Notes: a model not told the origin generated them from the letters alone. A stretch of DNA of 59,585 bases, filler included, from Diploschistes diacapsis (GCA_023645945.1; 5 parts of 5 records of this genome joined end to end with filler, not necessarily neighbours in it); one strand, 5' to 3'; counted from the first letter of the whole stretch, positions 1-59,585 are shown. Numbers and translations are program-made.

Positions 1-1490
1 GGGTTGAGCCGGGAGGTTGGGGAAGGTGATGCTGTTGCTGTCAATGTTCTTGTGGAGCCAGCCAACCGTGTGTAGGTACAGGAGGGATGTAGCGAGTTTG
101 TGGACGAGGGCGATGCGGATCGTCAGAGAGGGACGGGGGGTAGATGAGAGAGCATGGGCGAGGGAGGTGGGTGGGAGCTCGGCTAGCTGGGTTGGGTTGG
201 AGAGGGTGTAGACGATGCCGAAACGGTCGAGTTTCACATTCGAGTTGCCGGTCGCTTCGCGGTCGTCAAAAAAGCCTAGGCAGCGCGGAGCGAGGAACTC
301 AGCGATATGTGGCAGCTTGAGTAGTGAGACGAGCTCACGCACGCGGGCCACGTTGGCGTCAAGGGGCTTGCGCACCGGGTGCCCGTTGGAGTCGCGATCC
401 GCTTCGCCATTGTAGGACTTCCACTCAATCCAGACGAAAGTTGTTGCGCCGTCTTCCGTGAGAGTGCCCGTGGAGCGGACTGTAGAGTTCAATTTTGAGG
501 TCTGTGGGTACGAGATTGAGAGAGGGTCGATGGAGGTTTTGCCGACTACGTCGTGGTAAGCGGGCGGCGCTTCCTTATTCGTCATGTCAGATGCCTCGGG
601 AGTGTCTGAGGCGTCGGAAAGAACGTTCATCTCCTTCAATTCGGCTAGGGACTTGAGGACTTGGTAGTTGTGTTCCTGTAAGGCGTTCCTCCCCAAGGGT
701 TTCGCTACTCCGTGGCCACCAAGCACTAAAGCCGCAGCTATCAGGGACCTGAGGTCCTCTACGGACGACCGGACTTGGATCATCTCCAGGTATGTGTTCC
801 GCGTCGTCACCTCGAGCTTCCGAGCATAGTGCCCATGCAGTAGTTCATGTAGATAATTGTTGTATTCTTCGAGCCTGCGCAGTAGCTCCTTGAAGATATC
901 CGCATCGAATGCGACCCACCAGAGCCTCTTCGGCTCAATAACCACATTCTTGACGTTTTTTGCCATGGCAAGTATATGGTTCGTGCCCCTGATATGGTCT
1001 CTCTTCTTTGCATTCTTCTCATATCTCAAAGAAATAGACGCAAATCCTACAGCTAGGTCTATGTTAACCTTTTTGGCTTCCTCGTCTGCTGTCCGGTCTG
1101 GTTTCAACTGCTCATAGCGTCCATTTAGCGAAGCAAATTCGTCCACGAGCGCTTTGATATTGGACAAGATAGTAACCAAGACCAGTTTATCCGCACGAAG
1201 AGCTTCCGGAACATCTTGACCAGATTCTTCTTCTACAAATCCAGCGGCTTCTGCCCAACTTAGCAGCCTTTGATACTCGATTTGTAGCTTCAGGCACAGG
1301 TCACTGCATTGCTTAGGCATATTAGCCGCAGCTAGGAACACCTTATAGCCTTGACCCAATCAGCTGGGAGCCCGTAGCTGAGATCATCGTTAGAGAGCGC
1401 CTGAGAAATCGGTTCCAAACCTTTGACAACACCATCAAGGAGCTGTATAGCAAGGCTAGCGGCGCCTATCGCTGTGCCCGGGTCCACCAT
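1..1490 (-). CDS. HeLo (prion-inhibition/propagation) domain + protein-kinase-like (probable pseudokinase) protein; 3' end runs off the window
   Basis: Not in the ORF track. Manual translation from ATG 1490: MVDPGTAIGAASLAIQLLDGVVK, intron ~1420-1350 (GT..AAG), then GYKVFLAAANMPKQCSDLCLKLQIEYQRLLSWAEAAG (HeLo-type). It continues KRLWWVAFDADIFKELLRRLEEYNNYL, VWIEWKSY, LAPRCLGFFDD, RIALVHKLATSLLYLHTVGWLHKNIDSNSI (kinase-like fold) and is open to base 1. Confidence 0.85.
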
Positions 1491-1937
1491 AATGGATGAT
1501 AAAAAGGCTCACTGTTCTTTAGCAGATGGCGATGTCATCCTGTTTGAAGTGCAACTTGGAGATAAATTTCAATAAGGAAACCTAAACGCAGCAGCGCTAT
1601 AGCCTCCATCTTAAAGGGCCTGGAGGCTGCGCCTAGAAGACTAATAGAGGCTTTGCGATAACTCGCGAATGGGGTTGCATGGTTGGGCATGGCTGCGCTC
1701 GAGCGATTAGCCTATGAGAGCGAGGAGTAGGAGGGTACGAGGCAGATTTCAAAGCAGCACCTGGACGAGAATCAGCCGAGCCCTATGGCCCTATTGCCGG
1801 TCATGCTCTCAGCCTTGTCTGGCCTTGATCGCGGGACTCGGTGAGGAGAGGTATGCACTCTATGATTTCCATCGTCTTGGATTCATGGACGAATTATATA
1901 TATATCTAAGAATTAACAGAGGCGCCATATCCAAGTA

Positions 1938-3409
1938 ATGCCCCATTACGAAGGTGCAGCAGGTGCAGTGTCTATAACAGCGTCGTTGGCCACAGCGGAT
2001 GAGGACAGTCCATGGGCAAGCAAAATGTTGCTTTCCCTGGATGGGGGAGGCATACGGGGTTATTCATCTTTGTTGATTCTTAAGAGGTTGATGGACGAAG
2101 TGAGCTTGCTGGAACGCAGTAAGGAGCCATCTGCGTTGTCGAGCGCGCATTCGATCTGGAACCATGAGACTGCAGAGGAAGCAGCATCGCATCCGAACGA
2201 CTATTTGCCTTGCCACTACTTTGACTACATCGGAGGAACTTCCACGGGTGGACTTATCGCTGTCATGTTGAGTCGGCTCCGGATGAGCGTAGACCAGTGC
2301 ATCGGGGTGTACAAAGACCTGGGAAAGCAGGTATTTGGGCGGCGGGCCAGGTCCCGGTCTTGGTGGAACAGTTTCCAGTCGAGTCCACCGTCGCCCAGAA
2401 TAGGTGTTGCATGCCTTCGCAAATGGCAGCCTTTGCTTCCCAGTCCAGAGGAGAGCGAGGAGATGTTCTGGTCCGACGATATCAGGTGCAGAACCATCGT
2501 GTGCGGAGTATCGGGGCATGCAAAGAGACGCTCCTCACAAGCCCAGCTATTGCGCTCTTACGTTCGAGACGATACTCTGGATCTTGACATCGACAGTAAA
2601 AACTGCAAGCCTCGTTCTCAGTCCATTGGCATAAGCACTGTTGACGAAGCTACCGTGGTCACACCCTGAATTTGGGAATCGGCAAACCTAAGTTCGTATT
2701 TGAACAATCCCAGTCTGGAATTATACGAAGAAGTCCGTCAGAGGCACCAACAGACTGCTGATCCTATCAACGTCTTCCTAAGCCTTGGCACCGGAAATCC
2801 AAAATCCCGTTCATCGCGGCCAAACGGTAGCTTTAAGCCCAAGAGCAAGCTCTCGCGATCATTGACCAGGTTGGAGAAGCATATCAGCTCGGTCTCTGAT
2901 GGGCGTGCACCAAGAGATGAAGCAACGTTCCAAAGAGAAAGGCTTCAACTATTACCGGCTGGACGTCAAGGACTATCTCAGTACGGTCAGGCTCGGTGAA
3001 TGGAAGCCTCTCAACAATGGGAAGATTACTTTGACAGCCATCGAAGCCGCGACGGCGGACTACTTGCGTCAGCCCGATGTGCGGGGCTGAGATGTCTGAA
3101 TGCGCCGAGAGACTGGTCCACAGGCGCGGGAAACGCTCCGAGACTATGCGGTGGGGAAAAAGCTTTGCGCTTGGCACCAGATACCGGTGCAAAGTAGAAC
3201 CTCCGTGCGATTACAAAGATTCAAAAGGGAGAACATATCTATTTCAGAACCGCAATGAGCTCATGGACCACCTGAGGTCCTACCACCATAAGCCTCCCCC
3301 TGATGCACACAATTATGAGGAGATCCAGGCGTTGGTGGATAGAGGCCGAACGAACAGTGGTTTATCCACGGATTCTATACAATGGCTCTACGTTTCTATA
3401 TTGCTTTGA
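1938..3409 (+). pseudogene. Patatin-like phospholipase with C-terminal C2H2-like motif, disrupted
   Basis: LSLDGGGIRG and GGTSTGG motifs are present. In-frame TGA at 2667-2669; frame changes near 2900 and 3085 (pieces 2700-2999, 2899-3090 and 3077-3409 join into one protein). No DGG before NNP. Tail RYRCKVEPPC...LMDHLRSYH. Confidence 0.8.
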
Positions 3410-3490
3410 ATAACAAGCGGATGGCGTTAGTACAGCTCTACGTTTCTATATTGCTTTGAGCAACAAGCGGATAGCGTTAGTACAGCTCTA
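3385..3490. repeat. Tandem ~50-bp direct repeat (2.1 copies) overlapping the patatin stop
   Basis: gctctacgtttctatattgctttga..aacaagcggat.gcgttagtaca starts at 3385 and 3435, with a partial copy at 3485. Confidence 0.95.
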
Positions 3491-3639
3491 GACAGTTATT
3501 AACATTTCATTATGTATGATCAGGAATATGTATCTACGAAGGTGGAAACAATGAGGATATCAAGGTCATGAGAAACGAACTCTTCCATATTCATATATAG
3601 CCATAAATTCATTCCACTTGGTCAAGATTTACCTTTCCT

Positions 3640-6040
3640 CTAATTTGCGACTGAGAAATCAGTGCATACAATGTAATTCACCCGACCTATGCTCCGTTTG
3701 AAAGATATCCACCAACCTAGACCGCCAAGGTCGGCAACTCCGAGCAGTCTGCCATCTGCGCCATGTATTGCATGTCTTTGACCTGTGGACGGGAGTCTGT
3801 ACACGCGTACCTCAGATTCTGCAATTTCGTTAATGAGGCTTTGATTTAAGCAGTAGTGCTTACAGACCTTTCAGTGCCCAATAAAACTGCTCATCAACTT
3901 TTCCTTCCTGCACGTGGTATCGAACGATCTTGTCATAATCACCAAACCCAAGATTCTTGATATCGTCCGTGAGGTATTGAAGGCCCAATGAAGGTGGAGC
4001 TTCAGACTCCTTACCCTTTGCGTCTTGCGGATCTTGGGTACCCTCGATTGTCTTTTTGTCTGCGTGGGAATTAGGCGGCAGTCGTGGATCCAGCCTCCTA
4101 CTGGTTGATGCAGGAATGGCACTGGCAACCACTTCATGTGGTTTCCTTAGAGAACTTGACCTCTTAATCTCCCTATTATCAATCGTGCTGCCATCACGAC
4201 TCGTTACTGTCTTTGCGTTTGCAGACTGACGTGAGTCTGTCACATTCGGCACAGATGGTGCATATGCTTTAGGCAAAGACATATTGAACGCATTGGAGGG
4301 CTGGGAAGGTGGCGTGTGAAAGTAGTCTAGAGAATCACTTTGATAGCTTTCAAAAGATGAAAGGCCCTGAGAACTGGAGCTCGATTCGTCTGAGAATGTT
4401 ATATATGGTGTTCCAGTGGCTTGTCTACTAGGTGCAGAGCGAGAAGTATGTCCTGGCACCTGACCATTGGTGTGTTGCCCTGGATTAGGTCGCGAAGTCT
4501 CGAAGGGATTAACAACGCTTGAATATGCCACAAAATCCGTGCTTTGTGGCCTTCCGACGGGTACTCGGCCATTTTTAGGTGATTTAGATCGAAAAGTAAT
4601 GGTGTCCCGGCTAAGGGAGGAGCGTCTTTCAAGATCAATTCTTCTTTGACTTTGAGGTGGCCGAATAATGGTTGCCCTTGGGCTGTCTGGAGGCGAGACT
4701 GTTCCACCATTACGTATTGGCCTATACCCCGATGGACCTCTGGTTCGCCCGTCTTGGCCTTCACTAGTATCATTCGGCGTGTCGTCTATTCTATCGATTC
4801 GAGATTGCCTTCGAAGCTTGCCTGCTTCTGAGTTTTCTATTTGCACCGGGGAAGGCTTCCAAGCTTCTTTGTGATCAGGGTGACAGTCACGACACCAAGC
4901 TTGGTCCTTGAAAGCAAAGTCTTTCCAGAGGTCTTTTGACTTTGGCCGGTTCTCGGGCAATTTTGACATCATCTTGCAAATGGTTTCGACGGACTGTGAG
5001 ACTGGTTCGATTTCCTTTTCGCTAAGAAACCTGGGGGACTGAAGGGTTGCAAGCTTAGTGCACCAGGCATCGAGTTTGCCAAGGTTGGCGCAGAAGTTCT
5101 CGTTCTTGCCAGTCACATTCACAGAGTAGGAGAAATGGTTTTTGATCGTAGGCCAGGAAAAGCCAAGAATGATCGAAGCCATCTCGAGAAAGACACAACC
5201 AAGCATGAAGACATCGTCCGGATCATCACGAAATGCATTAGGGTCGAGGTCGGCCATTTCTGGAGACATGTATCTCTCCGTTCGCATTGTGCCTTCAGTC
5301 GTGACGTGAGGCACATTTTTTTCGAACCTTTTAGAGATCCCAAAGTCGGTGAGGATAATATAGCCCTGCCAGTCTATGAGGCAGTTTTCTGGTTTTATAT
5401 CCTTGTGGCGCATCCCTACTTCATGGAGGTAGCTCAAAGCCTGACACAGACAGACGAAATAGCCCCTCAGCGTTGTAAGTTTATCCTTGACAGAGCGCTG
5501 GCCAAGGTAAGAATCTTGAGGCAGCTCCCGGGGCTTTTGAGATTTTGTAAGCTTGGGAGTAAGATGTTGGTCTGTGGGGTAATGCTTTGAGATGTCGTTG
5601 AACAAGTCCCCAAGATCGCAAGCCGCAGCTGGGTATATCAGGATGTGCAAGCGGTCACAGTGCCAAAAGGTGCCAAGAAGAACACAGACATGAGGATGAC
5701 GGAGGTCGAGCATGTTTCTTACCTCCGTTTGTGCCCGCGACCGACTTTCCAATTCTGAAGCATCGATGATTTGTTTTACAGCAAATGTATAATCAAATCG
5801 TTTATATGCTCCGTCCACGCTATACTCATCGATGAGTGCAGTGTTGCTCTTTCTTGGTGATGCATCTAGGCTCCGTTTCCAAAGCAGTGGTGCTGGCTTC
5901 GTTGCCACAAATTTGCATTCGATGCTGCCATCCTTCCAGGCAAATTGATTCTTGTCCTCCAGATATTGTCGCACAGCAGAAACTCTTGGCTCTTCAGGGG
6001 ACTGTCTGTCTATTGCAAGCCCATTTTGAGGTTGACTCAT
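3640..6040 (-). CDS. Ser/Thr protein kinase with long low-complexity C-terminal region
   Basis: 726-aa ORF with FAVK, EV..M..LRHPH, HKDIKPEN, TDFG, YMSPE and DVFMLGCVFLEM. Probable last intron ~3869-3819, then a terminal exon (ESEVRVYRLP...SVAN*) ending at 3640. Confidence 0.9.
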
Positions 6041-6970
6041 ACTCGAGCGCAGTTCAGTATAGCAGACACGGGTCCCAGGAACTCCACGGATCTTTCGTCA
6101 ATCTACCGTAGCCGGTAGGCGGTCCCCTAGTTTCTGCAAATCGAAAGTCAGTAAAACAAACAGCACAGGAGCCCGGCTAGATGCACTCAGTAAACATTCT
6201 TCCGACCTAGCGAGGGTTGCCGGGCCTTCAACAGATAAAAAGATCGGCAATACTGAAGGTTGGTTTTTGGGACTTCTAAGGAGGGTATTGTTGCATGGTC
6301 CTCAGCCGAGTATAATCCACGACGACGTCGTTCACAAGAATGCGCGTTGCTATTAACACGATGAGCCTCTCATGCTCTTCACAAAGACGAAACACCATGA
6401 TCATGAAGAAACAAACGGGTCGCTAGCCTTGCACAAGCTAGCCATTTATGGTGGAGGGTGGTGTCGAGTCGCTCATCATGGGCCAATGCATGTTTCTGCC
6501 AAGTTTTAGCGCATATAAAGTATGTAAGATAGGATTCGAAGGCATCGGGCTTTCTTTCGCACGTGTTCAATGAACCCCAGGAACATCGTGACAACTGAAA
6601 GAGGTGTCCAACGTAGAGCGATGTCACTAGAAGTAAGGTAGATACACTCCCTGACGCTGTAGAGCAGTCCTGCCTCTACTTATCATTATGATAGTAGAAG
6701 CCACTATGCAAACATGATAAAGGTGAAAGAACTATAACGTGAGGTAGTGACCTATGCACACCACTTGTCAATTGGCTTTTAGTAAAAACACCGCGACCGG
6801 TATCTCCGAAAAGGGGTGTCGATCAACTAAAATGCATTTTTACTTGTAGCACGCCCTTCCCTCAAATCAGTATGATGAACCTATATAGAGATAGATCTGA
6901 CAATCGACAACACCGGAGACCTGCTGGACGCCATTCCATTTCCTAGACCTCTGCACACATCCACTCCATC

Positions 6971-7139
6971 ATGGCGGCCCCAGCGTCGCAGTATAAGGAC
7001 CGGCAGTTTCTAGCTGTCATAGGTGATGAAGTAAGCCACTCAGGCTTTTGTTCGAGCAACCGCTACCAGATTGACGTCTCCACTAATCGATTGCTGTAAC
7101 TAGGACTCAGTGACAGGACTTCTCCTCGCAGGCATCGGA
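6971..7139 (+). CDS. VMA7: V-type ATPase subunit F, first two exons (remainder lost at assembly gap)
   Basis: Exon 6971-7030 MAAPASQYKDRQFLAVIGDE; intron GTAAGC..TAG; exon 7104-7139 DSVTGLLLAGIG; then GTACGT donor. Confidence 0.92.
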
Positions 7140-7309
7140 GTACGTCCACACTAGCTCCCCCAACCCCAAAGAAAATCCCCAAGAAAATTGAGCATCAACC
7201 CACAATGAGCACAGCTCTAGAAGCATATCATGATGGCGCTCCTAAGCACCAAGGTCACGGCGTTCCTCCATTCCCGTCCATCCCATCCCTCCACCACCCC
7301 CTCTAATGC

Positions 7310-7409
7310 NNNNNNNNNNNNNNNNNNNNNNNNNNNNNNNNNNNNNNNNNNNNTTAATTAATTAANNNNNNNNNNNNNNNNNNNNNNNNNNNNNNNNNNN
7401 NNNNNNNNN
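7310..7409. other. Assembly gap spacer (N44-TTAATTAATTAA-N44)
   Basis: N runs around a six-frame stop linker. Confidence 0.98.
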
Positions 7410-8360
7410 GCGGGGATCTCGAGGGCGAGCAGAGCGAGCAGGGTGCGAAATGGAGCCAAAGGAAAAGAGAAAAAAGAAGAAAGAAAGGGTGCGTATCTTA
7501 CTTCGACAAGGAAGCAGCAGGGGAAAAGACGCTGGAAAGGGTTAGAGGCCTGGAGAGGGGAATGGGTGGAGGTTGTTGTGCTGGCGCATGATGAGGGGTG
7601 GGAAATGGGAGACTATGGATTTGGATGGTGAGGTTGATGTTGGGGAGGATAATGGGGAGGTATATGCATGTTGATGTGGTTGCTGAGGGGAAGATGGGCG
7701 GGGATATAGAGGAGGATATAAGTGGTGATTAGGAAGCAGGGAAGAGAGAAGGGGAACGAGGAACGAGGGGGAGATTGCGGATGCTGAGTGAGCGGAGTTG
7801 CTGGTGGGTGATGGATAAAAGGGTCGATGAGGGAAGGGTTGGGTACGGTCCATGGTTGTACTAGCAGTTCGGGGACTGTGCTGACGGACTGTCCGTATTG
7901 TTGCCTTCGGATTGTCCCGAAGATTTCATTCATGGAGGAGGGAAGTTGCTTTGAGGTCTATTTTCGCAACGTTCATAGAGGGACGTCGAGAGAACTGAAT
8001 GGGGGTAAGGTGCTCGAGAGGTGCCCGAAGTGGCTCACGATAAGCAATTCTGTAGGTCGGATAGAAAGACGCCTGGGTGCTTCAAATGGGATTGGAAATG
8101 GAGCTGAATGGAAGAGAGTACTTCAGGCCTCTATGCGTGCTAGAAGCAAGCATATTTGAAGCCAGGAATGTAGGAGATGACCGAAATGCTTCAAATTGGT
8201 TCGACTAAGGAATCGAATGGAAGTACGTGTTTGTTGCCTCAGCATAGTTAGCGATAAGCCTTTTCTAAATAAACGAAAAATAATGATAATGAAAGATCAA
8301 GTCTAAATAAATGCCATCCGCGCAATTACCCCTTCACCGAAACCCCCGTCAAAAAATACC

Positions 8361-10775
8361 CTACGTCTTTTCGAACCCCCATTCCTCCAACAACTTCACT
8401 ATCTCCTTATGCCCCTTCTCCTCCGCCAAATCCAACGCAATATCCCCAAACTTGTTCATCTCATCCGTGTCCGCACCCGCATCCAGCAGCATCTTGACCA
8501 CTTTCGCGTGGCCCTTCGCCGCCGCCAGATGCAGCGCCGTATCCTCGTTCTTGTCCTTCTGGCCCGGGTTCTTGGAAGCCTTCAGAAGGTCCCGCACCGT
8601 CATGTCGTAGCCCTTCTCCGCCGCTAGGTGCAGCGGCAGGTGGCCGAACTTGTCTGGGATGTCTTGCCGCGGCTTGTGCCGGATCAGCAGGCGCGCTGTC
8701 TCGATGTGGCCGCCCTCGATGGCGAGCAGCAGGGGCGTCATGCCGCGCCAATCGGTGTGGTCGAGCTCGACCGTGCCGTCGGCCCGCAGGACGGCGAGGA
8801 CGAGCTCGCGCTTACCGTTACGAGCCCCGAATTGGAGGCCCTTGCTGAGGAACTTGGTACGCGCGGCCGGGTCGGGGATGTTTGCACTTAGCAGGATGGG
8901 GAACATGTTGGGGGTGTTGTACTTTGCAGCGGAGGTGAGGGCGTTGAAGCCCATCCTGTCCTCCAGCTCGACCTTGGCGCCGTACGAGAGAAGAAGCTGT
9001 GCTCGATCCTCGAAGCCTCGTAGCGCGGCCTCTTGTATCGGGTAACTTTTGTGGTTATCACTGCTGGGAGCATTGGGGTCGGCGCCTGCTTCCAAGAGGT
9101 ATTTCGCCAGGTCGATGACCCTCGATTGTTTGTCGTTTCCGTCGTTCAGTTTCATCACGCAATGCAAGGCACTGTCACAATATTTATTGGTCAAGCTTGG
9201 GTCCAGCTTCGCGGTGTCAATCAGGAGCTTCAGAATGTCAAGGCGGCAAGTATCAATCGCTCGGAATAGAACATTGCCCTTCTCCTCTTCCTTGGTGGGG
9301 ACCGCATTGTGCTCAAGCATGAAGCGGACTAGGCCTTCATTGCCACTCTTAAGGGCCAACGATAAAGCCGAGTTGCCATAGGAATCCTTAGAATTTAAAC
9401 TGGCCTGGCGCCGTTCCATCAGCAAGCGTACTGTCTTCTCGCACCCCTTTTCAGCTGCGGCTGTAAGGGCCTGATCGTAGTCCTCTTTTGCCTGCTCCTC
9501 TCCATGCGCATCCTCGTAATCCAGGATCAAATCAACGATCTCCGGGTAACCGGAGGCTGCCCAATGAAGGGAATGATTTTGATGTGCGAGTTTGAACCCA
9601 GGGTCTCCTCCGCTATCGAGTAGATACCTGTAGATGGCCGTGTTGCCGTATACTGCAGCTCGTGCAATATGTGCCCAACCGTTGTTGTCTATCGCATTGA
9701 TAACGGCGCCCTGGGAGACGAAACGCTTGACATCTTCCAACTCTCTGTTCTTAATAGCGCTTGTTAATGCCCAACTAAGCTCCTCCTTTTCTGCATCGGT
9801 CAAGTATCTTTGAACCTCGAGCGAACTTCCCAAGTTATTTGCAGACTTGTGAGAAGTGGTGACCAGTATCGCGCCATAACCACTATCAGGCAGGTTTTGC
9901 AAAAGGCCAGTGTCCTCAAAAGCGTTGTGATCGTAGCCGTCTAGTACGAGCAACCAGGGATGCCAGCGCTCGCTCAAGAAGTTCCTAACAAATTCTATCT
10001 TTTCGTCCTGGGTTCCTTCCGTTGAGCGACGCACAACGGAAGCAATGCCCTCGAGGCTCCGTAGCAAACCATGGGGAGTCTGAGCGTTCAACCAGAATAC
10101 CGTCTTGAATTGCCCCAGAGCATGCGACTGTCTGGAGTACTCCAGAGCCAGCTGGGTCTTGCCGGCCCCGCTGTTTCCAATCAGCACAACCACGGTCGGT
10201 CTGTCTACTTGAGCTCTTGCCGCATCGTAGAATAGCTGATCCAGCTTCTCAATCAGATCCTTTCGGTCAGCAAATGGCTCCGCGCGCTTTTCCTTCACCT
10301 CGTAATAGTCCACTTCTTCCGGCAACCAGTGAGGAATGTCTTCCGAGTCTATGACATGGTGCAGAATCAGCACGTTGATGTATGTCTGCAAGTTCTTGTC
10401 GATGGCGAGGATCTTTTCGTCATGCTTGAAGCTAGCAAACGACTTGCGGAGCTTCGAGGCTAACGATTCGCCCGGCGCTTTTGCGACTTTATTGAGGATG
10501 GACTCAACCTCTTGGATCAGACCACCACAGCCAGATATAACGCCCTTCAAGATACATCGGGTATCAAAGTCGAATTTGCCGAGCTCCACATCGGACTTTA
10601 CGCGTTGAAGAGCGTTAACAAGGAGAGGCAACTGAGTGTTGATCGATTGTAAAGACCTAGGTACCTCATTCGGGCTGGCTTTGTTATATTCTGCGAGTCT
10701 CTTGCCAATCTTGAAGCCTACGTCGATGAACTGTGCAACAGCTGAAGCAAGGCCAATGGCAGACAAAGGATCCAT
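8361..10775 (-). CDS. Fungal NLR-like STAND protein: SesA/HeLo-like N-terminus, NB-ARC-type P-loop, ankyrin repeats
   Basis: 804-aa ORF. N-terminus MDPLSAIGLASAVAQFIDVG; Walker A GNSGAGKTQLALEY; Walker B WLLVLDG; ILVTTS. Many ankyrin motifs follow (GMTPLLLAIEGGH, GHLPLHLAAEKGY, DTALHLAAAKGH). Confidence 0.92.
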   Translation of the reverse strand: MDPLSAIGLASAVAQFIDVGFKIGKRLAEYNKASPNEVPRSLQSINTQLPLLVNALQRVKSDVELGKFDFDTRCILKGVISGCGGLIQEVESILNKVAKAPGESLASKLRKSFASFKHDEKILAIDKNLQTYINVLILHHVIDSEDIPHWLPEEVDYYEVKEKRAEPFADRKDLIEKLDQLFYDAARAQVDRPTVVVLIGNSGAGKTQLALEYSRQSHALGQFKTVFWLNAQTPHGLLRSLEGIASVVRRSTEGTQDEKIEFVRNFLSERWHPWLLVLDGYDHNAFEDTGLLQNLPDSGYGAILVTTSHKSANNLGSSLEVQRYLTDAEKEELSWALTSAIKNRELEDVKRFVSQGAVINAIDNNGWAHIARAAVYGNTAIYRYLLDSGGDPGFKLAHQNHSLHWAASGYPEIVDLILDYEDAHGEEQAKEDYDQALTAAAEKGCEKTVRLLMERRQASLNSKDSYGNSALSLALKSGNEGLVRFMLEHNAVPTKEEEKGNVLFRAIDTCRLDILKLLIDTAKLDPSLTNKYCDSALHCVMKLNDGNDKQSRVIDLAKYLLEAGADPNAPSSDNHKSYPIQEAALRGFEDRAQLLLSYGAKVELEDRMGFNALTSAAKYNTPNMFPILLSANIPDPAARTKFLSKGLQFGARNGKRELVLAVLRADGTVELDHTDWRGMTPLLLAIEGGHIETARLLIRHKPRQDIPDKFGHLPLHLAAEKGYDMTVRDLLKASKNPGQKDKNEDTALHLAAAKGHAKVVKMLLDAGADTDEMNKFGDIALDLAEEKGHKEIVKLLEEWGFEKT

Positions 10776-13700
10776 TGTTGGGAATGGTGGATTTCAATGA
10801 AGTATTAGTTATCTCCAACTCTTGAGACTTGGCCAGTTCAGCATTCAAGCCTAAGGGCCTCGCAACTTGCGGAACCACGGCGAATTCACCTCATATGCCT
10901 TTTGGCATCTGCTTGAAGGCTTCATAGCCATTTGTTCTGATGTGCCCCTGGGGGCTGCAGGTGCTTGTCCTAAGATCGCCAAGTCATTGCGGCAGAGGGC
11001 ATCCAGATCGAGAAATGGCAAGCGAAAGTTGTCTGACTGTCTTGCTAGCAAGGCTAGCCTCAAAGAATTGTCATGACGGAGAGATTATCTTCAGGTCCGA
11101 AGCTTCCTCTGTAGGAGCAGAAGCAATACAGTCCGACCGGGACCAAGCAATACCTTCAATGCATCATGCTTATGAATGTTGGATGAGACTGTTATTGTTG
11201 AGTAGAAACTGCGTTGACCTACAGGGTGCGCTCCGATAGGGTGTGTGGGTTATCTCTGATCGGGAAGGAGAGAAAATAGGGAGAGACTGTCAAGTTATGT
11301 CTATATTCTTATTAGACCTGCCTATGAGCAGTTCTGGTTTTAGGTGTGACCGACCGTACGTGTCTACTTAAACGCACACTCTTTCTTGTGTAGTTTTTAG
11401 GGACGGTATATGTTAATCTATAGGCAGAACAAGGGCTTGACTTTGCAATGCTGTCAACTAAGTTTGCATAGGATGGTAGGCCAACCTCCAAGAAAGAGAT
11501 ATTCTACAAAAGAACATAGCGTTTCAGTAGCCACGAAGAGCAGAATGCTTGCTACTCCATGGCAAATGCTCCCAACTCGCTGGCCTCGGTGGGCGGTGGG
11601 CGGTACATGAGCTCGGGAGAGGCATGCCCCATCCAAAACGGTAGCAACTGGGCTGCCACAAGTTGATAGGTGCCGATGTACGTTTAGTATAAGCGGGCGA
11701 GCAGGAGCTCTTCCGGCAACAAAGCAGAGATGGTGATCAAAGCCGCCCCAATGGACGCCCAGCTCAAATATGCAACGCCCATGACTTGCATCGTACCTTT
11801 GATGAAGGAGGCGAGCGCGGCTGGACAGACAGGCATCTGGAGCAACACATGCATCAGACATTCTGGGTGCTGCATGCGAGTACGACACAGGTACGCAGCG
11901 GTTGTACGAGCCCCACAATCGTCTTTGCAAGGCGGGAATAGATGCGCAGCTTGGATGTCGCTGCGCATGCAGGGCGGAGTCAAGCATGTGCCTGCCTCGA
12001 GTCAGTTGTCCGAGTAAAAGCATAGGCAGGCTTGGGGCTCAAAGAACGATGCTGCCATCATGTAAGCCGGCAAGGTAATCGGCCTCAGGGGATGCAGGGC
12101 CATTGACGCAGCATGATTGGGCCTGCTAAGACGAAGGCGAGGTATAAATGTAGCAGTCATGAAATTGTCGATTGAGACAGGAACGAGACAATGGGGATAT
12201 GCAGGCTTCTGACTCTGGGTGCGATCGCCACTGTTGGTTATTGCGTGCAGTTGATGGCGACTGGAGCTGAGCTAAGACGTGGGCCGCATGCCCGGCACAG
12301 AGCTCCCTGATAGGTGGCTCGGGCCCAAAAAAAGTGTTTACAGGCAGCAGAAGCACCAAAGCCATGCGATAGTGATGGAATTTGCAATTGCCCGATGTGC
12401 TTAACTTCACAAGCATGGAGCCATATGCCTGCACTTACTCGTTTGCACTCCAGGATGGTCGAACCCGCGACCGAGGGACAGTGCAGTAGCCGAGACTAAT
12501 GCGAGAACCTCCCAGACAAGATCCATCCGACGCCTTCGTACAAGGCCAGGAAAGCTGCAGCTGTGACCTGCACTTTCGCATTCCATCAGATTGGCTGTAT
12601 CTTATAAGACCCGAGATTCTGGACTTCCAGCAGAAGAACTTGATCTGAAACGCTGATCCTCCCTCGAAAAGTTGTCAAGCCTTCTGGCCGCTTTCCGCTA
12701 GTTAGATGGTTCCACCTTGCAGTGCTTGCACAAAGTCCCTTGAGGTTCCACAAGCACATCAGGACCAGGAGAGGGGGTTCGAACAGCGAACAGCGGACGC
12801 GAAAATGTTAATCCGATAACGGCATCCCAACAAGACGATGTGAGAATCCTCCTGTACAGCAATCCAACGCCATTATCCGTACGGCCTTCTCTGCAGTCAG
12901 CGTTGCATTACTGAAGTATATGCGCGGATTTGCACCCAGGAAAGCGGGGTAGAAGTTCTGGGCCGGTATGGTGGAAGAAGCCACAAAGCTGCACCACCGA
13001 GCTTGTACAACGAAGACGTGCAGTGAGACTAGTCGACGAAGATCCAAGAACTGATGGAGGATAGAATCCCAGTTTGCAGATTTAGGCTCGCAACAACAGT
13101 GACTGCGGTTGGACTGCACTTAATATATCCGCCTGAGAACAGCCTGAAGCTCGAGCCTGATAGAATCCATATGAGAAAGGACATTGAGCAGCAAATTTGT
13201 AGCGCTATATGTGATAACAGCCGACAACCAACCGAACGGGATCATGGTCTCCTATCTAGCATTATTCCTTCTGTCCATAACCTCCACCCTCCACAAAGTA
13301 ACGTGACTGATTTGGACCCGACAGGCAGGACAAGGCGGCTGAAGAGCACGCCTTCGTGAAATCTTCGAGCACGTTGTCGCGAGCCAACGGTAGCCAGAAG
13401 CGTACAGTAATGGTGGGGTGCCAAAGGACGCAGATACTGATAGAGGGGCATGTGACCGTTTTGAAGCAGTTTTCTAGTTTTCTAGTGGAAGAAGACGGAC
13501 GACCACCAAATATGGGGTAACAGTTAGGGCAGTGTACTCGGGTGGTGTGGTTACAGTCTGGTATCAGAAGTTTTACATGTGGAGCTGTCCTTTCTTCGTA
13601 GGCCAGCCCTGTGTAAGCGCCGGAGCTAAGACCAAGGCGCCTCGGGAGGGGGTCATGGCGCTCTCTGATTGGTCACTTTGCGAAACGGGCTGGTCAACGC

Positions 13701-14705
13701 TTGAAGTGCCGCGCTTGTCTCAAAGTGGGTTAGTTAAAGGCTTCAAACCTTCTCTCTAAGTTCTCACCTCCTTTCCTTGCGTTCCTTGCACTAATTGTCT
13801 GACTCGCCCTGGCAACCGTATGCAGTATGACAACGATGCATCCAATCTGCTTCATTAGCAAGCTTTCTCGCATGCGAGTGGCTGGGCGATCCCTTACAAC
13901 CTCGTTCTCCTTACCGCCGGCTCTCTGTTCCTCCAGGCTGGTTCCTCTTTCTCTCTCGCTGTTACAAAATGCTCAAGCGAAGATGGTCAAGGGAAAAACA
14001 CATTGCAAGATATGGCCACCCAGCAACCATGTTATATCATCTCATCCAAAGTGGCCACTAGCGTCATTATATCACAGCACGCTTGCTCTACCCGCCCTCA
14101 CAATTCATCACATCCCGCACTACCGACGGATCTAAGAAAATACGAAAATCCATCACAATATCGCAGATCCCGAATTCTTCGCAGACACCTGCACTTCTGC
14201 CATTATTGGTGCAGCAATTTCCTCAATTCCATCGCCTTTCCCCAATCGGTGCCCTAGCTCCTTGCATTACTGGCCCAGCTCTCTCCGCCTTCGGCCACGG
14301 CTCCATATCTACCACGCCTTTCCTTCTGGATCTTCTCTTTACCTGTCATTCAAGTAACCAGTCCCACCTGAACAGGATACAGGGCCCTCAGCCTTCGACA
14401 GTCAGCCAGCCTACTTCGGAAATTGTAGAGTATTGCCTTCTTGACCGTTAGCTGGCTTGACCGCAGTGCTACGGCACGCCATACTGATCACGTTGACCAC
14501 AATTCGATTCCCTCGTTCACCGACGAGCTTTTGTTGCCATTCAATACAACTCGACCACCAAGGTAAATCAAGACTATAGGCCACACACGTCAAATTGCTC
14601 CTGGCTATTGCCTCCTCGCCCGCCCCAAGCTGGTCTGGCGCTGTGACTGCAGTATTAGTACAGGAATCTCCCCCCACCATATCCGTACTATATCCTCCCA
14701 TATTC

Positions 14706-14805
14706 NNNNNNNNNNNNNNNNNNNNNNNNNNNNNNNNNNNNNNNNNNNNTTAATTAATTAANNNNNNNNNNNNNNNNNNNNNNNNNNNNNNNNNNNNNNN
14801 NNNNN
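14706..14805. other. Assembly gap spacer
   Basis: N runs with TTAATTAATTAA. Confidence 0.98.
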
Positions 14806-15965
14806 GTATTATACACTAACCTAGTAAATTCTGCTGCGAGACTGATGATGGACGTTTCATATGCCAGTTGCAAATGTCCATGGCTGGCACGGAACAGCTA
14901 GCACATTCTGCAAGAGCAGGCCCTGGCCAGCAAAACAGTGCAAAACAGTATTGAGGCCAACAACATGGTGATTTAGGCGCCAGGATCAGACAAAAGCAAG
15001 CAGCTACAGGGCAGGGCAGGGCTGGGGCAGAACGCTTCTATCACATAACAGGGCAGGGCAGGGCAAGGTAGGGTAGGGCAGGGGTCTCAAGAGATATAAT
15101 TAATACGTGCCGATGGCATTGCGCTGCTGTGCGTGCCTTTGTCGTGTATCTGGTGCTCTGGCTTTTCTCCTTCGCTCGCGGGCATCTCCGGCCGCTTTTT
15201 TGTAAGTCGGACATGCCCTGACTGCGATAGATGCGAGGTTCTGTGTCAAGGGGGACGCTTCTAAGCAGGCCGCGCGTACAATGTCGCGGTCCTCGTACCT
15301 CCTCTCTCCCACTAGCAGAAGGTGCAAGCAAGCACAACAAGTCGATCCCCGTCTCGCAAACTCCTGTATACAGAAAAGCCTTGTCGCCTATACTACATGC
15401 CATATTCTCTCAAGACTTCCCTTCGAGGTCGAGAGCGGGATCGGCTTGACGCTTGCACTTCCCTGGCCCCCCTTCCACGTAATTTCCCGCGGTGCTTCCC
15501 TTTCCGCTTTGCACGGCAAAGTAAGCCCCCTCACAGCTCGCGTAATCCGGTTGTTCGTGGGTTAGATGGTGACAACATCTCCCCACATATCCTCCGCTCC
15601 TGTTTTCCTCTTCCTGCTTTTGTTGGGCCTCGGCCTTTGTCTTTTCCGCCCTCTGGCCGCAAGGTCCTTGTCGATTGTCGATTGTCGTTGATTGATCAGC
15701 ATCTGTGTGTGTCCGTCTCGGCTTCGGTACCTCGTCAGGCTCCAAGTAGGGAGGGATGGATGGGGACAAAGGCGGTGGCGGTGGCAGTGGTGGTGATGTT
15801 GATGGCGATAGTGATGGCGTCCCGTCGTCGGTGTCGTCCTTGTTCTTGTCCTTGTTACCTGCGATAGGATCTCTGCTTGGAGCCTGGTACTTTGGCTCAA
15901 GTTTGGGGGTGGAGGGACGGGATAGATGGCGACATTGGCGCGGGTCTGGCGTTGGTGGGATGTTC

Positions 15966-15968
<3 letters not shown>

Positions 15969-16011
<43 letters not shown>
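15969..16011. repeat. (TG)n microsatellite, ~21 units
   Basis: Direct reading. Confidence 0.98.
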
Positions 16012-16014
<3 letters not shown>

Positions 16015-16725
16015 ACGGCTCTCCTGAGGTTAGAGGGTCCTGGATGTGAGATGGTTTGTGGCTCGCCGCTTGCTTTCGTTCTTGCCTGGGGTTTGTTTGC
16101 CGTTTGGGATGGGGCTTGGAGCTTGAGCAGGTATTTGAGGGACGAGGAACGGGCGTGGGTGCGGTTGCTGGGGGCTGACTTGGTTGTTTTGCATGGGCCT
16201 TGGGGCCTGAGCAGCAGGTTGGGCTCAGTCTTACAAAGGCTGTCGATAACACGTCAGTGTTCGAGCTTGACGCTCTGGCTCTGGCTCTTTCACGCGAGCC
16301 TTGGAAGGATTTTGGCGGGTGGACGAACTCGGACCTGGACTTCCGGCGGGCTCTTGTTTTTTGGAGGGGAGAGTCTCGAACTAAAGAGCAGAGAAGATGT
16401 TCCTTCTCGTATGTATGAGACGTAAATTCATGGCATGGTATCCGGGACTGCCCACCGGCGACGCGGACAGGTTGACTGGTTTCCAATTCCAGCTCCGATC
16501 CATCTGCATAACCTTCCAAGTCTTGCGAGGGTAGAGACTGCAGGCCCTGGCTGACTGTGGGTTTGTACTAATAGGTCATTCGTAGTTGCATTTCCGATCA
16601 AGATCCTGCTATCGCTCAAACTCGACCATTTCAGGCTTGGCCTTTGTTAGCTGTTGCTCATCTTTGGATAGCACTAATTTGAAATTGAAAATCTCATCGT
16701 TGTACTTTGTTGCCTTCAAAGCATC

Positions 16726-18500
16726 TCATTCTTCATAACCTCCTAAAACACTTGGTTCGGAATTCGAGATTAGGATATTAATATTCACGGTATTGTCCTC
16801 CAATATTTGTTGTTTTTCAGTCGGGTTTCTGTCTCGCTGTTGTATCTCACTACAGGATCGCTTCCAGCAGCGTTCGGACCAAAGCGCACGACCCAACCGC
16901 ATGTCAACGACTGCTGTAGATGTGACGATGCAATCTTCAGAACTCCTTAGAAATTTTAAATATTTAGCTCTTGGAAAGAACGCAGCCTCGAGGAGAGCAT
17001 GGAGATCCCGATTTCCACCCATAAACCGATATGCCACAAAGCAGCTAAACACCCCAACGCAGTCGTGTAAGGCCTCGAACTCCCCTTGAGTTCTACGAAG
17101 AGCATGTTCCAGGTCTTCTGTCGAAGGGTTTTTGCTAATCTTTAAAATCTTCACGCTCCAAAGAATCTTGTCATGTCTGTAATGCTCGCGACATTCCCCT
17201 TTAGTCTTGTGTACTCTCCGTGAGATGGTTGCCCAACTGAGGTTAAGGGCGATCATGTGAAACAAGAGAGTTGACTGTTTAACGCTCCACCCTTGATCAT
17301 GCTCAAGGTCTGTCGGCTTCGGTTTTGAAGCATAATCGAGTGTCTCTACTTTACCAGTATTCGAACTATCTCTGGCCCTATCGGCACATTCTGGTTTGGC
17401 CCCCTGGGCTATATCTGTCGTTCTAAGACCCTCGCTTCCAAGACGAGACTTGTTCTTATTATCCGAGCCATTAGCGACTTCTGAATAGTAAGAGTTTTGA
17501 GAAGCGTTTAATTCCGGATCAACTATTTCGTCTCGTCCGTCAGGCAAAACTGCCAGTCCCCGAACCAAGGGTGAAGCCGCTGGTGAAACTTTCTTGGCCC
17601 TAGTATCCCAGCTTAACTGCAGATGAGCACAGGACTGGTCTATGGAAGGAAGAAGGTCCATCAGGCAGTCAATTGCGTTCTGCAGAGCATCACCTACATC
17701 AGCATCACTCGTGCTAGTAGAATGAATAGACTGTCCATCCTGATAATCACAGTCTTCTGAGGAATTATGACCATCTTGGCCAAAGGCAGCACCTAGGAGA
17801 CGCCTCTCCCAAGGTTTAATTGATTTGTCGTCATCATCAACGACTGTTGAAGCTGGACGTGAAGCGCATGGGGCTTCGTCAAGTAGACAACGCAAATTCT
17901 TGAAACAACCATGACTGCTTAACTCTGGGCTCTCCTCGTCAACGAGACCAAGGAGCAACTTTCCATATTGACTCAGATACTTGAGCACCGCTTCCTTTAA
18001 ATCACTTGACTTGCAAAGAACCAGAGATAATCGACCATCGCCGTATTCCCGTCCCCATAGGAACAACTTTGTGAACGTGTCCTTCAACAAGCTCTTTGGA
18101 GCGGCCGAAGGTATCCATGTTGTGGACGCTTGGAGATGTGCGATCGACTCGAGCAACGACCGATACAACACTTCAGTAAGATCGAAGTTGGGCTCAGGGG
18201 ATCTTTAATCCAGATTTGAATCAGAGACATCGCAAAGCCATTCTCTGGTTTTGTTGAGTAGAGCTTCAGCTTCACCGTCTGTGACGGGCCGGTGGTCGTC
18301 GAGCTGCGCCAGCCCTAAATGCCGAGATTTCTCCCTGTTTACTGACGTCCGAGTTCTTCGCATCGCCATAGTCCAAGGTTTTAGGAAACTTCTCTGGTCA
18401 AATGAAAGTGCAAAGAGCACAGGGCAGTTCCGTGCGAGTCTTGTTCCAAGCAAGGCTGGGGAAGGGCATCAAATCCCCAAGTCTTTGACAATCATATCAT
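16726..18500 (-). CDS. Uncharacterised fungal protein with helical HeLo-like segment and a Myb/SANT-like motif; 5' part interrupted by in-frame stops
   Basis: 481-aa ORF with KLFLWG...GRL..VL..S.DLKEAVL, NAIDCLMDLLPSI and LSWATISRRVHKTKGECREHY. ORF 18205-18453 is the same frame, separated by a single TAA at 18205-18207. Confidence 0.5.
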
Positions 18501-18733
18501 GATTGCGGGGTTTTACACCGATTATTCCAACGACATGCGCAAGGCTGATCGAGTTCTTCCAGTTCAGTTAACAGCCTCACTTCATCCAGGCTTGAAGATG
18601 TCTGTAAGAGCTTCATACACATAGATGAGGTGCGCAACAGCAATTCATTATATTTACGTTCAGGGCACAAACCTTATCAGGTCAAAGGATGAGGCTGAGG
18701 CTGGGAAGAATACAATATACACCCCAGGACTAA

Positions 18734-20571
18734 ATGGCTGAAGCGGCTGGCCTTGTGCTGGCGGTTCTTCCTCTGATAATTTCTGCTGTAGAGCACTACG
18801 AGCAATGCCTAAAACCAGTTCAACGGTTTATCAAATTCACCTCGCAGGCCAAGCGATTTCAACAAAAGTTTGATGTCCAGAAAACAATATTTCGGAATCA
18901 ATGTCTATTACTCCTTCAGGAGGTAGTAGAGTCCAATGTTGCCCATCTCATGATTAGTGATGGGAAGCATCCCTGCTGGACCAACGTGGAAGTTGATGGC
19001 GAGCTTGGGAAGCAGCTGGAGGCCTCTGGGAACTCTTGCTTTGAAGTCATCAAGGAGATCAATGCAGTGCTCGTGCGGGTTCAGATTTGGAGCTCGACGC
19101 TTGATGACACAATCGAGCAAGAAGGAAAGGTATATGGAGCTTTAAATACTTGGAAAACCATGGGAAACTGACACTTGTTTACATTTAGGCTTGTCCTTTC
19201 GGGGGCAAGGTATGGAGATCAATTGTACGTACGAAGCTCAAGTTCAGCTTTTCCGAATCGCTTCTTGATGACTCCCTGGTGGAACTTAAAGACCTGAACA
19301 ACAGTTTTCTGACCTTGTCTGATCAAACTTCAAAGTTACATGAACATGAAATCAAGAATCACAGCCTGGCAAAACCTTTTGCTAAAGATATTGCAAAAGT
19401 TAAGTTCATCCAACAAGCAAGCTGCAGGGTTTACGAGGCGCTCGGCCGCTCTTGTTCCAAACACTCCGAGCACAGAACCCAGTTCTGTCTAGAGGCTAAA
19501 TCCATTGGCTCCCCCGAAAGTCCTCAGGTTCAGTTCAGGGTAGCGTTCGCAAGAGTCGCTAGTCGAGAGGCGGCTGGCGTCTGCGATCCAATATTCTTTA
19601 CAATCGAGTCTTGCATCACCGAGTCTGCAGCTGCGACCCCTGTCGAAAGCAGTGTTTCCACCATCAATAAGCTCAAGCGGAATCTGGCAAGCGAAACAGC
19701 AGGGTCTGCAAAGAAGATTAAGTCCTTGACGTTCGAAAGTGTCGAGTGTTCTCATCTTTGCTATCAGCTACCTGCAGCTGATTTACAGGATTTGAAGGAC
19801 CTCTGCAGCAACCAAAACTTCTGTGACCGTCTCCGTGATTGTCTGCAGCAATGCCCAGAAGGCCTCCAGTATATGGGCACTTTGGGCAGCACGGACCCTT
19901 ACAGGCATCTCGTATATCTTCCTGAGAAGAAGAAGGTGCATCGACCGATGTTGTCATTGAAGGACATTATTACGATGTCCTCTCGCCAGGGTTTGTCAGT
20001 TCGCTTGTCCATTTATGAGCGACTTCATCTTGCCCACTCTCTTGCAATGGCAGTCTTGCAGTATTATGCTACTCCATGGCTTAGCGGTCCTTTACGATGC
20101 GAAGATATATTTTTCTATGACGTTGAAGAGAGGTTATTGCCGCAGCGGAGTTCTAACTCTATTTCTGAGCCGCACATTGACGCCCACATCGTACATCCGA
20201 ATCCCACTCTTTCTATACCAACCACGGGTGTCATCGAGCACCTCGCACCCAACATCCTCCTTTTCAATCTCGGCATTATGCTCATCGAACTCGCTTACAT
20301 GACTACTTTCCGAGATCTACTGAGCCTGAAGGAACTATCTTACCGAGACTCACAGTATACCGAGTTTCTCGCCGCCCGTAGACTGGGCATACTTGTTAGT
20401 CGAGAGCTGGGATCGAAGTACGGCAAGATTGTTCAGAAATGCCTGGGGTGCCATTTTGCTGCCGGGCCTGACCTAAGCAGCTCAGAGCTGCAAGCGGAGT
20501 ACTACAGAGATGTTGTCAAAGAGCTTGAAGGCATCGAAGATGATTTAGCTTCGCTGAAGATGGACAGCTGA
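18734..20571 (+). CDS. HeLo-like N-terminal domain + degenerate kinase-like C-terminal domain (DUF7580-type)
   Basis: Exon 1 18734-19129 (MAEAAGLVLAVLPLIISAVEHY); intron GTATAT..TTTAG 19130-19188; exon 2 is in frame with ORF 19279-20571 (RLHLAHSLAMAVLQYYATPWL, LFNLGIMLIEL, ELGSKYGKIVQKCLGC). Confidence 0.85.
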
Positions 20572-22087
20572 AAACAATGCAAAATCGCTGGAGTGTCTTG
20601 TCTGATATTTTGTGGTGCTCTGAAGCGTCTGAGAAGACGCCTGAAGCGGCACACTGCTCGCTATTGGGTAGCCGGTGCTGCCTACTGGTTTAATATTAAA
20701 CGTTCAACCATTTACAGCTCGCGATCCTAAAGCAGCTGATAAAAGCTCCGGCACTCTATGGCTGCCGGCCGTAAGCATCTGAGGAGAGCTTCAACGTTCC
20801 AGACGTCTATCATACCGTCAACCGACAATATGCCAATAATCTCCCACTATCGGGGTTTCCTCCACCACAACTGCCGTACCGGATGGCCTGAAGCACCTCT
20901 TGTCATTCCGATCATCTCACCTCCCGAAGCTTCAACTTTCCGGGCGGCTAGCACTTCATGCTCCGGAGCTTCTTCATCTCTCACAGTACTAGATAGATTG
21001 ATGCGTCTGTCGGCACTCTAGTGGAACCAAGTTCGAAGCTTTCGCTCCAGAGGGCTTGACTGGGCCTTCCCTTTCTCTCCTGAACTGTGGGAGCTACTCG
21101 TGGAAGGTGAAGGCTTTTAGCACTACGCGGCGCTCGAGGTTGGAAGCAAGAATTAAAATAAGCTAGGCCTGAAGCAATACAGACATGGTTATATACAACC
21201 TACAGCAATCCCAGAAGACCTTTAGTACTATCAACTGCAGTTTCGAAAAGCGAATCATTCAGATGAGTCAGGCCACACGGGATAACGAAACACCAAAGCA
21301 AGCGCTAGTGAACAGGGCCGCGCAAGTTTACCGCCTAGCATCACCCGAAGTAAGGATAGCCAAACTGCATGGAATCCCCTATACCTCGCATCAATGATAA
21401 TCATCAATCATTGTGTTTGATTCCTACCATCAATCACCACCTCCCTCCCCTCCTCATTGACTTTCTCTCCTCGCTTGAACTCTCGCTACCAACCAAGTCC
21501 TCGCTCTCGCTCTCGCTCTCAATTGATCTCCTTCTCCTGCTCACAGCTTCTCCTACTATAAACATAAAACGCACTGCCTTGGGAGACTTCCACACTTGTC
21601 CAGGTAGGTGATGGCGGATAAGCAAGGCCAGGAGACGGGAGTGCGCATATGGGTCGGTCGATCACCATAACTGTAGGGAGGTCTTGAGAGAAGTGTAGGA
21701 AGCATGGATTGTGGATCTAGGTGGAGGGAGGGGTGTCCTATAAGACCCTCCCTTCCACCGACTACTAGCTATCACTGTTTTTCTGTTTACACTACCAACA
21801 ACCCCTTCTCCCCCGTCTACCAGGTCCCGCTGCTGCTGCTGCGACGGCGTCGTCGACCGACCGATCGACGGCAAGCGAGAAAAGACGCTGAAGGTTGGTA
21901 TTCACGCGAGTTATGTATGTGTATGTACAGCCACGAGCCCTCTCTGCTGCCGGCTTCACCACCAGCGCCGCCGCCGCCGCTATTCCCTCCTCTGTAAACA
22001 TGTACCCTCCTCCCCATCTTTTCCACCTCGACGCCTCCCCCTCCAAAAAAAAAAACAGTACAGCCGCTCATCCAATTGAAAAAAAAC

Positions 22088-22187
22088 NNNNNNNNNNNNN
22101 NNNNNNNNNNNNNNNNNNNNNNNNNNNNNNNTTAATTAATTAANNNNNNNNNNNNNNNNNNNNNNNNNNNNNNNNNNNNNNNNNNNN
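22088..22187. other. Assembly gap spacer
   Basis: N runs with TTAATTAATTAA. Confidence 0.98.
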
Positions 22188-24755
22188 GCTATATATCTCT
22201 CTACCTGGAATTTCATCCGAAGCATCACGCGGAGATGCGTTTCCAAGCGCGATCTCTGCATCAAAGCTTTTCGGGAGACAGGTTGCATCTTCGCCTTGGT
22301 CTAGCATCGCAAAGGAACATGTCGACGCAGGTCTTCCCGCGTGCCTTGAGCGCGCGCGCGGCGGCCGATGCTGAAGCATCCCTTTATACGATATCATGAG
22401 GCAAATATGAAGATTCGAAGCTCCCTGCTCGGCTCTACACTACACTACTTGTCTGAGACCCAAAGAATCCTAAAAATGGCTGAACGGATTCTGTGTGCTC
22501 AACTCGATACTGCTGCCCAATATTGGCCATGCTGGAACTGCCCTCTGGGGGAGCCCCCACCGTTTTGTCACGCATGGCTTCCGTCGCCGAAGCAGGGATC
22601 CGCTGTTCAGTTTGTGCAGAGGGCGCGCCGACTCCGGGAAGGTGCCGCGGGGACTCGCTCGCAACGCCCTGCTTTGGGTCGTGATGCGAGATGGGTGATG
22701 GCGAGGGTTTTTTTTTGTTGATGTCCTGATCGGTCGACCGAGCATGCACAACCAATTGAGTCTCTCCATCCGCTGAAGCGACGCGGTAATGTTTCGCGAT
22801 TATCAGGATCTAATGGGCATCTGTCAGATCGGCAGATGTCCGGTATCGCTTCTGGATGAAGCCGCCAGTATGCAGGGCCACTTATGGCGTTCGAGGAAAG
22901 CTATGGCTGGTTGAGCGGTGACTCAGCTACGGCGACTAGCATGTGCTTCAATCATCCCGATGGGCGCGCGCCGAGAGATTGCGCATGTCTCGCAGTAACG
23001 TCTTGAGGTTACCACTTTATATGGGAAATCGGGCGGATGGGCCCAGGATTCCAGACTGGCTTGCAGCTTTCTCCTGTCCCACACCGGTCAATCTTCCCCG
23101 GCTCACGGCTGGCTCTAACTGTCCCGGGAAGGTATAGTTGCGACGGTATACAACTTTACAGGGTCTTGTGTCCCACCAACGACACCCTTTCTCTCATTTT
23201 TCATGTCATGCAGGATCATCCTACCGGTGAAAACCCAAGACATAATGCAAAGCCCTATGACGGACCTAGATGTGCGCTGACACCCTCGGTGAGGCTGGAA
23301 AGCGCCTGCGACCCTGCGACCCTGCAACCAGTATCTCAAAAGCGTCTTTGCAAGGGTTCCCTAAAGCCAGCATCAGCACATCCATCAGCACAATATTTTC
23401 GACGAGGACCAAAACCGAGCAAAATCCACGCGGTGATCGTCGCCCCTCGGACGCGGGCCAGCGAATCCGCCTCGAAGAGCTCCAAAAGCATCTCGCCAAG
23501 CCTGGTCGGCGTAACAAGGCGCGCTGGACGGACGCCAGCCGAGTCCGAACGGCAACCTCTCCCGCTCGGACGGCGGCCTGCCGTAATCCCACGCCGGCAG
23601 CCCCATTGGCCCAACGGCGACGCCACGGCCTGCAGCTAGACCGCCGTATCGACGCCGTGAGCGGGAGGTATCGCCGTCTGCGCCCATGCCGGCGTAGCCG
23701 AAGTACGCAGGGGTCTTCCCGGGAGAAGGCTGGCGTCGTGCTCGATCGGGGGAAAGTTTAAGTTGTGCTGGTCCAGCACGTCGAGGCTTCGTTCGTGCGG
23801 CTGGGCGAGGCATTCCATCCTCGGGACAAGGCGAACCCTCTGGAGTACCCGTAGCCATCAGATTATTGGGAGCCAGATAACTCGGGGAAAGGGACGGACC
23901 GTCGTCAGGCCCAGGAGCCGTCCAGTTCGTGGAGCGCGGGGTCGGCAGACGGCACGGGGACCCAAAGGCTAGCAAGCAAGCAAGCAGAGGCGGGCATGTG
24001 GTATGGGGGGCATGTTGAGCTGCGCGCTCGCCAGCCAAAGCCGCTGCGAGGCTGACGAGGAAGATGCTCTGCATCGCGCCCACTGCGACCGAGGCGAAGA
24101 TATGGGCGATGAGGCAACGAGGCACGAGGAGTCTCTTCCCCCCGCTAGCATGGCAAGATCCAAGTCGCCACACCCCACGGCCCATTTTTCTATTCGTCCC
24201 CCAGTCCCAGTGATATATAGGAGGTAGATGCGGCATCCCGTTTGTGTTTTTCCCGATAGAGAATGTCCGGGATAAAGAAAGTCTGCAAGCGCCTAGTCAC
24301 CATCGCCTCATAGATTCCCCCCCCTCTTTTTTTTTCTTTTTCCCTTCCGTATGAGCCAACGTTCTTGATCCCACTCGATCCTAATGCAAAGCACATCACC
24401 ACCCCAGCAAACCGTACCGAATACTTGGATTAGTTCTTAAAGATCAACAATTCCGGAATACTTGATAGGGTTAAAAGAGCAGGTTTTGCGACGAGAAAAG
24501 CTCTGACCAGACTACTACACACTGCATACTAGAAAAGGGGAGGAGGGGGGGGAGGAAATACATGCAGCTTGCACCGACGGACCCCATGCACGATCCTGGT
24601 TTTGGTATAAACTATCTACCCAGTACCGGTAACATTATCTACGGCAAAAAAGGACGCATCGGATCGAGAAAAGAAGTCGTCGGGGTTGACATGACATCGC
24701 GAGTCGGAGTAATCTAGTGCCCCTTTGTCACTGTTTCACAATACCAACGCACTAT

Positions 24756-24789
24756 AGCTACAGCTACAGCTACAGCTACAGCTACAGCT
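24756..24789. repeat. (CTACAG)n hexanucleotide microsatellite
   Basis: tagctacagctacagctacagctacagctacagct. Confidence 0.9.
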
Positions 24790-25265
24790 GCATTGACATT
24801 CGGACCACAGTCACAGCAAGCACCAGTAGCATCGAGTGCACGACCACCATCCCCATCACAAGCAAGCGTCGGCAGCAGCAGCAAAAACCCTCCCATCTAA
24901 TCCATTCGTTCCCTCGCCGGGGTATCGGCTCTGCTCCGCTCTCGTGTGCAGGCCAAAGCGAATCAAAGCAAAAACGGTTCCGCCAAAAGTAAGCTTTTGT
25001 AATATGCCCCTTCGTTACTGTCGTCGTCGTCATTGCTGCCTGTTGTCGACCAAAAGACGTCAAGCTAAGCCAGGCTGCGCTACGCTATGCTGTGCTGTGC
25101 AATGCACGCTAATCGCGATCAAGAATTATGTCTTCATGGTAATCGTAAGTGGTGGCTGGTACTGCAAAAAGCGAGGGAGCTGGACAAGCCCCGAAGCTTG
25201 TGGATCACGGTGAGAGCAAAAGGGCTCGGGCTGATCCTGGTTTGTTTCGGGGCTCGTGCAAAGCA

Positions 25266-26603
25266 TCAGCGGCGCCGTGATCTCAGGAATGCTGCCATAT
25301 CGATCTGGAACCGGGCGTCGTCGTCGTCGTCGTCGTCGTCGTCAATTTCGATGCCGCCGCCGCCGCCGCCGCCGCCGCCGCTACCAAGTAGTCCCTTGGT
25401 CAGTGGGGTAGGAGCATCGTCTACCTCGATTACGCCGCTGCTTAATGCGGGGTTGCTCGATGTGCTGGGTGCAGTGTCTACCTCGATTCCGCCGTTGATG
25501 TGGCCGCCGTTGTTCGTCGGCCGAGGAGGGTTGTCGATCTCGATCGCGCCGTTGCCGACAGCTCCTCCGTTTGGCAGGCTTGGATGCGTATCACCATCGA
25601 TTTCGACGCCTGTGTCTACTTCGATGCCGTTGCCGTCGTCAATCTCTATGCCCATGCCGTTGCTGCCGTATTGGTGCAAACGGGAAGGAACAGTATCCAT
25701 ATGGACACCATCTGCTTCGGCTGGATTGTTCCCATCGACGTTGGACCCCTCCCCAGAGCCCTGGTGTGCGTGCAACAGTCTGTTTTCCTCCTCTTCGGCC
25801 CTCAGTAGATCCATCTGCTCGCGTGCCACTCCCAAGCTGTTTTCAAAATGCTCCCTCGTTGTGGCCAGCTCGTCGTCGCAATTGGCGTCCCGCAGGAATT
25901 GGTGAGCCCCGAGTTCGCACAGCGTCTGCGCCGCTTCGAGATCCTTGTCGATCGTGTCGAACTGTTCCAGTGCTTGCAAGAGAGCGGAACGGCGCGAAGA
26001 GCTTTGCTGAGAGAGAGGTACCGTTGGAGCCCGAACCGGGAAGTCTACCCTGTCTCCACTCGACGGGTCAACTTCCGTGCGGAGGGAGGCCATGCGAGCC
26101 TTGTAGCCTGTAGTCACCTTGCCCTTGTGAAGCTTGTTCCGTGCACTTGCAACTCCCCTCACCAGCCACTCAAATTCCTGCTGAATGTGCGAATCGTAGT
26201 AAACTATGAGCGACAGACGCGCGCGGTACTTTTGTGGACCCGAAGCGCCTGAGAGCAAAGACGCAGATTTCCTCTTCCGGCGCTTCTCATCCCGGTGATC
26301 TTGGAAAAGTCGTCTGCTCCTGGGGTCGATGCTGATCCGGGCAGGGGGAGTGCTCGGTGTCGGCGGCGGAGGCATGGCAACGTCGGGCTGGTAAGCAGAT
26401 ATCTCGACGACCCCGTCGCCATCCACTGGCCGCAGCGATTCGGTAGAGCCAGTCTTCTGCTTCCTCATGGGAGGGCCAGAAAAGGCAGAGGACTGCGAAA
26501 GACGGTTGAACTCTGTCTGGCGTTCGGAGACTCGGTGGGAGAGAAGCTCGAGTCTGTCGATCCATTGCGGAATGTTGTCGGCGAGATACTGAAAGCTTTC
26601 CAT
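25266..26603 (-). CDS. Hypothetical fungal protein with repeated G-I-E-[IV]-D C-terminal motifs
   Basis: 445-aa single-exon ORF with protein-like blocks (LADNIPQWIDRLE, LIVYYDSHIQQEFEWLVR, LCELGAHQFLRDANC) and an acidic Gly/Asn-rich tail. Confidence 0.8.
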   Translation of the reverse strand: MESFQYLADNIPQWIDRLELLSHRVSERQTEFNRLSQSSAFSGPPMRKQKTGSTESLRPVDGDGVVEISAYQPDVAMPPPPTPSTPPARISIDPRSRRLFQDHRDEKRRKRKSASLLSGASGPQKYRARLSLIVYYDSHIQQEFEWLVRGVASARNKLHKGKVTTGYKARMASLRTEVDPSSGDRVDFPVRAPTVPLSQQSSSRRSALLQALEQFDTIDKDLEAAQTLCELGAHQFLRDANCDDELATTREHFENSLGVAREQMDLLRAEEEENRLLHAHQGSGEGSNVDGNNPAEADGVHMDTVPSRLHQYGSNGMGIEIDDGNGIEVDTGVEIDGDTHPSLPNGGAVGNGAIEIDNPPRPTNNGGHINGGIEVDTAPSTSSNPALSSGVIEVDDAPTPLTKGLLGSGGGGGGGGGIEIDDDDDDDDDARFQIDMAAFLRSRRR

Positions 26604-28583
26604 GGTGGATGATATGGAGCCAGATGCTCGTTAGTTTGCAAAGCGCAGTGCCTCGATTGGGACTGTCGTCAAAGCGGTGGATGCATCTCGAAGAGCTTTT
26701 CGTGCAGACTGGTCGGAGACTTGGAATGCAAGCGTAGATGCCGAAGAGCTTCTATATCCGGAACCCCAGGTGACACATGAGTTGGACACACGAGCTGAGT
26801 GGCACGCCAGGGGGTTGCTCGCACTGTCAGGTCGAGCCCGAGTGAATAAAGAGTCGAGTCAGGGGTCTGGCACTCGAAGTTGGATAACAGCTGAGTATTG
26901 CCACGGTGTCTGTGCGATGATACGTCGACCGACCGGAAGGAATAACTAAAGGTTGAATGGACCAGTGCAGCTCCAGCACGATCCCGTAGAGATTTGTTTT
27001 GCCAACAGGTTGGAGATAGGAGAGTAGAGAAAGTTGGTGGGGGAAGAAATACGAATGCGGAGCGGGTCTGGACTGCAGGGGGGGAGAAGGAGAGAGCTAT
27101 GGCGTTTCGCTTCGGAGCTTCAACTGCGACTGCTGCGACCCTTTGATTGCCGATAATGATTCTTATTGCCGATTAACAAAGGGGATGAGTTGGTAACTGT
27201 ATCTAGATAGTAAGGATTCCGAGTCCAGGTGTTGTTGTGTGGATGGACTCCCGTTGGACATACAATTAATAATCAACGTGCTCAGTGGTTGTTGTGGTCT
27301 ATTATCGCATCTTTAACTCGAGAGAAGTACAGGGACATAGCCCTGTTACCCAATAGACACACTGCTCGCTCTGCTTTCACCGCCTTGGCCGCGGCTTGGC
27401 TTTATGTGCTGCTGGGTCTTGGCTATCTATGCATGCAGTTGCTGCGGTAAAGTTGTACTGCAGCAAGATTACTCGCGATACCCTCAACAATTCATAAATT
27501 ATGACCACAGCGCCTGGCTGACCAACGGCTGACTGAACGCAACTCGACGGGACGGGAGGGAGCGGAACGGAGCGAGAGCGTGGAATCTATCTGTACGGTT
27601 TTATTGAATCTAATTATTATTACCAAGTGAAGTTCTGCATTGATCCGATCGATGCGATATGACGCGGATAAGCTTTATCCCGGCAGCGGGTATGAAGTAT
27701 AATTTTATAATTGTATCTTTCTTCGTTTCTCCCCACAGTAGACTAATAATGGTTAGTTAGGTATAGCGCCCCACTGATGGCCTTGCCCTGCACGCTCTGT
27801 ATTTCTGCCCCAATTCTAACTAATAAATTTCCACAAGCAAAGCTAGCTAGCTCTCTGTACGGTATGGTATGTGTCCTGAAAGAGAACAGGGCTATTGCCC
27901 CCGAATCCTGATCCCTGCCCCATTGGGTCCTCGACTCCCTGCATTCCCCGCTCGTTCTGCCAGGGATCGCCTTCTTTGGCGAAATGCACAATAATATGGG
28001 TATCCCGTGTATGCAAAGACACCTGCCTCATCTACCCCCTCAGTATCCTGCTAGGTGCGCGCAAAGGCTTCCCCACCCCTGCTCCCTGAGCTGCCAGTGC
28101 TTCGTTCAGCGGGCTTTTTCAGCGCTTGCAGCTTCTAAAGCAGATGTAGGGAAGAACTGGTTCTTGTATTAGAACATGCAAGCCGCCTTTTTATTGTGGA
28201 GGGATGGGATCCCCACGGGGATAAAAAAGCAGGGGTGTGGGGGTGCCCATTTCTCTCGGTCAGGTAAGTAATTAATTGAAGCGCTCCGGTTGTACGGGAG
28301 AAACCATTTTTCCTGATTTCATGCATGAGCGACGTCATCTATCCTACAATAGCGAACAATGTCAACATCATCAATATCCGTTGATCCCTACCATGCTCTC
28401 TCGCGCGCGGTAATACCTCAATTGACCTCGTCCTCTCTACATCCCGAGGATCTAAGCGTTCGGGCCATCTACCACCACCCTCCCACTTGGCCAAACCTCT
28501 CGAATTGCCCCCTTCCAACAGCCGCCACCATAGCGCCCCTCACCCGCCTCGCCTCCCTGCTCCGCCAAACCCAAACCGGCGCA

Positions 28584-29459
28584 ATGTCCGCAACAACCAC
28601 CCGCCACCTCGCCACGCCCGCCGCCCCCTGGCGCAGCTCCTTCCTCGCGCACATCTCGAAGATGGACTCCCCCGAATTCGTGCTCTGCACGCTGCACCCG
28701 ACCCCGCCCGGCTCCCACGGCGCCGCGACCCCGCACGCGCCAACCCCCTACCTGCCGCGGGCCCGCTTCTGCATCTGCCGCGGCCTGTGGGCCAGCCTGC
28801 CGGAGAACAAGCACAACGCGGCGCGGCGGAACGAGCGCGCGTTCGAGAGCGACCTGCCCACCTTCACCACGGACGCGCGCATGGAGAAGGTGCCCGAGCT
28901 GTTCGCCACGGGGCCCGGCAGGGGCGACGCGAGCCAGGCGCAGGGCTCCGGCGGCGGCGGGCCGGTCGAGGCCGTGTTCTGGGCCAAGGAGGTCGGCGTG
29001 CAGTGGCGCGTGCGCGGATCCGCGTGGGTCGTCGCGCCGGACATTGAGTCCCGCTCGCAACAACACGGAGAGGTCGGAGAGAGGGCAGGAGACGAGAGCA
29101 GCGGGGTGCGCAGCGCCAAGGCCGCGATCGGGTCCCGCATGCGCGTCGTGCACGGCGCCGCGCCGGAGCAGCAGAAGGCCTGGTCCTGGGCCACGGAGCT
29201 GACGGCGCATTTCGGCAACTGCTCGCCGGGCATGAGGGGCACATGGCGCAATCCGCCGCCCGGCACGAAGGTGGAGGCCGAGCCGGACGAGGAGCATCGG
29301 CTGGGGCAGAAGGTCGAGGACTTGGAGGACCGGGTGGCGAGGGCGAATTTCAGGGTGGTGGTTATCGTGCCGGATGTGGTGGAGAGCGTGGACCTGAGTG
29401 ATCCCGCCAAGGCGAGGAGGCATCTTTATACGTTTGTGGAGAAGGAGGGGGAGGGGAGG
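28584..29459 (+). CDS. Pyridoxamine 5'-phosphate oxidase-like FMN-binding protein (3' end at gap)
   Basis: APWRSSFLAHI, PRARFCICRG, FTTDARMEKV, GGGPVEAVFW...QWRVRG, ARANFRVVVIVP. Confidence 0.85.
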
Positions 29460-29559
29460 NNNNNNNNNNNNNNNNNNNNNNNNNNNNNNNNNNNNNNNNN
29501 NNNTTAATTAATTAANNNNNNNNNNNNNNNNNNNNNNNNNNNNNNNNNNNNNNNNNNNN
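29460..29559. other. Assembly gap spacer
   Basis: N runs with TTAATTAATTAA. Confidence 0.98.
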
Positions 29560-30121
29560 GGAAGAGGGAAGTGTTTGGGGGGTATGGAGGGGATGGAGCT
29601 GTGGATGGGTGGAGGCGGAAGGTGAAGGTGGAGGATGCGGCGTTGGATGGCGACGAGTTGGTGGGGAAGGAGAGGTAGCGAGGGATGTTGGATGCCGACC
29701 AGGCGGAGGAAAGGAAAAATAGCGGAAGATGCTTCATGGGGTGAAAGATCTCGGTAATATAGAGCTGGACTACTTTGAATGTGGAAAGCTGTTCGACTAT
29801 GTTCCGACTTTTGCGACTGGAGATTCCAAGACATATTCAGTGCTCGAATCTGATTGCATTACCCCCCACGGTCGTAGCTCAATGAATATTCAAAGTACAG
29901 CGTAGTCATCTAGCCAAAAATCCCATATGGGCAATGCACGTCCTCGACAACTTAAGCAAGAGTTTAGACTTTGCAGACAAACACACTTTTCTTCTCCTTC
30001 CATGATCGATCATGTACTCACTCCATGCAACGAGATTGGTAAAGATTCGTTGACATGGCAAAGAGCACCAAGCTTTTCCTCATTAAAGCATACTTACCTC
30101 ATAACGACGGTTGTATACGGT

Positions 30122-31716
30122 CTAGAAGGTCAGCTTCTTACCTTTGAACTCACCGAATCCGCCACGGTTGGTAGACGAGCCTCCGCGACCTCCACGACCA
30201 CCACCGCGTCCACCGCGGTCACCAAAACCACCACGACCACGACCACCACGGTCACCAAAGCCGCCACGTCCGCGGCCACCACGGTCACCAAAGCCGCCAC
30301 GTCCACGACCACCACCACCACCACCAGCACGCGGTTGGCTGTAGTCCAAACGAATTGAGCGACCCTCGATGGATTGGCCTTTCATCGCCTCAAAAGCAGT
30401 AGTCGCATCCTCGACTGAAGCAAATTCAACATAGCCAAAACCTTTGGGTTCTCCATTTTCAGGTTTTGTAGGTAAACGGACGCTGATCACTGATCCATGA
30501 TCGCCAAATATTTGGCCGACCATGTCTTCAGTCGCTTGAAAGGGAATGTTGCCAACAAAGAGGGTAGCGCTTGGTGGGGATGTCTCGTCCCCAAAGTTCT
30601 TAGCACGTTGTTCACGCTGGGGTCCGTCGTTCTGCTTGCGGGGAAGACTGTAGTCAACATTGGGGCGTCGACCGTCGATTTCGACGTCCTTCATGCTATC
30701 ATGAGCCTCTTGCGCTGATGCAATGTCAGCAAACTCAACGAAGCCAAAACTACTGGGTGTTAGCAATTTAGATCGGAGAAGGACCATGCAAAATACCCTT
30801 TGGGCTTGCTAGTATCGCGGTCTATCATAAGACGAACGCTCTCAATATCTCCAAAGCCTTCAAACTCACGGCGCAGCCACTCCTCATCAACGTTCCAGGA
30901 AAGATTTCCAACGAAGAGAATCTTAGACGTGGCAGTGGTGGCTGCCGCATCGGACTTCGGCTTCTTAGCCACAGGCGCTACGTCTGCCTCAGCCTTGCGC
31001 TTCTTCTGTGGGACTTCCTTCTTTGCCTCTTCTTCCTCAGATGACTCGTCCGAGCCAGAATCGGATTCGTCCGAGCCAGAATCGTCGTCTGATCCAGACG
31101 CTTCGGATTGCTAGGGCCATCTTAGTACTAATTGAGAATTGCTTGAATGCTCACACACCTCCTTGCTGGAGATCTTGGTCAAAGCGCCATGCAGAGCCTG
31201 AGCGTCAACAGGACCCTGTGGTATTGACTTCTCTTCATCAACTTCATCGTCTTTCTCGCTATCATCATCTTCTTCACTGTCATCTTCGCTATCGTCACTC
31301 TCGGCCTTCTTAGGGTTAGCACCTGTTACGGCGGGTGCTATCTCCTCGTCGGACTCATCAGAGTCGCCCTCGGGCTCATCATCAGACTCGTCTCCCGAGT
31401 CATCCATCGCGATAGCTTTTGCGCTACCATGAGCAGCTCCATTGACCTTGCCATTGGCCTTGGCAGATCCGTTCGCCTTTGTGCTAGGCTTTGCCACAGT
31501 TTCGGATTCGGAGCTATCCGAGCTATCAGAAGTCTCGGCACCATCTGCTGCTTCGCTATCATCACTGGAGTCTGGCGTGGGCTCCTTGACGATCTTCTTG
31601 GCTTTGCCACCAGCTCTGTTTGCCCCTTTCGCAACCGTCTTTGCAACATCCCGACCTTTGGCCTTTATGGCTTGGGTAGTAGGCTGACCCTTTTTTGATT
31701 CCTTGGCCTTGGCCAT
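30122..31716 (-). CDS. NSR1: Nucleolin-like protein (Nsr1/Gar2)
   Basis: Acidic/Ser-rich N-terminus, two RRMs (LFVGNLSWNVDEEWL..KPKGFGFVEF; LFVGNIPF..KGFGYVEF), RGG tail, ending FKGKKLTF. Introns 31158-31111 and 30796-30750. Confidence 0.93.
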
Positions 31717-32374
31717 GGTAACTTAAGCGATCTAGCATACGCCAATCAGTAAGTTCTTTCGATGAAGGAGATGCGCAAGAGCCTCCGACAATAAACCTGA
31801 TACCAGCCAGTATACAGAAGCCCACAAGATGAAAAATGGGTAATAACCATGATGGGGCGATGTACAATAAATAAGGCTAGCTTTACCTGAGAGCTCCTGT
31901 GAAGCTGCAGGTCAGGATCAAAGTCCCGGACCCTTAGAAAAGGCTCTTTCGAGTCTTTCGTGCGGCAATCCCTCGGTTGTGATGACAACTCTGAAACAGA
32001 GTATCCTAGCCCACAAGCCCACAAGCCACTGATTCAACCCACTAGGTAAGACTGCTGTTACACAGCCTGCCAACAAGTGTCCCTCAGATGTATTTGCTTT
32101 GCGTATGCTTTGAACCCACTTAAGCCAAGTGCATAAGCCCACAGGATCTAACAGTCTTGGGAATGAAGATCGCAACCCACAGTATCGCGCTGAGCGAATA
32201 GCCCTCGGACAGAACAAGTTCCCACTGATAAACCCGCAGAAAAGTCTTTTACTCACACGTATCACAGCGCTGGAAAGCGCAAGGGACGGAGACTATTATG
32301 GGACCCGAAATGCTTGCCAGAGTAAGTGTTATTTGAGAAGATGTGTATGTGTATATGGAAGAGAAGAGTTGAAG

Positions 32375-32402
32375 AGTAGTAGTAGTAGTAGTAGTAGTAG
32401 TA
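32375..32402. repeat. (AGT)n microsatellite in NSR1/ALG6 divergent intergenic region
   Basis: Direct reading. Confidence 0.9.
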
Positions 32403-32652
32403 ATGGGAAGCAAGCTAGGAATGGATGTGGGGGGAGCTTGGGAGCTTTTTATTTTTTCACACCGCCTGGGAGTTTTTCAACGCTAGTGGCTAGGTGAGTG
32501 TACGCCAAGACTTGCCAAGTACGCCAAGAAAATTCATTACTTAAAGCATTCTGCTCGCTTGTGATTGGTCAATCTTCACCCAGCTCTTTAAACAGCTGCT
32601 TCACGACAACGTGCTCTCTTACTCTTCCTGTCTTTGGCAACATAATGTAGCT

Positions 32653-34576
32653 ATGTCTGCCATTCACAAGCCAAGGAAGAAGGCCAGGAAAGCAAACGGT
32701 ACTGACGGCTCTGTATTGAGCTCAGCCACGGCTGTTGTCTCTGATGGTAGCCTGCAGAAGCCCGCCTTTCCTCTGGCTTCTTTCTTCTGGCCGGCACGTC
32801 AGGGAACCTCACAATGGGTCCTTATCCCGTTGATATTGATGGTCGCTGGCCTCTTCAGGTGGGCTACCGGGCTATGGAGCTATTCTGGTGAGTTACGGAT
32901 GTGACAAGGTGTACTATTACTAAACCTCCTCTCGGCTTCCAGGCACCACCCATGTACGGCGACTTCGAAGCTCAGAGACACTGGATGGAGGTCACGCTAC
33001 ACCTGCCCATGGCCAAATGGTACTTTTACGATCTAGAATATTGGGGACTTGACTACCCTCCCTTGACTGCGTACCACAGCTGGCTGCTGGGAAAGATGTG
33101 AGCTATTGATGTCGTATTGGGACGGGCCAAAAGCTTACAGTACGCAGAGGCTCACTGTTCAACCCCTCCTGGTTTGCCCAGGATTCATCCCGCGGACACG
33201 AGTCCCCTGATCTTAAGGTGTATATGCGGGCCACTGCCCTTGTTTCCGAGTACCTGATCTATGTTCCAGCCTTGATCATCCTTAACAGAAAACTCGCCCG
33301 CAACGGTGGCCTTAGCGTATGGGAGTCTTCGATAGCTCTGACGGCCATCCTCATGCAGCCAGCGACCATGCTTGTGGACCATGCACATTTCCAGTACAAC
33401 ACTGTGATGCTAGGCTTCACATTGGCTACTATGTCCAGCTTGTTGGCCGGCCGGTACTTCTGGAGCTGCGTCTTTTTCGTCGCCGCCTTAGGGTTCAAGC
33501 AAATGGCCTTGTATTACGCTCCAGTCGTTTTCGCATACCTTGTTGGCGTTTCTATTCAGCCCCGGATAGATGTGGCCCGTTTTGCCGGTATTGCCCTTAC
33601 AACGCTACTGTCATTCGCCGTCCTGTTTGCGCCATTGCTTCTTGGTGCCTACTACAACCACTACCGCGATCCTCAGATAGGCTTGGTCCTAGAGCCACCC
33701 GAATTGTTTTCTCTCATTGAAAGAATGCTTCCCCTCAAAATCGATTCACGCTCACTCTTCTACCCAGCACTCTTGCATCTTACCCAAGCCGTGCACCGCA
33801 TCTTTCCGCTAGCCAGAGGTCTTTTTGAGGACAAAGTCGCAAACCTGTGGTGCTCACTTCATACCGTCTACAAGCTGAATCGATTTTCAGTTTCTAGACT
33901 GTCACGGGTGTCTTTGTTCGCAACCCTTGCGGCCGTCACTCCGAGCTGCTTGGTCATCGCTGTTGCTCCGAGGAAATCTCTGATCCCGTACGCCTTTGCG
34001 TCCTGCGCCTGGGGCTTCTTTCTCTGCTCGTTTCAGGTCCACGAGAAGAGCGTTCTGCTTCCCTTGCTACCCATGACCATTCTACTTGGTGGTGAAGGCG
34101 GTCTCGGCCCCGAGATCCGCGCTTGGGTTGGATGGGCAAACTACCTGGGTGTATGGACTATGTTCCCCTTGCTCAAACGAGATCAGCTGCGTACACCGTA
34201 CACAGCTCTGTCACTACTCTGGGCATACCTGCTAAACCTGCCACCTGGTTGGACTTCGTTCTATTCCGTAAACAACAACGGTCTCTCGCCCTATACTAAT
34301 GCCTTACATATGACGTTCTATGCGATTACCTTTGCCTGGAACATAGTCGAAGCAACCGTCACGCCCCCCAATGGTAAGCCAGACTTGTGGGTCGTTATCA
34401 ACTGCATCATAGGAGCTGCAGGTTTCGGCGTCTGCTACTTGTGGTGCACTTGGCAACTGTTGTCGAAGAGTGGAGTGTTGGACTATCTGCAAGCGTCGCG
34501 AGTCCAAGCGACGGACAAGCTTACAGCGGCAAAGCCTGAACAGGGCAAATTCAACAGTAAGACTAAGAAGGCCTGA
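32653..34576 (+). CDS. ALG6: Dolichyl-P-Glc:Man9GlcNAc2-PP-Dol alpha-1,3-glucosyltransferase
   Basis: [65 protein letters not shown]-terminal KTKKA. Introns at ~32888-32934 and 33099-33147. Confidence 0.95.
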
Positions 34577-35215
34577 TGGCCGAGAACTTTATTGGAGGAA
34601 CCATGCTTTTGTGTTATTTTAAGATACCCGTTATTGTGCTGTATTCAATTCCAGAACTATGCATCTAGCACGATCCTAGCGATCGACAGCAAGACGTTGC
34701 AGTGTATGACAAATCGCTCCTTGTATTTCTCCTATAATAGCTAGTGAAACATCTTCAGGACAGGAGACCACTTGAATATCATATTAAATACATACCTACA
34801 TTTGTCCCTTTCGCTCAATGCACTCGTCCCTTTTCTTCCCTACCTTCTCCCAGCACCCTGGTGCTTTAAAGACGCTCCAGCCTCTCTGTCCATAATAGCT
34901 AAACAGAGCTGCATAAAGCTTTTCATTCCCAACCAAAGATATGACCATGATAGTTGTATGAATTATGATCAAAGTGCATTTCGTAAAGTCGCTATTGGAG
35001 TCGACCTTGCAGTAGGGGTAAATGATCACGCTTAGGGCGGCGAGTTGTACTTGGTAAGACTTCGGGTATCTCTTTCTTGGCGCCATTGACTTCTACTTAA
35101 GCATTCCATTTTTGCAGACTGGACTTTGGAATACCAGGCACTGTCACGATTTTTGTATCGTGTGATTGTGTGGGTATAATTGAAGATGCATGAGACCCGA
35201 TATTCAAACTTGACG

Positions 35216-37518
35216 ATGTCGGAAGCCAGAAAGCGCTCGTTTGCAGAATTTTCAGAAGAGGAACCTCCTCATACTAGTGGTGTAGCTGATACTTTGCATC
35301 GCATAAGGAATGGTGAAGATTCAATCAAGCTTGACGAAGCGAGCGAGGGTTGGACTCCAGTTATAAGCAAATCCAAGAAACGAAAGTCCAGAGGAGCCAA
35401 ACAGAAACGCCGACCGGACGGTCATGATGCGCAATCGCCTCTGCAGGACTTGGAAAGTAGGGATCTAGCCACGCAAGACAAGGATAGCCAAACTCAGCAA
35501 GATGGAACGAGCAACACGTTTCCCATTAAAGCAGAGAAGCAATCAGTCATCTCCACGCCAAAGGACAACCGCCCTGGTCTTAATTTCGTGCCACATAGGC
35601 TCAACTCTATTCTCAAACTTGCTAATCTACAAGAATTGATTCTCTACTGTATTGCAGACGCCATTGCCCCTTCATGGATATCAGTAAAGCACCACAATCA
35701 GGTACGAAGAGCTGTTGCTCTGTTCGTACCTGGTCTAGAACAAGCAATGTTCACAGGTAAGTTGAAGCTCGAACCAAGCACCATCCTTGATGACGGTGAT
35801 GGCCATGCTAGGGTCGAGAGTAAGGCAAATGGAACGGACGCCTCAAAGCAGGGTGTGGTATCAACAAGAGGTACACGAAATCCTGATGATTTCCTTCCCA
35901 TGCCTCTGGTTTCTGATCAGCTTCCTGCTGCACTGAAGCCTTTAGCCGAGATTTTCCCTCATATATGGCCTGTGAAAGCGCCTGGAGACGACAAGTACTC
36001 CAAAGTTCATTCTCCGCTGCATGCAATGCTGACTACCCACATTCCACGGCGCACGGAAGAGAAGAAGGAGAAAGGTCCCAAGGCGCCGCGTACAGACAAA
36101 GATTGGATAGATGAGCCTACTCCGGTGACCTCGTATCTTCTGCCTTTAGAGGACATGCGGGAGAATGAATACGTTCTGCACCCAGCTCACTTCTCAGGAC
36201 TGGATGAACTGCAAAGCCATCTTCAGAATCGTAAAGCGACAGGAACCTCTCTTGAAGATGGGTGGCAGAATACGATTGCGAAGCAGCTGGAGCATGGCGA
36301 AACCACATATGAGCAGGTTATCGTTAATGCAGAGAATCTATCAGTCGGCCGGAATGTCTTTGCCATGGACTGTGAAATGTGCGTGGTGGAAGGGGGCGAA
36401 TACGCGTTAACAAGGCTAAGCATCGTTGGATGGGACGGCGAGGTTGTGATAGACAAGCTTGTCAAGCCCGAGAAGCCAATCACTGACTACGTGACACGGT
36501 GCGCAGTCCCCTATAAATCCAGGAAGCAGCGCTGACACGTTCTAGTTTTTCGGGTATGACGAAGGAGATGCTTGACCCCGTAACCACGACCCTGCAGGAC
36601 ATACAACGCGAGCTCATCGAGCTATTCAGCCCTCAAACTATATTGATCGGCCATTCCCTGGACTCCGACCTCCGCGCCCTCAAGCTCACGCACCCTTTCC
36701 TTATCGACACCGCAATTCTATACCCCCATCCTCGCGGTGCCCCCTTGAAGAGTTCCCTGAAATGGCTCGCACAGAAGTACCTTGGCCGTAACATACAGAA
36801 AGGCGACGGCTCAGTCGGCCACGACAGCATCGAAGACGCCAAAGCCTGCCTCGACCTCGTGCGCCAAAAATGCCAAAAGGGTCCCTTGTGGGGCACCAGC
36901 GAAGCCTCCAGCGAGCCCATATTCAAGCGCCTCTCGCGTACCCCCGTATCACGCACCACAGGCGGGAACAGCAGCGCCAAAACCGGCGCCATCGTAGACG
37001 TCGGCGAGGCTAAGCGGGGCTTTAGAACCATGGCCCAGTACTCAATCGGCTGCCAAGCCGACGCGGACGTCGTCACCGGCGTGCGAAGATGCGTGCTAGG
37101 CGACAAGGACGGAATGTACATCCCAGGTGGCGGCGTCGACTTCACCTGGGCCCGCTTCCGTGCCCTCGAGAAGCTGCGCGGCTGGGCGAACGACAACCGC
37201 AGTGCTGAGCCGAGCGACGGCGCAATATGGTCCGAGCCATCGCCTGCAGAGCTTAATGCGGCGGTCGCGGAACTCGTTGCCCATATCAAGGCTATCAGGG
37301 ACTTCCTCCCGCCTTGCACGCTGTTCGTAGTGTACAGCGGCACGGGCGATCCGAGGGAGCTGGCGCGCTTGCAGGAGATGCAGAGGACGTACAAGAGGGA
37401 GTATCAGGTGAAGAAGTGGGACGAGCTGAGCGTCAAGTGGACGGATACGGAGGAGCAGGCGCTGAAGGAGGCGTGTACGACGGCGAGGGCGGGGATTGGG
37501 TTTATGTGTGTTACTTGA
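35216..37518 (+). CDS. REX1: DEDDh 3'-5' RNA exonuclease (Rex1/Rnh70 family)
   Basis: AMDCEMC, PITDYVTR|FSGMT (intron 36499-36545), ILIGHSLDSDL, SLKWLAQKYL, GHDSIEDA. Confidence 0.9.
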
Positions 37519-38105
37519 TGTGCTTTGAGGTGTGATATCCTGTGTGGAGCGTTGGTCAATGTGGATTGCTGTATGAGGTTGCTTTTATTGGTTGCTTTGG
37601 AGGAGGAAGAGGAGTTTCTCGTACCAGAGTAGGGAAAAGGCATCGCTGGGTCGCCTAATGTATCTGCAGCGATCGATCTGGGTGGCGTTGCGCCTGGGGA
37701 CTGTGTTGTAAGTCAGTTGAAGGGCCGCTGGTAGCGCCATAGAAAGTGAGGGGGTCATTTGAGCCAAGGCAGCCCTTTTCGACGTCTCTCTTTTGCTACG
37801 CTCATTATCTCATTCACTTTACCTTGGCATGATACGTTACCGCATCTGATCTGCTGACACAGTTTCCTCGTCTTGCTGTTCGGTTTGAGTTTGGGGGTGT
37901 TTCTGTACTACTTTACGCAAGTCGGCGTGCCGCTGTAGGCAAGCCGTAGATAAAAGTCTTCGTGCTCCCCAAGCTAGGTTGAGCCATTTTTCTTTTGCTA
38001 CTTCGTCCCTCAAGCCTGAATATTGAGCTGATCTCTCCGATTTGTGCTGTACGACTCCGGCGCAGCTAGTATAAGCTCACCAATTGGCTTTTTCGCAAGG
38101 CTCTC

Positions 38106-39600
38106 ATGACCCGCACCCTGGGCTCATCCACGTATCTGGTGTTACAGCAGCAGTGAGCGGCCCAGTATACCGCTGCACCACGAACCTGTCTTCGCGAGGC
38201 GTGACCATCGTAGGCATACTCGCTATTCTTCTTGGCGTTCTGTGGCAGATAAGGTTACAAGACGCATGCCTCCATTCTGCTGGATTCTGGCGTACGACGC
38301 AGCCGTTATCAGACTTCCCCTATGCTTGCCGTCAGGTGAACCACGAGAGCTTCCAGGGGTCTGAGGATATGCGGCTGGACGAAAACAGCCGGATCCTGTA
38401 CGCGACCTGCTCCGGGACGATCGGGAGGCAGAACTGGAAGCCGGCGTGCGTAAAACATCCGTGTATCTGCGGCAACGGCCATGGGAGCTTGCTTACGAGA
38501 TCGTTCTAGCATGGGGGATGTTCAACGTGTCTGATAGGAACGCAGGGAGTCACATCTCCATAACTCTGGATTGATAAGCACTATGCGGAGGGCTTTTTTG
38601 AGTGCGTAAGATGCAGCCGTGGGACTACATTAGCCCTCTTGGTGACGAGAGTCTGGACCTTCATGGGTCCGACGTGGAGGTCCTGGATGACGAGACGCTC
38701 AGGTTCTGGCCGATCAATCACCGACCCCCCTGTTGATAGGGCTAACAAGCCCCTTGGAGGCGAGCAAGGTAGGACAGAACTCTACGGTAGAGGTCTTTGA
38801 AGCTGCTACCGGATCTGCAAAGATGAGGCATGTAAAGACAATTTTTGATCCGGCTATACAGAACCCCAACAAGCTCGCCCTTACTGGTGGCGGCAATTTT
38901 CTTGTGTCGAATGACAGAAGTAGCAAAGGTAAAATCTGCTTTCTCTCACCCGTTACTGCATGATAATAAACTGAAAGAACCAGTTGGCCTGGGTACGATG
39001 AAGAATCCGTCCCGAGATTTTCCTGCATTATACTAAATCAACGCAGCGGCGCATGCTAGAATTCGTCTTCGTCGGCGGGAAGCATCGCCGCCTGCCGACA
39101 CAGCAATGAGTGCCACGTGTCCGCATCTCTCGGCTTCATGATGCCCAATGGCCTAGTTTGGGGGGGGTGATGAACTCATTTATGTCCCCTGGCTCCGCCC
39201 AAGACGATCTGGAAGTCATGAAACTGCGCCAGGCCCATTACTCGGGCAAGTCGATCTGATACCACTGGGCATGCCCGTGGGACGATCTTGCCGTCGACAG
39301 CAACAGCGATATCCGGGACACGGGATAACTAAGGCGTTTTAACTTTTGTAAGGGCGCTTGCAGACCCGGGCTGGAATTCGCCGGTTACGACATTCCGCAC
39401 ACGCAGGGGAACTGGAGGGTGAGGGTTATGGGATTAAGAAGGTTGTGGAGGATAGGGATGGGAGCGTGGTATCGGGAGCTACTATCACAATACATGACGT
39501 CAAAACAGGCAGCCTCTGTGTTGGAGAGATGGAGCTTGGTTCGGTCGAAATTCTTAAGTCTGCTGATTGATAATAGGTGCTCTTTCGCCCTTTCTTGTGG
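38106..39600 (+). pseudogene. Paraoxonase/arylesterase-like beta-propeller, frameshifted
   Basis: Fragments in changing frames: GSEDMRLD..RILYATC, LDLHGSDVEVLDDETLRFWPINHRPP, NSTVEVFE..MRHVKTI..PNK, MPNGL, VVEDRDG.VVSGAT. Confidence 0.75.
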
Positions 39601-40547
39601 CTTGTGAGCCGTTGCCGAGGTAAAGAATCTTTGGTTGGAAAAGGAGAAGAGTGTATATTCATCGCCCAGGTTCTGTCTTTCAAGCACAACCCTGTGGTGT
39701 GATTGTTCACTAGTCTACCTCCCTCGGCTTCCAAACATATGTACAGCAGCTTGGTCTATCCGATCAAGTCAAGGATGTTTCTTAACACTCGAGCGTTTCA
39801 TGCCGAAAGCGCTTATCAAGCCTAGCGAAGCCGTAGCTGACGACATAAGAAAAAACGCGCGTTATTACAGTATTATATGCCTGAACGGCGACCTCTTCGA
39901 GTCCCGGTGGCACTGCAATCGAAAAGAAGTTGCTGCAGCAGCAATGAATTCTATCCACGTCGCTCTGAGCTAATCTTTTCCCCAAAAAAATTGCCCTCTC
40001 CGATGCTTACTCCCAGAGCAGCCCCCTCCGAAGTTTGCTCAGGAAAACCAGTCCGTTCCCGACGGCTACATGTTCTTCTGAAATCGTCGCCTGGATCGCT
40101 ATCATCGTAAATTGCAATGTCAAGCCGAAGCCTGCACCCGACAATACTTCGAGTCCAGCCCACATTGCAGCTGAGCTACTGGGGCTGCAGAAAATACTTT
40201 ACAGGCCGGCCCCATCGCGAAAAGCGCTGCTCCAAACACCCCCTGAATGGTAATAAAGTACCCACGAAGGGCGCCAGGATTCCCCACAGCAAATCCCATG
40301 ACGATATAAGAACCTAGATATGGCAGCATGTACGAGCATGATTGTTCTGCGTTAACTATCCGTCCGCTCTGAAATTGAATGAAGAAAAGAAGTTTGTGCA
40401 TTGAAGCCAAGAGCGATAAGGCAGGTAGAGATACAGCTAGACAACACAGTCCTTTGAGAGATAAGTCGAGTAGGGAGTGTCGCTCTAAGAAAAGATCAGT
40501 ACGGACCACTATCAATAAGGTTTCAAAGGACAATCCATTTGCAACCC

Positions 40548-40838
40548 TTACCTATCTTTGAGCCATATCTGAAGGATTACGAAAAACCATTGTAAGCACA
40601 GACCCCTATATCCATCCCCAGACCCGAATATCTGACCGGGAAAAGGTCGAGCCTCCTTTCTTGAAGGGCCGTTAAAAGGCAAGTCAGACTGAAAAATAAA
40701 GAATATTGCACCTGGAAGGTCGAGGTCATCCGTCTTGGCACGTAAGGCTAGCTGTGACGATGCACGTGGCAGATTATAGAAAAAGAAGATGCCAACAATG
40801 ATCAGGAGACGGCTAATCGCTAGAAGCTTTGGCTTCAA
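40548..40838 (-). pseudogene. MFS drug-efflux (DHA2-like) transporter fragment
   Basis: Short hydrophobic fragment IVGIFFFYNLP...LRAK..DLDLPGAIFF; no full-length ORF. Confidence 0.45.
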
Positions 40839-41840
40839 CTTCTATACAAGAGGGACTCGTGACTTGGTTTGAAGAATTGTGAGCGGTGCACATTCTCTTC
40901 AAGAGCAGTTGGTTGATGAGCCTCATCAGGCCAGTCAGTGTCCATGGCAAAACGTGGAAGGCTCCCGACCAAGTGATGATTCGAAATAGCTTGAGTTATT
41001 GAGAGAAGAGTCGACGCTGACTGGGCCCATTTCTGGGCCACCGTCCTTGCCTATCGAATCATCAAGAGAAACTGGTAGAGAGCGTGACTAGTAGTGAATA
41101 CAAACTAGCTATCGCTTTGCAAGGGATCGGGAGCCGGCCGTCGTTTGCATTGATCAAAAGAGGCTCTAGATCATGAAAGGAGCGGAGCCAAAACGGGCTC
41201 CGCCGAGGGAGGAACCAGAAACAAACCCCAACGATAAAGACGCCAAACCTAGCGCTAGACACGCAGCTACGTCTCGTACACCGGCCCGGCACTGCTCTCT
41301 GTATTCGTGCATTGGACCAGATCTGGTGGACGCTGACTGGCAACCGCCCTTGCACGTTGAATTATCAAGAGGAACTGGTAGGGTCCCAATTCGTAGTAAT
41401 CACGTGCAGATACTATGAGGTAGTAAGCAGGGGGGACCAATTCATTCAGCATGCCCGGGCATGCTGCAACGCGGAGCTGGCGAGCTTCATAGGTGAGTCT
41501 TTTGGCAGCGCTTCACTGTCGCGGGCAAACTCGCATGCCCAGGCCGGTCAGTTCGCCAGCCAGGGCGACCGTTGTTGTATTAGCCTGCGTAACCACTTGG
41601 CGTTCCTGCGATCGTTCATCTTGACAGCTTCCAGCTGCAGTATCAAGCCTTCTTCTCATTAGAGGTTGACTTTTCTATGGACCTGTCCGAGCTGATTTGC
41701 TGTAAATTATCACGGCTTGACCGACTTTGTGGCTCCTGCCGTAAGACTTGTTTTTTAAATTGCTGCGAGAGCCCGGATGGCTCCGATGGTTGCAGCTTAG
41801 ATTTCCGAAAGAGGTCGTAGTCAGAGTCGCCAGCATTAAG

Positions 41841-43501
41841 TCACTTCCGTCGAGACCGGGGCGATCGCCTCGGTTGCTTATTGGAACGCTTGACAGGGGT
41901 TCTCTGCTCCAGCGAGAGCTTAGTTGAGGATGTCTCAGGCTCGTGGTGAGTAGTTATGTTGGAATCTTTCGTCTGTGGAATTCGAGATTCTTGACTGAGC
42001 GCCTCGACCGTAGAGATCCCATCCAGTGTTGCTTCACTTACGAAGCTGGAGGTAGGTATGATACCTGCATCGATAGCGAGCGTCCCAACATGATGTTCAT
42101 CTATTCTCTCGTTTGCCCGCCTGATCGCCTCATCCCTCTGCTCCTTTGCCCAGTCCCGACCATTTCGATAGTATGTAGTACCTTTGAGGAAGGTTTCGAA
42201 GTCACTTGTCATAGACCATCCTTTGACTTGATGCATGAAATATTCAGGCCGGTCCCTAGAGCTAGCTGGCTGAGTAAGGTGGCTGGTATACATCTTGAGG
42301 GTACCGTCGTGGTAAGTGACCGAAATAGTGTAAGTATTGTTGTCGTGAGATGGATCCTCTTGTCCGTATGACTGTAAACTGTGTATGCCTCTCGCTCCTA
42401 ACGCGCCATCGTAGCAAGCTTGTCGTTTCGCTACAGCTGCCGATCCATCCGGTCCTTTTGCTGCTACGAAGAAGTTCGGCGCTAGGGGAAGATCGTCTTG
42501 TGTTGATGGGATGATATGACCGCTAAGCTTATCACGCACCCGCCGATCAAGCTGTTCGGGACGCGCGCCGTAATATATATCTGGATTGCCAGGTACAAGC
42601 GTGCCATCCGTAAGATGATCGAGGTTTGTGAATGGGATCCCTCCCGAACAGCACTTAGCGTCCCCGATATCCCCTTCAATGATTGGAATTACCGATGTTG
42701 TTACTTGCTTTTCCTTCATTGCATCTGCATCTGCTTGTACAAATTCCGCATGTCTTTCTTCCGAGAATTTGGATGGCGAAAGAGAAGGTCGCGGTTGTGA
42801 GAGCCGTCGATTAATCTCTTCCCAGTTATTTGGCTTCGCTGGTATCCGACCATCTGGGTGCCTATACGCATGTGGAAAGACGCTACCATCAACGAGATTC
42901 TGTTGAAAATTTCGATTATACGGACCAGTGCTTTTGGAGGTGTTCGTGAAGGGTCTATTATTCGAAGCTGATCTCGATTTTTGTTTCGAAACGCGGAAAT
43001 TAGTTCGTGAGCTCATCGCTGGGTTTAAAGGATTTGAAGATTCTGGAAACTAGAAATTGGTCAGCATTGAGCATAGCGACTATATCATCCACGTACACCT
43101 CGAAGGTCCGATAGATCTAGACCGCCGTGTCTCGTAGTCTGCTTTATATCCTTCAAGTCCTTCGCTCCACAATCGTGAATATACTCAACGGCTGGTATAA
43201 GAGGCCGGCAGCTCTTCTTCAGCTCAGCGAGCACACGTCGAGTAACCGGTCGGTGCGGTCGTGAGTAGGCCGGACGGGAATTTGGGGTTGCTTGAGTGTT
43301 CCTCCGATCTAACTCTTCCAAAGCGCGTTTGGTCAAGTCAATCTTGGACAGGTTGTCCCAGAAAGCTGGTGGAATTTGACTTCCGTCGGGATGACCGTGC
43401 TTTTGTCTCTTGGAGGCGTATTGTAGAGTTCCGTTGTGTTGAGGCGTAAGCCGCTCTGAGTTTCGGCGTTTGCGCGGGTTGGGGAGTTGCGCCTCGGGCA
43501 T
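41841..43501 (-). CDS. Fungal protein with PD-(D/E)XK-like core (DUF7924-like)
   Basis: Exon 1 MPEAQLP...PPAFWDNLSKIDLTKRALEELDRRN...DLSDLRG; intron GTACGT..TTCTAG (~43097-43050). Exon 2 has GNPDIYYGARPEQL and PNFFVAAKGPDGSAAVAKRQACYDGALGARG. Confidence 0.7.
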
Positions 43502-44097
43502 ATGGCATTCAGGTGTCGCGACGTTCTGCGAGTGAATCAAGTAAGAAGGGAGCCGGCGCCTTTATCCTACACTTCTAGCCCAAGTGTCCAGGAATGTTAG
43601 AGTCGGAGCTATTTGGTAGGCGCCGAGCCTATCCTTGTCGGTCTCGGCAGCCAGCGGTTCGTGCAACGGCCGAAATGTCGGGGTGCGAGCCATTGGAAGG
43701 TCCTGTATCGCGATCGACGGCCATTTCAATCTAGGTCAACTACTTCACGAGCCCAGGTTTCGCCCAAAAGTTGCTTTAGTGTGACTTCTTACATAGCTTA
43801 CAATGACGCAGGGCCGCGTCTACTCACTCGACTTCAGGCAACCAACGTGAATAATCATGTCAATGAAACGGAATCACAGAAACATACATACATAGGCTCC
43901 CAGCTAAGAAGGCATCTCACCGTGTCCTCGAGAGGTACCTGTCTCTAACTCCTTAGGACTTCATAAAGCCGTTTTCGGAGATGTCAAGGGTGGACTTCAG
44001 AGCCAAGGGTACACTATTAATCAAGCGGTTGCAGCAGACTGAGTGCGCCACCGATCAGATGAAGACTCCCAGTTACAAGAGTTTCCATTCGGCCGTG

Positions 44098-45020
44098 TTA
44101 TTCACCGATTCTCTTCGCATAGTTCAATGCTCCCGCAATCGTATCTTCGCGTGCAATGACGGCTTCGGGATCTGTTCTTGTCCAAGCATTGGTATATAGT
44201 GCCGGAAGATCTGGGAATGGCGTCTCGGGTGTCTTCAATGTCTTGTCTAGTCCGGAGTCAGATAAAGTCCAAAAGGAACAATGGCCTACACTTAGGACTC
44301 CCGATTCATGCTGTTCCATCCTGCCTTTCTTGATAGGTCGTGGAAATGAGGTACTGCGGTCGCACGTTATTTTCTATCAAAGACTTTGCTAGAGTCTCGA
44401 GTAAAGCTACACCGTCTCTTTCCTCGGAGAAATGGGTATAAATAAGAATGCATGGAAGCCGAACACCGTTCACACTGATTCGTCAGTTATGCAGGACGTG
44501 AAGAAAGGTATGTCCGCATACCGTTCTGTTACAGCAGTCTTCTGCGAAAACCACTCAGCGGCTTGTTTGACACTTAACTCTGTTGTGCGCCCCATCGAGA
44601 AACCATTTATTGTATCCATCCACTATAGCTTCGAATCTTCCTTGCCAAGAGAACTTCTCAATACCTGGAATGACATCGTCCGGAGTTATATGATGCTTCT
44701 CCGAAAGTGCTTTACGTTCGAGAAACGTGTGCGCGAGAGCAAGGGCTAAAGAGCAATTACTGGGAAGTGAAGGGTCGATGTCAACCGTTCCTGCTTTGGA
44801 TATTCCTGATTTGTGCCAGGCAACATTCTGAATGGTGGGCCCAAGCTGAGCGATATGATCTAGTCCAACAGACGTGATTCCGGTGACAACTGGCTTCTGA
44901 ATCACATTTGTAGGTCATACTCTCCGCCATGATGCGTCTCGAATATTACCGCCTGCGTCCCTTCCCTGATGAATGTGTGGATCGCTAACACGGCCAAAAA
45001 TTGGAGAAACCGAGGCATTT
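44098..45020 (-). pseudogene. Folylpolyglutamate synthase paralog, C-terminal part, frameshifted
   Basis: HTFIREG...ETHHGGEYD, KPVVTGITSVGLDHIAQLG..VAWHKSGI, WQGRFE..WFLDGAHN across several frames; the N-terminal P-loop is absent. Confidence 0.8.
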
Positions 45021-45099
45021 TCTCCTTCCCACCTGCGATATGTTGTTACTGGTCGTTGATCTGGATTCTTTCGCGAATAGACCTCAAATCCGGCCAAGT

Positions 45100-45640
45100 A
45101 TACATTCCGACATTCTGGGGGAATCGAGCTACGGCTGCCGATCCTATTGCCCTTACCATACTCATTGCACCAAACTGAGATCGCAGCTTCAAATCTCTGT
45201 TTATATGCTCTGGGGCCGTTGCAACAGCACTTATCAGACTTTCTGTACTTCATCTTTATATTGTGATCTTCCGATCTGCCAACTTCCGCAGGGTATATTT
45301 ACGTTGTCATGGGCCGCGTTATTGTGTTGGGCCTAGCCGGAGTGCCTGGGGTGTTCCTAGGGTGCCATCTTTTTGCTTACAGTTGGGACCCATATATTTC
45401 CGGTACCATCTGCTTTAACCAATTGACTGGATTCTTGATCAGTGCTGTCCTCAACATGGCCTTGGATATCATGGTGGTAGCGAGCCCAGCGAGGACCGTT
45501 TGGCGCCTACAAACGAATCGCAACCGAAAGATTGCTGTGAATGTGGCCTTCAGCTTCGGAACTATGTTAGTGAACTTTAGTTCCCCTTCTATATATTTTT
45601 CCTGCTCCTGACTATTCGAGTGTACAGTGGTAGCTCGCGA
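45100..45640 (+). pseudogene. Pth11-like (fungal rhodopsin-domain) membrane protein fragment
   Basis: LIRLSVLHLYIVIF and LISAVLNMALDIMVVASPARTVWRLQTNRNRKIAV..AFSFG. Confidence 0.7.
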
Positions 45641-46153
45641 GATCTCCTGAAAACAAGCTAGCCATGAGAGCCCAGGTCATGTGCTTCTTGACTTAACCCG
45701 TCGAGACACTATCAACAAAGCTTCAGCGTACGCTGGCGATCAAAGTACTTGTGCGAAGCAACAAGATGAAGATGGATCTATAATGGCTACTACAGAATAC
45801 TCTGTCCATTCGCCCTTCAAAAACAACAACTTCTAAATCGCGCTACAGGAAGGAAACTAGCCACATCAAAAGCCTTAGGGAGCAGCTTAATGTGTTAGCA
45901 GATTCCCATTTATCGACTCTGGCATATGATACGAACAGTAATCAATGAAAATCTTTCAGTTATACCCGAGTTTTTTCGGGGCATTGCTGAAGTACGTAGC
46001 ACCATGAAAGTCGTGGCATAGCTGTCAGTCCAACGCCGATCATGGTCCAAGATGCTGCGACACCATAGATCATTAAAAGGCTGGAGCTCGCAGGATGCTC
46101 TGGGGCGTAAGTTGTTCGATATTGTATCTTGAAACCAAACGTCTCTGGCCCAC

Positions 46154-46940
46154 ATGCCTCCCTTTTCTTCTTTCCTGAACAAGGCGTTTGAGATTCCCAA
46201 ACTTGCTACTACCATATCACTGTATCTTCAAGCTCACGACAATGCTGAACCCCAGCTACGAGGAACAACATATCGTGCTCCCGAGACTCTCGAGTTCGAC
46301 AAGCCAGTGGACCAGCTCAATCAGGCCGCACAGGATCTCCTGCGACTTGCCAAGGGGGCCGAAGCGTACTCTAACGGACGTGATGCTATCCCACTATGAC
46401 CTCGCAGCATACCAAGTGGCGCTGGAGGTTAATTTCTTTGGAGCGGTTCCGCTCGAGCCGGCTGATGTGATGGTTCAATATCTCTTCCTACATTGGCGTC
46501 TTGGGTCGGGCTGGACGGTGATAGAACCGGCCGCGTGATGCGTCTTTCAGCCTTTCAAAATGTCGTCGAAGAGTGCTGAATCGACTCTTTCTACCATACG
46601 GCCTGCCTCGGGACTATTGAGCACTGATCAGAATATTAAAAGCGGCTGCTTTGATGGAGGAAGTTCTTCCCCCCGGGCATTGCCTAGACTTGCAATGCCC
46701 GCCATCTCTTCCTACACCTCCCCAGCTTCGATCGTGTGTGTATCTACGACGACGGCATAACTACTGTACTCCGAAGCTAAAGCTGAGCAGAATGGACGAA
46801 ATGTTTCGAGCGGCGTCGGAGGCATCGTCCTCCTTCGGAAAGGCTCTTTTTGAGTCGGATGGCATCAACTGCGCATTCCATGCCCGGATTTCGAAATCCC
46901 GCTTTGCGAGTACTGTCGGCAAAATCCTGCAAAAGCCGTG
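46154..46940 (+). pseudogene. O-methyltransferase N-terminal half, frameshifted
   Basis: QLNQAAQDLLRLAKG, YDLAAYQVALEVNFFGAVP, GLDGDRTGRVMR, DEMFRAASE; no SAM-binding motif downstream. Confidence 0.7.
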
Positions 46941-47589
46941 AGATTCTCGCAGGCAACGTCAGACATCAACCGAGGTAAGGGTATTTTGGGAGTCATGGGC
47001 CTCTTCAACCACTTCCCTCCAACATTTGCAACAGCGAGCCCCATGTCGGTGAGGCCGTTGCTAACATTCAAGTCGGAACGGCGGGAGGAGTCAAAGACAG
47101 AAAACGGTTGTGATCATCCAACTTATCACACTAGCCAACGCAAGAAAAGCTGGGCTTTGATGCGCGTAATCCCTTCGCAAAAGTGCTAGCTTAACTTGCC
47201 CGTGAATTGGGACGCATAGAAGTAAACGAAAGATTCAAGTTACATATAACCGGGGGGGGAAACCCCCAGATGTCGTTACCCTGAGACTCCACGCGTGAGC
47301 TGTTGCCATCATGCCAGTGGATATGGGCTGTAGGAAGGAGAAGCAATGTGCCTAGCCGTGATGTTGTGCAAGAAGGGTTATTGGTTCCCCGACGATGAGG
47401 TTGGCCACAGCCTCATAAGTCTGTTTGTCGAGGCAGATGGTTGTATTAAGCCAAGTCCCATCTAGGGATAGGTTAGTGGTGGAAAGACATAGAAAAGAAA
47501 AGTAAAGGGGAGAGGTCGATGTTATAAAACTAGCCTTGTTGGGAGTGTGGGCATGGGCCAGCAACGAGAAGGTGTCTAATACAACAAGG

Positions 47590-48776
47590 AACCGTTAAGG
47601 ACCTAGCTTGGAATACCTTTCTGTGTTCAGAGGACCTCCATTAGCCATGCAGAACTAGCAAACATTTGGGTAGCGTCTGACACAGCTGGGATGTCATAAA
47701 AGGGCTAAAGCACGCCGGTCTCGCGACTGGGCTTTGAATATATAAAGGTTACAATCAATACGTTTACCGTAGTAGCCATATCTGTGGTAATTGCTGGATT
47801 AGTATCATTTTGGCCGGTTGCTTGGCAGGTTGCGAAAGCAGACATAAGCTTATCAACCTGGGTATTGTCGTATATGACAGCACCGTCCCATACTTGCCCA
47901 ACAGGGTAAGTTTCCATAACCATATAAGTCACGCTGCCTATTAGTTCAAGTCAATTAGCCCAGTCAACTCAGGGTTCAGCAATGCAAACACGTTTACCAA
48001 AATTATTGCTTCCGCCTTTCAGTGCCCAGTATAGGTCAGAATTTGAGGTTAGACTTGCATTAACGACGCTTGCGTCTGCAAGTACGACTTCGAAGCTATG
48101 TACGTGATCTCCAGAAAATCCATAGGAATTCGACAAATGTGAGAGTCCTCCGCGTAACGTAAGTGCCTGACCAACATCTGATACTCTTCGACCAACAACA
48201 GGCCGCTCAAATTACTCAACATACGTATAGGCACCGAGCCACGAGGCCGCAAATCCAGCACGTATGGTCTCGGTAGTAGCATCATGGGAAATGTCCGTAG
48301 CATCACTAGTTGAAAGAAGAACCCCGTCGTTGATGCTAGCCCAATTGATCAAGGGAGAGTGACCGCCGCTGCGAATTGCATATTTGAATCCTGTGTATCC
48401 GAGAACTTTAACTGCAATAACGACGTCGTTGGTTTTGGAAGCGTTGAAAATGCAAGTAGGATACTTCCAAGCAGTAGCTAACCTAGATACCACACTGTCA
48501 GAATCAAGTTCGACTTATTCCGTAATTATGGCTTACTTACCAATGGGCTTCGCGCTCTATATTATACGCGACACTACTGTTAGACCCCAAAAACGTGTCT
48601 CTGCTGTTGTATTCATCGAGGATTGCGCAAGCAAGCCGCGTTCCGTTTGGGTTCCAAGCAGTCGAGGAAATCGACGAACTCAATGACTCCAAGAATGTAT
48701 CGAAGGAGGATGAACATTGGCCCTGGTCCAAAAAAAAACCTGCATTTAGCAGTAGGAATTCGCAAATGAATCCCAT
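47590..48776 (-). pseudogene. FAD-linked oxidoreductase (BBE/VAO family), secreted-type, decayed
   Basis: PTCIF...DVVIAVKVL..KYAIRSGGHSP...INDGVL and NSDLYWALKGGSNNFG; stops and frameshifts. Confidence 0.8.
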
Positions 48777-49489
48777 GATGGCTCATGCAAAATTAGATTG
48801 TGTTGCGGTGGGGAATTTTCGAGAAACTTCTCGTTGTGATAGACACCAGGTGGAAGAAAAACATGATGAGCAAGGGACGTCTTTAAGCAGGTAAAGATTA
48901 CCCAATTAGGAACAAAAAGGGAAGATTGCCTACATATCTGATGGAAATCGGCCGAAATTCATCGGCTACGACGCCACTGAATATGTCTGAGAAAATATTA
49001 TTGGCTGAACAGACTACAGCGGATGGTTTCAACCACATCGACGTGGATATAGTTGAAAATAGCAAAGTGGGAAGTTATGAAGTACTTCAAATTCAGGAAC
49101 GTCACGGGTTCAAGCCGTGCATACAGATGCCCGTGGGATGGTGATCGATGCTGAAGGCTACAATCCCATTTTTCATGACCTGGTCGTGGGCAAGACAGTA
49201 ACATGTCTTGCTTTATTGTTCATTGCTATCTGGATATCGTGCGCGACTTGAAACGTATACTTTCATCCTCTGGCCAGGTTCCCAGGGAGTTTGGTAGCTG
49301 CGCTGTCAATCGAATAGTAAGCTACTGCCTGAGTTCTGGTTTTGAGTAGCGGCATCTTACGGCTGAATTGGATATAAAGGTATGAATGGTATTGGAATGC
49401 CTATGAAACTTGTCAGGTTCTGTTCGAGATTCAAAGACAGCATTAAAAATGGGATACCTCAAAACTATCCTTCCGATATCAGAAGCGAG

Positions 49490-50790
49490 CTAATTAACAG
49501 TAGGGATTATTACCGCGCACCATGTTCGCCATGACCCGATAATGGAGCATCGAATTCGCAAGCAAGGAATTGCACTGGCATTCTCGGGTGAAAAATCCAT
49601 GAAATAGCAGTTTTAATCGAACAGGACTTGAGCAACGTTCTTATCTCGTTGTTGAATGAGGCAAAAAATGCAAGACTGGCCAATGCACATGCTCTCTTCA
49701 AAGCATATGCAATCGACGTTATCTTAGAGGTCGTCCTTGTGCATCCTTTTGGTGCGCTTGATAGCCCCGGCTTTTCGTCATCATCGACTCAATGTCATGA
49801 GGAAGTGTATGGAAGGTATGTGGATTCCTAAATTTATCCACTATGATCTAGTGTATTGATGAAGTTGACAAGTTGGCTTGCTAGAATGTTTCTGCCCGCT
49901 GCGATGATCGAGATAGCTACAGTGAGCAACCTGTAATCCTCCTTGCATGGAGTAAGGAAGTCACTAAGGCTTACCTAGGAGACTGCAGAATTTGGTCTTA
50001 ATTATCTCCAAAAGCGGAAATTTTGGATTTCTTGTGATGAAAAGATGATAGTATAAACTCCGAACTACCACAGGAGCTTACGCAGGATTCGAGAGGAAAG
50101 TCGCTCGTCAGCGAGCGTCTCTTGGATCCTTATCCGCAAAAGGCTATAATGTTGTGGACCAGCGGACGCTACAGGAAGAAGTTCTCGCCTTGCTTGAAGC
50201 TGGAAACGATACCGCAAGCAATGCCTTGATTCTAGGAACCCATCTTGTTTGCAAACACTCCGCCGCTCAGGCTAGACTTGGAGCATAATTGAAAGCGGCA
50301 TTTCCTACCCCTGCTGACCATATCACCTATGCAACGGCTAAGCATCTTCCCTATCTGGTGAGGTTTCCCTTGATGGTCCCTCTCGCGTTAGATGGTAGTT
50401 GATGTGTATATAATCTGCAGGTTTGAAGGAAGTTCTCAGGTTGACTTCGCCATTCCCTGGACGAATCCCTCGCGTTGCTCCACCACAGGGATACATATGG
50501 CGTGGGCAGCCTCTTCCAGCCGACGTACGTAAGATCGAACCTCTTAGCTTCTCTTTATCGGTACCTAATGCTGAAACTATACTTGTAAAGGCCGTTCTGC
50601 ATACTTCAGCCTATCTTCTCAACCGACATCCTGCCGTATGGATCATTAGCGTACCATGTCTGAGATTGATAAGCCTAGCATGGTGTGAGATGGCTGTTGC
50701 TTTCGCGGTGCTGTTTCGCGCATTCCAAATCAAGATCCATGGGACCGCTGACGCAGACATGGAGTAGATGGAATTTGGGTCCATGCTGTA
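49490..50790 (+). pseudogene. Cytochrome P450, decayed
   Basis: LEAGNDTASNAL (I-helix), HLPYL, KEVLRL (ExxR), PGRIPRVAP, LAWCEM. The heme-binding FxxGxxxCxG region is deleted or degenerate. Confidence 0.8.
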
Positions 50791-51332
50791 AGTGATATCA
50801 CTGGCCGAGTATGAGCGTGTATCGCTGAATCAAGCCCTCTTGATCTGGCGAGCATCTTGGCTTATCACATCTACAGTGGAAGCTAACTGAATAATAACTC
50901 GTAACAGGTTCAAAGGCGGGAAGCTACACCTTATGCTTAAGGTCGACAGTGGTGAAGTAACAAGACTGCAAGGCTTAGAAGACTGTATCTTCGGCACAGA
51001 AAGAGATAACAGGGAACTGGCATGAGCTCCCAATGCAGTCATTTATTGAACATTCAATTAGTCACTACTGTCTAAATTACATCTGAAATTGGAAATTTTT
51101 AAGTAGCATTTGAAGATAAATACTAGGGGTTTGAGGTGCCAGTGAGCAGCTTAGAAACAATACCTTTTCTCCTTTCAGAAGTCATACGGTAATTCTCGAA
51201 GAGGGCAGAAACGTTAAGGTTATACTCCTGCCAAATCCTCCTATTGGAGCAAAGATACTTGAACACCCGAATCTAGTTTTCTTTCATCTCTACGGGTTAC
51301 TTGCAATCCCATCATCGAACCCAAACTCCCTC

Positions 51333-52533
51333 TCAGTCCTGTCTGTCCCTCGCTTGCCCCACGTGCTCCTTTCTACCCGCCGGCGGGAAAAGCCACTCAG
51401 TCATTTCCTCCGGGTACTTGAGCTCCCCATGCCAGTAATTGGGCGTCGTCGGCTTGCACACCATCCATGCCTCGTCCAGCACCTTGACCACCTCCTCCGG
51501 CAACGGGCCCTTCTGCAGATCTTTCAAGTTCCCCTCCAATTGACCATAACTGCTCACACCAATGATGATCCCATCATGGCCGCCATCCTTTATGTTCAGC
51601 TTCGAGTGGTGCACACACCATCGGAGCGCTATTTCAATGAGCGTCAAATTGTGCTTGGCCGCAACCTCCTCGATCATCTTCAGCGCCTCGAACGTCGCGT
51701 CGCGGAAATACCGCGCGCGGTACATCTTCCCCGACTGCGCCGTGTCGCTGAACCGTCCATCCTCCGGCACTAGATCCGCGCTCTTGATCTTCCCCGAAAA
51801 CAAGCCGCCAGCAACGGGATTGTAAATCACCACGTCGATCCCATATCGTCTGCACGCGATCATCATCTCCGTCTCCAGACTCCGCGTGATGGCATTGTAC
51901 ATGCCCTGGTAGATCGTCGGCCGCACCCAGCCCCGCTCGCGGCAAATCGTCGCGCACTCCGCGACTTCGAAGGCGGTGAAGTTCGACAGGCCCAGCTGCA
52001 CGAATTTCCCTTCCTTGTGCATGGCGTTGCAGACTTCGAGCGCCTCGTCGAACGGCCGCGACCGGTCCGGCGCGTGTAGGTAGAAGATGTCGACGCTGGA
52101 TGTCTGCAGCTCCTTGAGACAGTATTCGAGCCGGTCGCGCAGCACAGCTGCCGTGTGCCCGGCGCCCTCGCGCGGGTAGTATTTTGTAGCGAGGGTCAGG
52201 CCGCGCTGTTGCCAGTGCGCAGAGGCGGTGAAGGCCATTTGCTTAGTGCCAACGTAGGACTCGGCTGTGTCGACTTCGTTGAAGCCTTCGGCTTGGACTA
52301 ATGGGTGGGAATGGTTAGCTTGGGAGCATGGAAGGTGGGCTCGAGGTGGGGCGTACAGTGGTCGAGGCATTTGTTGAATTCATCAAGGGAGGTGATGCGC
52401 GCGCCTTTGGTTTCGTCGGGGCCGATGATCATCAGGCCGAGGATGATCTGGAATTTGTTAGAGAGTGATCCCGGGATAGAAGGGGAGGCTGGAGTACCCT
52501 GGGCTTTCCGGTAGAAGTCGTAAGGAGAGGCAT
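51333..52533 (-). CDS. Aflatoxin B1 aldehyde reductase-like aldo-keto reductase (AKR7 family)
   Basis: Exons MPLLTTSTGKPR | IILGLMIIGP...NKCLDH | ..GFNEVDTA..LATK..VDIFYLHAPDR..LGLSNF..PTIYQGMYN..IALRWCVHHS. Confidence 0.9.
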
Positions 52534-53035
52534 TGTGACTGTTCTTGTGAAGGCTCCTACGATCAGGCTCGGTTGAGAGACGACAGAGGACTTGGTATGG
52601 TGGATAGAATGTGGTCGACGTGAGCGTGACCATTATATACTTTATGTACCAGGAAATTTCCCTGCTACCTTATCAGTAGATTGCGTAGCTCCCCTTAAAA
52701 TTTGTCACGAAAGGCATATACGACGCGCCAACGTAGATATTGCTTGTCATGGTGCCCCGCATCGAGGTCATCGTGAGCCTAAAGTGCCCCTCGTGTCCGT
52801 CCGAAGCCACCTCAGAAAGTGCGAAAAGTGCGAAAATCAGTGGTGAAGTGATAAGTTAACGGCCGCTTAAGAGCCTCCCTAAGCCTTGTCGTGTTCTTTT
52901 GCATATTTTAAGTAGGATTAGGGAGCTCGAGACTGTATTTCCTCTATCCTTCAAACAGTTTAAGGACTGCTAAGTATCTGCAAGAGGAAGGTCATTGTAT
53001 TGGGATATTATCTTGAATAGCTAATTTTGAGACAT

Positions 53036-53117
53036 GGCTGGATGGTCTAGTGGTATGATTGTCGCTTAGGGTTCAACCATCTGTGACAGGTCTTGGGTTC
53101 AATTCCCAATTCAGCCC
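53036..53117 (+). tRNA. tRNA-Pro(AGG) with 10-nt intron
   Basis: GGCTGGA/TTCAGCC acceptor stem, TGGTCTAGTGG A-box, anticodon AGG 53068-53070, intron 53072-53081, GGTTCAATTCC B-box, downstream T-run terminator. Confidence 0.92.
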
Positions 53118-53434
53118 TCTTTTTTCGTGTTGTTTTTGTATTTATACAATCATTCTTTAAGTGTGAAAAGTATGTATATCACGAGGTTTTGGTTGCTCCC
53201 AAAATCTTGTCTTATTGATTATAAGTATGGGCTGAACTTTGACTTTTTAGTAGTTGAATTATGGTTACCAGAATAGTACACCTGAAGCTGCCACTTTGAG
53301 TAGCTGACGTCACCGTAGCTTTCTACAACCGTGACTGTTTTGCCCTCATAACTTCCCTTATATTCCCCCCACTCAGCCCCCTTTCCAATCTAAGCCTTAC
53401 TGAACCCTACCAAGCTTCTTAGCGTCTTCTCGCC

Positions 53435-54803
53435 ATGACTTCCGAGGCTGGCACAAACGAAATCAATATCGCGCCTTTCAAGCAGGGCTTTGTTAGCATC
53501 AACAAAAGCTACGGCGGAGTCAAGCTATGCTACTATTGTAACTTCGAGGCTGTTCGCCCGCTCATTGGCGGCGGAAAGCCGGTGTTGCTGCTGTTGCATG
53601 GATATCCGCAATCGTATGTTGATGGGCTCGTGAGGTTGTGGTGTTGTTTATGTTAACGGGGGTACAGATCGTTTATGTGAGAATGATTGACCTAAGTTGT
53701 TTTGTGTTTGGCGTGGAGACTTACTAGCTGCAGATGGCGGCATGTATGGAACGATGAGAACCCGTTGAGCGTATATCCTGTTGTTGATGTGCGTTCAAGG
53801 TAGCGCCTATGCTTTCCAAGGCGGGGTATCCAGTTGCGGTGTTTGACGTAAGCGCTTCAGCTTTTACTGTTTGCTTTGACTTCTCTGGCTCATCTTGGAA
53901 CCTTATGATGCATGCGGAGAGAGACCAGCTTTTGGGGATCATGATTGATATTGCCAAGACATCCAAGGAGCAATCTTTGCAGAGGGATACACTTCCGTGA
54001 ATTACAATAGCCTTGCACTCACTAACTCCTCCGCACCCATCAAGCTACCCGGCTACGGCAACTCCCGCGACCCAGAGCACACCATCCCCCAAGACAAGTT
54101 CTCAACCGGCAGCGCCGTTCTCCAAGCCCTCGCCTCCCTCCTACCCTCCTCCTCCCAACCCCATCCCCTAGTCATCATCGCCCACGACCGCGGCGCCCGC
54201 ATAGCTCACCGCATCGCCGTCTCACGCTCCTCCTTCTCCGCCTTCCAGCTCAAAGCCGTCTCGCTGATGGACATCGTACCGACAACCGTACAATTCGCCG
54301 CTTTTGGGAAAGCCAAAGAAGCCTGCACGTACTGGCACTGGCCCTTCCTAGCCAACGTCGAGATCGCGACAAAATTGATCCTTGCCTTTGGCGGCGAGAA
54401 CTGGATCCGCATGACTTTCGGAAGAACGGCAGGGAAGAGCGCGCAGGGCTTGCAGAAGCTGGAGGAAGACAATGCGGCAAAGGTGTATGGAGCGCACATG
54501 GATAGAGAGGATGTCGTGAGAGCGAGCTGTGAGGACTATGCGGCGGCGGCGGGGGTGGATTTGGAGAGGCAGGCGGAGGACCAGGAGGCGGGTAGGAAGA
54601 TCGATGTGCCGGTTCTGCTCATCTTTTCGGCGGCGCAGCTGGGAGCTAGGTTCGATGTAGAAGGGATATGGAGGAAGGATTGGGTGAAGGAGGGCGTTGA
54701 GGTCGAGGCACTGCCGGTGGGAGATGGTATTGGGCACTATGTGCCGGAGGAGGCGCCGGATGTGGTGGGGGAGAGGCTGCTTGGGTGGCTGATGGGCTTC
54801 TGA
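53435..54803 (+). CDS. Alpha/beta hydrolase (epoxide hydrolase/haloacetate dehalogenase family), multi-exon
   Basis: LLLLHGYPQ, LPGYGNS, nucleophile motif AHDRGAR, YWHWPF, CEDY, GHYVPEEAP. Several short introns between 53613 and ~54045 (exact boundaries uncertain). Confidence 0.85.
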
Positions 54804-55691
54804 TGGTTTCAGATACGGTAGGGGTGCAAGCAGTCTGCTGTACCAAATAGGATCTCAAGTGGACCATGGTAATCTCTATAGCCGCAGACATACAAGAATG
54901 GAGGTTCATTTGTCGTGAGAGAATGGTTTAGAGCCGTCGTGCATCTTTGGCTCAACCTTAATACTTACACTTTTAGCTTGCTCAGATTGCTTTTTTCGTG
55001 GATCTGGACAAGATGGGTTCACCCTTAAATCTAATCTAGACCTAGATCTTCCCACTTGATCCTAGTGAGAGACTCGCCAAAGAACGCAGTCATGGAGCAA
55101 GAGGGTACCAACCTAAATCTTCTCGCGGTCACGCTTGCACCAAAAGAGCAGTGCAGACCCCCTGCCCCCCGAAGACACTAAGGGTTGTGCTAGGGTAAGC
55201 TGGGTCTTGGCAAAAGTGATAGATGCTCTTTTAAGTGAAAACTTTCAAATGCAGTTACTGTACAAGTATGGGAAAGAGTTGGCAGGCAGCTGCTCGCATG
55301 GATTTATTGGGGTATTCCCCTAATCAGCTCCTCCCCAAAACTCGTCTCCTTCACGAGCAGCTCTTGCTATAATGACGGTACTTGCGCTGCCACCCTGGAT
55401 CTACAAGCATCTCTATCTAGTATGAAGCTCACTAGGTCTTGTCCCTCGGATGGCGCCTCGATGCTCAAGGCAAACTAAGGCTATAAGCACGCTTAGCGTC
55501 ACTGGGAGCTTTTGCAAGGCTGACAAGGAGTGACGAACACTAGAGCGCAGCCTTGCCTCGATGCTTGTTCAAAATGTGTCTCCTTGGCTGACTGTTTCTA
55601 TCTCTCTCGTCGTCTGTTCCAGCTGTGTGTTCTCTCCTATGGATTTTCAGTCAGTTGTGACTGTCTTTTCTTCACGCATGTTCGAGGCAGC

Positions 55692-56670
55692 ATGGATCCA
55701 GCCTCTATTGTTTGGATTGACTACTACCGCCTTTGGAGTAGCTGACCAGGTAGCGTAGGGCAATGAAACTAACGACAAAGCTCCGTTATGTGGATACCAA
55801 GCTTGCACTACTTGTTGGCTATCTAGCTAGTCTTAAAGCTGCCGGTTTCGAGATAGCCAACATTATCGAAGGCCTTTCTGGACAAATCGCTTAAGAAATC
55901 TAACGGAAGCGCTGGGTACGACTCTGGATTGTTCGAAGCTGTCCGTGGTGTTCCTCAAGTCCAAGCTTAATGAATTACGACCAGACTCAAGACGGAATGA
56001 GCTTTACCAACAAGCTCACTATGATCTTGGAAGCTACGGAATTTGAAGAGTACATGAACGGTATCGGTATCTATGTCAATGCGCTGAACCTCCTTCTCAA
56101 TGCCTTGCAGTGGTCTGTCTTCCGTAATTCAGATGCGGGCAATTTTAATGCTTAGTATCCGTTCCAACGCTATAGTAACAGGACGTTTTATCGAGTCCGG
56201 ACGCTCAGGATATTATAAAAACCATGGAAGGTGAAATATCCTCGCTTTTTTCTATCGTCGATGACCGCTCTATCGTCGGCGGGGAGACTTCGATCTCGGA
56301 AGCATCTGCAGCTTTAAGCATATCATTTGGATTTGATGGCGAGACTCTGGGCTCCAATGTATACGCCATCGCATATCGCTCACACCTCAGACAAGTCTTT
56401 GCTCTGCAGAAAGACAGTGGTAAGTTTTTCATAGGCAACCATCTTCGATCGCTTGGAATCAGGAAGGATGCTCATGATAAAGCACTCCCTTTTACACCTG
56501 AAGCAATAAGCGGTGACACGAGCAAGCATAAGCTACAGGACTCAACAGGGCGCTTGCCTGAGCATGGCATAGAAAAACTTGTGCCTATGAAGGACGATAC
56601 TTTGATACAAACAGATGAGCCTACCCAACTCAGCCAGGACATGGACCGCACATCGCTGACAGAACGCTGA
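55692..56670 (+). pseudogene. HeLo-like N-terminal domain protein, decayed
   Basis: MDPASIV, frameshift, GLTTTAFGVADQVA*, then KLRYVDTKLALLVGYLASLKAA and YVNALNLLLNALQW. Downstream: FGFDGETLGSNVYAIAYRS. Confidence 0.55.
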
Positions 56671-56985
56671 TCGTGGCGAATATGCGGAAAAAACGCCGCC
56701 CACCTAAAACTACTTTTAGATGGCTGGTTGGAGCATCATCATTTGCTGCTAATCATTAACGATTCTAAGCCTTTTAACAATAAGATTTTCGATACGCTGA
56801 GACACACCACATGAACTCCGACGCTGAATCGCAGTAAACTAACTGGGATCCCTATCATCCAGGCGTGGATCCTACAAGTCAAACTAGTCAACGTCGGAGC
56901 TAAATGTCAGAGTAAAGGTCCGAGTCCTGGCGGAACTTGTAAACTTGCGCAACGTTGCCCTCCTGCCACATCCTCACGTCGCTTT

Positions 56986-58347
56986 CTACCTTCCACTTCC
57001 CTTCAACCTCCCGATCTCCGCCTCCAAGTCTCTAACTCTCGCATCCCTTCTTTTGAACGCGTCCCGGCTTACATCCCTTCCTTTCTCGATAGCCTTCAGC
57101 TTCTGCACGTGTCTATGTGCAATCGCCTTTACAGCCCTTACGGCGGGGATGGTGAGCTCAATGTGCAGGTCACGCAGAGTATCCAGGATTTCGGTCGCCA
57201 GCTGCGAGGGAGGAGGCTCTTCGCTTCTCGGGCTGGCCGTGGGCAGTTGACCGAAACTGGACATAGAGGTGAAGGAAGGAAGATTAGCACTTTTGTGTCC
57301 AAGAGGAGACTTGTCGCGTATGCTAGCATTCTTGGTTGGAGTATTGACATTGGATGCCATCGAGGCCTCTGTCCGCGGCGGGCCGGTGTGCGTAGTACGC
57401 TGCGTGTCGCTGGGCGTCATGAGACTTCCCGGTCCCGCCATCGTGGAGCCTGGTGCAGCGGATGGATTATCCCTTCCACGGAACCTTTCGTTGGGCGTAG
57501 TAAAGACATCTTTCTTCGTGGGGGTACAGATGGCGAATTTCTCGTTCTGGCCGTCGTCCTGGAACTCGGCGAAGCGGCGCTTGCTGGGCGAGTCTGCCCC
57601 GGAGGTCTTTGCGGCTTTTGACGGCGTTTCCCTGGGCGGCGGCATGGATACTTTGTCCGTAAACGTCTTGAGGTCTTGGTCGTCGAGGTCTTCGTCCGCG
57701 ACGAAGAGCCAGTTGCTTTCGCGCTCTAGGTTCTGCACTGCGCTCCGCGAGGGTGGGCGGAAGTCTGAGGTCAGGCGTGCAGCGGCTTTCGAATTGCTGA
57801 AAGGTGTCATGGGGGCCGTCCCGCTGCTGCGGGTGGTTGGAGAGTTGCCGGTAGGTGTCGACGGCTCGGTACTGGTGATGGGCTCGGTGCGCGAGTTGGA
57901 CAGGACGGCGTGCGCTTCGCGGTTTTTGGCATGGTCATCCCAGAGAAAGAAGCCGCAGCGCTTCGGTTGGGATTTTTGGCAGGTGTAGACTGTGACCTAT
58001 TAGATCACTGTTGGTTCTTCCATGTAGTACATTGCACAAGGTCCCGGCAACAATGTACAGTAATTGCTTTCACCTCGATATTCATATCTTCGAAACAGCA
58101 GTCAAGCAAAAGCATAGCTTATACATTCACGCATTTGTAAAATCACGAGAAGGCTTTAAGGAATATACATACACCACCTCCCATGATTCGGCCCCCCATT
58201 CTTCGTCGGGAAGTGTTCCGCCGGCAAACGGGGATCGCAATCACATTTCCAGATGCCGTCGGCGAAGAGGCCTTTCAGCCGGATCTTTTCCCCTCCTCTC
58301 CCTTCGCGATGGAGGCTGTTCCTACTGCGTTGGTTGAGGTCATTCAT
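56986..58347 (-). CDS. GRF-type zinc finger protein
   Basis: GLFADGIWKCDCDPRLPA...GPNHGRW, intron ~58175-57990, then YTCQKSQPKRCGFFLWDD. Disordered middle; C-terminal coiled coil (IEKGRDVSRDAFK). Confidence 0.85.
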
Positions 58348-58655
58348 TGGAATAAGCGGTATCAAGCGTTATGGCATGGAAGTTAGACGAGGCTGGGTTT
58401 GGTAGACTAGCGGTTGCGGGGAGATAAAAGCGGTGGATAAGTGACACGCGATCAGCCACAACGGAGAGTTCAACCGAATTTGGGTGTGGCTAGCTGTAGC
58501 TAGTGTACGGAAGATATATTTAGCATGTGAAAATCAAAGCATCACTCATCTTCATTTGACAATGAACGGCTCATGTATCCAACTTACATGTCATAAGCAA
58601 CTTCTCTCCTTTCGAGCGTCTCTCCCTTCCAACATTCTCACCATAACCTAACAAC

Positions 58656-59585
58656 ATGTCCACCTTCGCCGCCAGACACCCCCCATTATCCCCTCAGCAA
58701 ACTCAAACGACCACACGCCCCTCCCGCTCCACCACTCTCCCCTCCTCCCAAAAATCCCCTCCATCCCCCTCTAAACGCGCCTCAAAACACCGCCACCATG
58801 CCTCCCACTCACATCGCGCCCTCCACCAAACCTACCCGCACCCCTTCTCCCGCGACGCGCACGCGCACCACTCCCCCTCCGAATCAACCGGCCTCTCCAG
58901 CGGCCTCAGCCTCAGCCCCCTCTCCCCTCTCGGCGAACTACTCGGGCCTGTCAGAAGTGTGGCCGAGGGCTTGGGGCGGGATATCAGCGGGTTAGCGGCG
59001 CAGGCTCGGGGCGGGCTAGAGCGGAACAGCGAGCGGGACAAGGACAAGGACAAGGAAAAAGCGCAAACGGGCCGCACGCAATCGCGCAACAGCTGGGCGA
59101 GCGCGCACAAACCGGCCGACCCGTCCACGTCCGCGTCGACGGCGACGTCTTCCGCAGCGCAACCGCACGCGGGCGTTGGACCCACGCCGGCCGCGGACCT
59201 CGCCACCGCCCGCAAACAGCGCCAAATCGCCGAATCCGCCCTGCGCGCGCGCTACAACGCCCTCGCCGCCTGCACCCTCGCCCACCACCAGCTCCTCGCC
59301 TCCTCCCGGCACACCATGCTCGCCACGATCCCGCAGATCAACGCCACGCTGTCCTCCCTCCACGCCCTCCTGCACGGCGCCCAGTCCTCCCTCGACGCGC
59401 TCCGCACAGACATCATCCCCGCCGCGACCACGGAGATCCAGGTGCAGGCCCGGGCGCTGGGGGACGCGATCGCCGCGATGGAAACGGAGCGGCTGGTGCC
59501 GTTAAGGCGGCGGGTGGAGGGCGCGAGGGAGAAGGTTGAGGCGTTGGGAGAGAGAATGGAGGCGGTTAGAGGGAGGGTGGAGGGG
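58656..59585 (+). CDS. Hypothetical protein with C-terminal coiled coil; runs off the window
   Basis: Open frame from ATG 58656 (MSTFAARHPP...) to the window end (...LRRRVEGAREKVEALGERMEAVRGRVEG). Confidence 0.6.
   Translation, partial: MSTFAARHPPLSPQQTQTTTRPSRSTTLPSSQKSPPSPSKRASKHRHHASHSHRALHQTYPHPFSRDAHAHHSPSESTGLSSGLSLSPLSPLGELLGPVRSVAEGLGRDISGLAAQARGGLERNSERDKDKDKEKAQTGRTQSRNSWASAHKPADPSTSASTATSSAAQPHAGVGPTPAADLATARKQRQIAESALRARYNALAACTLAHHQLLASSRHTMLATIPQINATLSSLHALLHGAQSSLDALRTDIIPAATTEIQVQARALGDAIAAMETERLVPLRRRVEGAREKVEALGERMEAVRGRVEG

Follow-up and report, generated by a model that had tools for sequence, protein, structure and literature searches.

At the start of a 59,585-nucleotide stretch of DNA from the lichen-forming fungus Diploschistes diacapsis (referred to throughout as the window), genes for a HeLo-domain protein, a patatin-like protein and a protein kinase are packed side by side, which raises the question of whether they act together. 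An earlier note on this DNA had proposed that they form a necroptosis-like module in which an active kinase switches a HeLo-pseudokinase, with a phospholipase as co-effector. Judged from sequence and predicted structure, the three-gene cluster suggests a kinase-switched cell-death module, and the composition and state of that module differ in part from the original proposal. The features of the cluster are given below, each with its position, strand and basis.

1..1349, minus strand: exon 2 of the HeLo + DUF7580 gene (open reading frame 1..1359; Pfam HeLo match; alignment A1 with relatives)
1350..1420, minus strand: intron of the HeLo gene, 71 nt, GT..AG, with a CTCTAAC branch-like site (sequence reading)
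1421..1490, minus strand: exon 1 of the HeLo gene, encoding a putative Ala/Gly/Leu-rich N-terminal helix, MVDPGTAIGAASLAIQLLDGVVK (sequence; homologous N-termini)
1491..1937, no strand: HeLo-patatin intergenic region, head-to-head, 447 bp (gene-model coordinates)
1938..3409, plus strand: patatin-like pseudogene with a C-terminal Cys/His tail (tblastn of P0023 and P0052; alignment A3)
3385..3490, no strand: 50-bp tandem duplication, 2.1 copies, at the 3' end of the patatin gene (TRF)
3640..3818, minus strand: kinase gene exon 2, encoding the second half of the conserved C-terminal domain (sequence; tblastn with the P0245 and P0181 C-termini)
3819..3867, minus strand: intron of the kinase gene, 49 nt, GT..AG (sequence)
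3868..6040, minus strand: exon 1 of the kinase gene, comprising an N-terminal motif, the kinase domain, a CRDCHP motif and a long Ser/Pro-rich linker (open reading frame; Pfam; alignment A2)

The open reading frames, motifs and Pfam matches bear out the earlier description of three packed genes, including its spacing and motifs. The HeLo and patatin-like genes diverge head-to-head across a measured 447 bp (given as ~450 bp), and the kinase stop at 3640 faces the end of the patatin frame at 3409, in line with the convergence across ~230 bp. The same head-to-head layout of HeLo and patatin genes is found in loci L001, L002, L004 and L005, and the region between them in the window is probably a shared promoter. 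Further along the window, an NLR encoded at 8361-10793 carries a SesA N-domain of its own and is not evidently connected with the three genes.

Joining the two exons of the HeLo gene yields the reading ...DGVVKG/YKVFLAAA..., which agrees with the N-termini of P0011, P0012 and P0015. The assignment of the N-terminus to HeLo was upheld by a match to Pfam PF14479 well above the curated cut-off of 23.2 bits (E 9.8e-29, 101 bits), and the relatives and locus genes match the same family with E values from 1e-20 to 1e-49. The window protein, whose own Pfam match to DUF7580 is weak, is 61% identical to P0001 (607 aa), a protein lacking exon 1 in whose structural model the HeLo part (residues 15-247) is helical with pLDDT <60. 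The position of the catalytic loop reads WLHKNIDSNS, without HRD, as had been claimed. Directly after this motif exon 2 runs off the window start, which is a contig end, and the C-lobe and activation loop therefore lie outside the window; the frame is open over all 453 codons within it.

The loss of catalytic residues is a property of the whole family and extends the earlier claim of a pseudokinase beyond this one protein. Among the 164 of 167 DUF7580 members with a recognisable loop, the position of the HRD aspartate is occupied by G in 100, S in 23, A in 22 and D in 4, and the DFG motif is replaced by [ST]GF[DE]. The beta3 lysine (WIEWK) is invariant in alignment A1. As the HRD and DFG aspartates are missing almost throughout, DUF7580 is a pseudokinase family. 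The DUF7580 part of the P0001 model has a kinase fold (pLDDT 65-91), and residues 255-607 gave VIA Z scores of 19-20 to MerTK, BRAF and c-MET. Searches at E<=0.001 returned 5954 representative clusters with HeLo + DUF7580, and the Atlas clusters with this architecture contain 50-104 members, from Ascomycota. The stretch that follows the GFE/GFD motif is rich in Ser/Thr, with a median of 3 S/T per 25 residues. Several database entries are annotated as fusions, namely kinase + HeLo tail + DUF7580 in P0149 (X. pallens) and P0281, Pkinase + HeLo + DUF7580 in P0394 (Pyrenochaeta) and HET + HeLo + DUF7580 in P0415; these were not counted as evidence because they could be merged gene models.

The central gene had been taken as intact, and here the earlier description fails. 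From an ATG at 1938, the sequence encodes the GGGIRG (oxyanion) and GTSTGG (nucleophile) motifs and matches Pfam Patatin PF01734 (E 7.6e-11). By tblastn, its closest relative P0023 (59-62% identity) is colinear with it only across three frames (+3 at 1965-2900, +1 at 2905-3084 and +2 at 3089-3379), with no space for introns. The lesions are an in-frame TGA at 2667-2669, one additional base near 2901 and another in a G-run near 3083, and both additional bases have a k-mer depth of 95.7 in run X1, the probable source run. The contigs of X2 and X3 lack these two bases; the X2 copy has its own 1-base deletion at 3301, and its contig jumps 50 bases (3410 to 3461) at the tandem duplication. An intron at 2827-2887 was considered for the first frame change and ruled out, as P0023 aligns through it in frame +3.

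In addition, alignment A3 shows that a segment of 8-12 residues carrying the catalytic Asp is deleted in the window sequence and in P0023, P0038, P0073 and P0077. The residue is kept as YYDA/YFDA in the proteins from Xylographa (X.), in P0079, L002 and L004 and in most relatives that occur in patatin-kinase pairs only, and the corresponding motif is DGG in the patatins of Fusarium and Rhypophila. A phospholipase as co-effector is excluded here, since this copy is a pseudogene and belongs to a subclade without the catalytic Asp. The tail that had been described as C2H2 is a mere Cys/His pattern (Pfam zf-C2H2_13, E 0.5), and no Pfam family was found for it.

For the kinase, earlier described as active, the catalytic residues stood up to comparison and the glycine-rich loop did not. 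The window kinase matches Pfam Pkinase PF00069 (E 5.3e-26) with the motifs FAVK, HKDIKPEN, DFG and SPE, and across all 18 of the 18 family members aligned (A2), K89, E106, HKDIKPEN, DFG and SPE show no variation or almost none. None of the 17 window-type members with the FAVK motif has a GxGxxG loop, and the activity of window-type kinases is for this reason not certain. The Pfam match of the window kinase begins at profile position 24; the kinases beside more distant HeLo-pseudokinase (HeLoPK) genes match from position 1-4. The frame is open over 726 + 59 codons, and a 1-base insertion in X2 and X3 at 3839 falls within the intron. The conserved C-terminal domain (~90 residues, LPSTGQ...VADLGGLGWW...NYIV) has no Pfam family and gave no usable match in the Atlas search. 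In the model of P0165 it forms a small alpha/beta unit (pLDDT 73-90), joined to a kinase domain with pLDDT 80-97 by a linker with pLDDT 30-40.

Synteny of homologs in other genomes had been set beforehand as a test that could refute the proposal. The proposal withstood it, because the trio recurs and kinases adjoin HeLo-DUF7580 genes in several divergent subfamilies. Consecutive locus tags unite all three families in X. soralifera (MMC17_004494/5/6) and X. bjoerkii (MMC18_007868/69/70), and the HeLo and patatin genes in X. trunciseda (MMC11_007592/3). On contigs of equal size, the three families occur together in five cases (13188, 15949, 16874, 46676 and 70791), HeLo and kinase in three (16101, 11231 and 35077) and HeLo and patatin in two (9443 and 20354). 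At the DNA level, the metagenome loci L002 and L004 have the order and orientation of the window, with intact patatin open reading frames of 572 and 530 aa, and L033/L035 hold the trio in another order: patatin(+), kinase(-), HeLoPK(+). Across 46 HeLoPK loci, a Pkinase-type match lies 0.7-4.4 kb upstream of the HeLoPK gene in 16 (about 12 non-redundant), on the opposite strand and thus head-to-head in 13 of these 16, and no kinase match was found downstream or elsewhere in the 474,495 bases of fetched DNA. The kinase and HeLoPK distances co-vary (Mantel r 0.55 for 13 loci, reached by 7 of 5000 permutations), a correlation for which relatedness among the host species is a confounder. The P0012-like HeLoPK subfamily has a kinase neighbor in 0 of 19 loci, 7 of which extend 3 kb or more upstream, and in the close relatives L003 and L009 no kinase or patatin lies within 10 kb.

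Taken with the gene contents, this recurrence makes it moderately probable in our view that the window holds a copy of a conserved fungal neighborhood in which the gene for a HeLo + DUF7580 protein is paired with that for a Ser/Thr kinase of canonical appearance, with a kinase-gated executioner as the most likely working reading. With a HeLo domain at its N-terminus, expected to be helical and to attack membranes as in HET-S, and a kinase fold without catalytic function in DUF7580, the protein has the domain plan of MLKL. The pseudokinase domain would restrain the HeLo domain, and the linked kinase would free it, either directly or through the patatin-like protein, whose gene in the window's subfamily sits between the other two. 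The predicted outcome is that membranes are damaged and the cell dies, as part of defence or of non-self recognition. If the patatin-like protein acts at all, it would be as a non-catalytic adaptor or sensor, as the loss of the catalytic Asp leaves it at most a non-catalytic role in this clade, and because the patatin gene is dead in this strain, the window copy would be at best a two-component remnant. A more specific version, which we regard as possible and no firmer than tentative, is a true, genetically wired counterpart in filamentous ascomycetes of RIPK3-to-MLKL signalling, in which the dedicated head-to-head kinase would phosphorylate the activation loop of the HeLo-pseudokinase and free its HeLo pore-former, with a dead patatin-like adaptor or sensor in the lichen-fungus branch and fast within-species turnover like that of immune and allorecognition genes.

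The adjacency could also reflect synteny that was simply inherited, or chance, the genes having no functional tie to one another. Most of the trio cases do come from one fungal group (Xylographa and lichen-derived contigs), and these neighbors are missing from L003, L009 and the P0012-like subfamily as a whole. However, the association outlasts the rearrangement in L033/L035 and recurs with HeLoPK proteins that are only 25-33% identical to that of the window, every one of the 16 kinase matches is 5' of the HeLoPK gene and none lies elsewhere, and the kinase and HeLoPK subfamilies co-cluster, so that we consider this reading very unlikely. A different grouping of the same genes would make the convergent patatin-kinase pair the functional unit, acting in regulated lipase or lipid signalling, with the kinase C-terminal domain and the patatin Cys/His tail as pair-specific extras and the HeLo-pseudokinase as an occasional neighbor rather than a target of the kinase. 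The pair is indeed much more widely spread than the trio, and the main partner of the kinase may for this reason be the patatin-like protein: consecutive tags were found in 8 further named genomes (Lecanoromycetes plus Endocarpon) with no HeLo gene seen, an absence that rests on 22 listed HeLo matches, and of the 119 non-self kinases among the matches listed, 25, counted by hand, share an equal-sized contig with a listed patatin. The convergent unit is kept in both types of trio (window/L002/L004 and L033/L035), and both proteins have family-specific conserved C-terminal parts. Against this, the kinase adjoins the HeLoPK gene with no patatin match in the fetched DNA at 12 loci (L016, L021, L022, L028, L029, L030, L036, L037, L039, L040, L041 and L042), and a regulated lipase is unlikely for the five trio-type patatins from which the catalytic Asp segment is deleted. 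We judge the pair a rather unlikely account of the cluster.

In this genome, the cluster might instead be a decaying relic without present function, its patatin dead and its HeLo and kinase genes drifting. The stop codon and two frameshifts, at depth 95.7 in the probable source run, and the different deletion in X2, fit such decay. Divergence from X2 is alike in coding and non-coding DNA, at 1.2-2.5% per contig piece, and the listed HeLo differences between this strain and X2 comprise 11 nonsynonymous and 3 synonymous changes (dN/dS about 1.2) in a partial count, as the comparison with X2 and X3 rests on 40 of 162 substitutions and 12 of 18 indels. This ratio fits decay as well as diversifying selection, and immune and allorecognition genes also show high dN/dS. 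The HeLo and kinase frames, however, are open, and among the listed indels of X2 and X3 they are affected at a single site of minor depth, 5316. A relic is, in our assessment, an unlikely explanation, and the coupling of a HeLo-pseudokinase to a kinase is the reading that we retain.

No description of how HeLo + pseudokinase proteins are controlled was found in the literature search, which also returned no report of a HeLo-pseudokinase linked to an active kinase or a patatin and no use of the term 'DUF7580'. The recurrent and mostly head-to-head linkage points to the kinase as a concrete candidate for the upstream switch, one that is cheap to test, and it bears on whether kinase-gated killing by HeLo/4HB domains arose once or repeatedly in eukaryotes. 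The window by itself is more modest, being a partly decayed copy of the cluster.

Among known systems, the closest in plan are MLKL/RIPK3 and the plant MLKLs, in which a helical N-domain of the HeLo/4HB superfamily is likewise followed by a kinase fold without the catalytic Asp; as with RIPK3, there is a separate kinase with catalytic residues, here linked genetically to the HeLo-pseudokinase. The RIPK3 and MLKL genes are not neighbors, so that this linkage is a fungal feature. In the PDB, DUF7580 matches LIMK1, IRAK4, RAF and MerTK best, the top matches all being tied TKL/TK kinases, and MLKL is absent from the best 60 matches listed for A1, from all 40 matches of P0012 at E<=10 and from the listed Foldseek/VIA matches. 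For the linked kinase, NEK7, a PKR chimera, SGK1, ASK1, PknB and CDK2 are the best PDB matches, with no RIPK among the best 60 listed. The RHIM core [IV]Q[IVLC]G was found in 0 of 18 kinases, 0 of 18 HeLoPKs and 0 of 15 patatins, nor does it occur in exon 2 of the window kinase. The label 'MLKL-RIPK-type' thus holds as an analogy of domain plan and not as membership, as no specific MLKL or RIPK match is listed and the RHIM core is missing; a distant kinship with MLKL and RIPK is compatible with their absence from the listed matches. The combination of HeLo/HELL with kinase or pseudokinase domains in fungi has already been remarked on in reviews.

With Neurospora PLP-1 and Podospora HET-Z, the cluster shares a patatin domain with the GGGxRG and GxSxG motifs. 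Death caused by PLP-1 is described in the review PMC12881547 as requiring patatin activity. Unlike these proteins, the window patatin is not fused to an NB-ARC/TPR receptor, its subclade lacks the catalytic Asp segment and the window gene itself is broken.

The HET-S and HELLP systems of Podospora and Chaetomium (NWD2/HET-S, PNT1/HELLP/SBP) resemble the window cluster in their HeLo domain (PF14479), in a probable hydrophobic N-terminal helix and in the clustering of the HeLo gene with presumed regulators (review PMC12881547). The known fungal HeLo/HELL executioners are triggered by amyloid templating from NLRs or are themselves part of NLRs. The lipase-type gene SBP is one of the partners in the HELLP cluster. 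In contrast, the window-type protein ends in a DUF7580 pseudokinase and, as scanned for a RHIM-like core, has no C-terminal prion-forming or amyloid motif, and the neighbor that is an NLR in those systems is here a kinase.

The first 6.1 kb of the window holds three fungal genes. Among the matches listed, their closest relatives belong to Lecanoromycetes that form lichens, and a lichen metagenome is the only near-identical sequencing run found for the locus. Coordinates, spacings and motifs were re-derived and agree with the geometry given in an earlier note, which had read these genes as a candidate necroptosis-like trio of the MLKL-RIPK type with a patatin as co-effector or regulator. The trio is real, but that description was incomplete, as the patatin gene is a pseudogene and the assembly cuts off the HeLo gene.

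Start 1490, running off the window at base 1, minus strand: gene 1, HeLo-DUF7580, with a 71-nt intron (1420..1350)
ATG at 1938, plus strand: gene 2, patatin-like, with GGGIRG and GTSTGG
2667-2669, plus strand: in-frame TGA in gene 2, by comparison with P0023
Near 2901 and 3083, plus strand: single-base frame changes in gene 2, by comparison with P0023
6040..3868 and 3818..3640, minus strand: gene 3, Ser/Thr kinase, with a 49-nt intron and the motifs FAVK, HKDIKPEN, DFG and SPE

Genes 1 and 2 lie head-to-head, 447 bp apart, and about 230 bp separate the stop codon of gene 3 from the end of gene 2's frame. The gene 1 protein carries a HeLo domain (Pfam E 9.8e-29) and then the first half of DUF7580, ending just past WLHKNIDSNS. 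The contig from X1, the probable source run, also starts at window base 1, where gene 1 breaks off.

DUF7580 is predicted to adopt a kinase fold. The model of P0001, a protein 61% identical to that of gene 1, has pLDDT 65-91 over residues 285-607 and aligns to MerTK, BRAF, c-MET, CRAF and CTR1 (Z 19-20, rmsd about 3 Å, 250-270 residues), and the sequence profile of the HeLo-DUF7580 family gives the TKL kinases LIMK1, IRAK4 and RAF as its first matches. The HeLo half of the same model is helical with low confidence, so the HeLo fold is assigned solely from the Pfam match. Catalytic residues were surveyed in 167 family members, comprising the best 18 HeLo-DUF7580 search matches and 149 representatives from a wider search. 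An H-K/R-type loop was recognised in 164, with the position of the HRD aspartate occupied by G in 100, S in 23, A in 22 and D in 4. In addition, DFG is replaced by [ST]GF[DE] in the family, and the beta3 lysine is invariant in the aligned relatives. Loss of catalytic residues is thus a trait of the DUF7580 family as a whole and not an oddity of gene 1. The family is found in Ascomycota and numbers 5954 representatives at E<=0.001, or 1808 when the cut-off is E<=1e-30.

In the gene 3 protein, the kinase domain is followed by a CRDCHP motif and a long linker rich in Ser and Pro, which leads to a conserved C-terminal domain partly encoded by exon 2. Its catalytic residues are all kept in the 18 aligned relatives (18/18) but the glycine-rich loop is absent from all 17 family members checked, so kinase activity is plausible rather than assured. 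The nearest solved kinases, among the matches listed, include NEK7, a PKR chimera, SGK1, ASK1, PknB and CDK2. In the model of the relative P0165, the kinase domain is confident, and a disordered stretch of about 250 residues links it to a compact C-terminal unit, an alpha/beta domain of about 90 residues (pLDDT 73-90) with no Pfam or Atlas match.

Compared with its closest relative, P0023, the patatin gene is colinear and without introns, and is spread over three frames. Contigs from two other samples, X2 and X3, diverge by about 2-4% at this locus and are each one base short at exactly 2901 and 3083. As the X1 contig equals the window sequence at a k-mer depth of 95.7 and the extra bases are lacking in X2 and X3, the frameshifts are real and specific to the window strain. 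X2 in turn carries a separate 1-base deletion at 3301. Quite apart from these lesions, a segment of 8-12 residues with the catalytic Asp is missing in the window, P0023, P0038, P0073 and P0077; YYDA or YFDA is kept at this site in Xylographa, in the metagenome loci L002 and L004 and in most relatives seen without a HeLo gene, and DGG in Fusarium and Rhypophila. With the frame broken and the Asp segment gone, a working phospholipase co-effector is excluded in the window and unlikely in the subclade. The patatin tail described earlier as 'C2H2' does have a conserved Cys/His pattern, without a significant family match. A 50-bp tandem duplication (3385-3490) at the 3' end of the gene is collapsed to one copy in X2.

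The trio recurs elsewhere in both annotation and DNA, so the objection of absent synteny, which the earlier note had raised against its own reading, falls away. In Xylographa soralifera and X. bjoerkii the locus tags of the whole trio are consecutive and in window order, and in X. trunciseda those of the HeLo and patatin genes are consecutive. Five further HeLo/patatin/kinase protein sets lie on contigs of identical size, as do three HeLo-kinase and two HeLo-patatin sets. A DNA scan of metagenome contigs covered 46 loci encoding HeLo-DUF7580 relatives (474,495 bases in total), six of them close relatives. L002 and L004 carry kinase (+), patatin (-) and HeLo-DUF7580 gene (+) as in the window, and their patatin frames are intact. 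The contigs of L001 and L005 extend as far as the head-to-head patatin, and in L003 and L009 both partners are missing within 10 kb. An unexpected result came from distant HeLo-DUF7580 genes (25-38% identity, 19 loci): upstream of 14 of them, at 0.7-2.5 kb, lies a gene with a Pkinase domain, on the other strand in nearly all cases. L022, L037 and L039 hold such head-to-head pairs. In L033 and L035 an additional patatin gene converges with this kinase, forming the trio in a different order. All 16 kinase matches over the 46 loci sit 5' of the HeLo-DUF7580 gene, with none downstream or elsewhere; merging near-duplicates leaves about 12 distinct loci. The P0012-like subfamily acts as the internal control of the kinase search: none of its 19 loci, of which seven have at least 3 kb of upstream DNA, shows a kinase neighbour.

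Several other gene arrangements were observed. Kinase genes head-to-head with HeLo-DUF7580 in L028 (5007-9350, minus strand) and L036 (3983-8776, minus strand) seem to extend into ankyrin repeats, with an additional GGACT-like stretch in L028 and a DnaJ CXXCXGXG stretch in L036, and may encode kinases with a repeat-type sensor part. Single annotated proteins combine Pkinase, HeLo and DUF7580 (P0394, Pyrenochaeta), HET, HeLo and DUF7580 (P0415, Neopestalotiopsis) or kinase, HeLo tail and DUF7580 (P0149, X. pallens; P0281); these may be true fusions or merged gene models. In L003, an NLR-like gene of NACHT/NPHP3_N type (15774-18041, plus strand) lies 4 kb downstream of the partnerless HeLo-DUF7580 gene.

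In the window itself, an 810-codon open frame at 8361-10793 (minus strand) is of NLR type, with a SesA N-domain, a NACHT/NB-ARC-type NTPase and ankyrin repeats. It lies 2.3 kb past the kinase gene in window coordinates, beyond an N run at about 7358-7410 that was read as a scaffold gap (the first contig in the X1 assembly has 7309 bases), and nothing was found to tie it to the trio. A second DUF7580 gene (18734-20571, plus strand; Pfam E 4.1e-14) has a loop reading WLSGPLRCEDIFF. An upstream ORF starts MAEAAGLVLAVLPLII and matches no Pfam family, and the neighbouring ORF on the upstream side (16726-18204, minus strand) gave no kinase match.

Distances among the kinases and among the HeLo-pseudokinases co-vary (Mantel r 0.55, reached by 7 of 5000 permutations), which is compatible with co-divergence but confounded by host-species relatedness. 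The kinase may instead mainly serve the patatin-like protein, because the patatin-kinase pair is far commoner than the trio: it occurs in eight more genomes, Wetmoreana and Stereocaulon among them and reaching Endocarpon in another class, and by hand count 25 of 119 listed non-self kinases pair with a listed patatin on contigs of identical size. Within the species, the listed subset of HeLo gene differences from X2 comprises 11 nonsynonymous and 3 synonymous changes, a ratio compatible with relaxed selection as well as with diversifying selection. The locus is present in all three samples, so presence/absence polymorphism was not observed.

In total, a conserved HeLo-pseudokinase/kinase neighbourhood exists, and in the lichen-fungus branch it includes a patatin-like gene; this much of the earlier interpretation stands, while the patatin of the window is a pseudogene. 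The neighbourhood makes a good candidate for an executioner module under kinase control, in which the linked kinase would gate the HeLo-pseudokinase. The HeLo plus pseudokinase architecture is already known. In the openly accessible full texts searched, including PMC10197012 and PMC9815663, nothing was found that describes linkage of a kinase gene to a HeLo-pseudokinase, or a patatin partner, and none of these texts uses the term 'DUF7580'. Among the sequence and fold matches listed, neither kinase-like protein resembles MLKL or RIPK specifically, and the RHIM core is absent from the trio-family proteins checked. On these matches the label 'necroptosis-like' stands for an analogy rather than for family membership, the likeness to MLKL/RIPK necroptosis lying in architecture and wiring.
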